In this document: one piece after another, positions 1 to 45,790 of the stretch
Layout: every line of letters starts with the position of its first letter
Numbering within the stretch: the first letter of the stretch is position 1
Virus record (IMG/VR): IMGVR_UViG_3300012167_000015
Span: 1 to 45,790 of that record
DNA: 45,790 bases
Strand: one strand, 5' to 3'
DNA from: a virus
Taxonomy: Duplodnaviria > Caudoviricetes
Program-made: the position numbers and the translations under genes
The notes under the pieces: generated by a model
What the model was told of the DNA's origin: nothing
Database searches by the model: none
The model's input: the letters and a program-made list of their open reading frames with translations, nothing else

Positions 1-348
1 GCCGGCCTTGATGCCCCCGCCGGCTTCGATGCCCCCGCCGGCTTCGATGCCCCCGCCGGCCTTGATGCCCCCGCCGGCCTTGATGCCCCCGCCGGCTTTG
101 ATGCCCCCGCCGGCCTTGATGCCCTCGCCGGCCTTGATGCCCTCGCCGGCTTCGATGCCCCCGCCGGCTTCGATGCCCTCGCCGGCCTTGATGCCCCAGC
201 CGGCTTCGATGCCCCAGCCGGCTTCGATGCCCCCGCCGGCCTTGATGCCCCCGCCGGCTTCGATGCCCCCGCCGGCCTTGATGCCCCAGCCGGCTTCGAT
301 GCCCCCGCCGGCCTTGATGCCCCCGCCGGCCTTGATGCCCCCGCCGGC
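1..348. repeat. 18-bp tandem repeat array (about 19 units), left part
   Basis: Units gccggc(ctt/ttc/ttt)gatgcc(ccc/ctc/cca) read directly from the sequence; no spacers. Confidence 0.97.
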
Positions 349-666
349 CCGCAGCCAGCCTTTGAACTGGACCCACCGCCTGGTCGACAGCTCGATGATG
401 ATGTGGCCGTCGAACTCGCGGCCTTCGCCGACCTGGTCGCCGGTGTACCAGCCGTCTGGGTCGAAGTCGTCGTCGACGAGCACGAGTCGGGGCTTGCCGC
501 CTTCGTAGGCGGGGGGCAGCAGGCCGCGTTCTTCGCCGGCGGGCTGCTGGCTGGCGGCATCACCGAGGATGGGTATCTTGACGGTCCCGTTGTTGCCGAG
601 CTCCACGATGCACCGGTCGATGGCGTCGCGGAGATCGGTGAGGGCGTTGGTGGCAAGATCGGTCAT
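1..666 (-). CDS. Hexapeptide-repeat (xGI[KE]AG) probable beta-helix protein, N-terminal part; continues across the contig junction into 45790-45203
   Basis: ATG at 666 overlaps the helicase stop (ATGA). Manual translation: MTDLATNALTDLRDAIDRC...RWVQFKGWLRAGGGIKAGGGIKAG..., open to base 1. Missing from the ORF track because it runs off the end. Confidence 0.85.
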   Translation of the reverse strand, partial: MTDLATNALTDLRDAIDRCIVELGNNGTVKIPILGDAASQQPAGEERGLLPPAYEGGKPRLVLVDDDFDPDGWYTGDQVGEGREFDGHIIIELSTRRWVQFKGWLRAGGGIKAGGGIKAGGGIEAGWGIKAGGGIEAGGGIKAGGGIEAGWGIEAGWGIKAGEGIEAGGGIEAGEGIKAGEGIKAGGGIKAGGGIKAGGGIKAGGGIEAGGGIEAGGGIKAG

Positions 667-2186
667 GGCTTCAGTCCTTCGTGGTTGTGGATCTCTTCGA
701 GCCACGGCCAGGCGAGCTGCACCGTGGTGGGGTCGAGCGCTTCGCGGGCGCGGGTGACGGCGACGTACAGGAGGCGGAGCTCTTCGCGGGGCAGGCCGGC
801 TTCGTCGTCGCGGTCGACGTCGAGGTCCTCGGCGAGCCGGACGGTCGGCCACTCGCGGCCCTTGGCTTTGTGGGCGGTGGAGACGACGACGTCGGCCTGC
901 CGCTCGGCGGGGAGGTCGAGGAGGATCGCCATGAGCCGCTTGGCGGAGAAGCGCTTCACGAGGTCGACGAGGAGGGTGAGCTCGTAGCCCTGCTCGTCGG
1001 TCGCGACGTACTCGAGGACCTCGATCCAGCTGTCGAAGCAGGCGAGGTCCGGGTGGGACGCCTTCGATCCGTCCTGGAGCTGTTGGGCGCCGCGGGCGAA
1101 GTCGATGATCTCCCGGCCGCCACCGAGCACGTGCGGCCGGCGGCCGCGTTCGAGCTGGGTGATCACCTCGAGCATCACCCGGGCGTTGGTGCGGGTGAGC
1201 GCACAGGTGACCTCGTCGTCGATGACGTAGCCGACGCGGCCGGGGGTGTCCGGGAGGCCGGTGAGCCGGAGTGGCGCGTCGAGGGCGCCGAGGATCCCGT
1301 TGGCCGCGTGGGCGATGGTGTCGCCGAACCGCCACGACTGGGTGAGCATGCGGGTGTGGTCGGCGGCGATCCCGTCGAGCGCGTTGATGGCTCCGGTGAA
1401 ACTGTAGATCTGCTGCTGGGAGTCGCCGATCCACCCGAGCTGGGCGTGGTCCTGGGCGGCGACGACGGCGGCCATCACCGGGTTGGCGTCCTGGGCTTCG
1501 TCGAACAGGATGAAGTCGCGTTCGAGCCGCGGGTTCGAGAGCTGCCAGAGCTTCAGGTAGTGCTCGTGCTTGAACGGGAGCTCGCCGTCGATCGATGACA
1601 GGTCGGCCCACGCGGTGGCGACAGCGGGGAGGACGGCGGCCGCCAGCTGCTGCTGGCCGGAGGTGCCGGTGCCGGGCCAGTCGATGCCCTCCTGGTACGG
1701 GACGTGCTGGGGGCCCGGCTCGAGGTCGGCGGACTGGCAGAACCGGGTGACGGTCCGCATGGCGATGCCAGCGACACGCCAGGGGGCGAGGACGCGGGCG
1801 TGGCCGGGGATGTCGATGCGCAGCGGCCGGATCCCGAGGAGCTTGGCGATGTCGCTGGAGCGCATGCGGGGGGCGTCGAGGCGGTGCCGGTAGTCGGCGC
1901 CGACGGCGGCGTACGCGAGGGAGTGGGCGGTGCGGCACTGGACGTTGCCGGGCATGCGCTTGCCGGCGTCGACGACGAGCGCCTTGTTGAACGCCAGGTA
2001 GTAGCCGGTGCGCTTCGTGGCCCGGGCGACCATGCCCAACGTGGTGGTCTTCCCGGTGCCGGCACCGGCCTCGACCTTGAAGCTGTCGCCGGTGTCGAAC
2101 AGGTCGATGATGGCCTGCTGCTCGACGGTGGGTTCCGGCTGGGCAGGGGGCGTCCAGGCCATGAACTCGATGGCGGAGCTGCTCAC
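663..2186 (-). CDS. UvrD/Rep-like superfamily 1 helicase
   Basis: AGAGTGKT Walker A, DEAQD Walker B, GDSQQQIYSF, LTQSWRFG, STAHKAKGREW and LLYVAVTRAR motifs. GTG start at 2186 overlaps the upstream stop. Confidence 0.93.
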   Translation of the reverse strand: MSSSAIEFMAWTPPAQPEPTVEQQAIIDLFDTGDSFKVEAGAGTGKTTTLGMVARATKRTGYYLAFNKALVVDAGKRMPGNVQCRTAHSLAYAAVGADYRHRLDAPRMRSSDIAKLLGIRPLRIDIPGHARVLAPWRVAGIAMRTVTRFCQSADLEPGPQHVPYQEGIDWPGTGTSGQQQLAAAVLPAVATAWADLSSIDGELPFKHEHYLKLWQLSNPRLERDFILFDEAQDANPVMAAVVAAQDHAQLGWIGDSQQQIYSFTGAINALDGIAADHTRMLTQSWRFGDTIAHAANGILGALDAPLRLTGLPDTPGRVGYVIDDEVTCALTRTNARVMLEVITQLERGRRPHVLGGGREIIDFARGAQQLQDGSKASHPDLACFDSWIEVLEYVATDEQGYELTLLVDLVKRFSAKRLMAILLDLPAERQADVVVSTAHKAKGREWPTVRLAEDLDVDRDDEAGLPREELRLLYVAVTRAREALDPTTVQLAWPWLEEIHNHEGLKP

Positions 2187-2434
2187 CCGCGCTCCCCTAT
2201 CGCCGCGACGACGTCGAGCACTTCGAGGTGGCGGCCACACTCGAGCAGCAGCTCGAGCTCGGCGTCGGTCAGACACGACGAGCACAGCGGACCGATGCCA
2301 GCTGGGTCGTCGACCCACCAGCAGCCGCCGTCGCACGCTGCCCAGTCGGTGCAGCCGCAGAGCCGGCAGGCGGTGGGCTCGCGACCCGGGGTGTTCCCAC
2401 CCCGGGTCTCCGTGCCATGGTCGGTTGGGCTCAT
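2183..2434 (-). CDS. Small Cys-rich zinc-binding phage protein
   Basis: CRLCGCTDWAAC..GCWWV...LCSSC pattern; overlapping start/stop codons on both sides. Confidence 0.75.
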   Translation of the reverse strand: MSPTDHGTETRGGNTPGREPTACRLCGCTDWAACDGGCWWVDDPAGIGPLCSSCLTDAELELLLECGRHLEVLDVVAAIGERG

Positions 2435-2862
2435 CCGGGGAGCAGGTCGTCGACCGAGGTGGTGGCGACCGGCGGCTGGTAGGCGGCGCTGTAGATCTTC
2501 AGCGGGTTGCCCTTGCCGGTGTCCTTCTCCTCGGTGAACCGCACCGCGAGGGTGCCGCCTTCGGCGAGCCCGGCCACCGACGACTTGTCACACGCCTCCT
2601 TGATGGCGGCGGCCATGGGCTTGCGGGCCTCGACCCACAGGGCCCACGTGTCGCCGGCGTCGTCGCGGACGGCGACAACCATCTTCCGGAGCTTCACGCC
2701 CGGCGAGCCCATCTTGTCGACGTCGAGGACCCGGGGCCGCTCGACGATGACGCCCTTGAGGGTGTCGCCAATCGTCGAGAACTTGAAGCCGGGATGCTTC
2801 TCGCCGTCGAACGGGGCCGAGTCGTCCAGGAAGTCCTGGACATCGCGGTCGATCGTGCTCAT
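2431..2862 (-). CDS. Single-stranded DNA-binding protein (actinophage type)
   Basis: GFKFSTIGDTLKGVI...GGTLAVRFTEE..KIYSAAY pattern with an acidic tail; AAGGAG RBS; adjacent to the exonuclease. Confidence 0.7.
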   Translation of the reverse strand: MSTIDRDVQDFLDDSAPFDGEKHPGFKFSTIGDTLKGVIVERPRVLDVDKMGSPGVKLRKMVVAVRDDAGDTWALWVEARKPMAAAIKEACDKSSVAGLAEGGTLAVRFTEEKDTGKGNPLKIYSAAYQPPVATTSVDDLLPG

Positions 2863-2898
2863 GTCTGTGTCTCCTTCGTTGCTTTCGTTGGGTGTTGG

Positions 2899-4803
2899 TC
2901 AGCCCTCGCCGTCGGGCCCGTAGAGGACCAGCGCGACGAGAGCCACGTCCGCCGCCACCTGCGCGGCGGAACGGGGTGCCACAAGCCCGTGGCGGGCGGC
3001 GGCGGTCTTGGCGACGGTGACGAGCTCCGTCTTCGTCTTGAACGAGCGGGTCAGGGCGACGTCGCCGACGGTCGACAGCGTCACGGCCGGGGTGTGGTCG
3101 TCCCAGGTGAAGTCGAGGTGGTCGATCTCGAGGGCGCGGACGACCGCCTCCAGTCGTTCGACGGCGAGGCCGTCGAGGCGGGCGTTCGGGGTGTCGGCAT
3201 CCACGTGGGCGGCCTGCTTGATGGCGGCGAGCATCGACGGTTCGTCGAACTCGGACGCGATGTGCTCGACCGCCTGCACCCGGGCGACCCCTTGGGCGAC
3301 CTTGGCGGCGAGGACGTCGCGGATGAACTCGGCGTGTTCGGGCGTCCAGTTGTGCTGGCGGGTCGGGACCCCGTGGTTGGCGCAGAGCGCGTCGGCTTCG
3401 GCGCGCAGATCGATGGGGAGGCTGTCGTAGGTGGCCTTGAGTCGGTCGATGTCGTCGACGTCGGCCTTCGGGGGGCGTGGCTGGATCTCCGCTTCGCTGG
3501 GCGGTTCGATCGTGTTGGGCTGCCGTCCGAGCGGCCCCGGCTCCTTCGGGATGTTGTCGTAGAACGGGGCTTCGCACTCTTTCTCGGCGGCCACTACGCA
3601 CGCCTCGACCTCGAGGACCTGCGCCCAGGTGGTCGGACCGCCCTGCTTGAAGGTGGGGACGCCGGCCGGCCAGTGGATCAGGTAGGCGGGGGTGCCGAGA
3701 TCCACGGCGGCCTTCAGCCGTTCCCCCAGGTGGGCGACGGCGACGGCCAGCCCGGTCGGTCCGGGGTCGATCTTCTGTGGCTCGTCGGCCGCCGTGTCGC
3801 GCTTGGGGACGGCGGGGGCGGCGAGCATCGCCTCGAGGTCATCGACCGCCGGGGCCGGCTCCGGCTCGGCCGTGGCGCCGTTGGTGGCGGGAGGGTCGAG
3901 GAGCTGCCCGAGGTCGGCGGCTGCGATGATGTCGGGAAGGTCGGCGAGGAGAGTTCCGAGCTTCTTGGAGCGGTTGCGCCAGTCCCGGGCCCACATGGCC
4001 TGCTGGACGGCTTCCCAGCCGGCGACGATGTCGACGACCAGCAGCGTGCATGTCGCTTGCCCGGGGGGCAGGTGCATGACGATCGCCTGCTCCTTGTTGA
4101 CCTCCGGCATCGGCTCGCGGGTCTTCGTCTTCGGATTCCAGATGAAGTCGCCGTGCGCGTAGAGCGCGAGCTGCATCGCGATCTCGCCGAGCTCGTAGAG
4201 CTCCTTGGCGGTCTTGAGGTCACCGACCACGGGGAGCGAACCGAGGCGGGGAACCTGCAGGAGCCGGTCGAAGGTGCCGGCGATCCCGAGTTCCTCGAGG
4301 ACGACGACCCGTTCGATCATCGACGGCACCACGGTAACGTGTCGCTGGCGGAGCTCGAGGGCGTAGGCCCGCAGGTCGGCGTCCCAGGGGGCAGGGACGG
4401 CGGAGACGTCGTCGCCGCGGTCGTGCCGTTCGGTGAAGGAGTGGAGGGCGGTGCCGAGGTTCCGGCCGACGGTGGCGGCGGCGGCTTCCTGGGCTTCCTC
4501 GAGGAGGGCGTTGAGGGTCTTGCGGTCGTCGGGGTCGCAGGCGGCGACGCGGGCGTACAGGTCGGCGCGGCGGGTGAGGCCGATGGCGGTCATCCGCTTG
4601 CCCCAGAGCTCGAGGTTGTACGTGTCGGAGAGGGTCTTGGCGACGGTGGTGGCCCGGGTGTGGGCGACCTTCTTCTTCGGGTCGTCCTCGGCCGGGATGA
4701 GGTAGCGGCCGTACCGGTCGCGTTCGATGCCGTCGTCGACGACCACGTCGGCCGCGGCCGTTGCGGTGGTGTCGTTGAGGAAGTCCGCGATGACGTCAAT
4801 CAC
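2899..4803 (-). CDS. PD-(D/E)xK exonuclease (RecB/Cas4-like) with long C-terminal extension
   Basis: RDRYGRY, TRATT, GTALH, IAGTFDRL, GDLKT and QLALYA motifs. Start set at GTG 4803. Confidence 0.85.
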   Translation of the reverse strand: MIDVIADFLNDTTATAAADVVVDDGIERDRYGRYLIPAEDDPKKKVAHTRATTVAKTLSDTYNLELWGKRMTAIGLTRRADLYARVAACDPDDRKTLNALLEEAQEAAAATVGRNLGTALHSFTERHDRGDDVSAVPAPWDADLRAYALELRQRHVTVVPSMIERVVVLEELGIAGTFDRLLQVPRLGSLPVVGDLKTAKELYELGEIAMQLALYAHGDFIWNPKTKTREPMPEVNKEQAIVMHLPPGQATCTLLVVDIVAGWEAVQQAMWARDWRNRSKKLGTLLADLPDIIAAADLGQLLDPPATNGATAEPEPAPAVDDLEAMLAAPAVPKRDTAADEPQKIDPGPTGLAVAVAHLGERLKAAVDLGTPAYLIHWPAGVPTFKQGGPTTWAQVLEVEACVVAAEKECEAPFYDNIPKEPGPLGRQPNTIEPPSEAEIQPRPPKADVDDIDRLKATYDSLPIDLRAEADALCANHGVPTRQHNWTPEHAEFIRDVLAAKVAQGVARVQAVEHIASEFDEPSMLAAIKQAAHVDADTPNARLDGLAVERLEAVVRALEIDHLDFTWDDHTPAVTLSTVGDVALTRSFKTKTELVTVAKTAAARHGLVAPRSAAQVAADVALVALVLYGPDGEG

Positions 4804-5359
4804 CGGTGTGCGCCTTCTCGTACCGGTTGGCGGTGATGCCGAGCAGCTCGAGGAGGTCCATGACCTTGTCGGCGTCGACCGCCGTCTGCAGTGGGCAGAT
4901 GTGCGTGTCGTCTTCGTGTTGGACGACGACCAGGTGCACACCGGGCGGGCCCGTGCCGTTGGTCGGCGGCATCACGTTCTTGGGCCCCCGTCCCTTCGCG
5001 GCTGGCGTCTTCACCGGGGCACGCTTCGCCGGCGGCTGGGGGGGGGTCTGGGCCTTCGCGCCCTTGTGGCCCCGAGCCCTGTGGATCGACAGCGCGTGTT
5101 CGGTTCCGAACGTCCGGATGCAGCCGGTCTCCGGGCAGGCGATGGCCTTCGTGGTGGTGTCGGGCATCGGCGTGCCCTCCTTGCGTTGGGTGGATGAAGG
5201 TGGAGGTGGCGGGGTCTGGCCGTAGCGGCCGTGGCAGGTGTCGGTGCACCGCGCCCTCAGGCGTGCGCACGTCGCGTGCTGGCCGCGACGGCACCAGGAC
5301 GAGAAGCCGGCCTTGGCGTCGCGGACGATCGGCGGGTCGTCGACCTCGATGACGTTCAT
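4796..5359 (-). CDS. C2H2 zinc-finger protein (possible internal start at 5167)
   Basis: CPETGCIRTFGTEHALSIHRARGH fits C-x4-C-x3-F-x5-L-x2-H-x4-H. ATG 5359 overlaps the upstream stop; an AAGGAGG RBS precedes ATG 5167. Confidence 0.7.
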   Translation of the reverse strand: MNVIEVDDPPIVRDAKAGFSSWCRRGQHATCARLRARCTDTCHGRYGQTPPPPPSSTQRKEGTPMPDTTTKAIACPETGCIRTFGTEHALSIHRARGHKGAKAQTPPQPPAKRAPVKTPAAKGRGPKNVMPPTNGTGPPGVHLVVVQHEDDTHICPLQTAVDADKVMDLLELLGITANRYEKAHTGD

Positions 5360-5490
5360 CGCCGACTCTGTTCGCGGAACACCTCGGCCCGGCCGTGCAG
5401 GCGGCCGGAGCGCCAGCCGTTCTCGTGGCCGGCGATGTAGCCGAAGCACCCGGCGACGACCATGAGCACGAGGACGGCGTAGAGATTCAC
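5356..5490 (-). CDS. 44-aa single-TM membrane protein
   Basis: Manual translation MNLYAVLVLMVVAGCFGYIAGHENGWRSGRLHGRAEVFREQSRR; GTGA and ATGA overlaps with its neighbours. Confidence 0.7.
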   Translation of the reverse strand: MNLYAVLVLMVVAGCFGYIAGHENGWRSGRLHGRAEVFREQSRR

Positions 5491-5996
5491 GCCGGCACCG
5501 CCTGGGCGTCGACGTTGGCTACGGCCATCGCGGCGGTCACGTCGAGCCGCTCGACCCCGCCGTGGTCCAGCGGCGTGGCCTGGACCCAGGCGCCGGTGCG
5601 GCCGTCGACGAGCGGGTAGTCCTTGGTGGCCACCACGTGGACGACCTGGGCGTCGTCACCCCAGACCGCGGCTTCGGTCATGGCGTCGAGGACGGCCCTG
5701 ACGAGTTTGTCGAGGTCGGGGCGCTTCGCCGCCCACGTGCGCCTGGTCTTCGGCGCGGAGGTCGGCCGGGGAACGGAGAAGTGGACGCGCAGGGCGACGG
5801 GGCCGGCGAACGGTTCGGCTTCCGCACCGCGGGCGGCCGCGGCGGCGATCCGGACGGTGGCGCGCCACTCGGTGAACGCGTTGCGCGCCTTCCCGCGCCG
5901 GCCTTCGACGACGACGGCGCGGCCGCCGCGGACGATGGCGGACTTGCTCCCCTGCGGTTGGGGGGTGCCGGGGGCGAAGAACGCGACGACGGTCAT
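5487..5996 (-). CDS. rusA: RusA-family Holliday junction resolvase
   Basis: PGTPQPQGSK, KRPDLDKLVRAVLDAM and WGDDAQV motifs. Confidence 0.93.
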   Translation of the reverse strand: MTVVAFFAPGTPQPQGSKSAIVRGGRAVVVEGRRGKARNAFTEWRATVRIAAAAARGAEAEPFAGPVALRVHFSVPRPTSAPKTRRTWAAKRPDLDKLVRAVLDAMTEAAVWGDDAQVVHVVATKDYPLVDGRTGAWVQATPLDHGGVERLDVTAAMAVANVDAQAVPA

Positions 5997-6286
5997 CGGT
6001 CACCTCCCCAGACGATGTAAAGGCAGCCCTCACGGGTCTGGTCGGCGTGGTGGACGAACGCTCGGCCGCCGTGGTCCGAGGCGATGGCGAGCACGGTGGC
6101 GATGTCGTCGTGGAGAACGCCCGCCAGGCCGCGGCCGTTGACGATGACCTCGTATTCGGCGCCACCGTTGGCCGGCATGGTGATGGCCCGGAGCGTGGGG
6201 TTGAGGTCGGCGACGACGCAGGCGACGAACGCACCCAGGGCGGCCGCCTGGTGATCGGTGAACGCCGGGGTCTCGGTGACGGTCAT
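5993..6286 (-). CDS. Hypothetical protein
   Basis: Coupled start/stop overlaps within the early operon. Confidence 0.65.
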   Translation of the reverse strand: MTVTETPAFTDHQAAALGAFVACVVADLNPTLRAITMPANGGAEYEVIVNGRGLAGVLHDDIATVLAIASDHGGRAFVHHADQTREGCLYIVWGGDR

Positions 6287-6363
6287 GGCCGCATCCGCCA
6301 GCCGACGACGAGGAGCGGGGCTTGGATGACGAGGCCGAGCAGGATCACGGCAACGAACCTCAC
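6283..6363 (-). CDS. 26-aa hydrophobic peptide
   Basis: MRFVAVILLGLVIQAPLLVVGWRMRP exactly fills the gap, with 4-bp overlaps on both sides. Confidence 0.6.
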   Translation of the reverse strand: MRFVAVILLGLVIQAPLLVVGWRMRP

Positions 6364-6668
6364 CGGGCCACCGCCCCGACCTGCATGTGCAAGCGCCGCT
6401 GGTACCCGTCGATGTCGCCGCCTGGGTTGCAATAGCTGCAACAAGTGCTACAGACGCGGAAGAGTTCGCCGTCGCACTCCCAGGTGCAGGTGTCGGGGCG
6501 CCCGCAACCTTGGGAGCACGACAGCTCCGGCCCGTCGCTCTCCCCTACCCGGGCAGCACCCGTCGTCGAGGCGGGGAGAGACAGCGACACACACCCGGAG
6601 TGCGGGGGGGTGGGCCGGTCGTCGCCGTTATGAAACGCACGCCACAGCGCGGCGAGGATCCGACTCAC
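6360..6668 (-). CDS. Cys-rich hypothetical protein
   Basis: CSQGC..CTWEC..CSTCCSYC; coupled to the ParB stop. Confidence 0.55.
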   Translation of the reverse strand: MSRILAALWRAFHNGDDRPTPPHSGCVSLSLPASTTGAARVGESDGPELSCSQGCGRPDTCTWECDGELFRVCSTCCSYCNPGGDIDGYQRRLHMQVGAVAR

Positions 6669-8014
6669 GACTCGGCCGTCTTCGCGTCGTCGTCGACGGC
6701 AGTTTCGGTGCCCTGGCCGGTGATGCGGTCGAGGACGGCCTGCTCGTCGGCCGAGACCTGGTAGCCGGCGGCCTTCAGATAGGCGTAGGTGCGCTCGACG
6801 TCACGGTCCAGCCCGGCACCGTCGGGCTTGTACTCCAGGTTGCTGAACTGGAACTCGGTGAGCGTGGCGGCCAGCAGCGCCTTCAGGTGGTTGGTCTGGG
6901 TGGCGCCGGCGAACTCGCGGATGAGACGGCCCGCCTCCTCCCACCGGTCAGCTTCCTCGTCGAGCTCGAGACCGAGGAGCTCGGCGACGGCAGGGGCCTC
7001 CGCGTCCATGTAGACGTCCCCGACGACCCACTCGAGAAGCCACGCGTTCACATGGGCCTGCGCCGCCTTCGCGTCGACCTTCCCGGCGAGGTGCGCCTTG
7101 ATGAAGTCGCCGTGCGCCGCGGACGTCTGCGTGAACAGCAGGTCCCGCTGCTCGCGGGCGAGGCGCTCCTTCTTCTGGGCCGCCGTCTCGCGGGGCTTCT
7201 TCGCCTTCGAGGCGGTGTCCTCGTCCTTGGGGGTGAGGAGCTGGATGCCGCCGTAGTTCGACAAGAAGAAGTGGGTCGCGCCGTCCTCGTCGGCGTGCTC
7301 GTACTTGAACCACAGGTACTTGTCGCTCTTCACCTCGAGGCGGCCGGCGTCGACCTGCTCCTGGCGCAACTTGGCTTTGGCCACCTCCCACTTCTCCACG
7401 TTGACGGCGTCGGCGATCTTGTACTCCTGGATCTGGCCCTTCGCCCCGGCGAGCTTCTCGACCGTCGTGCGGTCCTTGATCTGCGCCAGCACCTCGGCAC
7501 CGGAGATCGACAGCCGGCTCTCGGCTAGCGCCGTGTGGGCGGTTTCGGGGAGCTCGGCGAGGGCGAGCCGCTTCGACACGTGGGACTGCGACCGGCCGAC
7601 CTTCTCCGCCAGGTCCCGCTGCGTGAGGCCCAGGCCGGTGAGCCGCTGGTAGGCGAGCCCTTCGGAGACGGGGTCGATGGTGCGGCGGTGCAGGTTCTCG
7701 ACGACCATGCCGAGCCACCGTTCGGTCTTGTCGACGAACGTGCGGATGATGCACGGGATGGTGGTGAGGCCGGCTTCCTGGGCGGCGACGTAGCGGTGCC
7801 GGCCGAACGCAACCTCGTAGAGCCCGTCGACGAGCTCGACGACGATGATCGGCTGCAGCACACCGAGCTCCCGGATGGAGGCGGTGAGCTGTTCGATGGC
7901 GTCGGGGTCGATCGACCCGATGTTCTCGGCCGGGAGTGTCAGCTGGTCGATGGGGATCTCGACGGCGCCGGTGGTGTCCGGGGTCGCCGGGGAGAGGTCG
8001 AGGATGTCGGTCAT
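6665..8014 (-). CDS. ParB/Spo0J-like protein
   Basis: LTASIRELGVLQPIIV, GRHRYVAA, VVENLHR and an HTH (TQRDLAEKVGRSQSHVSKRLAL). Confidence 0.9.
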   Translation of the reverse strand: MTDILDLSPATPDTTGAVEIPIDQLTLPAENIGSIDPDAIEQLTASIRELGVLQPIIVVELVDGLYEVAFGRHRYVAAQEAGLTTIPCIIRTFVDKTERWLGMVVENLHRRTIDPVSEGLAYQRLTGLGLTQRDLAEKVGRSQSHVSKRLALAELPETAHTALAESRLSISGAEVLAQIKDRTTVEKLAGAKGQIQEYKIADAVNVEKWEVAKAKLRQEQVDAGRLEVKSDKYLWFKYEHADEDGATHFFLSNYGGIQLLTPKDEDTASKAKKPRETAAQKKERLAREQRDLLFTQTSAAHGDFIKAHLAGKVDAKAAQAHVNAWLLEWVVGDVYMDAEAPAVAELLGLELDEEADRWEEAGRLIREFAGATQTNHLKALLAATLTEFQFSNLEYKPDGAGLDRDVERTYAYLKAAGYQVSADEQAVLDRITGQGTETAVDDDAKTAES

Positions 8015-8054
8015 ATAGGTCCCTTCCGGGGTGGTGGTGGAGATTCCGGCGGAA

Positions 8055-8387
8055 TCAGGCGGTGAGGGGCTGGCCCCGACCGGCGGGCGGGCGTTCGCCG
8101 GCCGGGGCCTGGTCGTCGACGTCGCCAGGGGGATGCGGCGGGTCGACGGGTTGGAGCCGCCGAGGGGCGGTCGGCTCGTCGCTTTCGAGGTGGCGGCCGC
8201 AGAGGGCCTGCCAGTCGAAGGTGACAGCGGGGCAGCCGACGACCCGGCACGGCACGGCGTGCTCGCGGGGCAGCCGGTCCGTGGAGTCGGCGAGCCGGTC
8301 GTGCTCGTAGGCGTGCTGCCAGGCGTGGGCCCGCTCGAGGATGGCGTCGTGCCGTCCCTGTGCTTCGGTGAAGGTGTCGTACATCAC
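8055..8387 (-). CDS. Hypothetical protein with C-x4-C/C-x2-H motif
   Basis: PCRVVGC...LCGRH; GTG start overlaps the upstream stop. Confidence 0.6.
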   Translation of the reverse strand: MMYDTFTEAQGRHDAILERAHAWQHAYEHDRLADSTDRLPREHAVPCRVVGCPAVTFDWQALCGRHLESDEPTAPRRLQPVDPPHPPGDVDDQAPAGERPPAGRGQPLTA

Positions 8388-8632
8388 GGGAGCAGCTCCT
8401 CGATGGTGTCGGGGCATCCGGTGATGCCGAGGCGGCCGGCGGCGCGGGTGACCCAAGCGCGCCATTCGGGGGTGCCGTCGTCCCGGTGGAGCTCGGCTTC
8501 GATCAGCGCCTCGATGGGCATGGGCCCGTCGGCGGTGACCCGTTCCGGTGCGGTGATGCTGTGGACGCGGGTGAGACGGACGTACAGGGGCGAGTGCTGC
8601 GCGGCCTGGGTGTGGGCGACTCCCTGCATCAC
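8384..8632 (-). CDS. Hypothetical protein
   Basis: Coupled ORF in the early operon. Confidence 0.6.
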   Translation of the reverse strand: MMQGVAHTQAAQHSPLYVRLTRVHSITAPERVTADGPMPIEALIEAELHRDDGTPEWRAWVTRAAGRLGITGCPDTIEELLP

Positions 8633-8931
8633 GACACCGCCCGGAGCTCGACAGCGGCGAGAACCTCGGCGGGGTCCATGCCGGCGTGCACGAACCCTTC
8701 GACGGCGAGCCGGGGGATCAACCGCCGCTCCCCCATGTGCGGGACGAGCGGAAGGTGGCCGGCTCCGACGAGGCGGCGCACGGTGGTCGGCGAGGTGCCG
8801 ATGACGACCGCGGCCCGCGGGATCGTGTAGGTCAGCGGCTCGGGGTCGGCGAGGCGCGCCGTATAGGGGGCTAGGGCCTCGTCGACCGCAGTCCGCACCT
8901 CGGTGCGGATGAGGTCCTCGAGGGTGGCCAT
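8629..8931 (-). CDS. Excisionase-like HTH DNA-binding protein
   Basis: LTYTIPRAAVVIGTSPTTVRRLVGAGHLP..MGERRLIP (HTH_17-like); directly after Cro. Confidence 0.85.
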   Translation of the reverse strand: MATLEDLIRTEVRTAVDEALAPYTARLADPEPLTYTIPRAAVVIGTSPTTVRRLVGAGHLPLVPHMGERRLIPRLAVEGFVHAGMDPAEVLAAVELRAVS

Positions 8932-9194
8932 CAGCTGGCCTCCCCCATGTCGGCGCGAGCCGGCCAGGCGAAAAGCTCGGCGGGCTCGATCATCAGCCGG
9001 TCGGCGATCACGGCCTTCAGCCGGTCGTGCGGGATCATGTCGCCCGCCTCGATCTTGGAGATCGTCTGCTGCGTCACGTCGCAGAGGCCGGCGAGCTGGG
9101 TCTGTGTGAAGCCGAGCTCGGTGCGGCGGTCGGCCACGGCCTTCCCCCACCGTTCAGCGAGCGTCTCCACAACCGTCAACTGTCTCACAGCCAC
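8931..9194 (-). CDS. Cro-like XRE HTH regulator
   Basis: RRTELGFTQTQLAGLCDVTQQTISKIEAG; divergent from the repressor. Confidence 0.88.
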   Translation of the reverse strand: MAVRQLTVVETLAERWGKAVADRRTELGFTQTQLAGLCDVTQQTISKIEAGDMIPHDRLKAVIADRLMIEPAELFAWPARADMGEAS

Positions 9195-9290
9195 AGGTTG
9201 TACACCTGCTGGGCGTGTCCGTCAACACCCGTCAGTTGTACCCCAACCGTGTAACTACACTACAACTCAGAAGTGTGCGACTCTTGAGGG
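9169..9290. promoter_or_regulatory. Lysis/lysogeny switch: leftward promoter plus operator-like half sites
   Basis: Minus strand TTGACG (9225-9220)-17 nt-TACAAC (9202-9197). ACAAC/GTTGT motifs at 9169, 9197, 9235 and 9262 in a relatively AT-rich gap between divergent HTH genes. Confidence 0.65.
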
Positions 9291-9962
9291 GTGTCGAGCC
9301 CAGAGTCCACGTTCGTGGGCGGACGCATTCGGGCGGAACGAGAGCGCGCTGGACTGACCCAGGCCAAGCTCGGCGAGCTCATCGGCGTCACGCAGCAGTC
9401 CGTTGGAAAGTGGGAGTCCAAGGGCAACGTCTCTGCGAAACGCCTCGAGGCGATTGCCCAGGTGCTTCAGGTACCTGTCGCCCATCTTCTTGGCCCTATC
9501 AACGAGGTCGAAATCGACGCACAACTCAGGCAGCTGAGGGATCTCGGCGACGCGGCGTCAGCCCGATTCGCCGACCTCTTCGAGATGCTCGAACCGGTCA
9601 ACCAGTCGCTGCGACTTCACGCGAACCCCGAGAACCTGGAGTGCGCACTCGACGCCGCCCGCTCAGTGCGGAAAATCCTCTTCGACGCCGCCTACGCCAT
9701 TCAGGAGACACGCAAGGGCCTCCACCAACTCGGCATCCACAGCTTCGATGAGCCACTCGAGCAGCTCAGGCGTCAGAGCCTGGATGCGTTCACCGAGCAG
9801 GTCGCGCCGCTCGTCGACGCCATCGAGGAAACGCTGGCTAGCTGGGATGAGCAGCCGGCCGAGCTCCTCGCCGCTCACGGCGCGGACCCTGAAGCACAGA
9901 CGGTCGAACCGGTTGGGCGACCCGGCGCCGACGCCCCAGAAGAGCAGGAGCCCAACACATGA
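9291..9962 (+). CDS. CI/ImmR-like immunity repressor
   Basis: N-terminal XRE HTH (RIRAERERAGLTQAKLGELIGVTQQSVGKWE). No S24 autoprotease domain seen, consistent with cleavage by the adjacent ImmA-type protease. Confidence 0.88.
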   Translation: MSSPESTFVGGRIRAERERAGLTQAKLGELIGVTQQSVGKWESKGNVSAKRLEAIAQVLQVPVAHLLGPINEVEIDAQLRQLRDLGDAASARFADLFEMLEPVNQSLRLHANPENLECALDAARSVRKILFDAAYAIQETRKGLHQLGIHSFDEPLEQLRRQSLDAFTEQVAPLVDAIEETLASWDEQPAELLAAHGADPEAQTVEPVGRPGADAPEEQEPNT

Positions 9963-10426
9963 AGCGATCACGAACCCTCGCCGGAGCCATCGTGGGCGCC
10001 ACGATCCTGGCGGGATGCAGCTCCGGCAACGACGACACGCAAGAGTCGACGACCACCTCCACGACGTCGACGACGATCGAGGTCTCCCCCGAAGAGGCCT
10101 TCAGGCAGGACCTGACCGCGGCGCTCAACAGCGACCAGCCCGGGTTCGAGGAAGCCACCCTCGACCTCGGACAGACGTTGTGCAGGACCATCGATGAAGC
10201 GGAGACCGGAATAGCAGAGGACGATGCCGAGAACGACACCCCAGAGTCGGATGCTGCGATCTCGGATGCAGTGGTCACCATGGCCATCGTGAGCGTGTAC
10301 GAACCGCTCACCGAAGGCGACCGGGACCCCCAGGTGGCGGCAACGATCATGCGGCTCACCGGTGAGCACCTCTGCCCGGACCACGCCGAGGCGATCGAGG
10401 AAGTGCTGGTCGCCCGCGGCCAGTAG
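9959..10426 (+). CDS. Lipoprotein, possible superinfection exclusion
   Basis: Lipobox LAGC, Thr-rich linker, two Cys (GQTLC...HLCP) reminiscent of DUF732; coupled to the repressor. Confidence 0.75.
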   Translation: MKRSRTLAGAIVGATILAGCSSGNDDTQESTTTSTTSTTIEVSPEEAFRQDLTAALNSDQPGFEEATLDLGQTLCRTIDEAETGIAEDDAENDTPESDAAISDAVVTMAIVSVYEPLTEGDRDPQVAATIMRLTGEHLCPDHAEAIEEVLVARGQ

Positions 10427-10429
10427 GAC

Positions 10430-10458
10430 CGTCACACCCCCTCCGTAGGGTCGAGCGG
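10430..10458 (+). promoter_or_regulatory. PafBC/RecA-NDp-like promoter for the ImmA-type protease (leaderless)
   Basis: CGTCAC-N10-TAGGGT-N7-GTG. Confidence 0.6.
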
Positions 10459-10902
10459 GTGGCTGGGGAGACGACCGTCTGGAACCCGTGGCGGGCCCTC
10501 CGCGAGCGCCCACACCTCCAGCTCGCCTGGGGCCGGCTGTCGCACGGCAAGGGCCGGATCGTCGACCACGGCGACGGCCAGCGCACCGTCACCCTCGACA
10601 CCCGGCTCACGCGCATCGATCGGAACGCGGTGCTAGCGCACGAGCTGGTGCACGACGAGCTCGACTTCCTGTGGGCCCGCGGGACGCCGGCGGCGATCGT
10701 TGCTCACGGGGAGCGGGTGGTCGATCGGATCGTGGCCGACCGCCTCGTGCCGCCGCAGCTGCTGCACCAGTTCGTGTACGCGTACAGCGAGCTCGAGGGC
10801 GTCACCATCACCGTCGCCGCCGACGAGTTCCAGGTGCCTCTCGATGTGGCCGATCTCGCCCTGCAACGCCTTCCCTTCTGGAGGGCCGAGGCCGTGGGCT
10901 AG
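10459..10902 (+). CDS. ImmA/IrrE-family metallopeptidase (anti-repressor)
   Basis: WNPWRAL N-terminus, RNAVLAHELVH (HExxH), ADRLVP, AADEFQV; located between repressor and integrase. Confidence 0.88.
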   Translation: MAGETTVWNPWRALRERPHLQLAWGRLSHGKGRIVDHGDGQRTVTLDTRLTRIDRNAVLAHELVHDELDFLWARGTPAAIVAHGERVVDRIVADRLVPPQLLHQFVYAYSELEGVTITVAADEFQVPLDVADLALQRLPFWRAEAVG

Positions 10903-12032
10903 GGGCCGTCGAGGGCTTGGCCGAGGTGGTCGGCGGCCTGCCGGTCGCGGGCGGGCTGGAAGTGCGAGTACACCTCGAGCGGGGTGGTGGTGTTCGCCCA
11001 GCCGCCCCGGCCGGCGAGCGTGCCGATGTCATACCCGTCGGCGAGAAGCCGGGTGGCCATCCAGTGCCGGAGGTCGTGGAGACGCACGTGCTCGAGGTCA
11101 AGGCGCCTGCGCAGCGCTGCGAACCGCTGGGTCGCGCCGTCAGGGTGCCACGGTTGCCGGCCAGCCGGATCCCGCGAGAAGAGATGAGCATCGTCGACTA
11201 GCGGGGCGCCGACGGCGAGCGAGGACTCGGCCTGCCGGATGCGATGGTCTCGGAGCTCGACGATGGTCGCTGGGTCGAGGGCCACGGGGTGGCGGAGCCC
11301 GGTCTTGGTGCCCTTCTCGACGGCGCCCCCCTTCACCTTGGCGAGGGCGCGGGTCCAGCGGATCTCGCCGGCGTCGAGGTCGACGTCGGTCCAGCGGAGT
11401 GCGCAGACCTGGCCGCGGCGGGCGCCGGTGACGGCGGAGAGGCGGATGTACAGGCGGAGGGTGGGGTCGGCGGCGTCGAGGAGCCGGGTGACGTCGGCTG
11501 AGCTCGGCGGGACGATCTCGCTCCTGGAGCGCCGTGGCGGGTCGATCCGGTCCGCCGGCGACGAGGTGATCAGGTCCCAGCGGACGGCCTGGCGGAGGGC
11601 GGCACGGAGGATGTCGTGGAGGCGGGCGACGCTGGAGGGGCCGAGGCCCTCGGCGCGAAGCCGGGTGTAGAGGTGGTCGAGGTCGACGGGTCGGAGCCGG
11701 TCGACGGCGATCGTGCCGATGCGCGGGGCGAGGTGCCTGGCGATGCGGGCTCGGGTCTCGTCGGCGGCGCCGGGGGACCAGCTGGGGGCGCGGTGCTGGA
11801 TGTAACGCTCGAGGAGCCCGGCCATGGTGGTGCCGGCGCAGGGGACGGTGCGTCCGGCGTCGACCTCGGTGACGAGCTTGGCGAGCTCGCGACGTGCGGC
11901 GCGCTCCCCGGTGCGCGTGTCGGGGCCGGCGACGGTCCGGTAGACGTGTCGGCGCTTGCCGGTGATGGGGTCGGGGCCGGCGTCGACTCGGAGCCGCCAT
12001 GCCCCGGCGCGGTGGCGGAGGTACCCGGTCAT
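10899..12032 (-). CDS. int: Tyrosine integrase
   Basis: TGARRGQ (R), KT (K), HDLRH, GGW (W variant), EVYSH (Y); N-terminal arm-binding DPITGKRR. Confidence 0.96.
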   Translation of the reverse strand: MTGYLRHRAGAWRLRVDAGPDPITGKRRHVYRTVAGPDTRTGERAARRELAKLVTEVDAGRTVPCAGTTMAGLLERYIQHRAPSWSPGAADETRARIARHLAPRIGTIAVDRLRPVDLDHLYTRLRAEGLGPSSVARLHDILRAALRQAVRWDLITSSPADRIDPPRRSRSEIVPPSSADVTRLLDAADPTLRLYIRLSAVTGARRGQVCALRWTDVDLDAGEIRWTRALAKVKGGAVEKGTKTGLRHPVALDPATIVELRDHRIRQAESSLAVGAPLVDDAHLFSRDPAGRQPWHPDGATQRFAALRRRLDLEHVRLHDLRHWMATRLLADGYDIGTLAGRGGWANTTTPLEVYSHFQPARDRQAADHLGQALDGP

Positions 12033-12062
12033 CGGGCGTCACGGTAGGCGCGGGGTGTGACG
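12033..12062 (-). promoter_or_regulatory. PafBC/RecA-NDp-like promoter for the integrase (leaderless)
   Basis: Minus strand CGTCAC-N10-TACCGT-N8-ATG. Confidence 0.6.
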
Positions 12063-12141
12063 TAGGGGGGCAGAACCGGGGGCAGACGTGACCGGACCGC
12101 TGGCGGGGTGGGCCGGAAAGTGTCCTTGACCTGGGGCGTTG

Positions 12142-12188
12142 TGGTCGGGTGGGGGAGATTTGAACTCCCGACCTCTGCGTCCCGAACG
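12142..12188 (-). other. attP core: 3' half of tRNA-Pro(CGG)
   Basis: Minus strand CGTTCGGGACGCAGAGGTCGGGAGTTCAAATCTCCCCCACCCGACCA gives the anticodon loop, T-arm, acceptor 3' strand and CCA, about 110 bp from the int start. GGGGGCAG arm-type repeats occur near 12066-12085 and 12282. Confidence 0.9.
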
Positions 12189-12351
12189 GCGCTTGCACGT
12201 CCCCACCACCCGCCAACGGGCGGCTCTGGCGTCATGAGCGGGCGTCGGTGGCCGTGGTGCGTGCTGGTGATGACGCCCGAGGGGGGCAGGGCGGGGGAAG
12301 CGCGACCCGAGTTGATCCGGAGTGTCACACCCTCGGCGCGACGATCACTCG

Positions 12352-12534
12352 ATGCGCAAGAGGTACCGGCTCCACATCGTCAACACGAGCACCTGGCACC
12401 GCGCCCGGTCGGTAGCACACGCGCTCGAGCTCGTCGACGAGAAGGCGAGCGGCGGGGAGACCTGGCTGGTGACGGTTGCTGTCGGTGCCGGGGATGACCG
12501 CGTCGTGCGTCAGGGCGTGGGCGGCGGCGGTTGA
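12352..12534 (+). CDS. Small hypothetical protein
   Basis: MRKRYRLHIVNTSTWHR...; preceded by a TGTCACACCC motif and followed by a hairpin. Confidence 0.5.
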   Translation: MRKRYRLHIVNTSTWHRARSVAHALELVDEKASGGETWLVTVAVGAGDDRVVRQGVGGGG

Positions 12535-12578
12535 GCGCCGGCGAGCTGTAGGTGAGCTCGGGGTCTGGACGCGACGAT

Positions 12579-12609
12579 GCCCCCTCCTCCCGGTGTGGGA
12601 AGAGGGGGC
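12579..12609. terminator. Hairpin terminator between convergent late operon and small ORF
   Basis: Minus strand GCCCCCTCTTCCC-ACACC-GGGAGGAGGGGGC stem-loop. Confidence 0.7.
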
Positions 12610-12729
12610 GAGGAGCGCTTCGGAAGCTGGGCTAGCACGGGCCGTGGGACTAGAGCAGCGTGGGTCTAGTTGCGTCCCCCGTTGTCGTCGATCCACTGGA
12701 CGACGTCGGCCATCGGGATAGCACCGGGA

Positions 12730-13317
12730 CTAGGGCAGCGCAGCGGTCAGAAGCGCGGCGACGATCGCTGTCGCCGCTTCGCTCCAGTGCACCCCGTCGT
12801 AGTAGTAGGTGACGTTCCCCTCGTCCTCGAGGTTGGCGTTGCCGGTGAGGTCGACCTTGATGTCGAACGCGTCTTGAGCGTCGGCGAGGACCAGGACGTT
12901 GGCAGCTTGCCGGACGGTTTCTTGGCCGCCGGTGTTGGCCGTGTTCGGGGGGATGGTGAGGTTGACGATCGTCCCGAACCCCTCAGCCCGGCGGGCGTCG
13001 GCGTAGGCCACCATGTCGTCGTAGACCTGCTGCGCCGTGTCGCCGTTGTGGATGTCGGTCGTCCCGCCACACATGATGAGCGTCGTCGACGTGGCGGCTT
13101 TGGCGAACGGGTCGACCTGGATCGGGGCGACCCCGGCGAGGTCGAACCCTGTGGAGTCCCAATGGGTGCCGCCGACCGCCCGGATGCGGTAGCGGATCCC
13201 GAGCGGGTTGAACGTCTTGTAGGCGAACGTCGTGGAGCCCCCGGCAGGGGCAACACAGAGCGACTGGCCCGCGACGATGACCAGTTGGCCCATCGCTCGA
13301 GCTTGCGCCGGGGTCAC
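12730..13317 (-). CDS. SGNH/GDSL-family hydrolase
   Basis: Block I AGQSL, block III CGGTTDI, block V DGVHW. Confidence 0.85.
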   Translation of the reverse strand: MTPAQARAMGQLVIVAGQSLCVAPAGGSTTFAYKTFNPLGIRYRIRAVGGTHWDSTGFDLAGVAPIQVDPFAKAATSTTLIMCGGTTDIHNGDTAQQVYDDMVAYADARRAEGFGTIVNLTIPPNTANTGGQETVRQAANVLVLADAQDAFDIKVDLTGNANLEDEGNVTYYYDGVHWSEAATAIVAALLTAALP

Positions 13318-14888
13318 GATCCGGCCGGGATGCGTCGCACGGTGAACGCCCTACATGTCGTCAGCATCGCCCCGCTGGCGGTGTCGTGCGCCGAGGTGAA
13401 GTCGATCGCACTACCGACGCCGGACGGTGTGTAAGCGACCTGGGTGCCTGGGGCGATCCGATGCAATGTGGCGGCTCCACCCGTCACAGGCCCGACCACC
13501 ATCGTCCCGTACGGATCCCATGTACCCCCAGCCGTTGAGGTCAGGCGCATCGTCATGCTGATGAACCAGGGGTACGTCGCCGCCCCCGCGTTGGCGAACG
13601 TGAGCGCCCCACTGGTCCACAGGTTCGACGCTCCCCACTTGATGCGGATCGTGTCGGTCTGGTTGCCGCCCACGTTGTTGCCAGTCGTCCCCCACACCTG
13701 GATCTCCAACACATCTCCGACTGCCACGGTGTCGGCAGGCATCGTGTACGTGCTCGTGAGCATTGAGGTCGGCCCCGTGCCGCTCACCGCTGCCGTTGGG
13801 GTGGCGTTGAACAGGCGGCGAACGAACACGTCTGCGAGACTGAAACTCGCCTCGGTCGGGTCCGTGACGACGTCCAGCTCCACCGGGAAGACGGCCGCCA
13901 GCTCGGGGAGCGCGGCGATCGCTGCGCCGTACTTGTCGACCCACGTGCCGGGTGTCCCGCCGACCGTGCAGAAGTAGAGCGCACCTGTGTCGTCGATAGA
14001 CACTTGGCCGGCCACCCACGTGCCGCTCGCAGGCGGGCCGGAGGCAGTGCCGCCTGAGAGGATACGGTCTTCCGTCGCCCCGGTCTGACCGTTGGCCCTC
14101 ACCGTCGGGGCTTCGACCTCCCCGGTGAACACCTGCCCGTTGACGATCGCGTCCAACGCCGCCTGCTGCGCGGCCGAGACCGGCTTGTTGGCATCGGACG
14201 TGTTGTCGACATTCGACAGCCCGACCTCAGCCTTCGTCACCGCGAGCTGCGCCGAGGGGACCTTGCCGGCGCCGTCGAGCTCGGCCACGCCCGAGGCGGA
14301 GCCCTTCTGGGTGAGCGGGATCAGCAGGGCGTCGGCGTTGCCGCGAGCTGTCGCCTCAGCGGTGTCCGCCGCGGCACGGGCGGCGGCCTCGGCGGTGAGG
14401 GCGGAGACGAGTGCGTACTGCGGATGATCGTTGTCGCCGAGCCCGGTGAGCAGGCCGTGGTCGGTGACTCCCCCTTCGCCATCGCCGCCGGCGGATGCGG
14501 CGTGGAAGTCGATCGGGATCGTGATCGACGAGGTGACGACCTGCACCGGCACGGTGAGCCCAGCGGGCGGGGCAGCGGCGGCCTCGTCGGAGTGCAGGGC
14601 CGTCCAGGTGGCGATCTGCGGGGTGCCGGTCGTGTCCCACAGGCTGACGACGTAGCGGCCAGCAGCGGGGATCGTGAGGGTCGCTGTGACCGTGTTGGCG
14701 GCTACGTCGGCGGCGACCGTGTCGATGACGCCGGACGCGTCGGAGATCTGCACCTCGAAGGTGCGGCCCGCCAGGTATCCGTCGGGGAAGTCGTTGGCTC
14801 CGTCTCCCCAGGTGCCCTCGACGACCTGGCCGGGGTACGCCTTCCAGACGAACCCGCCGGGCCGGGTGTCGATCTCCTCGAGTGGCAT
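13314..14888 (-). CDS. Tail fibre / receptor-binding protein
   Basis: Recurrent fibre motifs DHGLLTGLGDNDHPQY, GVAELDGAGKVPSAQL, VGLSNVDNTSDANKPVS and CTVGGTPGTW. Confidence 0.8.
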   Translation of the reverse strand: MPLEEIDTRPGGFVWKAYPGQVVEGTWGDGANDFPDGYLAGRTFEVQISDASGVIDTVAADVAANTVTATLTIPAAGRYVVSLWDTTGTPQIATWTALHSDEAAAAPPAGLTVPVQVVTSSITIPIDFHAASAGGDGEGGVTDHGLLTGLGDNDHPQYALVSALTAEAAARAAADTAEATARGNADALLIPLTQKGSASGVAELDGAGKVPSAQLAVTKAEVGLSNVDNTSDANKPVSAAQQAALDAIVNGQVFTGEVEAPTVRANGQTGATEDRILSGGTASGPPASGTWVAGQVSIDDTGALYFCTVGGTPGTWVDKYGAAIAALPELAAVFPVELDVVTDPTEASFSLADVFVRRLFNATPTAAVSGTGPTSMLTSTYTMPADTVAVGDVLEIQVWGTTGNNVGGNQTDTIRIKWGASNLWTSGALTFANAGAATYPWFISMTMRLTSTAGGTWDPYGTMVVGPVTGGAATLHRIAPGTQVAYTPSGVGSAIDFTSAHDTASGAMLTTCRAFTVRRIPAGS

Positions 14889-15232
14889 CAGGCGATGGTG
14901 ATGAGGAGGATCACGAGGACCACCCCGAACGAGATCGCGGCGACCTCGAGGACGGTGACGCCAGCGTCACCGAACAGCTCGTCGACGTCGGAGGTGGTGG
15001 GCACCGGGTCGGCCGGGGTGTTCATCACCTGCACCTCGGTGGCCGTGGCGGGCTGGGTCCGGGCCAGGAGAGCAGTCGTACCGGTGAGCGCACCGATCGA
15101 CAGCTGCGTCAGAGCGTCGGGGATCGGCGTCTGTGTGAAGGCGAGGAACGTGATCGCTGCGACGCTGCCGACGAGCACGAGGCCGAGGGCGAGGACGACG
15201 ACACGGACGGGGAACCGATCGGGGGAGCTCAT
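14888..15232 (-). CDS. Holin-like membrane protein (2-3 TM)
   Basis: MSSPDRFPVRVVVLALGLVLVGSVAAITFLA...; hydrophobic segments; ATGA coupling. Confidence 0.65.
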   Translation of the reverse strand: MSSPDRFPVRVVVLALGLVLVGSVAAITFLAFTQTPIPDALTQLSIGALTGTTALLARTQPATATEVQVMNTPADPVPTTSDVDELFGDAGVTVLEVAAISFGVVLVILLITIA

Positions 15233-15378
15233 CGGACACCCACCGCGCGCTCCCATGCGACGTGCTTGGCACGGCCCAGCGGGAGCCGCTTGAAGCTGAG
15301 ACGCCAGATGCGTTCCAGCGCCACGGTGGCGATGGCCCACGGACGGCTGGTGACGGGCATGGCCCAATGCTTGAACAT
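15229..15378 (-). CDS. 49-aa basic Trp-rich peptide
   Basis: AAGGAG RBS, then MFKHWAMPVTSRPWAIATVALERIWRLSFKRLPLGRAKHVAWERAVGVR; the stop overlaps the next start. Confidence 0.65.
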   Translation of the reverse strand: MFKHWAMPVTSRPWAIATVALERIWRLSFKRLPLGRAKHVAWERAVGVR

Positions 15379-15425
15379 GGTGGTTCTCCTTGTTGGGTGT
15401 CACGCGCAGGAACTAGGGCGACCAG

Positions 15426-17137
<1,712 letters not shown>

Positions 17138-17153
17138 GGTGGGGGGCCTTCCG

Positions 17154-17558
17154 CTAGTTGTTCGGTTTCAACGACCGCAGCTCTGCTTCGAGCGCGGTGA
17201 TCTTGGCGAGGAGGGTCCGGGCCTCCGCGTCCCAGGCCGCTCGGTCGGCACGGCGCTGCTCGGAGATCTCCTTCATCTGGCCTCGGAACTCGGCGATCTC
17301 CGCTCGAGCGCCCCTGAGCGCGTCCGCTTGACCCTCACGCAGCTCCTGGAGGAACGCGAGCGTGCTGGCATCCCTGCTCACCGCCTGGGCGACCTCCGCC
17401 GCCGCCTGCTCGACCTTCGCTGTCACCTGTTCGGCAGTGGTGATGCGGTTGTTCTTGCGACGAACATGCTCGAGGCCGTAGGCGGCGACAGCGACGGAGG
17501 CCGCGGGGATGAGGATGTTCGCGGCCAGATCCATGACCGTCACCGCCAGCAGCCTCAC
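17154..17558 (-). CDS. Membrane-anchored coiled-coil protein (lysis accessory)
   Basis: N-terminal hydrophobic helix followed by a heptad-rich tail; GTGA overlap. Confidence 0.7.
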   Translation of the reverse strand: MRLLAVTVMDLAANILIPAASVAVAAYGLEHVRRKNNRITTAEQVTAKVEQAAAEVAQAVSRDASTLAFLQELREGQADALRGARAEIAEFRGQMKEISEQRRADRAAWDAEARTLLAKITALEAELRSLKPNN

Positions 17559-18034
17559 GGCTGGCCGTTTCCGTTCGACGTCCTGAACACGGTCACGTCC
17601 GGGTCGGTCGGGTCGACGTAGCTGAAGGGCGTCATGAGCATCATGAACACGCACGACACGAAGCCGTAGAGGATCCCGAGGCCGGCGACCGTGTTCAGCA
17701 GCTCCCGCCAGGGCGCTCCGTCTTGCCAGATGATGAGCGTCTGGCGCATCTGGAACACGAGCCGCATCGTCAAGAAGAGGACGGTGAGGCCGAGGCCCGC
17801 CCGCGCGGCATGTTCCTCGAACAATCCGACGACCAGCACCACGCCGACCGCGAGGTAGACCCAGCCCCAAGCGTTGATCGGCCAGAACTCGTAGAACGCG
17901 ATGAGGATCGGGGGCGACCCTGCGTCCGGATCAGCTAGAGCAGACGCGGCACCCGTCCACAGCATCATCACGATCACGCCCTGGTAGCCGATGAGGAACA
18001 GCGGATGCGCCGCGCGCAAGAACAGCTTGGGCAT
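17555..18034 (-). CDS. Four-TM membrane protein (holin candidate)
   Basis: Four hydrophobic stretches; lies downstream of the endolysin. Confidence 0.7.
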   Translation of the reverse strand: MPKLFLRAAHPLFLIGYQGVIVMMLWTGAASALADPDAGSPPILIAFYEFWPINAWGWVYLAVGVVLVVGLFEEHAARAGLGLTVLFLTMRLVFQMRQTLIIWQDGAPWRELLNTVAGLGILYGFVSCVFMMLMTPFSYVDPTDPDVTVFRTSNGNGQP

Positions 18035-18047
18035 CAGGTCCCCACGT

Positions 18048-18305
18048 TCAGTGGCAGTTCGCCAGCTCGGGCTCGTACGCGGCCCGGAACTCGGCGACCG
18101 TCTCCGGGTCGGCGGAAGTGACCTCAGCGAGAGCGTCGGTGTAGGCGTCGAACGCGGCGGTCACGTCGTCGCAGTTCTGCTGGCGGGCCGCCCACGACTG
18201 CCAGACGAACATGCCGGAGCCGGCCATGTTGAGCGCGGCGGAGCAGACGACGGCGATGATGAGCCATCGCATCGACTGCCGAATGGGTTGGTCAGGCACC
18301 GTCAC
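18048..18305 (-). CDS. Single-TM protein with Cys pair
   Basis: WLIIAVVCSAALNMAGSGMFVW...NC...NCH. Confidence 0.65.
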   Translation of the reverse strand: MTVPDQPIRQSMRWLIIAVVCSAALNMAGSGMFVWQSWAARQQNCDDVTAAFDAYTDALAEVTSADPETVAEFRAAYEPELANCH

Positions 18306-18567
18306 GCTCCCTGTGGTGTTGCCGGCAGTGGGCGAGATCCGCGCGTAGCCGTTTGATTGTCTGGTCCTTGCGGGCGAGCTCGACCTGGTGGGCGGCGTCG
18401 AGCCGTGCCCACCCCTCGACCTGGAGGCGTACCGAGTCGATCGCCTCGGTTTTGGTCTGTGCCTCCGCTTTCTGGCCTTCGATGATGCGTGTCTGCCGGA
18501 GCGCGAATAGCCCGGCGATCAGCGCGACGAGGGACCCGCCGATGATCCCGCCCAGAGCAGGGTCCAT
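18292..18567 (-). CDS. Single-TM coiled-coil protein
   Basis: MDPALGGIIGGSLVALIAGLFAL followed by a coiled coil. Confidence 0.7.
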   Translation of the reverse strand: MDPALGGIIGGSLVALIAGLFALRQTRIIEGQKAEAQTKTEAIDSVRLQVEGWARLDAAHQVELARKDQTIKRLRADLAHCRQHHRERDGA

Positions 18568-18803
18568 CAGCCACCATCGTCTCGGATCTGCGCTTCCACG
18601 CCGTTCGCTGTGGCGACCAGCTGGTCGACGGCGGTGGACTGTTTGGCCATCTCGTGCCGGAACGCCCGCTGGACCCGCATCGCCGCCGTATAGGCGAGGC
18701 CGGCGACGACCAGCGCCAGCGCGGCGAGGACGAGCGCGGCGGCCTCCGTGGGGATGAGCCCGAGGACCACCAGGGCGACGGCAACGGCGACGAGGCCACG
18801 CAT
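18567..18803 (-). CDS. Two-TM holin-like protein
   Basis: MRGLVAVAVALVVLGLIPTEAAALVLAALALVVAGLAY...; immediately after the endolysin. Confidence 0.7.
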   Translation of the reverse strand: MRGLVAVAVALVVLGLIPTEAAALVLAALALVVAGLAYTAAMRVQRAFRHEMAKQSTAVDQLVATANGVEAQIRDDGG

Positions 18804-18808
18804 CCGGC

Positions 18809-19657
18809 TCAGCCGCCGCCGTCGATGGCGTCGATGGCGTCGACGACGTCCTGGTCGGTCAGGGCCTGACCGACCTGCTTGAGCATCCGCTCGACCTCGT
18901 CCTTCTCGAACGGGAGCACCTTCACGCCCTTCGCGGCGTGCTTCTTCTCGGTGGCCGAGCTGATCGTGGTTGCGAGCGGTGGCGCGAAGAACCGGGTGAG
19001 GTAGCCCTCGCCCTTGGCGATGAACATGAGGTCGTCCTCCTCGGTGGGGGGCGCGTTGTGGGTGGCGAGGATCCGGCCGACGTCTCGGCGGAAGGCGAAC
19101 ATGTCGATCCCGGCCGGGTCGGGTTTGCGGGCGGTTAGCTCGCGGTGGGCGGCGTTGGCGTCGGGGTCCCACCCGTTGACGTCGCAGAGCGCGGCCCCGA
19201 GGCGCTCCATGGCGTCGAGCTGCTCCCACGGGTCCCGGCCGGTGCCGGTGTTGCGGCACTCGTGTCCCCACAGGAGCGGGTTGCCGACGACGGTGTCGCC
19301 GTCGGGGTCGTCGCGGGCGTCGCCGAGCGGGGCGAGCCCGTTGCGGAGACGGGTGATCACGTCGGCCTCGTTGCGTCCGGCGTGGTTGGCGTTGCCGTAG
19401 GCGATGAGGACCACGGTCGAGTCGGAGTCGACCGCGTCGTTGCACAGCGGGCCTCTCAGGTCGGTGCGCCCATTGGCCAGGAGAGTCTCGGCCTGTGCGT
19501 CGCTCCAGGCTTCGCTGATGGCGTCGTGGTGCCATGCCTGGCCGATCGGCTCGAACCGGTAGCCGGTTCCCCGGATCTCCCAGCCGGGCCGTTCGCGGAC
19601 CTTGAGCCCGTAGTCCTTGATGGCGGCGACGATGTCGCGTGGGGACGCGAGCGGCAT
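18809..19657 (-). CDS. Endolysin, N-acetylmuramoyl-L-alanine amidase (Amidase_2)
   Basis: WHHD, GRTDLRGPLCN, ANHAG, GHECRN, AHRE..RKPDP; GGAGG RBS before ATG 19657. Confidence 0.92.
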   Translation of the reverse strand: MPLASPRDIVAAIKDYGLKVRERPGWEIRGTGYRFEPIGQAWHHDAISEAWSDAQAETLLANGRTDLRGPLCNDAVDSDSTVVLIAYGNANHAGRNEADVITRLRNGLAPLGDARDDPDGDTVVGNPLLWGHECRNTGTGRDPWEQLDAMERLGAALCDVNGWDPDANAAHRELTARKPDPAGIDMFAFRRDVGRILATHNAPPTEEDDLMFIAKGEGYLTRFFAPPLATTISSATEKKHAAKGVKVLPFEKDEVERMLKQVGQALTDQDVVDAIDAIDGGG

Positions 19658-19683
19658 TCGACCCCCTCCTATCCGCCGGTCAA

Positions 19684-20502
19684 TCAGCCGGAACAGCCGA
19701 CCCTTCCCAACGTCCACCTGCCACCACCGACAGCGAACCGGTAGACCACACTGGCATCCGACGTGGCATCCACGACGTACAGGTAGCCCCCGATGTGGCG
19801 GACAAAGAGCGGCTCCCAGTCGGTGTTCGTGTACTCGAGCGTCTGGTCGGAGCCGTCGAGAGCGCTCGACCAGATGTTCCCGACCGGCGAGAGGTTGCGG
19901 TCGGTCCAGTAGATGCGGTCGCCGACGACTTCTAGGGTCTCACCGACCGAGTCGGTTGACATCGAAAGAGCGGTCACTGCCAGCGTGGACTCGTCGACTA
20001 CAAAGATGTCGTCCACGACGAAGCTGGGGAGGTAGCAGGACCCGCCGTAGAAGGTGCCGCTACCCACGCTGGCGGGGGCTGTGATGTTGCCGACGAATGC
20101 GCCAGCCGCCGAACGTCGCTCGATGGTGGTCGAGAAGTTGGTCACCCAGAACGAGCCGTCGGCCCGGAACATCACGGCGTAAGGCTGGATCGTCGTCGTC
20201 GCGAACAGTGCGATCCCGGAGCCGACGTCAACCTGGTAGATGTTGTTAGCGGCGCTAGACCTGAACTGGGTCACGTACAGCTTGCCGTTGTAGACCGTCA
20301 CATATTCCGGGTCGTCGACGCCGCTGGTGTTCTCGTAAAGGCCATGAGAGGCCGGGTTGGCTTGGCTGACGATCTCCAGCACGCCGGTGGTGGGGATGCC
20401 GGTGTCGCTGGTGCCGACGTACAGGTTGCCGTTGACGGCGGCGACGCTCGTCGCCTCGTGTGTGACGGAGACGCTGTAGACGTGCTCTCGGACGAGGGCC
20501 AA
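19684..20502 (-). CDS. Minor tail protein, beta-propeller-like
   Basis: Repeated GNLYV/GKLYV/RIYW/YLYVVD blades. Confidence 0.65.
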   Translation of the reverse strand: MALVREHVYSVSVTHEATSVAAVNGNLYVGTSDTGIPTTGVLEIVSQANPASHGLYENTSGVDDPEYVTVYNGKLYVTQFRSSAANNIYQVDVGSGIALFATTTIQPYAVMFRADGSFWVTNFSTTIERRSAAGAFVGNITAPASVGSGTFYGGSCYLPSFVVDDIFVVDESTLAVTALSMSTDSVGETLEVVGDRIYWTDRNLSPVGNIWSSALDGSDQTLEYTNTDWEPLFVRHIGGYLYVVDATSDASVVYRFAVGGGRWTLGRVGCSG

Positions 20503-22626
20503 CTAGATCACCCGGATCTGCACGCTGATCCCGTTGACCGGGTCGCCGGCGGTGACGACCTCGGCACGGAACCGGTCGACGTTCCGGTAGACCTTCGCCG
20601 CCGCCAGGTCGAGCTCAGCCGACGTCTCCCCCGCTGGGACCGTGACCGTCCCCAGGGCCGCGCCGTTCTTCGTCACCTCGACCTCGGTGGCCGTCGTGGT
20701 CGCCACGTCGGCGGCGGTGGACACCTCCACGTGGATCTCGATGAGGTTCCCCGACGAGTCCGCTGGGGTCTTGCCGGAGATCAGCCCGTCGGTCGGGTCC
20801 TGGAACGAGATTTCCGCGACCTGTTTCTCGGAGATCCGGTGGATGTTCCCGATCGGTTCGCCGCCGCGTCCCACGGCGCGTGCCCCGCCGGCCATCGACC
20901 CGTGCGCCCGGCGTTGCAGCCAGTTCTCGTGCCGCTCCTCCACACCGGCGCGCCGGTCGGCGGTCTGCAGCACTTTCGACAGGTCGTCGCCGTCGTCGGA
21001 CACCTTCACGGAGAGGACGCGGAACAGGTCGGACCCGCCAGCCTCGTCGTCGTGGGTCACCATGTCGCCGACATCGAAGGCGTCGTAGGGGGCCGGCGAG
21101 TTGGGGGAGAGGGCGAGGGTGCGGGCGTAGGAGACGGCACGGCGGTTGTCGATCAGCTGCAGGCCGATCCGCTGCGCGGTCGCCTCGTCGTCGATGTCCG
21201 ACGCGTCGAGGAAGTCGGGCACCACGTCCTCGCCGATGCCGACGGCGGAGACGGTGGTGTACCCGCGGCGGTACAGGATCAGGAGGACGTTCGCGGCGAT
21301 CGTGCGGCCGTCGTGGACCAGCTCCTCCACATCCGACGTCCCGCGGTCGCCCGTCGCGAGGATCAACACGCCCGGCGTCCCACCCCTACCGCCCCATGGC
21401 CATATCCGCAACGGCCCGCCCGGTGACATCTTCACGTCGACGAGCCAGTCCGACATCGCCAGCAGCAGCTCGAACAGCGACCGCCCCACATCAGCGGTGA
21501 CCTCCGCCACTTGGGTGGTGGGGGTGCCGTCGGAGTAGAGGGCGTCGGTGAAGTCGAGGGTGACGTCGAGGAGCTCCCCGTAGGTGCCCTGGATCTCCTC
21601 GAGCGTGCGGCGGACGATCTCGGTGGGGGTGAACCCCGGCAGCGCCGAGGGGTAGCCGATGCAGAGGACGGTGTCGGCGTCGGTAGAGGCGACGAGCCCG
21701 TCGAGGAGCCCGTCTGAGTCAACGGTCCAGACGGTGCCGATGAACCCAGTGTCGCGGATGAAGTTGGTCACCCTGGCGGCGATGATGTGGTCGCCGGCGG
21801 TGGCGCCTTCGATGCGGACCCGGTTCCCGGAGGCGGGGGCGTTCTCGATGTCACCGAGGCGGGCACCGTCGAACCAGACGGTGCCCTTGTTGTTGAGGCC
21901 GGTGAAGATCTCTATGTCGCCGTCGTCGGGGAGGTTGAACGACCAGCGGTAGATGGAGGTGCCGAGGGGGGCGTCGGACCCGGAGACGTCGGGCCGGTCG
22001 GGTGCGACCCACCACGCGCCAGCGTCGGGCCAGTACTCCGGGAGCGCCCGGTTCGGATGGTAGGGGTGCGGGGTGCGGGCCGGGCGGATGCGTTTGGAGC
22101 CGGGCCAGGCGCTGTCGTTGTAGTCGGAGGAGAGCCACGACCACGTGCGGATCCGCTCGACCGGGACCGCGTCGACGCCGCGGGAGGGCCGGATGAGGCC
22201 GCGGCGGAGGAGGCCGAGGCGGTCCCATCCTCTGAGGTGGGTGGTCTGCCCGGCCTCCTCACCCTGTGCGTGGGTGATGATGCGCTTGTCGCGGACGACC
22301 CCGGAGAACACGTGGCGGCCGTCGAGCTCGAACCGTAGGACGTCGTCGAAGGCGGGCATGTCCGGGTCGCTGTTGAGGAGGTTGAGGCTCCAGGTCCCGG
22401 CGCCGGAGATGGGGTCGAGGAACTCGCGGCCGGCGGCCCCGGTGAGCACGGTCCCGTCGGCGGCCTTGACGACGAGCCCGGCGGTGGGGGTGCCGACGAC
22501 GGCGCCGGGGCCGAACCCGAACCCGACCTGCAGGAACGGGGCGGCGTGTGACTGCGGGATCGTGTAGCCGTGGCCGTACTCGGTCGACCCGTCGAGGTGC
22601 GGGGCGGGGTGGGTCTGAGGTGCCAC
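20503..22626 (-). CDS. Minor tail protein (hub/Tal-like)
   Basis: 707 aa downstream of the tape measure; PYDAFDVGDMV C-terminal motif. Confidence 0.75.
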   Translation of the reverse strand: MAPQTHPAPHLDGSTEYGHGYTIPQSHAAPFLQVGFGFGPGAVVGTPTAGLVVKAADGTVLTGAAGREFLDPISGAGTWSLNLLNSDPDMPAFDDVLRFELDGRHVFSGVVRDKRIITHAQGEEAGQTTHLRGWDRLGLLRRGLIRPSRGVDAVPVERIRTWSWLSSDYNDSAWPGSKRIRPARTPHPYHPNRALPEYWPDAGAWWVAPDRPDVSGSDAPLGTSIYRWSFNLPDDGDIEIFTGLNNKGTVWFDGARLGDIENAPASGNRVRIEGATAGDHIIAARVTNFIRDTGFIGTVWTVDSDGLLDGLVASTDADTVLCIGYPSALPGFTPTEIVRRTLEEIQGTYGELLDVTLDFTDALYSDGTPTTQVAEVTADVGRSLFELLLAMSDWLVDVKMSPGGPLRIWPWGGRGGTPGVLILATGDRGTSDVEELVHDGRTIAANVLLILYRRGYTTVSAVGIGEDVVPDFLDASDIDDEATAQRIGLQLIDNRRAVSYARTLALSPNSPAPYDAFDVGDMVTHDDEAGGSDLFRVLSVKVSDDGDDLSKVLQTADRRAGVEERHENWLQRRAHGSMAGGARAVGRGGEPIGNIHRISEKQVAEISFQDPTDGLISGKTPADSSGNLIEIHVEVSTAADVATTTATEVEVTKNGAALGTVTVPAGETSAELDLAAAKVYRNVDRFRAEVVTAGDPVNGISVQIRVI

Positions 22627-23043
22627 CTAGCCGCCGATCTTGAAGATCCCGGCGGCGTTCCACACGTAGGTGATCGCCTCGCCGTTGACCGTGATAGAGA
22701 TCGGCGACCCGGCGGCGTCCTCGTCCCAGTAGAAGATCAGCAACGACGTGGCCGCGGAGCCGGTGTCGTGGTAAAGCCAGTTCTGGGTGATCGGCCCACC
22801 CGAACCCGGCGACCCGATCGCGATGTCTGCGGCGTCGAACACGCCATTGACGATCGTCTTCGACGCGAGGTTCCCGGAGGTCTGCACGATGTCGCCACCG
22901 GAGATGTCGTCGAGGAAGTCATGCGCGACGGAGTCCACGTGCGACGCGTCGATCGCCGCCACCTTGAGGTTCACCGCCGTGAGGTCGGGGGCGGTGGAGT
23001 CGAGGAGCTTCTGCGCGTAGGCGCGGGAGAGCCGCTTAGTCAT
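22627..23043 (-). CDS. Minor tail/virion protein
   Basis: LKVAAID..HDFLDD..VFDAAD..WNAAGIF pattern; position in the tail module. Confidence 0.7.
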   Translation of the reverse strand: MTKRLSRAYAQKLLDSTAPDLTAVNLKVAAIDASHVDSVAHDFLDDISGGDIVQTSGNLASKTIVNGVFDAADIAIGSPGSGGPITQNWLYHDTGSAATSLLIFYWDEDAAGSPISITVNGEAITYVWNAAGIFKIGG

Positions 23044-23501
23044 GGGACCTCCGTGAGCTCGCCGGAGGCGATGCGGAACAGGGTGAGGATCGTTCCGGTC
23101 ATCGGGCCGGTGCGGACCCCCGCGTAATCGATGACCTGCAGGGCGCCGGCGAACGTGGAGCCGGCGTACTCGTGTAGTTCGACGGGATGCTCGGTCTGGG
23201 CGTCGCCGTCGTCGAAGAACAACGACCGGTAGAACTCGAGGTTGGTTTCGACGCCGACGACCGGGTCGGGGGCCGGGTCTCCGGTGTGGAGCCGCATGCC
23301 CTTGACCTCCCAGGTGATGGTGACGTTGAGCTCGTCGCGGAGGTGCGGCAGCGAGCTGCGGCCGGGGGCGCCGGGGAGCACCCGGTTCTCGCCGCGACGG
23401 GCGAAGTTGCGGAGCGGGGTGAGGTCCTCGGCGACGATCGGGCCACTACCGGGGTGTGGTTCGAGAAGGGCGACGCCGGCGAACACGAGGTACTCGCTCA
23501 T
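23040..23501 (-). CDS. Distal tail protein-like
   Basis: First gene after the tape measure; RRGENRVLPGAPG. Confidence 0.65.
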   Translation of the reverse strand: MSEYLVFAGVALLEPHPGSGPIVAEDLTPLRNFARRGENRVLPGAPGRSSLPHLRDELNVTITWEVKGMRLHTGDPAPDPVVGVETNLEFYRSLFFDDGDAQTEHPVELHEYAGSTFAGALQVIDYAGVRTGPMTGTILTLFRIASGELTEVP

Positions 23502-26218
23502 CCGTTGAGCTCGAGGGCGGTGCGGCGGAGTCGGAACACGGCGCGCTCGGCGGTCTCGACCGGGGAGGTGGCGCCGATGACTTCGATCGGGGCTTGGAGG
23601 GTGACGTGCCGGGACTGGTCGTACGAGGTCGACCCACCGCCCCCACCGGTCGGCGCGGTGAGACCCGAGTAGCTGCCGCCGGCGTTGCCGGCGAACATGG
23701 CCCCGGCGATTCGCTCGCCCACCCGGCCGGTGTTGATCGCGTCGAGCCCGGACGGGCCGAGCATCGACATGCCCTTGGTCGTGACGATGCCTTCGCCGGG
23801 GGTGAGCATCGCCGGGACGGTGTCGGTCCCCTTGGGGATCCAGCCGCCCGCCGCCCGGTAGAGGATGCCTTTCCCGCCGACCCCGCCCGATGGCGGGGGC
23901 GGAAGCGTGCCGTACAGGATCGGGTAAGGCACTTTGGACAGGTCAACGAGCTTCCTGGTGAGGGTGTCGATCTCCTTGCCTACGGCGGCTGCGTTCGTGA
24001 CGACGGTCGCTACGTAATCCCCGGCGAACAGTTCGGCGGTGTAGGCCGCCGCGGCGAACTGCTCGGAGACCTTGGCGGCCTGGGCCTCGGTGATGAGCCC
24101 CTGGTCGACCCATTCGGCGAGCATGCCCTTCGCCGCCTCGACCGACACCGTCCCGTCGGCTATGGCGAGGGCAAGTTCACGGGCACGGATCTCGACGTCT
24201 AGGGCGGATTCCGCGACGGCCTGGTACATGGCCGCTAGCTCCTCGGCGGTGACGGTCGCGTCCTCCCGGGCTGCGGCCTCCGCGCCTAACGCCTCCCGGT
24301 TCGCAGAAAGAGCGTCGAGCATCCCGAACAGCGGGTCGACCGACCCCCGGTAGGCATCGAGAAGATCCTCGAACTCCTCCCGAGCCCGCTCCGCCTCATC
24401 AGCGGACAGGCCGAGCTCCCCGGCGAGCGACCCGACAGGAGGTGCGGCGCCGGCTGCGGCATCACCGGTGTCACCGATGAGCCGACCCAGCCGCTCTGCC
24501 TCGTCGGCACCACCGAGAGCGGAGTCACGGAAGCCGTCCATGCCGAACATCGCGAGGGCCATCGCGTCCTTACTCACTCCGGCGGCGTCGGCGCTCTCCA
24601 GGAGCCCCTGCTTGAAGGTCTCGAAGGCGGCGCCGGCGCCCGTCAACCCGGCCTGCAGATCGTCGAGTGAAGTGTCGGTCGCTTCGAGCAGCTCGGACAG
24701 CGCCGGCGTCTCGGCCACCATGTCCTCGAGATGGCTGCGCGTCCCTTGAGTGGCGTCACCGGCCTCACGGATGGCGTCGGTGAAGCCCTTGGTGGCCTCC
24801 TCGGCCTCCTCAGCCCTACGAGCATTCTGACCGAATACGAACGACACTGCCGCGACGGCCGCCGCCGCCGCGGCGAGCCACGGCATCGCGGTAGACGCGG
24901 CCCGACCCGCCGCGCCCATCGTCAGGAGCGCGATGCGCAGCTCCCGGATCTTCGGGATCAGGATCGCAGCGCCAGCGGCCATGCCGAGCCCGGCCGTCGC
25001 GACCCCACCGATCCCGAGCGTGGCGGTCTGCAACGGCCCCGGCATCTCCGAGAACCCCTGGGCGGTCGTCGAGGCCGCGTCGGCCGCTCCCGACAAGGCG
25101 GGGAGGAGCCGGTCACCGACGTTGATCGCAAGGTCGACGACGTTGTTGCGGGCGATCTCGAGCTTGGCGGCAGTCGTGTCGTAACGCTTCTCCGCCTCGG
25201 TCTGGAGGGCGTTGTTGTCCTCCCACGCCTGCCGACCCATGCGCAACGACTCGGTGAGCAGGTCACCGGCACCCGCGGTCGACTTCAGGGCGTTCATCAG
25301 CCGGATGTCGGTGAGCTCGAGCTCCTCGAACACCGGGGTCAGCGACTGACCCGACTCGATCATCCGGCCCAGGCCCGACACGAAATCATCGATGGCCATG
25401 GCCGGGTCGTCACGGAACGACGCGGCGAACTGCTCCGAGGTCTGGCCAGCCACCCGGGCGAAGGTGTCCAGCTTCTCGGACCCATCCAGCACCGCGTCCG
25501 ACACGGACGTGAAGACCTTCGACAGCGCGGTGCCGCCGGCCTCGGCTTCGACTCCCACTGACGCGAGCGACGAGGCCATAGCGAGGATGTCGGCTTCGGT
25601 CAGCCCCGCGATGTTCCCGGCGGCCGCGAGCCGGTTGGCGAGCTCGAGGATCTCCGATTCCGTCGACGCGCCGTTGTTGCCGAGCTCGACGAGGGTGGAA
25701 CCCATCCGATCGAAGTCGGTCTGGGCGGTACCCATGATGTTGGCGATCCGAGCGAACGCGGTGGCCGCCTGGTCGGCGGTGACGTCGGTGGTCTCGCCAA
25801 GGTCGATCATCGTCTTGGTGAAGCCCTCGATGGCCGACGTCTGGATCCCGAGCGCGCCGGCGGCCTCCGCGACCGCCGCGATCTCCCCGTGGGTGGCGGG
25901 AAGCTCGCCGGCGAGATCACGGAGGCCGTCCTCGAGGCCAGCCATCTGGGCGGCGGTGCCCTCGACAGTCTTGGTGACACCCGCCCAGTCGGACTCCCAG
26001 TCGACCGCCGCCTTGCCAGACAGGACGAACGCGGCGGTGAGCCCGCCAGCCATGAGGAGCGCTGAACGGCCGATCTTGTCGAGGTCCGCCTTACCCGTGG
26101 TACCGGCGCCCGAGATCTCCCGGCCGAGGTCGCGAGTGGCGGCACCGGCGCGCTTCGCGTTGGCGAGGTACTGGTCGATCTCGAGCCGGAGGCGAGCGAC
26201 GACAGTCTTCTCGGTCAC
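23498..26218 (-). CDS. Tape measure protein (TP901 family)
   Basis: DWESDWAGVTKT, ELGNNGASTESEI, EAEAGGTALSK, GTDTVPAMLTPGE; Ala-rich, 906 aa. Confidence 0.95.
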   Translation of the reverse strand: MTEKTVVARLRLEIDQYLANAKRAGAATRDLGREISGAGTTGKADLDKIGRSALLMAGGLTAAFVLSGKAAVDWESDWAGVTKTVEGTAAQMAGLEDGLRDLAGELPATHGEIAAVAEAAGALGIQTSAIEGFTKTMIDLGETTDVTADQAATAFARIANIMGTAQTDFDRMGSTLVELGNNGASTESEILELANRLAAAGNIAGLTEADILAMASSLASVGVEAEAGGTALSKVFTSVSDAVLDGSEKLDTFARVAGQTSEQFAASFRDDPAMAIDDFVSGLGRMIESGQSLTPVFEELELTDIRLMNALKSTAGAGDLLTESLRMGRQAWEDNNALQTEAEKRYDTTAAKLEIARNNVVDLAINVGDRLLPALSGAADAASTTAQGFSEMPGPLQTATLGIGGVATAGLGMAAGAAILIPKIRELRIALLTMGAAGRAASTAMPWLAAAAAAVAAVSFVFGQNARRAEEAEEATKGFTDAIREAGDATQGTRSHLEDMVAETPALSELLEATDTSLDDLQAGLTGAGAAFETFKQGLLESADAAGVSKDAMALAMFGMDGFRDSALGGADEAERLGRLIGDTGDAAAGAAPPVGSLAGELGLSADEAERAREEFEDLLDAYRGSVDPLFGMLDALSANREALGAEAAAREDATVTAEELAAMYQAVAESALDVEIRARELALAIADGTVSVEAAKGMLAEWVDQGLITEAQAAKVSEQFAAAAYTAELFAGDYVATVVTNAAAVGKEIDTLTRKLVDLSKVPYPILYGTLPPPPSGGVGGKGILYRAAGGWIPKGTDTVPAMLTPGEGIVTTKGMSMLGPSGLDAINTGRVGERIAGAMFAGNAGGSYSGLTAPTGGGGGSTSYDQSRHVTLQAPIEVIGATSPVETAERAVFRLRRTALELNG

Positions 26219-26235
26219 CGCTCACCTCCTCGTCG

Positions 26236-26670
26236 TCAGGTCGTCAGCTCGTTCTCCGGTGGGCGGCGCTCGACGATCTGCCGTCGGATCCCGGCGGGAT
26301 CGCCCTTGCCGTCGCGGTAGACCCGCTCGGTCAGGTCAGCGGCCCGGCAGGCGTGGCAGACGAGGATCTCGGCGTCGTAGTCCTGGTCGCGGCCCATCGC
26401 CATCGACTCGTCGGTCGGGAACCCACAGCCCTTGCAGAGCGTGTCCTGGTACCCCTGCCAATCGAGCGCATCCGCGATGTCCTCGTCGGTCCACTCGGCA
26501 TCGAACGTGGTGACCGAACGGGCCAGGCGGCCCTGGTCGTCGTAGTGGTGTTCGGTTACGGCGCGCCGCTGCCGGCCGAGGAAGGCTGACCGGGCGATCC
26601 CTCGTTCCCCGGTGAAGCGGCCGATGGCTGCCTCGCTCGGAGCAGGTCGGTAGCGGCCACCAGTTTTGGG
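26236..26670 (-). CDS. Tail assembly chaperone, frameshifted (GT) part
   Basis: The -1 frame after the C CCA AAA slippery site gives ...EWTDEDIADALDWQ..LCKGCG..CHAC. Confidence 0.8.
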   Translation of the reverse strand, partial: PKTGGRYRPAPSEAAIGRFTGERGIARSAFLGRQRRAVTEHHYDDQGRLARSVTTFDAEWTDEDIADALDWQGYQDTLCKGCGFPTDESMAMGRDQDYDAEILVCHACRAADLTERVYRDGKGDPAGIRRQIVERRPPENELTT

Positions 26671-27155
26671 TGCGGGGTCTCCAGCTCGTTGAGCCCGACC
26701 ACCGCGACCCACAGCTTCGTCCACTCCGCGGAGGCGAGGGTGGCGAACATGGTGACCGCCTGCGTCTCGCTGATCATCGGATCGGTCGCGCACGCCGCGA
26801 CCGCGGCCGGCGGGAACGTGTCGGGGTTGTGCGCGTACCCGCGGTGCTTCTGCCGGTCGGGTGGATGCTGGCGGAGCAGGTCGGCCCACGCCTTCGCGCC
26901 GATCCCGGTGAGGGTGACCTCGAGCGTCGACATCTCCATCTCGGCTTCGACCTCGACGACCTGGGTGGCGAGGAGCTCGGCCTCGGCGGTGACGCTCGGG
27001 TCGGTGGCGAGCGCATCCGACGGCGTGGCGGCCAGGGCGTCTCGGAGGGCGGCGGTGAGCTCGAGGTGACGTGCGACGAGGTCGTTGCGCGCACATACCC
27101 GCACCGTTTCGGTGCGGGGGGTGGCGGTGGCCAGGAAGTCGTCGACCGTGGTCAT
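26556..27155 (-). CDS. Tail assembly chaperone (G)
   Basis: Between major tail protein and tape measure; WADLLRQHPP..NPDTFPPA. Confidence 0.85.
   Translation of the reverse strand: MTTVDDFLATATPRTETVRVCARNDLVARHLELTAALRDALAATPSDALATDPSVTAEAELLATQVVEVEAEMEMSTLEVTLTGIGAKAWADLLRQHPPDRQKHRGYAHNPDTFPPAAVAACATDPMISETQAVTMFATLASAEWTKLWVAVVGLNELETPHPKLVAATDLLRARQPSAASPGNEGSPGQPSSAGSGAP
26664..26670 (-). other. Programmed -1 ribosomal frameshift site
   Basis: In-frame X XXY YYZ heptamer C CCA AAA (His-Pro-Lys). Confidence 0.8.
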
Positions 27156-27640
27156 GCGGCGACGGTCGCCTTGAGCTCGGCCGCCTGGATGGCCATGCCG
27201 AGCTCGAAGGTCTGCTGCGCGTTCGCCGCGGAGGATGCGGAGACGGGCTCGCCCATCTGCGCGTGGTACACCTCGGCCTTCTGGGCGGCGGCGAACGCGG
27301 TGGCGTAGTCGACCCCGCGGCGCACCACCAGGAACCCTTCGTCGCCCCAGTTGGCGAGATCCCAGGCGTCATCGCCGCCCGCGGCGTTGTCGCGGAACAT
27401 CTTGAGGGTGAAGTCGTAGCCGACGGAGCCGATGGTCTGGGAGTCGAGCCGGTTGCAGAGGGAGCCGCCGTCGACCTTGTTGGTGGAGCCGCCCGGGCTG
27501 AGCCCGTCCTTGGTGATGAAGCAGGTGATGTCGGTGCCGGCGTTGATCTCGGCGACGGTCGGGCTGTCGATGTCGGCGATCCCTGCGGCACCGGGGACCC
27601 AGTGGACGCGGGTGAACTCCTCGAAGGGGTAGCGGGCCAT
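27152..27640 (-). CDS. Major tail protein
   Basis: IADIDSPTVAEINAGTDITCFI...EGFLVVRRG, the Streptomyces-phage-type tail tube pattern. Confidence 0.9.
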   Translation of the reverse strand: MARYPFEEFTRVHWVPGAAGIADIDSPTVAEINAGTDITCFITKDGLSPGGSTNKVDGGSLCNRLDSQTIGSVGYDFTLKMFRDNAAGGDDAWDLANWGDEGFLVVRRGVDYATAFAAAQKAEVYHAQMGEPVSASSAANAQQTFELGMAIQAAELKATVAA

Positions 27641-27643
27641 GGG

Positions 27644-27889
27644 TCAGTCCTCCTGGGACGGGTCGGCGAGGAGCTCGAGGTCCTCGGGGCTGAGGGACTG
27701 GAGCTCGTCGAGCTCCTCTTCGGTGAGGGCGCCCAGCTGCTCGAGCTGGAGGTCGTGGCCGGCGGGCTCCTGCACGAGCTCGACACCGTCGGCGCGTCTC
27801 CACCCCTGCTTGGCGAGGACGCGGGCAGCGGGCTCGGAGACGGACGCGGTCCCGCCGTCGGGATGGGTCATGTCGACCTTGGCGGCCAT
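27644..27889 (-). CDS. Hypothetical virion-module protein
   Basis: MAAKVDMTHPDGG...VLAKQGWRR; TGATG coupling. Confidence 0.65.
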   Translation of the reverse strand: MAAKVDMTHPDGGTASVSEPAARVLAKQGWRRADGVELVQEPAGHDLQLEQLGALTEEELDELQSLSPEDLELLADPSQED

Positions 27890-28212
27890 CAGGCAGCCTG
27901 CAGGAGAGCGACGGTCACGGAGGTGACGGCCGAGTAGGTGACGTCGATGAGGCCGTCGCTGTCGGCGAACTCGCGGGGGATCTGGAAGAACCAGGTCTCG
28001 CCGGCGGGGACCGATCGGGCGACGTCGGGGTTGGCCTGCCCGTACTGGCTGCCGGAGCGCACCAGGGTGACGGTCTTGGCGGAGGCGTCGCCGTTGGTGA
28101 CGGCGAGCACCAGGCCCTCGGCGGGCGCGATGGTGTCGCCGCCGCCGACCGCGGCCGTGAAGGTGGGCTTGAGGCCGTCGACGTCGACGGCCTGCGGGGC
28201 GAGCAGAGCCAT
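27889..28212 (-). CDS. Small structural protein
   Basis: GGAGG RBS; beta-rich, 107 aa. Confidence 0.7.
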   Translation of the reverse strand: MALLAPQAVDVDGLKPTFTAAVGGGDTIAPAEGLVLAVTNGDASAKTVTLVRSGSQYGQANPDVARSVPAGETWFFQIPREFADSDGLIDVTYSAVTSVTVALLQAA

Positions 28213-28227
28213 GGTGACCTCCGGGGG

Positions 28228-28689
28228 TCAGGTGATGGGGGTGGTGCCGAGCCGGTACTGGCCGAAGGACCACCAGATCGACGGCAGGTCCTTGTCCTGA
28301 CGGGCGGCGCCGGCCGGGATCTCGTTGCGGATCCACATGACGGCGCGCCCGGCGATGTCCAGCGGCGGGATCGGGCGGCGGAGGAGCACGGCCCGGGCGA
28401 GGTCGGCGACGTCCTCCGCCTGCTCCCGGTTGCCGCCGTGGTTGTTGACCTGCCAGACCAGGTCGGCGTCCGCGTGCTGGTCGCCGATGGGGCCGTCGAG
28501 GAGCCCCCCGGGGATCGAGTGAACGACGAAGTACGGGACGAACGCCGACATGCCGGGCTGGCCCTGCCAGCCGACCGGGACGTCCTGCGGGGCGACGCCG
28601 TCGCCGACCGCGATGCCGGTCTGGGTGGCGAGCCAGGTAATCAGCGCGTTGGTGTGCGGGGAGCGGGCGGGGATGTGGACCTGGTTCAC
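28228..28689 (-). CDS. Tail terminator
   Basis: VGDGVAP..PYFVVHSIPGG..QVNNHGGNREQAEDVAD; gene order. Confidence 0.8.
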   Translation of the reverse strand: MNQVHIPARSPHTNALITWLATQTGIAVGDGVAPQDVPVGWQGQPGMSAFVPYFVVHSIPGGLLDGPIGDQHADADLVWQVNNHGGNREQAEDVADLARAVLLRRPIPPLDIAGRAVMWIRNEIPAGAARQDKDLPSIWWSFGQYRLGTTPIT

Positions 28690-29069
28690 CGGAGGAGGTC
28701 CGGGAGCTGGGCGGCGCCGTCGACGAAGTCTGGGGTGTGCCGGTCGAGGGCGGGGCCCATGAAGGCGTGGGGTGCCATCTTCACGGTGCCGAACTCGAGG
28801 TGAGGCGCGTACTCGGTGGTCGGCCCGATCTCGGCTTCGAGGGAGAATCCGGAGAGCGGCCCACCGGACGGTGTCGACGCGTGGATCGAGGACTTGGTGG
28901 TGCCGGTGTCGACCGGCACGAGCTGCTGGGCGGTGCCGACCACCCGGTAGGCGGTGGCGCGCACGAGGGCGGAGCCGGCCCGGCGGGTCTCCCGGTCGGC
29001 TGTGACCGTGAGGTCGGCGACGAGGGTGTTGAGCCCTTCCATCTCGATGAGGAAGTCGTCGGCCATCAC
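28686..29069 (-). CDS. HK97 gp10-like neck protein
   Basis: AQQLVPVDTG..SSI, EYAPHLEFGTVKMAPHAFMGPA. Confidence 0.9.
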   Translation of the reverse strand: MMADDFLIEMEGLNTLVADLTVTADRETRRAGSALVRATAYRVVGTAQQLVPVDTGTTKSSIHASTPSGGPLSGFSLEAEIGPTTEYAPHLEFGTVKMAPHAFMGPALDRHTPDFVDGAAQLPDLLR

Positions 29070-29515
29070 GCCTCCGGGGTCGGGTGCTCGGGGTGGTCCT
29101 CGAGGAGCAGGTAGCGGTTGACGGCGAAAGTGCTGTAGTGCACGTCCCGCACGATCAGGGGCCGGCCGACCAGCTGCTCGTCGTCGGACCGGTCGAGGAC
29201 GAGGACGTCGTCGACGAGGATCTGATCGGCCCCGTACGGCAGGGACGCCCGATACCGGTGGAGGGTGACGGGCTGGTCGCCCTGGTCAATGTCGCCGCGC
29301 TGCTGCGACGGCTCCGCCTGCACCCGCAGGTCCCCGGTGTACACGGTGGCGCCCGCTGCCGGCGTCAGGACCTTCGTCACCGGGTCGATGGTCGGAGCCG
29401 CGTCGCTGGGCCGGAAGATTAATCCGTGGTCCGGGAGCCCGGCGTCACCGACCGCCGACCGGCGAAGATTCTCGTGGAATCGCGGGTGCATCAGCCGGCT
29501 GTTCGGCAGCGGCAT
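29066..29515 (-). CDS. Head-to-tail stopper (DUF6093-like)
   Basis: TVYTGDLRVQ..YRASLP..SDDEQLVGR; gene order. Confidence 0.8.
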   Translation of the reverse strand: MPLPNSRLMHPRFHENLRRSAVGDAGLPDHGLIFRPSDAAPTIDPVTKVLTPAAGATVYTGDLRVQAEPSQQRGDIDQGDQPVTLHRYRASLPYGADQILVDDVLVLDRSDDEQLVGRPLIVRDVHYSTFAVNRYLLLEDHPEHPTPEA

Positions 29516-29904
29516 CAGACCAGCCCGCGATCGACCTGCCGCCAGAAGCGCTCGCGCTGGCCGAACACCGGGTCGGCGAACTCCGCAACCGCGAAGTCGT
29601 CCGTCGCGTCGGCGGCGTCGTCGTCAGCCCGGGCCCGGAGCTTCTCGGCCCGCTTCAGGAGCGAATCGGCGACCTTCGCCCCGTCGGTCTGCACATCGAG
29701 CGTGCGGATGACCTTGAGGACGAGAGCCTGGTCGACCGCGACCGTCTCGAGGGCGAGCGCGGCGGCCCGGAACACGTTGGACCCTTCGAGGGCGAGGAAC
29801 GTGTCGATCTCGTCGTTGGTGAAGAGACGGACGTCCTCGTCGTCGGAGGTGTCGGTGACAAGGAGCCGTACGCGCCCCGCGTCGGTGTTGGGGTCGTAGG
29901 CCAC
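29515..29904 (-). CDS. Head-to-tail adaptor
   Basis: GRVRLLVTD..LFTNDEIDTFL..AAALALE; GGAGGAG RBS. Confidence 0.85.
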   Translation of the reverse strand: MAYDPNTDAGRVRLLVTDTSDDEDVRLFTNDEIDTFLALEGSNVFRAAALALETVAVDQALVLKVIRTLDVQTDGAKVADSLLKRAEKLRARADDDAADATDDFAVAEFADPVFGQRERFWRQVDRGLV

Positions 29905-29924
29905 AGACAGCTCCTCCCGTCAGG

Positions 29925-30001
29925 TGGTGGCGAGACACCGGAGTCGCACCGGCTTCGTTCTCGGGTAATGAGCCCGAGCGAGATCTGACCTCCCGCTCGC
30001 A
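29925..30001 (-). tRNA. Non-canonical tRNA-Met(CAT)/initiator-like element
   Basis: 77 nt: TGCGAGC GG GAGG-TCAGA-TCTC G CTCGGG-CTCATTA-CCCGAG AACGAA GCCGG-TGCGACT-CCGGT GTCTCGCC A CCA. Three G-C pairs in the anticodon stem, 1:72 mismatch, encoded CCA. Confidence 0.6.
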
Positions 30002-30023
30002 CGACCTGATCAGTGGCGACGGA

Positions 30024-31202
30024 TCAGGTGCCGTCGCCCTGGCTGGCCACAGTGGCCTTCTGGCCGCCCGTGGAGATGAGCCGGGTGCCGCCGAACACGT
30101 GGCGGACCTTCCACTGCACCGTGTCGGTGTCGAAGTCGGCCAGGTCGCCGTCCGGGCCCGCGGTGCCGCCGACGCGCTGGGCGTCGGAGCGCTTCATGAA
30201 CAGAGCCGGCTCGGTGTGGCCCCGCAGGAAGCCGACCTCGAGGGCGGGGCGTCCGTCGGCAGGGTTCGCGAACAGCGCCCACATCGTGTTGCCGTTGGCG
30301 GTCGACGCCACGATCGGGATGTACGGGTCGACGACCAACTTGAGCCGGTTGCTCATCCAGTTCTGGGCGATGAGCCGCTGGTTAGCGGTGCCGCCCTGCT
30401 CGACGATCTCCAGCTGGATGGCGTTGAGGATGTTCTGGGCAGTGACCTCCAGCGCCGGGGGCACCACGAGGGTGACCGAGTCGATGAAGATCGGCTCGCC
30501 GTCCTCGTCGCGCTGCGCGGCGAGCACCGTGTACGCCGTCTGAAGGGCCGCGATGCTCAGCACCGGGTTGCCGGTCACGATGTTCGCGAACGGTGCCGTG
30601 TAGAGCGAGGCGTGGGGCCCGTTGGCGTCGACGTAGAGGTCGGTCACGAACCGTTGCACCGACCGGCGGGCGCCGCGGGCGAGCCGCTCGGGGAGCGCAC
30701 GGAAGGCGTCGAGGTCGTCGTTGACCAGGGTCTCCCACGACAAGGGGAGTCGGCGGCCGTACTTGCCGACCCGGTACTGGTCTCGGGACTCCTCGAGCGT
30801 CGCGGCCGGGTACGGGGCCTGCTCCGCGACGGCCTCGAGGGCGCCCTCGGCGCCGTCGATCGCGTGGCGGGACACGAGCCGGAAGTCCGGGACCGTCGAG
30901 GTCCGGGCGTAGGCGCGCCACACCTCGGGGATCTCCCGGTAGGCGGCGAGGAGCTGCCGGTCGAGGATGTCACCGAAGAGCAGCGGGAAGTCGCTGGTGG
31001 TGAGCGCCTCCTGCAGGTGGTACATCGGCCGGCGGCCTTCGGACACGTCGGCGACCAGGTTGGCCGCCTCGGTGAGCTGCGACATGTAGCGGGCGTCGCT
31101 GTGGTGGCCGCGCACTCGGGTCTCGCCGTCGAAGAGCCGACGGACGTCGGCCTCGGACGCGGCGATCGTCTCGAGCGTGTCGGCCATCGTTGCAGTGGGC
31201 AT
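30024..31202 (-). CDS. Major capsid protein (Mu gpT-like)
   Basis: TTSDFPLL, VPDFR, KYGRRLPLSWETLVNDDL, LVVPPALE, LEVGFLRG, KVRHVFG. Confidence 0.93.
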   Translation of the reverse strand: MPTATMADTLETIAASEADVRRLFDGETRVRGHHSDARYMSQLTEAANLVADVSEGRRPMYHLQEALTTSDFPLLFGDILDRQLLAAYREIPEVWRAYARTSTVPDFRLVSRHAIDGAEGALEAVAEQAPYPAATLEESRDQYRVGKYGRRLPLSWETLVNDDLDAFRALPERLARGARRSVQRFVTDLYVDANGPHASLYTAPFANIVTGNPVLSIAALQTAYTVLAAQRDEDGEPIFIDSVTLVVPPALEVTAQNILNAIQLEIVEQGGTANQRLIAQNWMSNRLKLVVDPYIPIVASTANGNTMWALFANPADGRPALEVGFLRGHTEPALFMKRSDAQRVGGTAGPDGDLADFDTDTVQWKVRHVFGGTRLISTGGQKATVASQGDGT

Positions 31203-31231
31203 GGTTGGTCCTTCCTCTCTGATCGTCTCGC

Positions 31232-31612
31232 TCAGGCCGCCGGGCGGGGCGGCAGGAGGAGGACGCGGATGGTGCTGGTGGCGCCGGATGCGACGGCTTC
31301 GAGGGCGATGCCGAAGTCGGTGCCGTTGGTGATGTCGACGTTGACCTCGCCGTCGGTGTCGACGACGACGAGCTCACCGATCGACACGGCGGCGTTGCCG
31401 GCGCCGTCCTCGCCCTTCACGGGGAGGTCGAACACCCACGCCGGGTCGATCGCGCAGGTGGCGTGGAGGGCGGCGTTGCCACCCTCGCCTTCGGCGGTGA
31501 TCGTCACCGCGGGGACGACACCGAAGATGATGAGCGCGGTGCCGGCGGCGGTGCCGTCAGGGACGGGCAGGCTGAGCTTGCCGACCGGCTCGAAGATCTC
31601 GTTGGTGGCCAT
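31232..31612 (-). CDS. Capsid cement/decoration protein (DUF2190-like)
   Basis: MATNEI..VFDLPV..FGIALEAVASG. Confidence 0.8.
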   Translation of the reverse strand: MATNEIFEPVGKLSLPVPDGTAAGTALIIFGVVPAVTITAEGEGGNAALHATCAIDPAWVFDLPVKGEDGAGNAAVSIGELVVVDTDGEVNVDITNGTDFGIALEAVASGATSTIRVLLLPPRPAA

Positions 31613-31615
31613 GGG

Positions 31616-31996
31616 TCAGTCCTCCTTGGAGGGGGGGTTGAGGACCGACTCGATGTGCTCGAGCACGGTCTTGCGGGGGTCGGGGCGGTCGGCCTCGGTG
31701 GCCTGCGCCTGGGTGGCACGGTCGATGTCGTCACCGATCCAGTCGATGAGCTCGGCCGCGGTGGTCGGGAGCTCGTCGATGCCGGCGTCGGCCAACTTCT
31801 GCTTGAGCTCATCGATGCGAGCCTTGAGCGGGGCAGTGGCCTTCTCGACGGCCTTGTCGATGTCGCTGACGGGGCCGCCCGCACGTTCCCAGCCCTGCTG
31901 CTCGAGCACGCCGGCAACCTCGGGGGTCACCCAATGTGCCTCGTCGCCACGAGTGACCTCGACGGTGCGAGGATCATCCTTCTTGGGCTTGACCAT
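31616..31996 (-). CDS. Hypothetical head-module protein
   Basis: Ends in TAAELIDWIGDD..RA....E....PRKTVLEHI, a motif typical of small actinophage head-module proteins. Confidence 0.7.
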   Translation of the reverse strand: MVKPKKDDPRTVEVTRGDEAHWVTPEVAGVLEQQGWERAGGPVSDIDKAVEKATAPLKARIDELKQKLADAGIDELPTTAAELIDWIGDDIDRATQAQATEADRPDPRKTVLEHIESVLNPPSKED

Positions 31997-33579
31997 CAGG
32001 CCCTCCCGGCCGTCGCGACCTTGGCGGCCTTGTCGTCGAGGCCGAGCCGGCTGAACGCCTTTTCGAGGCCCTCGACCGCGGCCTCGTCGACGGCAGCGGC
32101 GGCGTCACCGACACCGCGCACAGGCGACCCGGTGGCCTCGTCGAGGTACTTCACCTCGTCGTCGACGGCCGCCTTGATGGCCTCGTCGAGCTTGGTCGTG
32201 TCGAGCTTCCCGTCGTCGGTGGCCTCGACGGCCTTGGAGAGGGACTCGACGAGCCGGGTCTGGGTGACCTGCGGGAGGCCCTTGACCTTCTCGTTGGCGG
32301 CGACGTGCCGCCCTGCGGCTTCGACGAGGAGGGCCTCTTCGGCGCGCTGGGCCCGTTCCTCGGCGGCGGTGAGCTTGGCGGCGGACTCGTCGACCTCGCT
32401 GCCGGGCGCCGGCGGGGCGGTGATGACGCCGGTCTCGGTGAGCTGGGTGATGACAGCGGTGGCCGCCTCGGCAGCGATCGCGGCCCGCTCCTCTTGGGTG
32501 ATGGGCATTGTCTGGTCCTCCTTGGACTCAGGGGTGGTCGCTGCGGGGTCGGCCCACAGGTCTCGGGTGAGGAGCTGGGGAGCCAGGTCCTCGACGGTCT
32601 GGGAGAAGGCGTCGAGCGCGGCGCCGATGCCGTTGGAGAGCGCGATGCGCTCCTCCTTGGTCAGGTGGCCCTGTCCGAACATGTCGTCAGCCCGCGTCGT
32701 GAAGTCGACGTGGATCCGGGACTGCATCCACTCGGCGATATTGCGGGCCTCGTCGACCGGCTCGTAGGTGGTGCGCACATCGACCTTGGTCGGTTCCCCG
32801 TCGGCCAGGGTGACGTCGTCACCATCGATCGTGTAGCCGAGGAGGTAGCAGCCGGGCCCGGGGTCGCCTTCGAGCTTGAACACGACGTTGTCGTCGTCGA
32901 AGTCCCGAACCCACAGGTAGTGGCCGTCGTCCTGCGGGAACCGCTCGCGCAGGGCGGTGCGGAACTTCTGGCGGAGGTCGTCGTTCCACATGCCGGCCTC
33001 ACGCGCCGCCTCGAGCACGGCGAGGACCTGGCCGCCACGGCCGGGCTTGGTGACGAAATCGATCGACAGACCCTCGACAAGCCGCTGCACGATCCGGCCC
33101 TTGCGGCCCTCGGCTTCGCCGGCAGAGATCTCAGCGCCGGCCCGGATCGACACGCCGATGTGCTCGGCCATCTCGGCGAGGACGTCGCGGTACTGGGAGA
33201 AGACCTTGGCTTCGGCGTACAGGCCGGGCCCGGCCGGGTGGACGTCGCGCCACACGGCACCGGTCTCGGTGACCGCGGCGAGGTCACGGAGCGAACGTTC
33301 GGGCCGGTCGCCGCGTTCGGTGATCGTCGGGTGGTCCCAGAACATCTGGGTGCCGGCGGGGAACACGCCGTCGCCGGCAGCCGCCTCGAGCACGGCGGCC
33401 GAGTAGTAGCCGGAGGTGCCCCACCCGGGCGAGATGATCTTGATCGGCGCTGTGCCGTCGGGCCGGATGGCGGCTTCGTCGAGGGCAACCAGGTCGCCGA
33501 CGATCCGGGTGGGCGCGCCGACCGATGACTCGTGGAGGAGGCGCATCTGGCGCTGCCGGTTGCGCTTGGCGCTGGCCAT
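31996..33579 (-). CDS. Capsid maturation protease / scaffold fusion
   Basis: IISPGWGTSGYYS, MFWDHPT, IGVSIRA, SIDFVTKPGRGG, followed by a helical scaffold; AAGGAGG RBS before ATG 33579. Confidence 0.88.
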   Translation of the reverse strand: MASAKRNRQRQMRLLHESSVGAPTRIVGDLVALDEAAIRPDGTAPIKIISPGWGTSGYYSAAVLEAAAGDGVFPAGTQMFWDHPTITERGDRPERSLRDLAAVTETGAVWRDVHPAGPGLYAEAKVFSQYRDVLAEMAEHIGVSIRAGAEISAGEAEGRKGRIVQRLVEGLSIDFVTKPGRGGQVLAVLEAAREAGMWNDDLRQKFRTALRERFPQDDGHYLWVRDFDDDNVVFKLEGDPGPGCYLLGYTIDGDDVTLADGEPTKVDVRTTYEPVDEARNIAEWMQSRIHVDFTTRADDMFGQGHLTKEERIALSNGIGAALDAFSQTVEDLAPQLLTRDLWADPAATTPESKEDQTMPITQEERAAIAAEAATAVITQLTETGVITAPPAPGSEVDESAAKLTAAEERAQRAEEALLVEAAGRHVAANEKVKGLPQVTQTRLVESLSKAVEATDDGKLDTTKLDEAIKAAVDDEVKYLDEATGSPVRGVGDAAAAVDEAAVEGLEKAFSRLGLDDKAAKVATAGRA

Positions 33580-33616
33580 GGCGTCCTCCTTGACGAGAGT
33601 CGTAGCGTTGAGGTCC

Positions 33617-33772
33617 TTGGGGCAGGACGACGATCGGGACTGCATCGGGCACCTGTGGCGGCTCGGCGACGTCGACTTCCGCACCGACGGTTCATGGACC
33701 GAGTACCGGTGCGAACGATGCGACGCCCAGCTGCTCGTCCCCCCGCACGGCGAGCACCCGGAGACCGCATGA
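33617..33772 (+). CDS. Small zinc-ribbon-like protein, antisense insertion
   Basis: DCIGHLW...YRCERCD; TTG start 8 nt after TAGCGT; ATGA-coupled to the next ORF. Confidence 0.5.
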   Translation: MGQDDDRDCIGHLWRLGDVDFRTDGSWTEYRCERCDAQLLVPPHGEHPETA

Positions 33773-34014
33773 AGGAGCGCCACACCGTCAAGGTCGAAGG
33801 TGGCCCGAGAACCTTCTCCAACGTCGAAGCCACACTCGAGGAGGAGGGTCTCGCGATCAGCGGACCGAAGCCGATGGAACGGCGAGGCGGCGGTGTGGTG
33901 GAGAACGTCGTGTGGGTGTTCGTGGCCATCGGCACCGAGAAAGCACTCGAAGCAGCGATCGCCAAGATCCGCCAGAAGTGGCCAGACATCCGCCTACGGA
34001 TCCGCAAGGACTAG
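33769..34014 (+). CDS. 81-aa hypothetical protein, antisense insertion
   Basis: GGAG RBS; MKERHTVKVEGG...; shares its CTAG stop with the convergent MuF gene. Confidence 0.65.
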   Translation: MKERHTVKVEGGPRTFSNVEATLEEEGLAISGPKPMERRGGGVVENVVWVFVAIGTEKALEAAIAKIRQKWPDIRLRIRKD

Positions 34015-35066
34015 GCCGCGACGTCCTTCGCCGGCGTCGGCACGTACGAGTCGCGCCATCCCGAAGTGCGGCGGCGTTGGAACATGTCGCCCCACGAAGC
34101 CTTGCCCGAGTTGAGCGCGCTGAGCCGGTCGGGACCCAAGATCTTCAGTTGCGTCGTCTCCGGTTGGCCGGCGAACCACTCAGGCCCGGTGCGCACACTC
34201 GAGACCGGTTCACGCATCGAGAACCCGAGATCACGCCACGGCTTCACCACCGGCGTGCGGGCACACCGGCCGTTCTGGTGATCCCACGGGCCCGCCTCCT
34301 CGAGCGAATGCACGCTGCCGTGCTGGGCCACACACGACGGACACGTACGGCCGTCCAGCTGCGCCGACCACATCCACCCCTGCAGCACGTCGGCGTTCGC
34401 CGCCTGCTGCGCGCCCGCCGCGACCCGGTAGGCATCCAGCATCTCGGTCCGGGCGATCGTGAGCGCCCGGGCGAGCCCGCCATTGAACCGCCCCTCGACC
34501 ATCTTCAGCATCCGGCGCGCCACCGACCGGGGCGACTGGCCGGCCGGGACACCATGGATCAACGCCCGGAGCATCTGCTCGGTCGCCTGCCGCGACAACG
34601 GCCGATTCAGGCTCGCGATCCGCTCGGTAGAACGCTCCACGATGGCGTCGAGCGCCTCGCGTGACACCCGGTCGAACCGGACCGCCACCTGCGCCACCGA
34701 ACCTTCGGTCTTCGGGAGCTGCGAGGCGATGAGCCGGGCATTGCCGCCCCCCGTCGCGTTCACGATGTCCGCCAACGTCACAGACAGGCGCCGGCCCTGG
34801 AGAGCCAGGACCCGGTCGATCGATTCGCGAGCCGCTTCGATCGCGTCGCGGGCCCGGGCCAGCCGGCGCACGTGACCGGCGGTGACGATCTCCCCGGACT
34901 GGGCGAGCTCGATGATCTCGGCGGCCGCCAGCTCGAACTCGCGGACCACCTCGTCCCATGCCCGCGCCCACGCCCGGGTGAGCGCCCGGGTCTCATCATC
35001 GGCGGCGGCCTTCACGGCCAGGCGAAGCTCGCGCGCCACCCGTTCGGTCTCCTTGGTGACGCTCAC
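34011..35066 (-). CDS. MuF/gp7-like minor capsid protein
   Basis: RALTIARTE, WSAQLDGRTCPSC..HG, DHQNGRC. Confidence 0.9.
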   Translation of the reverse strand: MSVTKETERVARELRLAVKAAADDETRALTRAWARAWDEVVREFELAAAEIIELAQSGEIVTAGHVRRLARARDAIEAARESIDRVLALQGRRLSVTLADIVNATGGGNARLIASQLPKTEGSVAQVAVRFDRVSREALDAIVERSTERIASLNRPLSRQATEQMLRALIHGVPAGQSPRSVARRMLKMVEGRFNGGLARALTIARTEMLDAYRVAAGAQQAANADVLQGWMWSAQLDGRTCPSCVAQHGSVHSLEEAGPWDHQNGRCARTPVVKPWRDLGFSMREPVSSVRTGPEWFAGQPETTQLKILGPDRLSALNSGKASWGDMFQRRRTSGWRDSYVPTPAKDVAA

Positions 35067-35344
35067 GTAGTCCGCCAGACGTGACCTTCGTCGAGAAAGC
35101 CATGCCAACCGGTGACGTTGTGGCCGTCGAACGTCTTGATCGAGGCGCGAATCTCGACTGAACCGTCGTCGCATTCGCGGAACGTGTGGGGCGGCTGGCA
35201 CACCCGGTGCAGCCAGCCCGATCGGATCGGGTGGTCGTCGCGCTCCGGGGCGTTGGGCGGAACGAAGAAGATGTTGTCCTCGAAGCCGCCGGTGTCGCCG
35301 GGTCGCGCGAGCTCGTCGATCGTCTCGACCCGCCGTCCGATCAA
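35063..35344 (-). CDS. Hypothetical protein, possibly DUF6527-like
   Basis: DGSVEIRASI...WHGFLDEGHVW C-terminus; 4-bp overlaps on both sides. Confidence 0.6.
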   Translation of the reverse strand: MIGRRVETIDELARPGDTGGFEDNIFFVPPNAPERDDHPIRSGWLHRVCQPPHTFRECDDGSVEIRASIKTFDGHNVTGWHGFLDEGHVWRTT

Positions 35345-36966
35345 TCCTCGTCCTCGTCGTCGCCGAGCGGTTCGGCCGGATCGAGGCCATGCCGGGCCCG
35401 GTCCACTGCCAGCTGGCCCAGCTCGCGCTGGCGCTGCTCGAGACGCTCCGGCAACGCCGCCACCAGCTCGTCGACGTCATCCACCCCCAGGGCGGTGAGC
35501 AGCAGCCGAAGGATCACGGCCGGGTCGATCAGCTCGGACCCTTCGGCCACCATGATCGCGTCGACCCTCGCCTTGACGTCGTCCTCGAGGATCGGCGGGA
35601 ACACCACATCCACCGTCCGCCGCTCAGCACCCGACACCGTCTCACCGTCGACCTTGACGTCGGGGACGACCATGCGCGCCCGCCCGTCCGGGCCGCGCTC
35701 CTCCGTACCGGCCAGCGGCCCGCCAGGCGCCCGGATCGCCCAGTCGATCGCGTAGTTGCACAGGTCCCGGATCATCTCGGCGTGGACCCGCTGCCGACCG
35801 ATCATCTGCAGCTCAGTCGGCCGGTCCAACGTCTTCGCGGTCGCCCAGTTCCCCTGGTCCGAGTCGCCCATCAGCATCGTGTACGGCAGACCGAGGGCGG
35901 CGGACACCATCTTGGCGAGCCACACCCCGTCCTCCGACGCGACCGTCGCACCCGACTTCTGGATCGGTGTCAAGTCAGCGGTTTTCGACGTGAACACCGC
36001 GCCGGCCACCGGCGACGGATTCGTCTCCGGGCTACCCGCCGGTGCCGTCGCACCCAGCCGGGCGGCCGCCGCGGACGGGTTCTTGGTGCCCGTGAGCTTC
36101 CATGCGAACCGTGACAGGGAACGGACGATGGTGGCCCAGTCCTCGAGGAACAGCTTGTAGGCCCTCGCCCAGTCGATCGCCGCGTACGTCTCCGGCACCC
36201 CGAAGCGCATCCCGTCGAGCCCGCCCAGCGACACGTGGTAGAGCGGCGACGCCCAGCGCACCTGGATCCGGTCGATCGACTCGGGCCGGATGCGAGGGCG
36301 GTACCGCCAATCCGGGTACCAGGCCTCCCGGCTGACCGTTAGGAACCCCAGGGAGGTGCCGGCGGACTGGAACCGGCGTTCGGTCCAGCGGCGCAGGTAG
36401 AACCACGGCTCCGTGCGATCGTCCGGGTTAACGACGACGTCACGGATCTCGTCGATGTTGATCGACCGGACCGACACGTGCCCGGTGAGCTCGTTGGGGA
36501 ACAGCAGGAGCACCAGGTTGCCGTCGGTGGTGAGCGCCCGGTCCTTCGCCGGCAACGCCACATCGGAGAAGAGCGTCTTGGCGTTCCCGGGGTCGTCGAG
36601 GAACGGCTGGATCACCTCGACGTTGATCTCGTCATCGCGGGCGGAGATCTCGACGCCCTGGCCGAACACGTAGTCGGCCTTCAGGTGCACGCCCCGCCGG
36701 ATGAGCGGGTTCTTGAGGGTGTTGAGCCGGGAGAGGGCGACGATCCGGTCGATGCCGTCGCGGGAGAACTCCCAGTCGGTCTCCATCGAGAGACGGGCCC
36801 AGCCGACGTCGTCGAGGGCGAGCTCGAGCTCGGCGAGCCGCTCCTGCAGGTAGTCGTTCTGCGCGCCTTCGCCGGCAAGCTGCTCCCGGAGCTCGGTGAG
36901 GGCCTCGTCGACCCGGGCGTTGAGCGCGACGTCGTCGATCGGGGTGCGGCGGCCAAGGATCTGCAC
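35341..36966 (-). CDS. Portal protein
   Basis: NPLIRRGV..YVFGQG, DGNL, GNWATAKTLDRPT; directly after TerL. Confidence 0.9.
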   Translation of the reverse strand: MQILGRRTPIDDVALNARVDEALTELREQLAGEGAQNDYLQERLAELELALDDVGWARLSMETDWEFSRDGIDRIVALSRLNTLKNPLIRRGVHLKADYVFGQGVEISARDDEINVEVIQPFLDDPGNAKTLFSDVALPAKDRALTTDGNLVLLLFPNELTGHVSVRSINIDEIRDVVVNPDDRTEPWFYLRRWTERRFQSAGTSLGFLTVSREAWYPDWRYRPRIRPESIDRIQVRWASPLYHVSLGGLDGMRFGVPETYAAIDWARAYKLFLEDWATIVRSLSRFAWKLTGTKNPSAAAARLGATAPAGSPETNPSPVAGAVFTSKTADLTPIQKSGATVASEDGVWLAKMVSAALGLPYTMLMGDSDQGNWATAKTLDRPTELQMIGRQRVHAEMIRDLCNYAIDWAIRAPGGPLAGTEERGPDGRARMVVPDVKVDGETVSGAERRTVDVVFPPILEDDVKARVDAIMVAEGSELIDPAVILRLLLTALGVDDVDELVAALPERLEQRQRELGQLAVDRARHGLDPAEPLGDDEDED

Positions 36967-36987
36967 GGCGTCACCCCCCTTGGATGG

Positions 36988-38421
36988 TCAGAAGTTCGAG
37001 ATCGACACGGGCTCGTAGAACTCCACCAGCCCCTCCCCGACCGACACCGGAGGCACGTAGTAGGCCAGCAGCAGCGCGTCGGCGTCATCCGGGGAACGGC
37101 CCAGCCGCTTGCGGGTCTCCGCCTTCGGTTCCACCTTCACCCGGCCCTTCGAGTCGAGCGTGTACTTCGGGGCGGTCAGCTGGGCGACCGTGTCGTCATC
37201 CAGCCCGCCGAGATCCCACGCCTGATGCTCGGAGGCCTCGCGGCCCACCCCCCACCACAACTGGTCACGCAGCAGCGGCCACCTCGCCGGATCGGTAGAT
37301 GCCTCGCCGACGTTCACCGGATGGACGATGGCGGCATGGGTGCCTTCGGTGCGGAGCTCGACCAGCCGGCCCCACACGCCCCAGCCCCAGCCGATCACGT
37401 CGACCTTCACCGAGGTGGCGCCGGTCGCGTGGATGCATTGGACGACCAGGCCGACGACCTCCATCGGGTCCCGGGACTGGTTGCGCCACACCCGGCCCAC
37501 TGCCGGGCCGCGGCGCTCCCGGATCACCGTCTCGTCGCCACCCGCCCCGACGTCGACACCAAGCTCCACTGGCCCGTCGCCGGGCAGGGGCTGCTCGAGG
37601 TTGCGGCACGCCTCCGCCCAGGACAGGGGGACGACGGTGTCGTCGGCGTTCTCCGGGAACTCCCCGAGCACCTTCGACTGGTACAGCGGTGACTGCTCAC
37701 CCCACCGGCGCTTGGCGTCCTCCACCCACTCCCTCGACGGGAGCAGCTCGAGGAGGCCGGCCGGCACGGGCTCGCCGGTGAATGCCGGCGTGTCGAAGCT
37801 TGACACCCCGATGACCTGCCAGCCCGAGTTGGGACGGCACACCTTCGCGAACTCGCTGGAGGGGTCGTCAGGGTTGCCGATCGCCACGATCCGGCAGTGC
37901 TCGTTGGTGGTGATCGCCTCGACTGCGGTCCACAGCTGGGCGGGGATGCCGCAGGCCTCGTCGATGATGACGAGCACGTAGCGGCGGTGGATGCCCTGGA
38001 AGGTGTGCGGGTTGTAGTCGGCCGGTTTGCGGCCCATGCCGACGAGGACCTTGCCGATGCGCCACCGGTTGTCGAGCCCCACCTCGCCGGGAAGCTCCCC
38101 GTGGCGGTGGGCCGCCCGGATCTCTTCCCACAGGATCGCCCCGACCTGGTCGTTGGTGGGGGCGGTGGAGACGACGATGGCTTCACCGACGGGGTGGACG
38201 TCGGTCCACCAGGCGGCCAGCTGGGCGACGATGAAGGACTTGCCGATGCCGTGGCTGCTCTTCACGGCGACGCGGCGGTGGTCGACGACGGCCTGGGCGA
38301 TCTCCCGCTGCTTGGACCACAGGAACCCTCGGAGCCGGTCGGAGACCCAGCCGACGGGGTTGCCGAGGAACTTGGAGGCGACCGGGTAGATGCGGTCGAG
38401 GACGGCGCCGGCGAAGCTCAT
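36988..38421 (-). CDS. terL: Terminase large subunit
   Basis: SHGIGKS Walker A, IIDEA Walker B, IGNP, GVDVG and RSPDDADA nuclease motifs; GGAGG RBS before ATG 38421. Confidence 0.95.
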   Translation of the reverse strand: MSFAGAVLDRIYPVASKFLGNPVGWVSDRLRGFLWSKQREIAQAVVDHRRVAVKSSHGIGKSFIVAQLAAWWTDVHPVGEAIVVSTAPTNDQVGAILWEEIRAAHRHGELPGEVGLDNRWRIGKVLVGMGRKPADYNPHTFQGIHRRYVLVIIDEACGIPAQLWTAVEAITTNEHCRIVAIGNPDDPSSEFAKVCRPNSGWQVIGVSSFDTPAFTGEPVPAGLLELLPSREWVEDAKRRWGEQSPLYQSKVLGEFPENADDTVVPLSWAEACRNLEQPLPGDGPVELGVDVGAGGDETVIRERRGPAVGRVWRNQSRDPMEVVGLVVQCIHATGATSVKVDVIGWGWGVWGRLVELRTEGTHAAIVHPVNVGEASTDPARWPLLRDQLWWGVGREASEHQAWDLGGLDDDTVAQLTAPKYTLDSKGRVKVEPKAETRKRLGRSPDDADALLLAYYVPPVSVGEGLVEFYEPVSISNF

Positions 38422-38445
38422 GGCCACCTCCGCCGGGAACGGGAA

Positions 38446-38477
38446 GAGCCGCCGGCCCCAAAGGGACACGACGGCTC
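38446..38477 (-). terminator. Leader hairpin / attenuator upstream of terL
   Basis: Minus strand GAGCCGTCG..TCCC-TTT-GGGG..CGGCGGCTC followed by TTCCCGTT. Confidence 0.5.
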
Positions 38478-38489
38478 ACTTAGTGCGCG

Positions 38490-38518
38490 ATCATGACGCA
38501 TTGGGCACGGCGTGTCAA
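38490..38518 (-). promoter_or_regulatory. Putative late promoter
   Basis: Minus strand TTGACA (38518-38513)-17 nt-CATGAT (38495-38490). Confidence 0.7.
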
Positions 38519-38572
38519 GCATCCCCCGTGGCGCCCGGGTTCCCGGGCCGTGCCCAACCGATTCCGACGGAA

Positions 38573-39202
38573 TCACGCCGACCCTGTGGGCTGCAGGAGC
38601 TCCTGGGGTGACCGGCCCCGTTCCATCGCCTCCCGCAACGACACCCGCCGGGCGATGATCCACGGGCCCTTCTCCGGTTTCCCGACCCGGTCCCACGCCG
38701 ACCGGCACGCCGGGCAGAGGCCGGCCCGCAGGCGGTCGTTGGTGGTCCCGTTGGCGGGGTCGTTGCCGGTGACGCCGGGCCGGCAGAACCGGTCGCAGCA
38801 CACGCAGGTGCCGGTGCCGGCCGGGAGCTCGTCGACGTTGTCGCCGTGGGCGAGGAGCTGGGCGACCTGTTCTTCGATGTCGAGCCCGGTCTTCCAGAGG
38901 AGGCGGAGGGTTCGTGCGAGGCGCCGGTCGGCGCCGTCGAACCGGCCCGGCCGGGGAACCTCCTGGTCGACGCCGGCAGCACGTTCAACGGAGGTGGTGG
39001 TGTCTGAGCTCCGGACCCCGGTGCCGTCACCCGCCACGCCGGCGGGGTAGCCGCGGGCGGAGAAGAGGGCAGCGAGGTCGACGGCCCGACCCCCGTCGCT
39101 CTCCAACAGCTTGGCGACCTCCCGCAGGTAACGGGCCAGCTGCTTCGGCCGCGGATGGGACGGCAGCCCGATGCTGTCGAGGGTGCGGTCGGTCACGGTC
39201 AT
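38573..39202 (-). CDS. Hypothetical Cys-containing protein, candidate late-gene regulator
   Basis: CVCC...LRAGLCPACRSAW; last gene before the late promoter. Confidence 0.6.
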   Translation of the reverse strand: MTVTDRTLDSIGLPSHPRPKQLARYLREVAKLLESDGGRAVDLAALFSARGYPAGVAGDGTGVRSSDTTTSVERAAGVDQEVPRPGRFDGADRRLARTLRLLWKTGLDIEEQVAQLLAHGDNVDELPAGTGTCVCCDRFCRPGVTGNDPANGTTNDRLRAGLCPACRSAWDRVGKPEKGPWIIARRVSLREAMERGRSPQELLQPTGSA

Positions 39203-39408
39203 TCAGCGCCCTCCTGGGCATGGTCGAGCTCGGCGATGGCGTCGAGCACCTGGGGGTGAGCAGCAAGGCGGTAGACGGCCGCGTCTTGAGGGCCCAGAGC
39301 CTGAGATGCTTCGAGGGCGCGCATGGAGATCCCGATCTTGCGGATCATCAAGCCGAATCGACGGCCCGCCTCCGCGCCCGTGGCGGGGCCGATGTCACGT
39401 GGCTCCAT
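39199..39408 (-). CDS. Hypothetical protein
   Basis: Overlapping ORF in the operon; supplies the GGAGG RBS for the next gene. Confidence 0.55.
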   Translation of the reverse strand: MEPRDIGPATGAEAGRRFGLMIRKIGISMRALEASQALGPQDAAVYRLAAHPQVLDAIAELDHAQEGAE

Positions 39409-40051
39409 CGGTCACCTCGGTCACCTCGAGCACCGGCACCGGCGCCCCATCCAGCACCGGCAGCCAACCCTCCAACAGCCGGCGCACCAGCTCGTCCTCC
39501 AGCCGGTGCCCCAGACCGGTGAGCACCCCCACCAGCACGGTCCGGACGAGCTCGGCCCTGGCCTCCTCGAGACTCACCTTCCGCTCCTCGAACCCGAGCC
39601 GCACCCAGTCCGTCAGATACTTCCGGGCCTCCGCCATCGCATCCGTGTACAGCCGCACCCGGGCATCCAGATGCTCCGCGCCCTTGTCATCCGTGAACCG
39701 GTATGCCGCCTTCAGGTCAGCCACCACGTTCGCCAGATGGTCCTTCCACGCCAGCTGCTCCGCCGCCAGCTCCGCCAACGCGTCGAGCGGGTTGTCGACC
39801 GGCGCGACCACCACGTGGGCGATCGACTCGCGGGCCTGCCCCTCCGCCAACCGGCGCGCCGCCGCCCGCTTCGCCTGCGGTGACCGGCCCCCGTGAGACC
39901 CACACACCCGCTGCCCCCGCATCGGTGGCAGCCGGCACGGCCGCAACGGCTCCCCCGGCTCATCGACATGGCCGCGGCATCCGGCCTCGTGCACCCGCCC
40001 GCACCGCTCGCACGCCCCGGTGACGGGTGCCTGAGCTTCGACAGCGGTCAC
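39395..40051 (-). CDS. Terminase small subunit-like protein (HGG motif)
   Basis: C...PC..PPMRGQRVCGSHGGRSPQAKRAAARR and VDNPLDALAELA, typical of actinophage TerS-like proteins. Confidence 0.7.
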   Translation of the reverse strand: MTAVEAQAPVTGACERCGRVHEAGCRGHVDEPGEPLRPCRLPPMRGQRVCGSHGGRSPQAKRAAARRLAEGQARESIAHVVVAPVDNPLDALAELAAEQLAWKDHLANVVADLKAAYRFTDDKGAEHLDARVRLYTDAMAEARKYLTDWVRLGFEERKVSLEEARAELVRTVLVGVLTGLGHRLEDELVRRLLEGWLPVLDGAPVPVLEVTEVTDGAT

Positions 40052-40070
40052 GGGTGCACCTCGGCGTGAA

Positions 40071-40251
40071 GTTGAACGGGTTGAACGGGTTGAACGGGGG
40101 GTGCGGGGTCTCCGTAGGGAGGTCGGGTGTGTGAGAGAGAGTGATCTCTCATCGCGCTTCTAGGTTCAACCCGTTCAACCCGTTCAACTGGTCTCGGGAT
40201 CATGCGTTTTCGACCTCCTCAGGGTCGGTGCGGCCGTTCAACCCGTTCAAC
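40071..40251. repeat. Iteron array, putative replication origin
   Basis: GTTGAACGG x3 (40071-40097) and inverted (CC)GTTCAAC x3 (40164-40188) and x2 (40234-40251), at the 3' end of the primase gene. Confidence 0.8.
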
Positions 40252-42776
40252 AGGGTTCGGGCGTACGGGTGGAGCAGGTAGCGCTGGCCGGTCTTGCCTC
40301 GGCCACGGCGGACTTCGATGGGTTCACCGTCGTCGGTGCGCATCCAGTCGTGGTCGACGAGGGCTTGGAGGGCGGCGGTGAGAGGCGGGTCGTCGCGGAA
40401 GCGGTTGAGGGCGGCGGCGATGTCGCGCCGGGAGAAGGTGCCGTCGGTGTACTCGAGGGCCCATGTGATGATGGTGTGGGCGTCGTCGACGGCGCGGTCT
40501 TCTCGCCACATCCGGTGGATGGTGAGGGCGTGCTGGAGCCAGTAGTCGCCGATGGCGATGGCGCGGCGGAGGGTGGGGTGGTCGACGGGCTGGTTGGCGG
40601 CCTGGCCGTCGGCGATGTGGAGGAGGCCGGCGACTCGGAGCACGGTTCCTTCGAGCTTGCCGGTCCATTCGGCGACGTGGCGGAGGTCGCCGTCGGGGGT
40701 GCGCCGGGCTTCGAGGGTTTGGCGCCACATGCCGTAGTGGGCGGCGGCGTCGGGGGCGAGGCGGAGGTCGGCTGGCATGAGAGCGTGGGCGTAGCGCCGG
40801 CCGATGGTGATGAGCTGTTCGCTGTAGCCGAGCCGGACCAGGGCGTTGTGGTCGCGGGGTTTGGTGAGGTCGCGGCGGCCGACGAGGTCGGTGGGGAGGG
40901 CGTACATGAAGCGTGCGGTGAGGCCGCGGCCGGCGAGCTCGGGCCGGTCGGCGAGGGCTCGAAGGACGTCGGGTTGGACGGCGAGGGCGACGGTGACGAT
41001 GGGGTGCGGGATGTGGATGGGTGGCCGGCCGATACGGTCGACGCGGATCGAGTCGGATGACCAGGCTTTGAGGTACACGTCAAGGTTGGCGCGGCCGTCG
41101 CTGTAGCGGCCGGTCATGAGCTCGAAGAGGCCGCCTTCGGTGGAGGCGATGGTGATGCGGCCGCCGTTGGTGGCGAGCACGGCGGTGAGGGCTTCGGGGG
41201 TGGCGTCGTCGGAGAGGAGCCGGGGCGACGCTGGGGTTTCGTGGTTGTCGACGTCGAGGAAGGCGCGCACGGCGGCGTCGATGTCGACGGGTTCGCCGGT
41301 CTTGGCGGCTTTGGTCTCGAGGTCCTTGGCGCGTTTCTCGGCGATCTTCTTGCGTTGGGCGGCTTCGGCGGCGGCGGTCTTGTGGCTGGCGACCAGCTCG
41401 GCTTCGAGCTCTTCGACGGGGGCGAGCATGGCCTTGGCGGCGGGGGACTTCCCGGAGCTGGGGGGCATGGCGACGGCGAGGTACAGGTTCAGTTGTTCGA
41501 CCCAGCCGTCGGCGACGGTGAGCCTGGCTTTGCCGGCGACGACGGTGGCGAGGGCGCCGATGGCGAGGAGGGCGGGGAGGTCGACGGGGACTTGCAGCTG
41601 GCGGGCGACGTCGTCGACCTGCCGGGTCATCCAGGACGGGAGGGTGTCGAGGGGAAACCGGGGGAGGTTGGCGATGGTGACGCCGAACGGCCGCGGGTCT
41701 GGCCACTCCCCTGCTCCCTCCCCGCCGGCCAGGACGGCCAGGCCGTCCTCGTCGACGAGCACGAGGTCCTCGAGCGGGGGGCCGTGCCCGTCGGCTCGGG
41801 CGGCGAGCGCAGCCGCCTGCCGGTCGCCTCCGTGGTGGAGGATCGCCCAGGCGCCGAACCGGTCGTAGGAGGTGGGTGACAGCTCGAACCCGGCGACGGA
41901 GGAGGAGTGGACGATGAGCCGGTCGGTGCCTGTGGCGTTCACCGTCGCGCTGTGGCCGTCCTTGGTTTGCTTTCCGGGGCGGGTCCAGTGGTCGACCTCT
42001 GCGCTGCGGTGGCTGAAGGTCCAGCCTTCGGGTTCGAGGAGCTGGGGCCAGGTGGTGGCGTCGTTGAACGCGGCGGCGGTGGCGTCCATCCACGAGTCGC
42101 CGTTGCCGACGTTCAGAGATTTCTGAATTTTCGTAGGCGCCGGCCGTTCGACGGGCATCTGGTCGAAGGTGCGGGCGACCGTGAGGAGCTGGTTGCGCTC
42201 CTCGAGGGTGACGGTGGTGACCTGGTCGAGGCCGCCGCGTCGGAGGACCCACGGCTTGCCGGTGCTGTGGGCCCCGCCGTTGGAGGGGGCGACGACGACG
42301 AACCCGCCTTCGCCGCGGGTTTCGATGAGGACCTTGACGGGCTCCTTGGGGTTCTCGGCGAGCTCATCGTCGGTGGCGGGCCGGCGGGCGAGCTTCTGGT
42401 TGCCGTCGACGGGCCTGTCGCAGCGGTACAGGAGGTGGAGGCCACCGCCGGGGGTTTCTTCGGCGTAGCCGGCGATGACCTGGTCGAGGACCTCGCCGAT
42501 GCCGGCGGTCGCGCAGGCTTCCCGGTAGAGGGGGAACAGGTGGAGGGCGCGGCCTTCGAACTCGAGGAGCTCGAGGTTCCCGGAGACGGTCCCGCAGACG
42601 AGGCCGAGGGCGTCGCGGCCGGCGAAGGTGGCGTCGACCTCCGCCGGCGTGGGCGGGTCGGTCATGCGGTGCTTCCATCGGCCGTTGGGCCGTTTGGTGC
42701 CGTCGACCTTGATGGGGATGGGGCTGTAGCCGTGGGCGATTGCCTGCCTGGCGGCCTCGAGGATCTCGGCGTTCAT
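40200..42776 (-). CDS. Bifunctional primase-polymerase fused to DUF3987/YfjI-like helicase
   Basis: GYSPIPI..KRP, ETPGGGLHL, ETRGEGGFVV (Prim-Pol); HWTRPGK; PPSSGKS, DDATPEAL, RGLTARF. Alternative start at 42788. Confidence 0.92.
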   Translation of the reverse strand: MNAEILEAARQAIAHGYSPIPIKVDGTKRPNGRWKHRMTDPPTPAEVDATFAGRDALGLVCGTVSGNLELLEFEGRALHLFPLYREACATAGIGEVLDQVIAGYAEETPGGGLHLLYRCDRPVDGNQKLARRPATDDELAENPKEPVKVLIETRGEGGFVVVAPSNGGAHSTGKPWVLRRGGLDQVTTVTLEERNQLLTVARTFDQMPVERPAPTKIQKSLNVGNGDSWMDATAAAFNDATTWPQLLEPEGWTFSHRSAEVDHWTRPGKQTKDGHSATVNATGTDRLIVHSSSVAGFELSPTSYDRFGAWAILHHGGDRQAAALAARADGHGPPLEDLVLVDEDGLAVLAGGEGAGEWPDPRPFGVTIANLPRFPLDTLPSWMTRQVDDVARQLQVPVDLPALLAIGALATVVAGKARLTVADGWVEQLNLYLAVAMPPSSGKSPAAKAMLAPVEELEAELVASHKTAAAEAAQRKKIAEKRAKDLETKAAKTGEPVDIDAAVRAFLDVDNHETPASPRLLSDDATPEALTAVLATNGGRITIASTEGGLFELMTGRYSDGRANLDVYLKAWSSDSIRVDRIGRPPIHIPHPIVTVALAVQPDVLRALADRPELAGRGLTARFMYALPTDLVGRRDLTKPRDHNALVRLGYSEQLITIGRRYAHALMPADLRLAPDAAAHYGMWRQTLEARRTPDGDLRHVAEWTGKLEGTVLRVAGLLHIADGQAANQPVDHPTLRRAIAIGDYWLQHALTIHRMWREDRAVDDAHTIITWALEYTDGTFSRRDIAAALNRFRDDPPLTAALQALVDHDWMRTDDGEPIEVRRGRGKTGQRYLLHPYARTLLNGLNGRTDPEEVENA

Positions 42777-42871
42777 CCCCAGCACCACCCACAGGGCGTG
42801 GACGAACTACAGACGTGTGATTCGCCGAGAATCCGCCCTGGGGCCCGAGCTGGCACGGCGATACCCTCGGG

Positions 42872-43831
42872 TCAGCGGGCGCCGACGAGGCGATCGGCGA
42901 GCCGATGCTCGGGGCTGCAGTAGAGCCGGGGCCGCCCGGGCTTCCCGGTGGGGGCGATGACGGCGTCGCAGGTGGCGAGCCGGCACGTGCGCACCCCGGG
43001 GGTGGGGGCCTTGAGCCGGATCTCGATGGGGACGGTGATGAGTTCGAGCTGGTCGGTCTCGTGTTCCCGGTGGGAGGTGGAGAACAAGACGTCGCGCTTG
43101 GCGTCGGGGCAGAGCCGGCACGACACGCAGGCGCCGACGCCGCCGGCCATCAGCGGGATGCGTTCGGCGTTCTCCGGGCAGACGAGGTGGGGCCGGTCGG
43201 GGGCGAGGGCCCGGGCGCTCGAGTAGTCGACGTCGCAGAGCGCCAGCAGCACGTCGGGGTGCTCGCCGACCCGCTCGAGGGCCTGGTCGATGTTGTGCGG
43301 GTCGGCCGACAGGTAGAGGGCGAGGTTGTCGATGCCGGCGAGGATCGGGATCACGTCGACGGGGTCGACGAAGGAGCGGGTGTAGGTCCAGAACCGGATG
43401 TCGGGTGAGGTGGTGATGACGGCGCGCCAGGCCCGGGCGTAGTCGAGGCTGTAGAAGTCGCCGTCCCAGTGGATGCGGAAGATCCGCTCGGCGTCGGTGA
43501 GACCTCGACGTTGGGCTTCGGTGCGGTACCGGCCGACGGCCTCGGCGAGGAGCGCTGCCATGCTCTCGACGGTGCCGGCCTGCTCGAGGAGCATCAGGTT
43601 GTGGTCGACGAGCTCGGCGACACCGGGCCAACCGGGTTCGAGGTGGGCGGCGTAGCAGGACACACAGAAGTCGGTGGCGCCCGGGCAGCTGGCGCCGGCG
43701 GGAAGCCCGAAGCTGTTGGGGATGGTGGCCACCCATCGCTTCCTGGAGGCCTGCCACAGGCCGCGCGGGGACACCTTGCGGTCGTGGCTGAGCTTCAGCC
43801 ACCGGTCGTCCTGGTGCCCGCGCATGCTCAC
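42872..43831 (-). CDS. GP88-family protein (radical-SAM-like Cys motif)
   Basis: SFGLPAGASCPGATDFCVSCYA, FRIHWDGDFYS, FWTYTRS, CVSCRLC; C-terminal GRPRLYCS finger. Confidence 0.8.
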   Translation of the reverse strand: MSMRGHQDDRWLKLSHDRKVSPRGLWQASRKRWVATIPNSFGLPAGASCPGATDFCVSCYAAHLEPGWPGVAELVDHNLMLLEQAGTVESMAALLAEAVGRYRTEAQRRGLTDAERIFRIHWDGDFYSLDYARAWRAVITTSPDIRFWTYTRSFVDPVDVIPILAGIDNLALYLSADPHNIDQALERVGEHPDVLLALCDVDYSSARALAPDRPHLVCPENAERIPLMAGGVGACVSCRLCPDAKRDVLFSTSHREHETDQLELITVPIEIRLKAPTPGVRTCRLATCDAVIAPTGKPGRPRLYCSPEHRLADRLVGAR

Positions 43832-44124
43832 GTCGGGGAGGTCTCCCCCGTCGCACTCGTGGTCGACCCCCAGCCGTCGCCGAGCTTGAGGTTCTCGATC
43901 TTCCCGCCCACAGCAGCGGGGGTGGGCTGGTGGCCGGGCAGTGGGGAGACCTTCCGGGGCGGGTCAGCAGAGAGGATGGCCGCCTTGGTGCACGGCTCGC
44001 ACAGGAACCGGGTCTCCCATGGCGCGTTGGTGCCGCCGGGCTTGATGCGGCGTTCCTGGACCTCGAGGGTGGCGTCGGTGCGCCTGCACCCGTCGCAGCG
44101 GTGACGGATCGACGTGGCCATCAC
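43828..44124 (-). CDS. Small zinc-finger protein
   Basis: RCDGC...LCEPC; coupled on both sides. Confidence 0.65.
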   Translation of the reverse strand: MMATSIRHRCDGCRRTDATLEVQERRIKPGGTNAPWETRFLCEPCTKAAILSADPPRKVSPLPGHQPTPAAVGGKIENLKLGDGWGSTTSATGETSPT

Positions 44125-45206
44125 GACGTCCGGACGGGCATCAGGAGGAGCGTGTACGGCTCCTCGCGGACGACGGCGGGCTTGAGCGCGTCGACGAGCT
44201 CGAGCGTCACCTGCTCGCCGTGGCAGGTGGTGATGACGTCGAGGAGGTAGCGGGCGTTGAACGCGACGGTGACCGGCAGGCGGGCGCCGTCCCCGTCGAC
44301 GTTGAGGGTGGTGGCAACCTGGCCGACGTCCTGGGTGAACGCCTGGACGGTGGCGTGGCCGTCGTCGTCGCAGCTGAGCCGCACCGGGGTGGAGTCGGCG
44401 CAGAGCGCAGCGGCGGTCCGTACCGCTGTGACCAGCTGGGCACGGTTGAACGTCCACCGGGTGAGTGCGGCCGTCGGGATGAGTCGGCTGTAGGGCGGGA
44501 ACTCGCCGGTGATGCGGTCGACCCGGATCTGGACCTCTCCGGCTTCGATCATCAGCTCGTGCTCACCGACGGTGAGGGTGGCGTGCTCGGAGGCGAGGAG
44601 TGTCGGGAGGAACCGGATCGCTCGGGCCGGCAGCAGCACGTCACCGTCGAGGTGCTCGACGGTGATCGGGGCCGTCCACGAGGCGATCGCGAGCCGGTAC
44701 GTGTCGGTGGCGGCGACTTCTTCGGCGCCCAGGCGGATGCCGGTGAGGATCGGGCGGGCGTCGTCGGCGGATGCGTAGTTGGCGACGTGGCGGATCCGGT
44801 CGATGTCGCCGGCGAAGAGCTTCACGACCTCGCCGTCAGGCACGGCCAGCCTGGGCCAGTCCCCTATGGGCAGGACCCGGAGCTTGGCGGTGGTGGTGCC
44901 CCACTGGAGCGTGAGCTCGTCGTCGCCGGGTTTGAGGGTGATGTTGCCGACGGTGTGCTGGGCGAGCTTCTGGAGGAGCCGGGCGGGCACGACGACGTCG
45001 AGGCGGCCCTCGGCGGGGACGTGGGTGGTCACGGCGAGCTCGATGTCGGTCGCGGTGATGGCGGCGTGGCCGTCGGCGATGGTGATGCGGACGCCGGTGA
45101 GCACGGGCAACGTGGCGCCCCGGCCGGCGGCGGGGGTGACTTGCAGGAGGGCCTGGAGGAGGTGTTGGCGCTTGATCGAAGCGGTGTCGGTGAGCGTGGC
45201 TGTCAT
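44121..45206 (-). CDS. dnaN: DNA polymerase III beta sliding clamp
   Basis: LPVLTGV, ATDIE, DDARPILTG, ATDTYRLA, GEFPPY, FNARYLLD, LLMPVR; 361 aa. Confidence 0.95.
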   Translation of the reverse strand: MTATLTDTASIKRQHLLQALLQVTPAAGRGATLPVLTGVRITIADGHAAITATDIELAVTTHVPAEGRLDVVVPARLLQKLAQHTVGNITLKPGDDELTLQWGTTTAKLRVLPIGDWPRLAVPDGEVVKLFAGDIDRIRHVANYASADDARPILTGIRLGAEEVAATDTYRLAIASWTAPITVEHLDGDVLLPARAIRFLPTLLASEHATLTVGEHELMIEAGEVQIRVDRITGEFPPYSRLIPTAALTRWTFNRAQLVTAVRTAAALCADSTPVRLSCDDDGHATVQAFTQDVGQVATTLNVDGDGARLPVTVAFNARYLLDVITTCHGEQVTLELVDALKPAVVREEPYTLLLMPVRTS

Positions 45207-45790
45207 CGGTTGGGTTCCCAGGTGGGGTCGGTCTCGGTGACGTCGCCGTATGCGACCTCACCGCCGAATAGGCGCTTGCAGACGATCGTCTTGATCGCGT
45301 TGGTCCATATGGCAGTACCGGCGAACAGCCGGTACTGCCACGTCACGCCCTCGCCGGCCTTGATGCCCCAGCCGGCTTCGATGCCCCCGCCGGCCTTGAT
45401 GCCCCCGCCGGCCTTGATGTCCCCGCCGGCCTTGATGCCCTCGCCGGCTTCGATGCCCTCGCCGGCTTCGATGCCCCCGCCGGCTTCGATGCCCTCGCCG
45501 GCCTTGATGCCCTCGCCGGCTTCGATGCCCCCGCCGGCTTCGATGCCCCCGCCGGCCTTGATGCCCTCGCCGGCCTTGATGCCCTCGCCGGCCTTGATGC
45601 CCTCGCCGGCCTTGATGCCCCAGCCGGCTTTGATGCCCCCGCCGGCCTTGATGCCCTCGCCGGCCTTGATGCCCCCGCCGGCTTCGATGCCCCCGCCGGC
45701 TTCGATGCCCCCGCCGGCCTTGATGCCCCCGCCGGCCTTGATGCCCCAGCCGGCTTTGATGCCCCCGCCGGCCTTGATGCCCTCGCCGGC
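45203..45790 (-). CDS. Hexapeptide-repeat protein, C-terminal part
   Basis: ...AGWGIKAGEGVTWQYRLFAGTAIWTNAIKTIVCKRLFGGEVAYGDVTETDPTWEPNR*. The stop overlaps the dnaN ATG, and the frame is continuous with 666-1. Confidence 0.85.
   Translation of the reverse strand, partial: AGEGIKAGGGIKAGWGIKAGGGIKAGGGIEAGGGIEAGGGIKAGEGIKAGGGIKAGWGIKAGEGIKAGEGIKAGEGIKAGGGIEAGGGIEAGEGIKAGEGIEAGGGIEAGEGIEAGEGIKAGGDIKAGGGIKAGGGIEAGWGIKAGEGVTWQYRLFAGTAIWTNAIKTIVCKRLFGGEVAYGDVTETDPTWEPNR
45310..45340. repeat. Perfect 13-bp inverted repeat, 5-nt loop
   Basis: TGGCAGTACCGGC-GAACA-GCCGGTACTGCCA. Confidence 0.9.
45353..45790. repeat. 18-bp tandem repeat array (24 units plus 6 nt), right part
   Basis: Same unit as 1-348. 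Confidence 0.97.

Follow-up and report, generated by a model that had tools for sequence, protein, structure and literature searches.

A predicted divergent initiator tRNA gene encoded between the capsid and adaptor-like genes of a temperate phage

Phage-encoded initiator tRNAs and tRNA-based counter-defence are already known, and the CI RNA of phage P4 is a tRNA-like processing element. Phages carry tRNAs for reasons that are still debated, and loss of the initiator halts all translation. In the available text of the relevant reports, VapC cuts tRNA-fMet in the anticodon loop (PMC12321070), phage tRNAs show anticodon-loop changes (PMC10264068), AriB contacts the D-loop (PMC12409363), and Cas12a3 contacts the T-arm (PMC12851939); for the element described here these are precedents and not evidence. 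At the tRNA elbow, G18 and U55 form a contact that reviews describe as conserved (PMC4810234, PMC7609411), and U55 is called universal (PMC4810234). The riboswitches for FMN and cobalamin, in contrast, regularly have T-loops of the form UGNRA that take in an adenosine (10.1101/2022.12.26.521914).

The stretch of DNA analyzed here (the window) is a whole virus record of 45.8 kb with 70% GC, whose minus strand carries terminase, portal, capsid, tail, lysis, and tyrosine-integrase genes. As judged from sequence comparison, minus-strand positions 29925–30001 are a real, divergent initiator tRNA (tRNA-fMet, CAU) gene encoded by this temperate phage. The element occupies part of a gap of 119 bases. 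Upstream of the gap is the gene for the major capsid protein (30024–31202, minus; PHROGs 4523/133, PF25209), with which the element shares its orientation, and downstream is an adaptor-like head-completion gene (29515–29904, minus; 45% identity to ‘putative adaptor protein Ad1’). PHROGs matches of the latter are families of unknown function, and a Pfam search with it gave no match. Next to the integrase gene (10899–12032), the 3′ half of a tRNA-Pro(CGG) at 12142–12188 (minus) is likely the attP; 45 of its bases (12144–12188) are identical to a gene in the Acidimicrobiales genome G001. Because this match and the closest genomic adaptor (66%) both fall in that genome, the host is probably an Acidimicrobiia bacterium, an assignment we regard as tentative. 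Contig C107 of G001 has three partial copies of this tRNA-Pro 3′ end within 9 kb (3721–3776, 9124–9168, and 12007–12049), which suggests stacked integrated elements. The window also encodes a sliding-clamp-like protein (phrog_947; 44121–45206, minus) and a GP88-family protein (42872–43831, minus).

The predicted mature RNA is 77 nt long and reads as a four-armed cloverleaf with tRNA homology and an ambiguous D-arm register; re-reading of the sequence found the cloverleaf-type features present as an initial annotation had described them. Initiator hallmarks comprise the CAT anticodon, an anticodon stem whose lowest three pairs are G-C, a U1 x C72 mismatch, A73, and an encoded CCA. The anticodon loop CTCATTA (29966–29972, minus; CAT at 29970–29968) has U rather than a purine at position 37 (29967), and the T-loop TGCGACT (29942–29948, minus) has G at position 55 (29947) and retains U54, C56, G57, and A58; both loops are the same in a relative from sequencing run X5. 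In model-based alignment the D-loop contains A18-G19 (29985–29986, minus), with A replacing G18. The elbow is thereby A18/G55 in place of G18/U55, with G19 and C56 retained. Position 8 is G and A14 is absent, leaving no U8-A14 pair. Further irregularities are a 6-bp anticodon stem, a long variable region, and an acceptor with five regular pairs and a bulge at an irregular base. The D-loop is 5 nt long in one register, as first annotated, and 7 nt in the other; the remaining deviations named at that time are present, and U37 had been overlooked.

Standard scans miss the element because two near-universal features are altered. ARAGORN at default settings called no tRNA at this position, calling it only at 95% of the threshold along with five other calls in the window, and an Rfam search (RF00005) gave no match to the element even at E<=10. 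Covariance models, in contrast, recover it. Two models from which the element was left out, one of 34 G55 and one of 40 U55 viral initiators, score it at 40.5 and 34.8 bits, compared with 11.6 and 13.4 bits for their best non-tRNA matches in the window, although part of the element's score is built in through the anticodon-arm pattern with which the model sequences were chosen. It is the lowest of 35 G55 sequences on the U55 model (34.8 vs. 43.9–85.4 bits). In addition, the element shares a 25-base exact match with a phage tRNA-Met (locus L034), and its exact 17-base anticodon arm occurs in 10 viral loci, every one of them an ARAGORN tRNA-Met(CAT) gene. A chance cloverleaf in GC-rich DNA would suit the folding energies, which are not above chance (z of −0.68 for the 77-mer and +0.56 for the 119-mer), as well as the five other relaxed ARAGORN calls. 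This explanation is contradicted by the homology, the model scores, the position between the head genes, and the conservation in X5, and we consider it exceedingly improbable; it is homology, not folding energy, that sets the predicted tRNA above chance.

In these alignments, the odd D- and T-loops are a single coupled swap, A18/G55 for G18/U55. A pattern combining the initiator anticodon arm with a TGCGA T-loop identified 43 viral loci, which represent 34 distinct tRNAs and often belong to tRNA arrays. Of the 43 loci, 33 are called by default ARAGORN; the other 10 are missed, as is the window element besides. A control pattern with other bases at position 55 gave 120 loci from 4 of the 64 collection parts (about 2400 overall), and for the D-loop comparison 100 of the 120 were given and 99 counted. 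D-loops were compared by model-based alignment instead of two rule-based classifiers, which were noisy. AG without GG was found in 29/35 G55 initiators, the window included, vs. 0/99 of the others (p 8e-24, uncorrected for relatedness); the remaining G55 sequences read AGG (four) or aligned poorly (two). Both states occur within the element's own subfamily (four loci, three distinct), where L349 and L352 have G18/U55, and A18/G55 is found in the window and in L350, which belongs to an array of 25 tRNAs. Among 401 Actinomycetota genomes (12 of them marked unpublished, none of which carries a claim by itself), the G55 pattern matched none and the U55 pattern matched 342. By analogy, an A18-G55 contact would be equivalent to the adenosine intercalation of the riboswitches. 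The tRNA-Met of the cultured Streptomyces phage BillNye is of the ordinary G18/U55 type, and no cultured A18/G55 example was identified. The literature covered, mainly the main texts of open papers, held no description of A18/G55 in phage or bacterial tRNAs; the supplements of PMC10264068 may list some.

Other tRNAs touch on this pattern. In the arrays of L157, L162, L164, and L187, A18/G55 is also present in tRNA-Ile, tRNA-Thr, tRNA-Leu, and a second CAT tRNA, and the initiators of these arrays seem to carry A8/U14 instead of U8/A14. The G18/U55 sister tRNA of L349/L351 (2492–2562) is by itself in the gap between two genes. As with the window element, a ribosome-binding site follows right after its CCA; as far as visible, this tRNA is not among head genes.

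U at position 37 recurs in viruses. A scan for initiators lacking A37 yielded 119 loci from 57 of the 64 collection parts and 103 distinct matches, 58 of which were called as CAT tRNAs at a relaxed threshold (U 42, G 14, C 2), a census in which related sequences are not collapsed and a few entries may not be bacteriophage initiators. Most of these viral tRNAs have ordinary bodies; L034 carries U37 alone, without the elbow swap, and L390 combines U37 with A18/G55. In the 401 Actinomycetota genomes, the 10 pattern matches to non-A37 initiators (two genomes unpublished) included no tRNA. We found no description of U37 in phage initiators in the papers covered, again mainly open articles and their main texts. 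[quoted passage not shown]

The gap between the capsid and adaptor genes is a variable slot that holds a hairpin or a short open reading frame in relatives. About 145 capsid or adaptor loci were fetched and 96 of them, with near-duplicates and distant ones omitted, were searched with the G55 model; three (L122, L124, and L125) have a match in the slot and 93 have no tRNA there. Therefore, only part of this phage group has an initiator tRNA in the slot. L122 is a near-identical copy of the window (1 mismatch in 6387). L124 and L125 (adaptor identities of 61% and 60%) encode ARAGORN-positive tRNA-Met(CAT) genes of the ordinary U55/GG type directly ahead of the adaptor ribosome-binding site. The slot of L154 (adaptor 66%) contains a hairpin and no tRNA, the 140 upstream bases available for L123 (adaptor 69%) contain no tRNA, and among 31 capsid relatives of up to 59% identity, none was found in the 24 scanned or after the capsid stop in the 21 inspected. 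Contigs of run X6 link the capsid and adaptor genes through a gap of another size (319 vs. 254 bases), which is not alignable at 80%. A DNA search of cultured phages with the region returned only a chance 21-base match, in two records of one phage. Following the capsid stop, the gap carries a GC-rich hairpin in L001, L008, L009, and L154, and a small open reading frame in L003, L010, L032, L033, and L125. The slot tRNA of L125 (2051–2127) has C33 in its anticodon arm, and that of L124 (2903–2978) has C29-G41 replacing the first G-C pair, as well as C73.

Evidence for selection comes from one independent relative, a 951-base soil contig of run X5. Its length and two amino-acid changes match it to protein P0003, one of the adaptor relatives P0003–P0011 (75–87% identity); identical copies (runs X1–X4 and L122) were excluded from this count. 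Over 698 aligned bases, the contig differs from the window at 114 (about 84% identical). In the narrower comparison, 16 of 21 differences were located and the other five seem to be within 30 bases of the ends of the aligned piece; one difference falls in the 50 RNA bases checked and nine in the next 20 bases (Fisher p 2e-5), with the comparison covering the RNA from base 28, so that up to four further differences could sit in bases 1–27, A18 included. Against the contig-wide divergence of 16%, 1/50 has p 0.0015, or 0.006 if all five unlocated changes lie inside. The first flank difference immediately follows the CCA, and at the other end the alignment breaks off three bases ahead of base 1. 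X5 keeps U37, G55, the extended variable region, the acceptor bulge, the CCA, the CAU anticodon loop, and the 3′ C strand. An overlapping reading frame was considered as the cause of this conservation and rejected because the 20 bases after the CCA lie in the same frames and carry nine changes.

The flanks of the RNA have diverged and still pair. The 5′ arm TCAGGT (30004–30009, minus) and the 3′ arm ACCTGA (29920–29925, minus), which takes in the final A of the CCA, form a 6-bp helix extending the acceptor, with pairing of 0.94–0.99 in three of four folding windows. The Shine-Dalgarno sequence GGAGGAG of the adaptor-like gene (29911–29917, minus), a purine run retained in X5, L124, and L125, begins two bases past it. 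This extension, proposed in the initial annotation, is present as described, and its 6/6 pairs hold in X5 as GCTGGT/ATCAGC, with two compensatory changes, one G-U, and a one-base shift, the 5′ counterpart being read from a loose end. A random hexamer would keep this pairing 0.2% of the time, a figure that makes the case look too strong, as shared ancestry is ignored. Covariation, suggested at the outset as a check, was thus found at both the elbow (18/55) and the flanking helix.

A decaying pseudogene, or a cassette lately exchanged between two phages, would explain the same conservation by descent and not selection. Phage genomes are mosaic, the element falls under the ARAGORN and Rfam thresholds, and there is a single independent close relative, all of which leave room for this account. 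It fares poorly with a conservation that ends exactly at the CCA and three bases before base 1, with deviations that are paired (A18/G55) or recurrent (U37), and with flanks that diverged while their pairing persists; moreover, a tRNA pseudogene diverging like its unconstrained neighbors does not fit 1/50 vs. 9/20 in the one relative. Because the RNA is conserved in X5 and the flanking helix is kept by compensatory changes, the element is not decaying, and we consider descent alone very improbable. The element is very probably a selected tRNA-derived RNA, and its initial description as an initiator-tRNA homologue under selection is borne out by homology, position, and conservation in X5.

Folding of the isolated 77-mer favors an alternative 9-bp hairpin (29975–29999, minus) over the cloverleaf (−29.0 vs. 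−25.5 kcal/mol), and if the inner five pairs of this hairpin are instead taken as a D stem, shifted in register, they enclose a 7-base loop. Folded with flanks, the RNA shows mean pair probabilities of 0.64–0.75 for its acceptor, anticodon, and T arms in three of four windows and 0.25–0.48 in the fourth; the flanking helix may act as a folding clamp in the precursor. Three of five comparison tRNAs fold as a cloverleaf, and two subfamily members do not fully do so. The competing folds first annotated therefore stand in part: the hairpin exists and wins in the isolated 77-mer, whereas a regulatory switch was rejected, as the hairpin dominates only in that molecule in silico and there is no sign of switching.

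In the available text, the determinant for MetRS is the anticodon, and those for the formylase are the 1x72 mismatch, A73, G2-C71, C3-G70, G4-C69, and R11:Y24 (PMC9976931). The element retains all of them, with R11:Y24 holding in both D-arm registers. We propose that the initiator tRNA gene would be co-transcribed with the capsid and late head genes. A scan of 29500–31500 found no promoter or terminator of the types that it covers. The flanking helix would hold the precursor in the cloverleaf, and host RNase P and 3′ nucleases likely release the tRNA from the late head-gene transcript. MetRS would read CAU and the formylase the 1x72 mismatch, A73, G2-C71, C3-G70, and G4-C69, while A18 would slip into the UGCGA T-loop as riboswitch adenines do and G19-C56 would stay. 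The released tRNA would be charged, formylated, and used in initiation. U37 and the altered D- and T-loops would interfere with recognition by tRNA nucleases, of the VapC type or another, and the phage initiator would keep translation starting once host nucleases destroy host tRNA-fMet. U37 falls in the anticodon loop, where VapC cuts tRNA-fMet. Evasion is counted against by the tendency of phages to avoid encoding tRNA-fMet where VapC targets it, as the available text of PMC10264068 puts it. Also counted against the proposal are the most irregular body of the G55 set, the hairpin preference of the 77-mer, and the A37 triple. On balance, the element is probably a working initiator, and the full reading, in which it is cut from the late transcript and likely resists anticodon nucleases, appears evenly poised.

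Three other functions bear on this balance. A working initiator might simply add supply in late protein synthesis, its odd bases being tolerated or freeing it from host modification enzymes, with no defence involved; the U55/GG tRNAs at the same position in L124 and L125 agree with this, and G55 would remove the TruB target base. At position 37, however, viral variants have U, a transversion, more often than G (42 vs. 14; relatedness uncorrected), and the three slot tRNAs depart from the host-type arm (L225) at different places (U37 in the window, C33 in L125, C29 in L124), as evasion would predict. We regard supply without defence as unlikely but worth some weight. A non-translating decoy made at capsid-mRNA levels, which would bind fMet-targeting toxins or nucleases and spare the host tRNA, had been put forward in the initial annotation. 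Strong conservation of the most irregular body among the G55 sequences would fit such a decoy, as would a U37 that may impair P-site function, but the retention of the CCA and of all charging and formylation determinants weakens the claim, and U37 recurs in otherwise canonical viral initiators; a decoy seems somewhat less likely still.

The same annotation had also offered a tRNA-mimic processing element, here a cis signal whose tRNA shape draws RNase P and 3′ nucleases, splits capsid from downstream mRNA, and lowers adaptor output, leaving the RNA as a by-product. In the window, X5, L124, and L125, only 3–7 bases separate the end of the CCA from the ribosome-binding site; other relatives carry GC-rich hairpins in the gap, and the flanking helix covaries. 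Such a signal could do without the CAU anticodon loop, yet this loop is unchanged in X5, and the closest body types sit in tRNA arrays away from head genes. The decoy and the processing element both lose further ground because relatives have an ordinary tRNA-Met in this slot and because tRNAs of phage arrays, where no neighboring gene is processed, show the deviations too. The retained charging and formylation determinants count against both as well, and we judge the processing element improbable.

A broader idea carries lower confidence. Phages might use a hidden initiator class in which a riboswitch-type elbow, a position-37 pyrimidine, and a precursor clamp of the RNA's own making combine to escape several tRNA-targeting defences at once; jointly with this, the class would fall below standard detectors and U37 would be a widespread, undescribed escape from initiator-cutting nucleases. 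We consider this combination less likely than not. In U37 and A18/G55, the element offers two natural single-site changes where near-invariance has been assumed; L349 vs. L350, L034 (U37 alone), and L390 (both, in an ordinary body) provide close natural controls. It also indicates that selected phage tRNAs escape detection, given that default ARAGORN missed it and 10/43 other G55 initiators.

Among the closest known systems is bacterial tRNA-fMet, with the host-type L225/L226 of G001 as an example. The element shares with it the CAU anticodon, three G-C pairs, the 1x72 mismatch, G2-C71, C3-G70, G4-C69, purine 11-pyrimidine 24, A73, the CCA, U54/C56/A58, and G19, and differs by A18/G55, U37, G8, the lack of A14, a short or shifted D arm, a 6-bp anticodon stem, a longer variable region, and an irregular acceptor base. 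Its UGCGA T-loop fits the YGNRA consensus of the FMN and cobalamin riboswitches, with A as the partner base, in the portion of that source available; unlike theirs, this loop lies in a tRNA elbow, and its geometry would follow by likeness. Counter-defence phage tRNAs (PMC10264068; T5 against PARIS/AriB, PMC12409363) similarly show anticodon-loop and D-loop changes from the host type, but in the available text they are mainly elongators described without an elbow swap, while the element is a predicted initiator.

With tRNA-dependent lysogeny, as set out in the available part of PMC10865867, the locus has in common a temperate actinobacterial phage, a tyrosine integrase, a tRNA att site, and a phage tRNA gene. 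That system requires a short att core and a phage tRNA of the disrupted isotype; it was rejected here because isotype and core length do not fit, as the 45-base tRNA-Pro(CGG) core is enough to rebuild the gene and the phage tRNA is of the Met isotype. Finally, mascRNA, in the text available (PMC9976931), is likewise a tRNA-shaped unit within a longer transcript and a plausible RNase P substrate. Unlike mascRNA and P4 CI RNA, the element has a complete anticodon arm, retains its charging identity, and derives from a tRNA gene of the ordinary kind.
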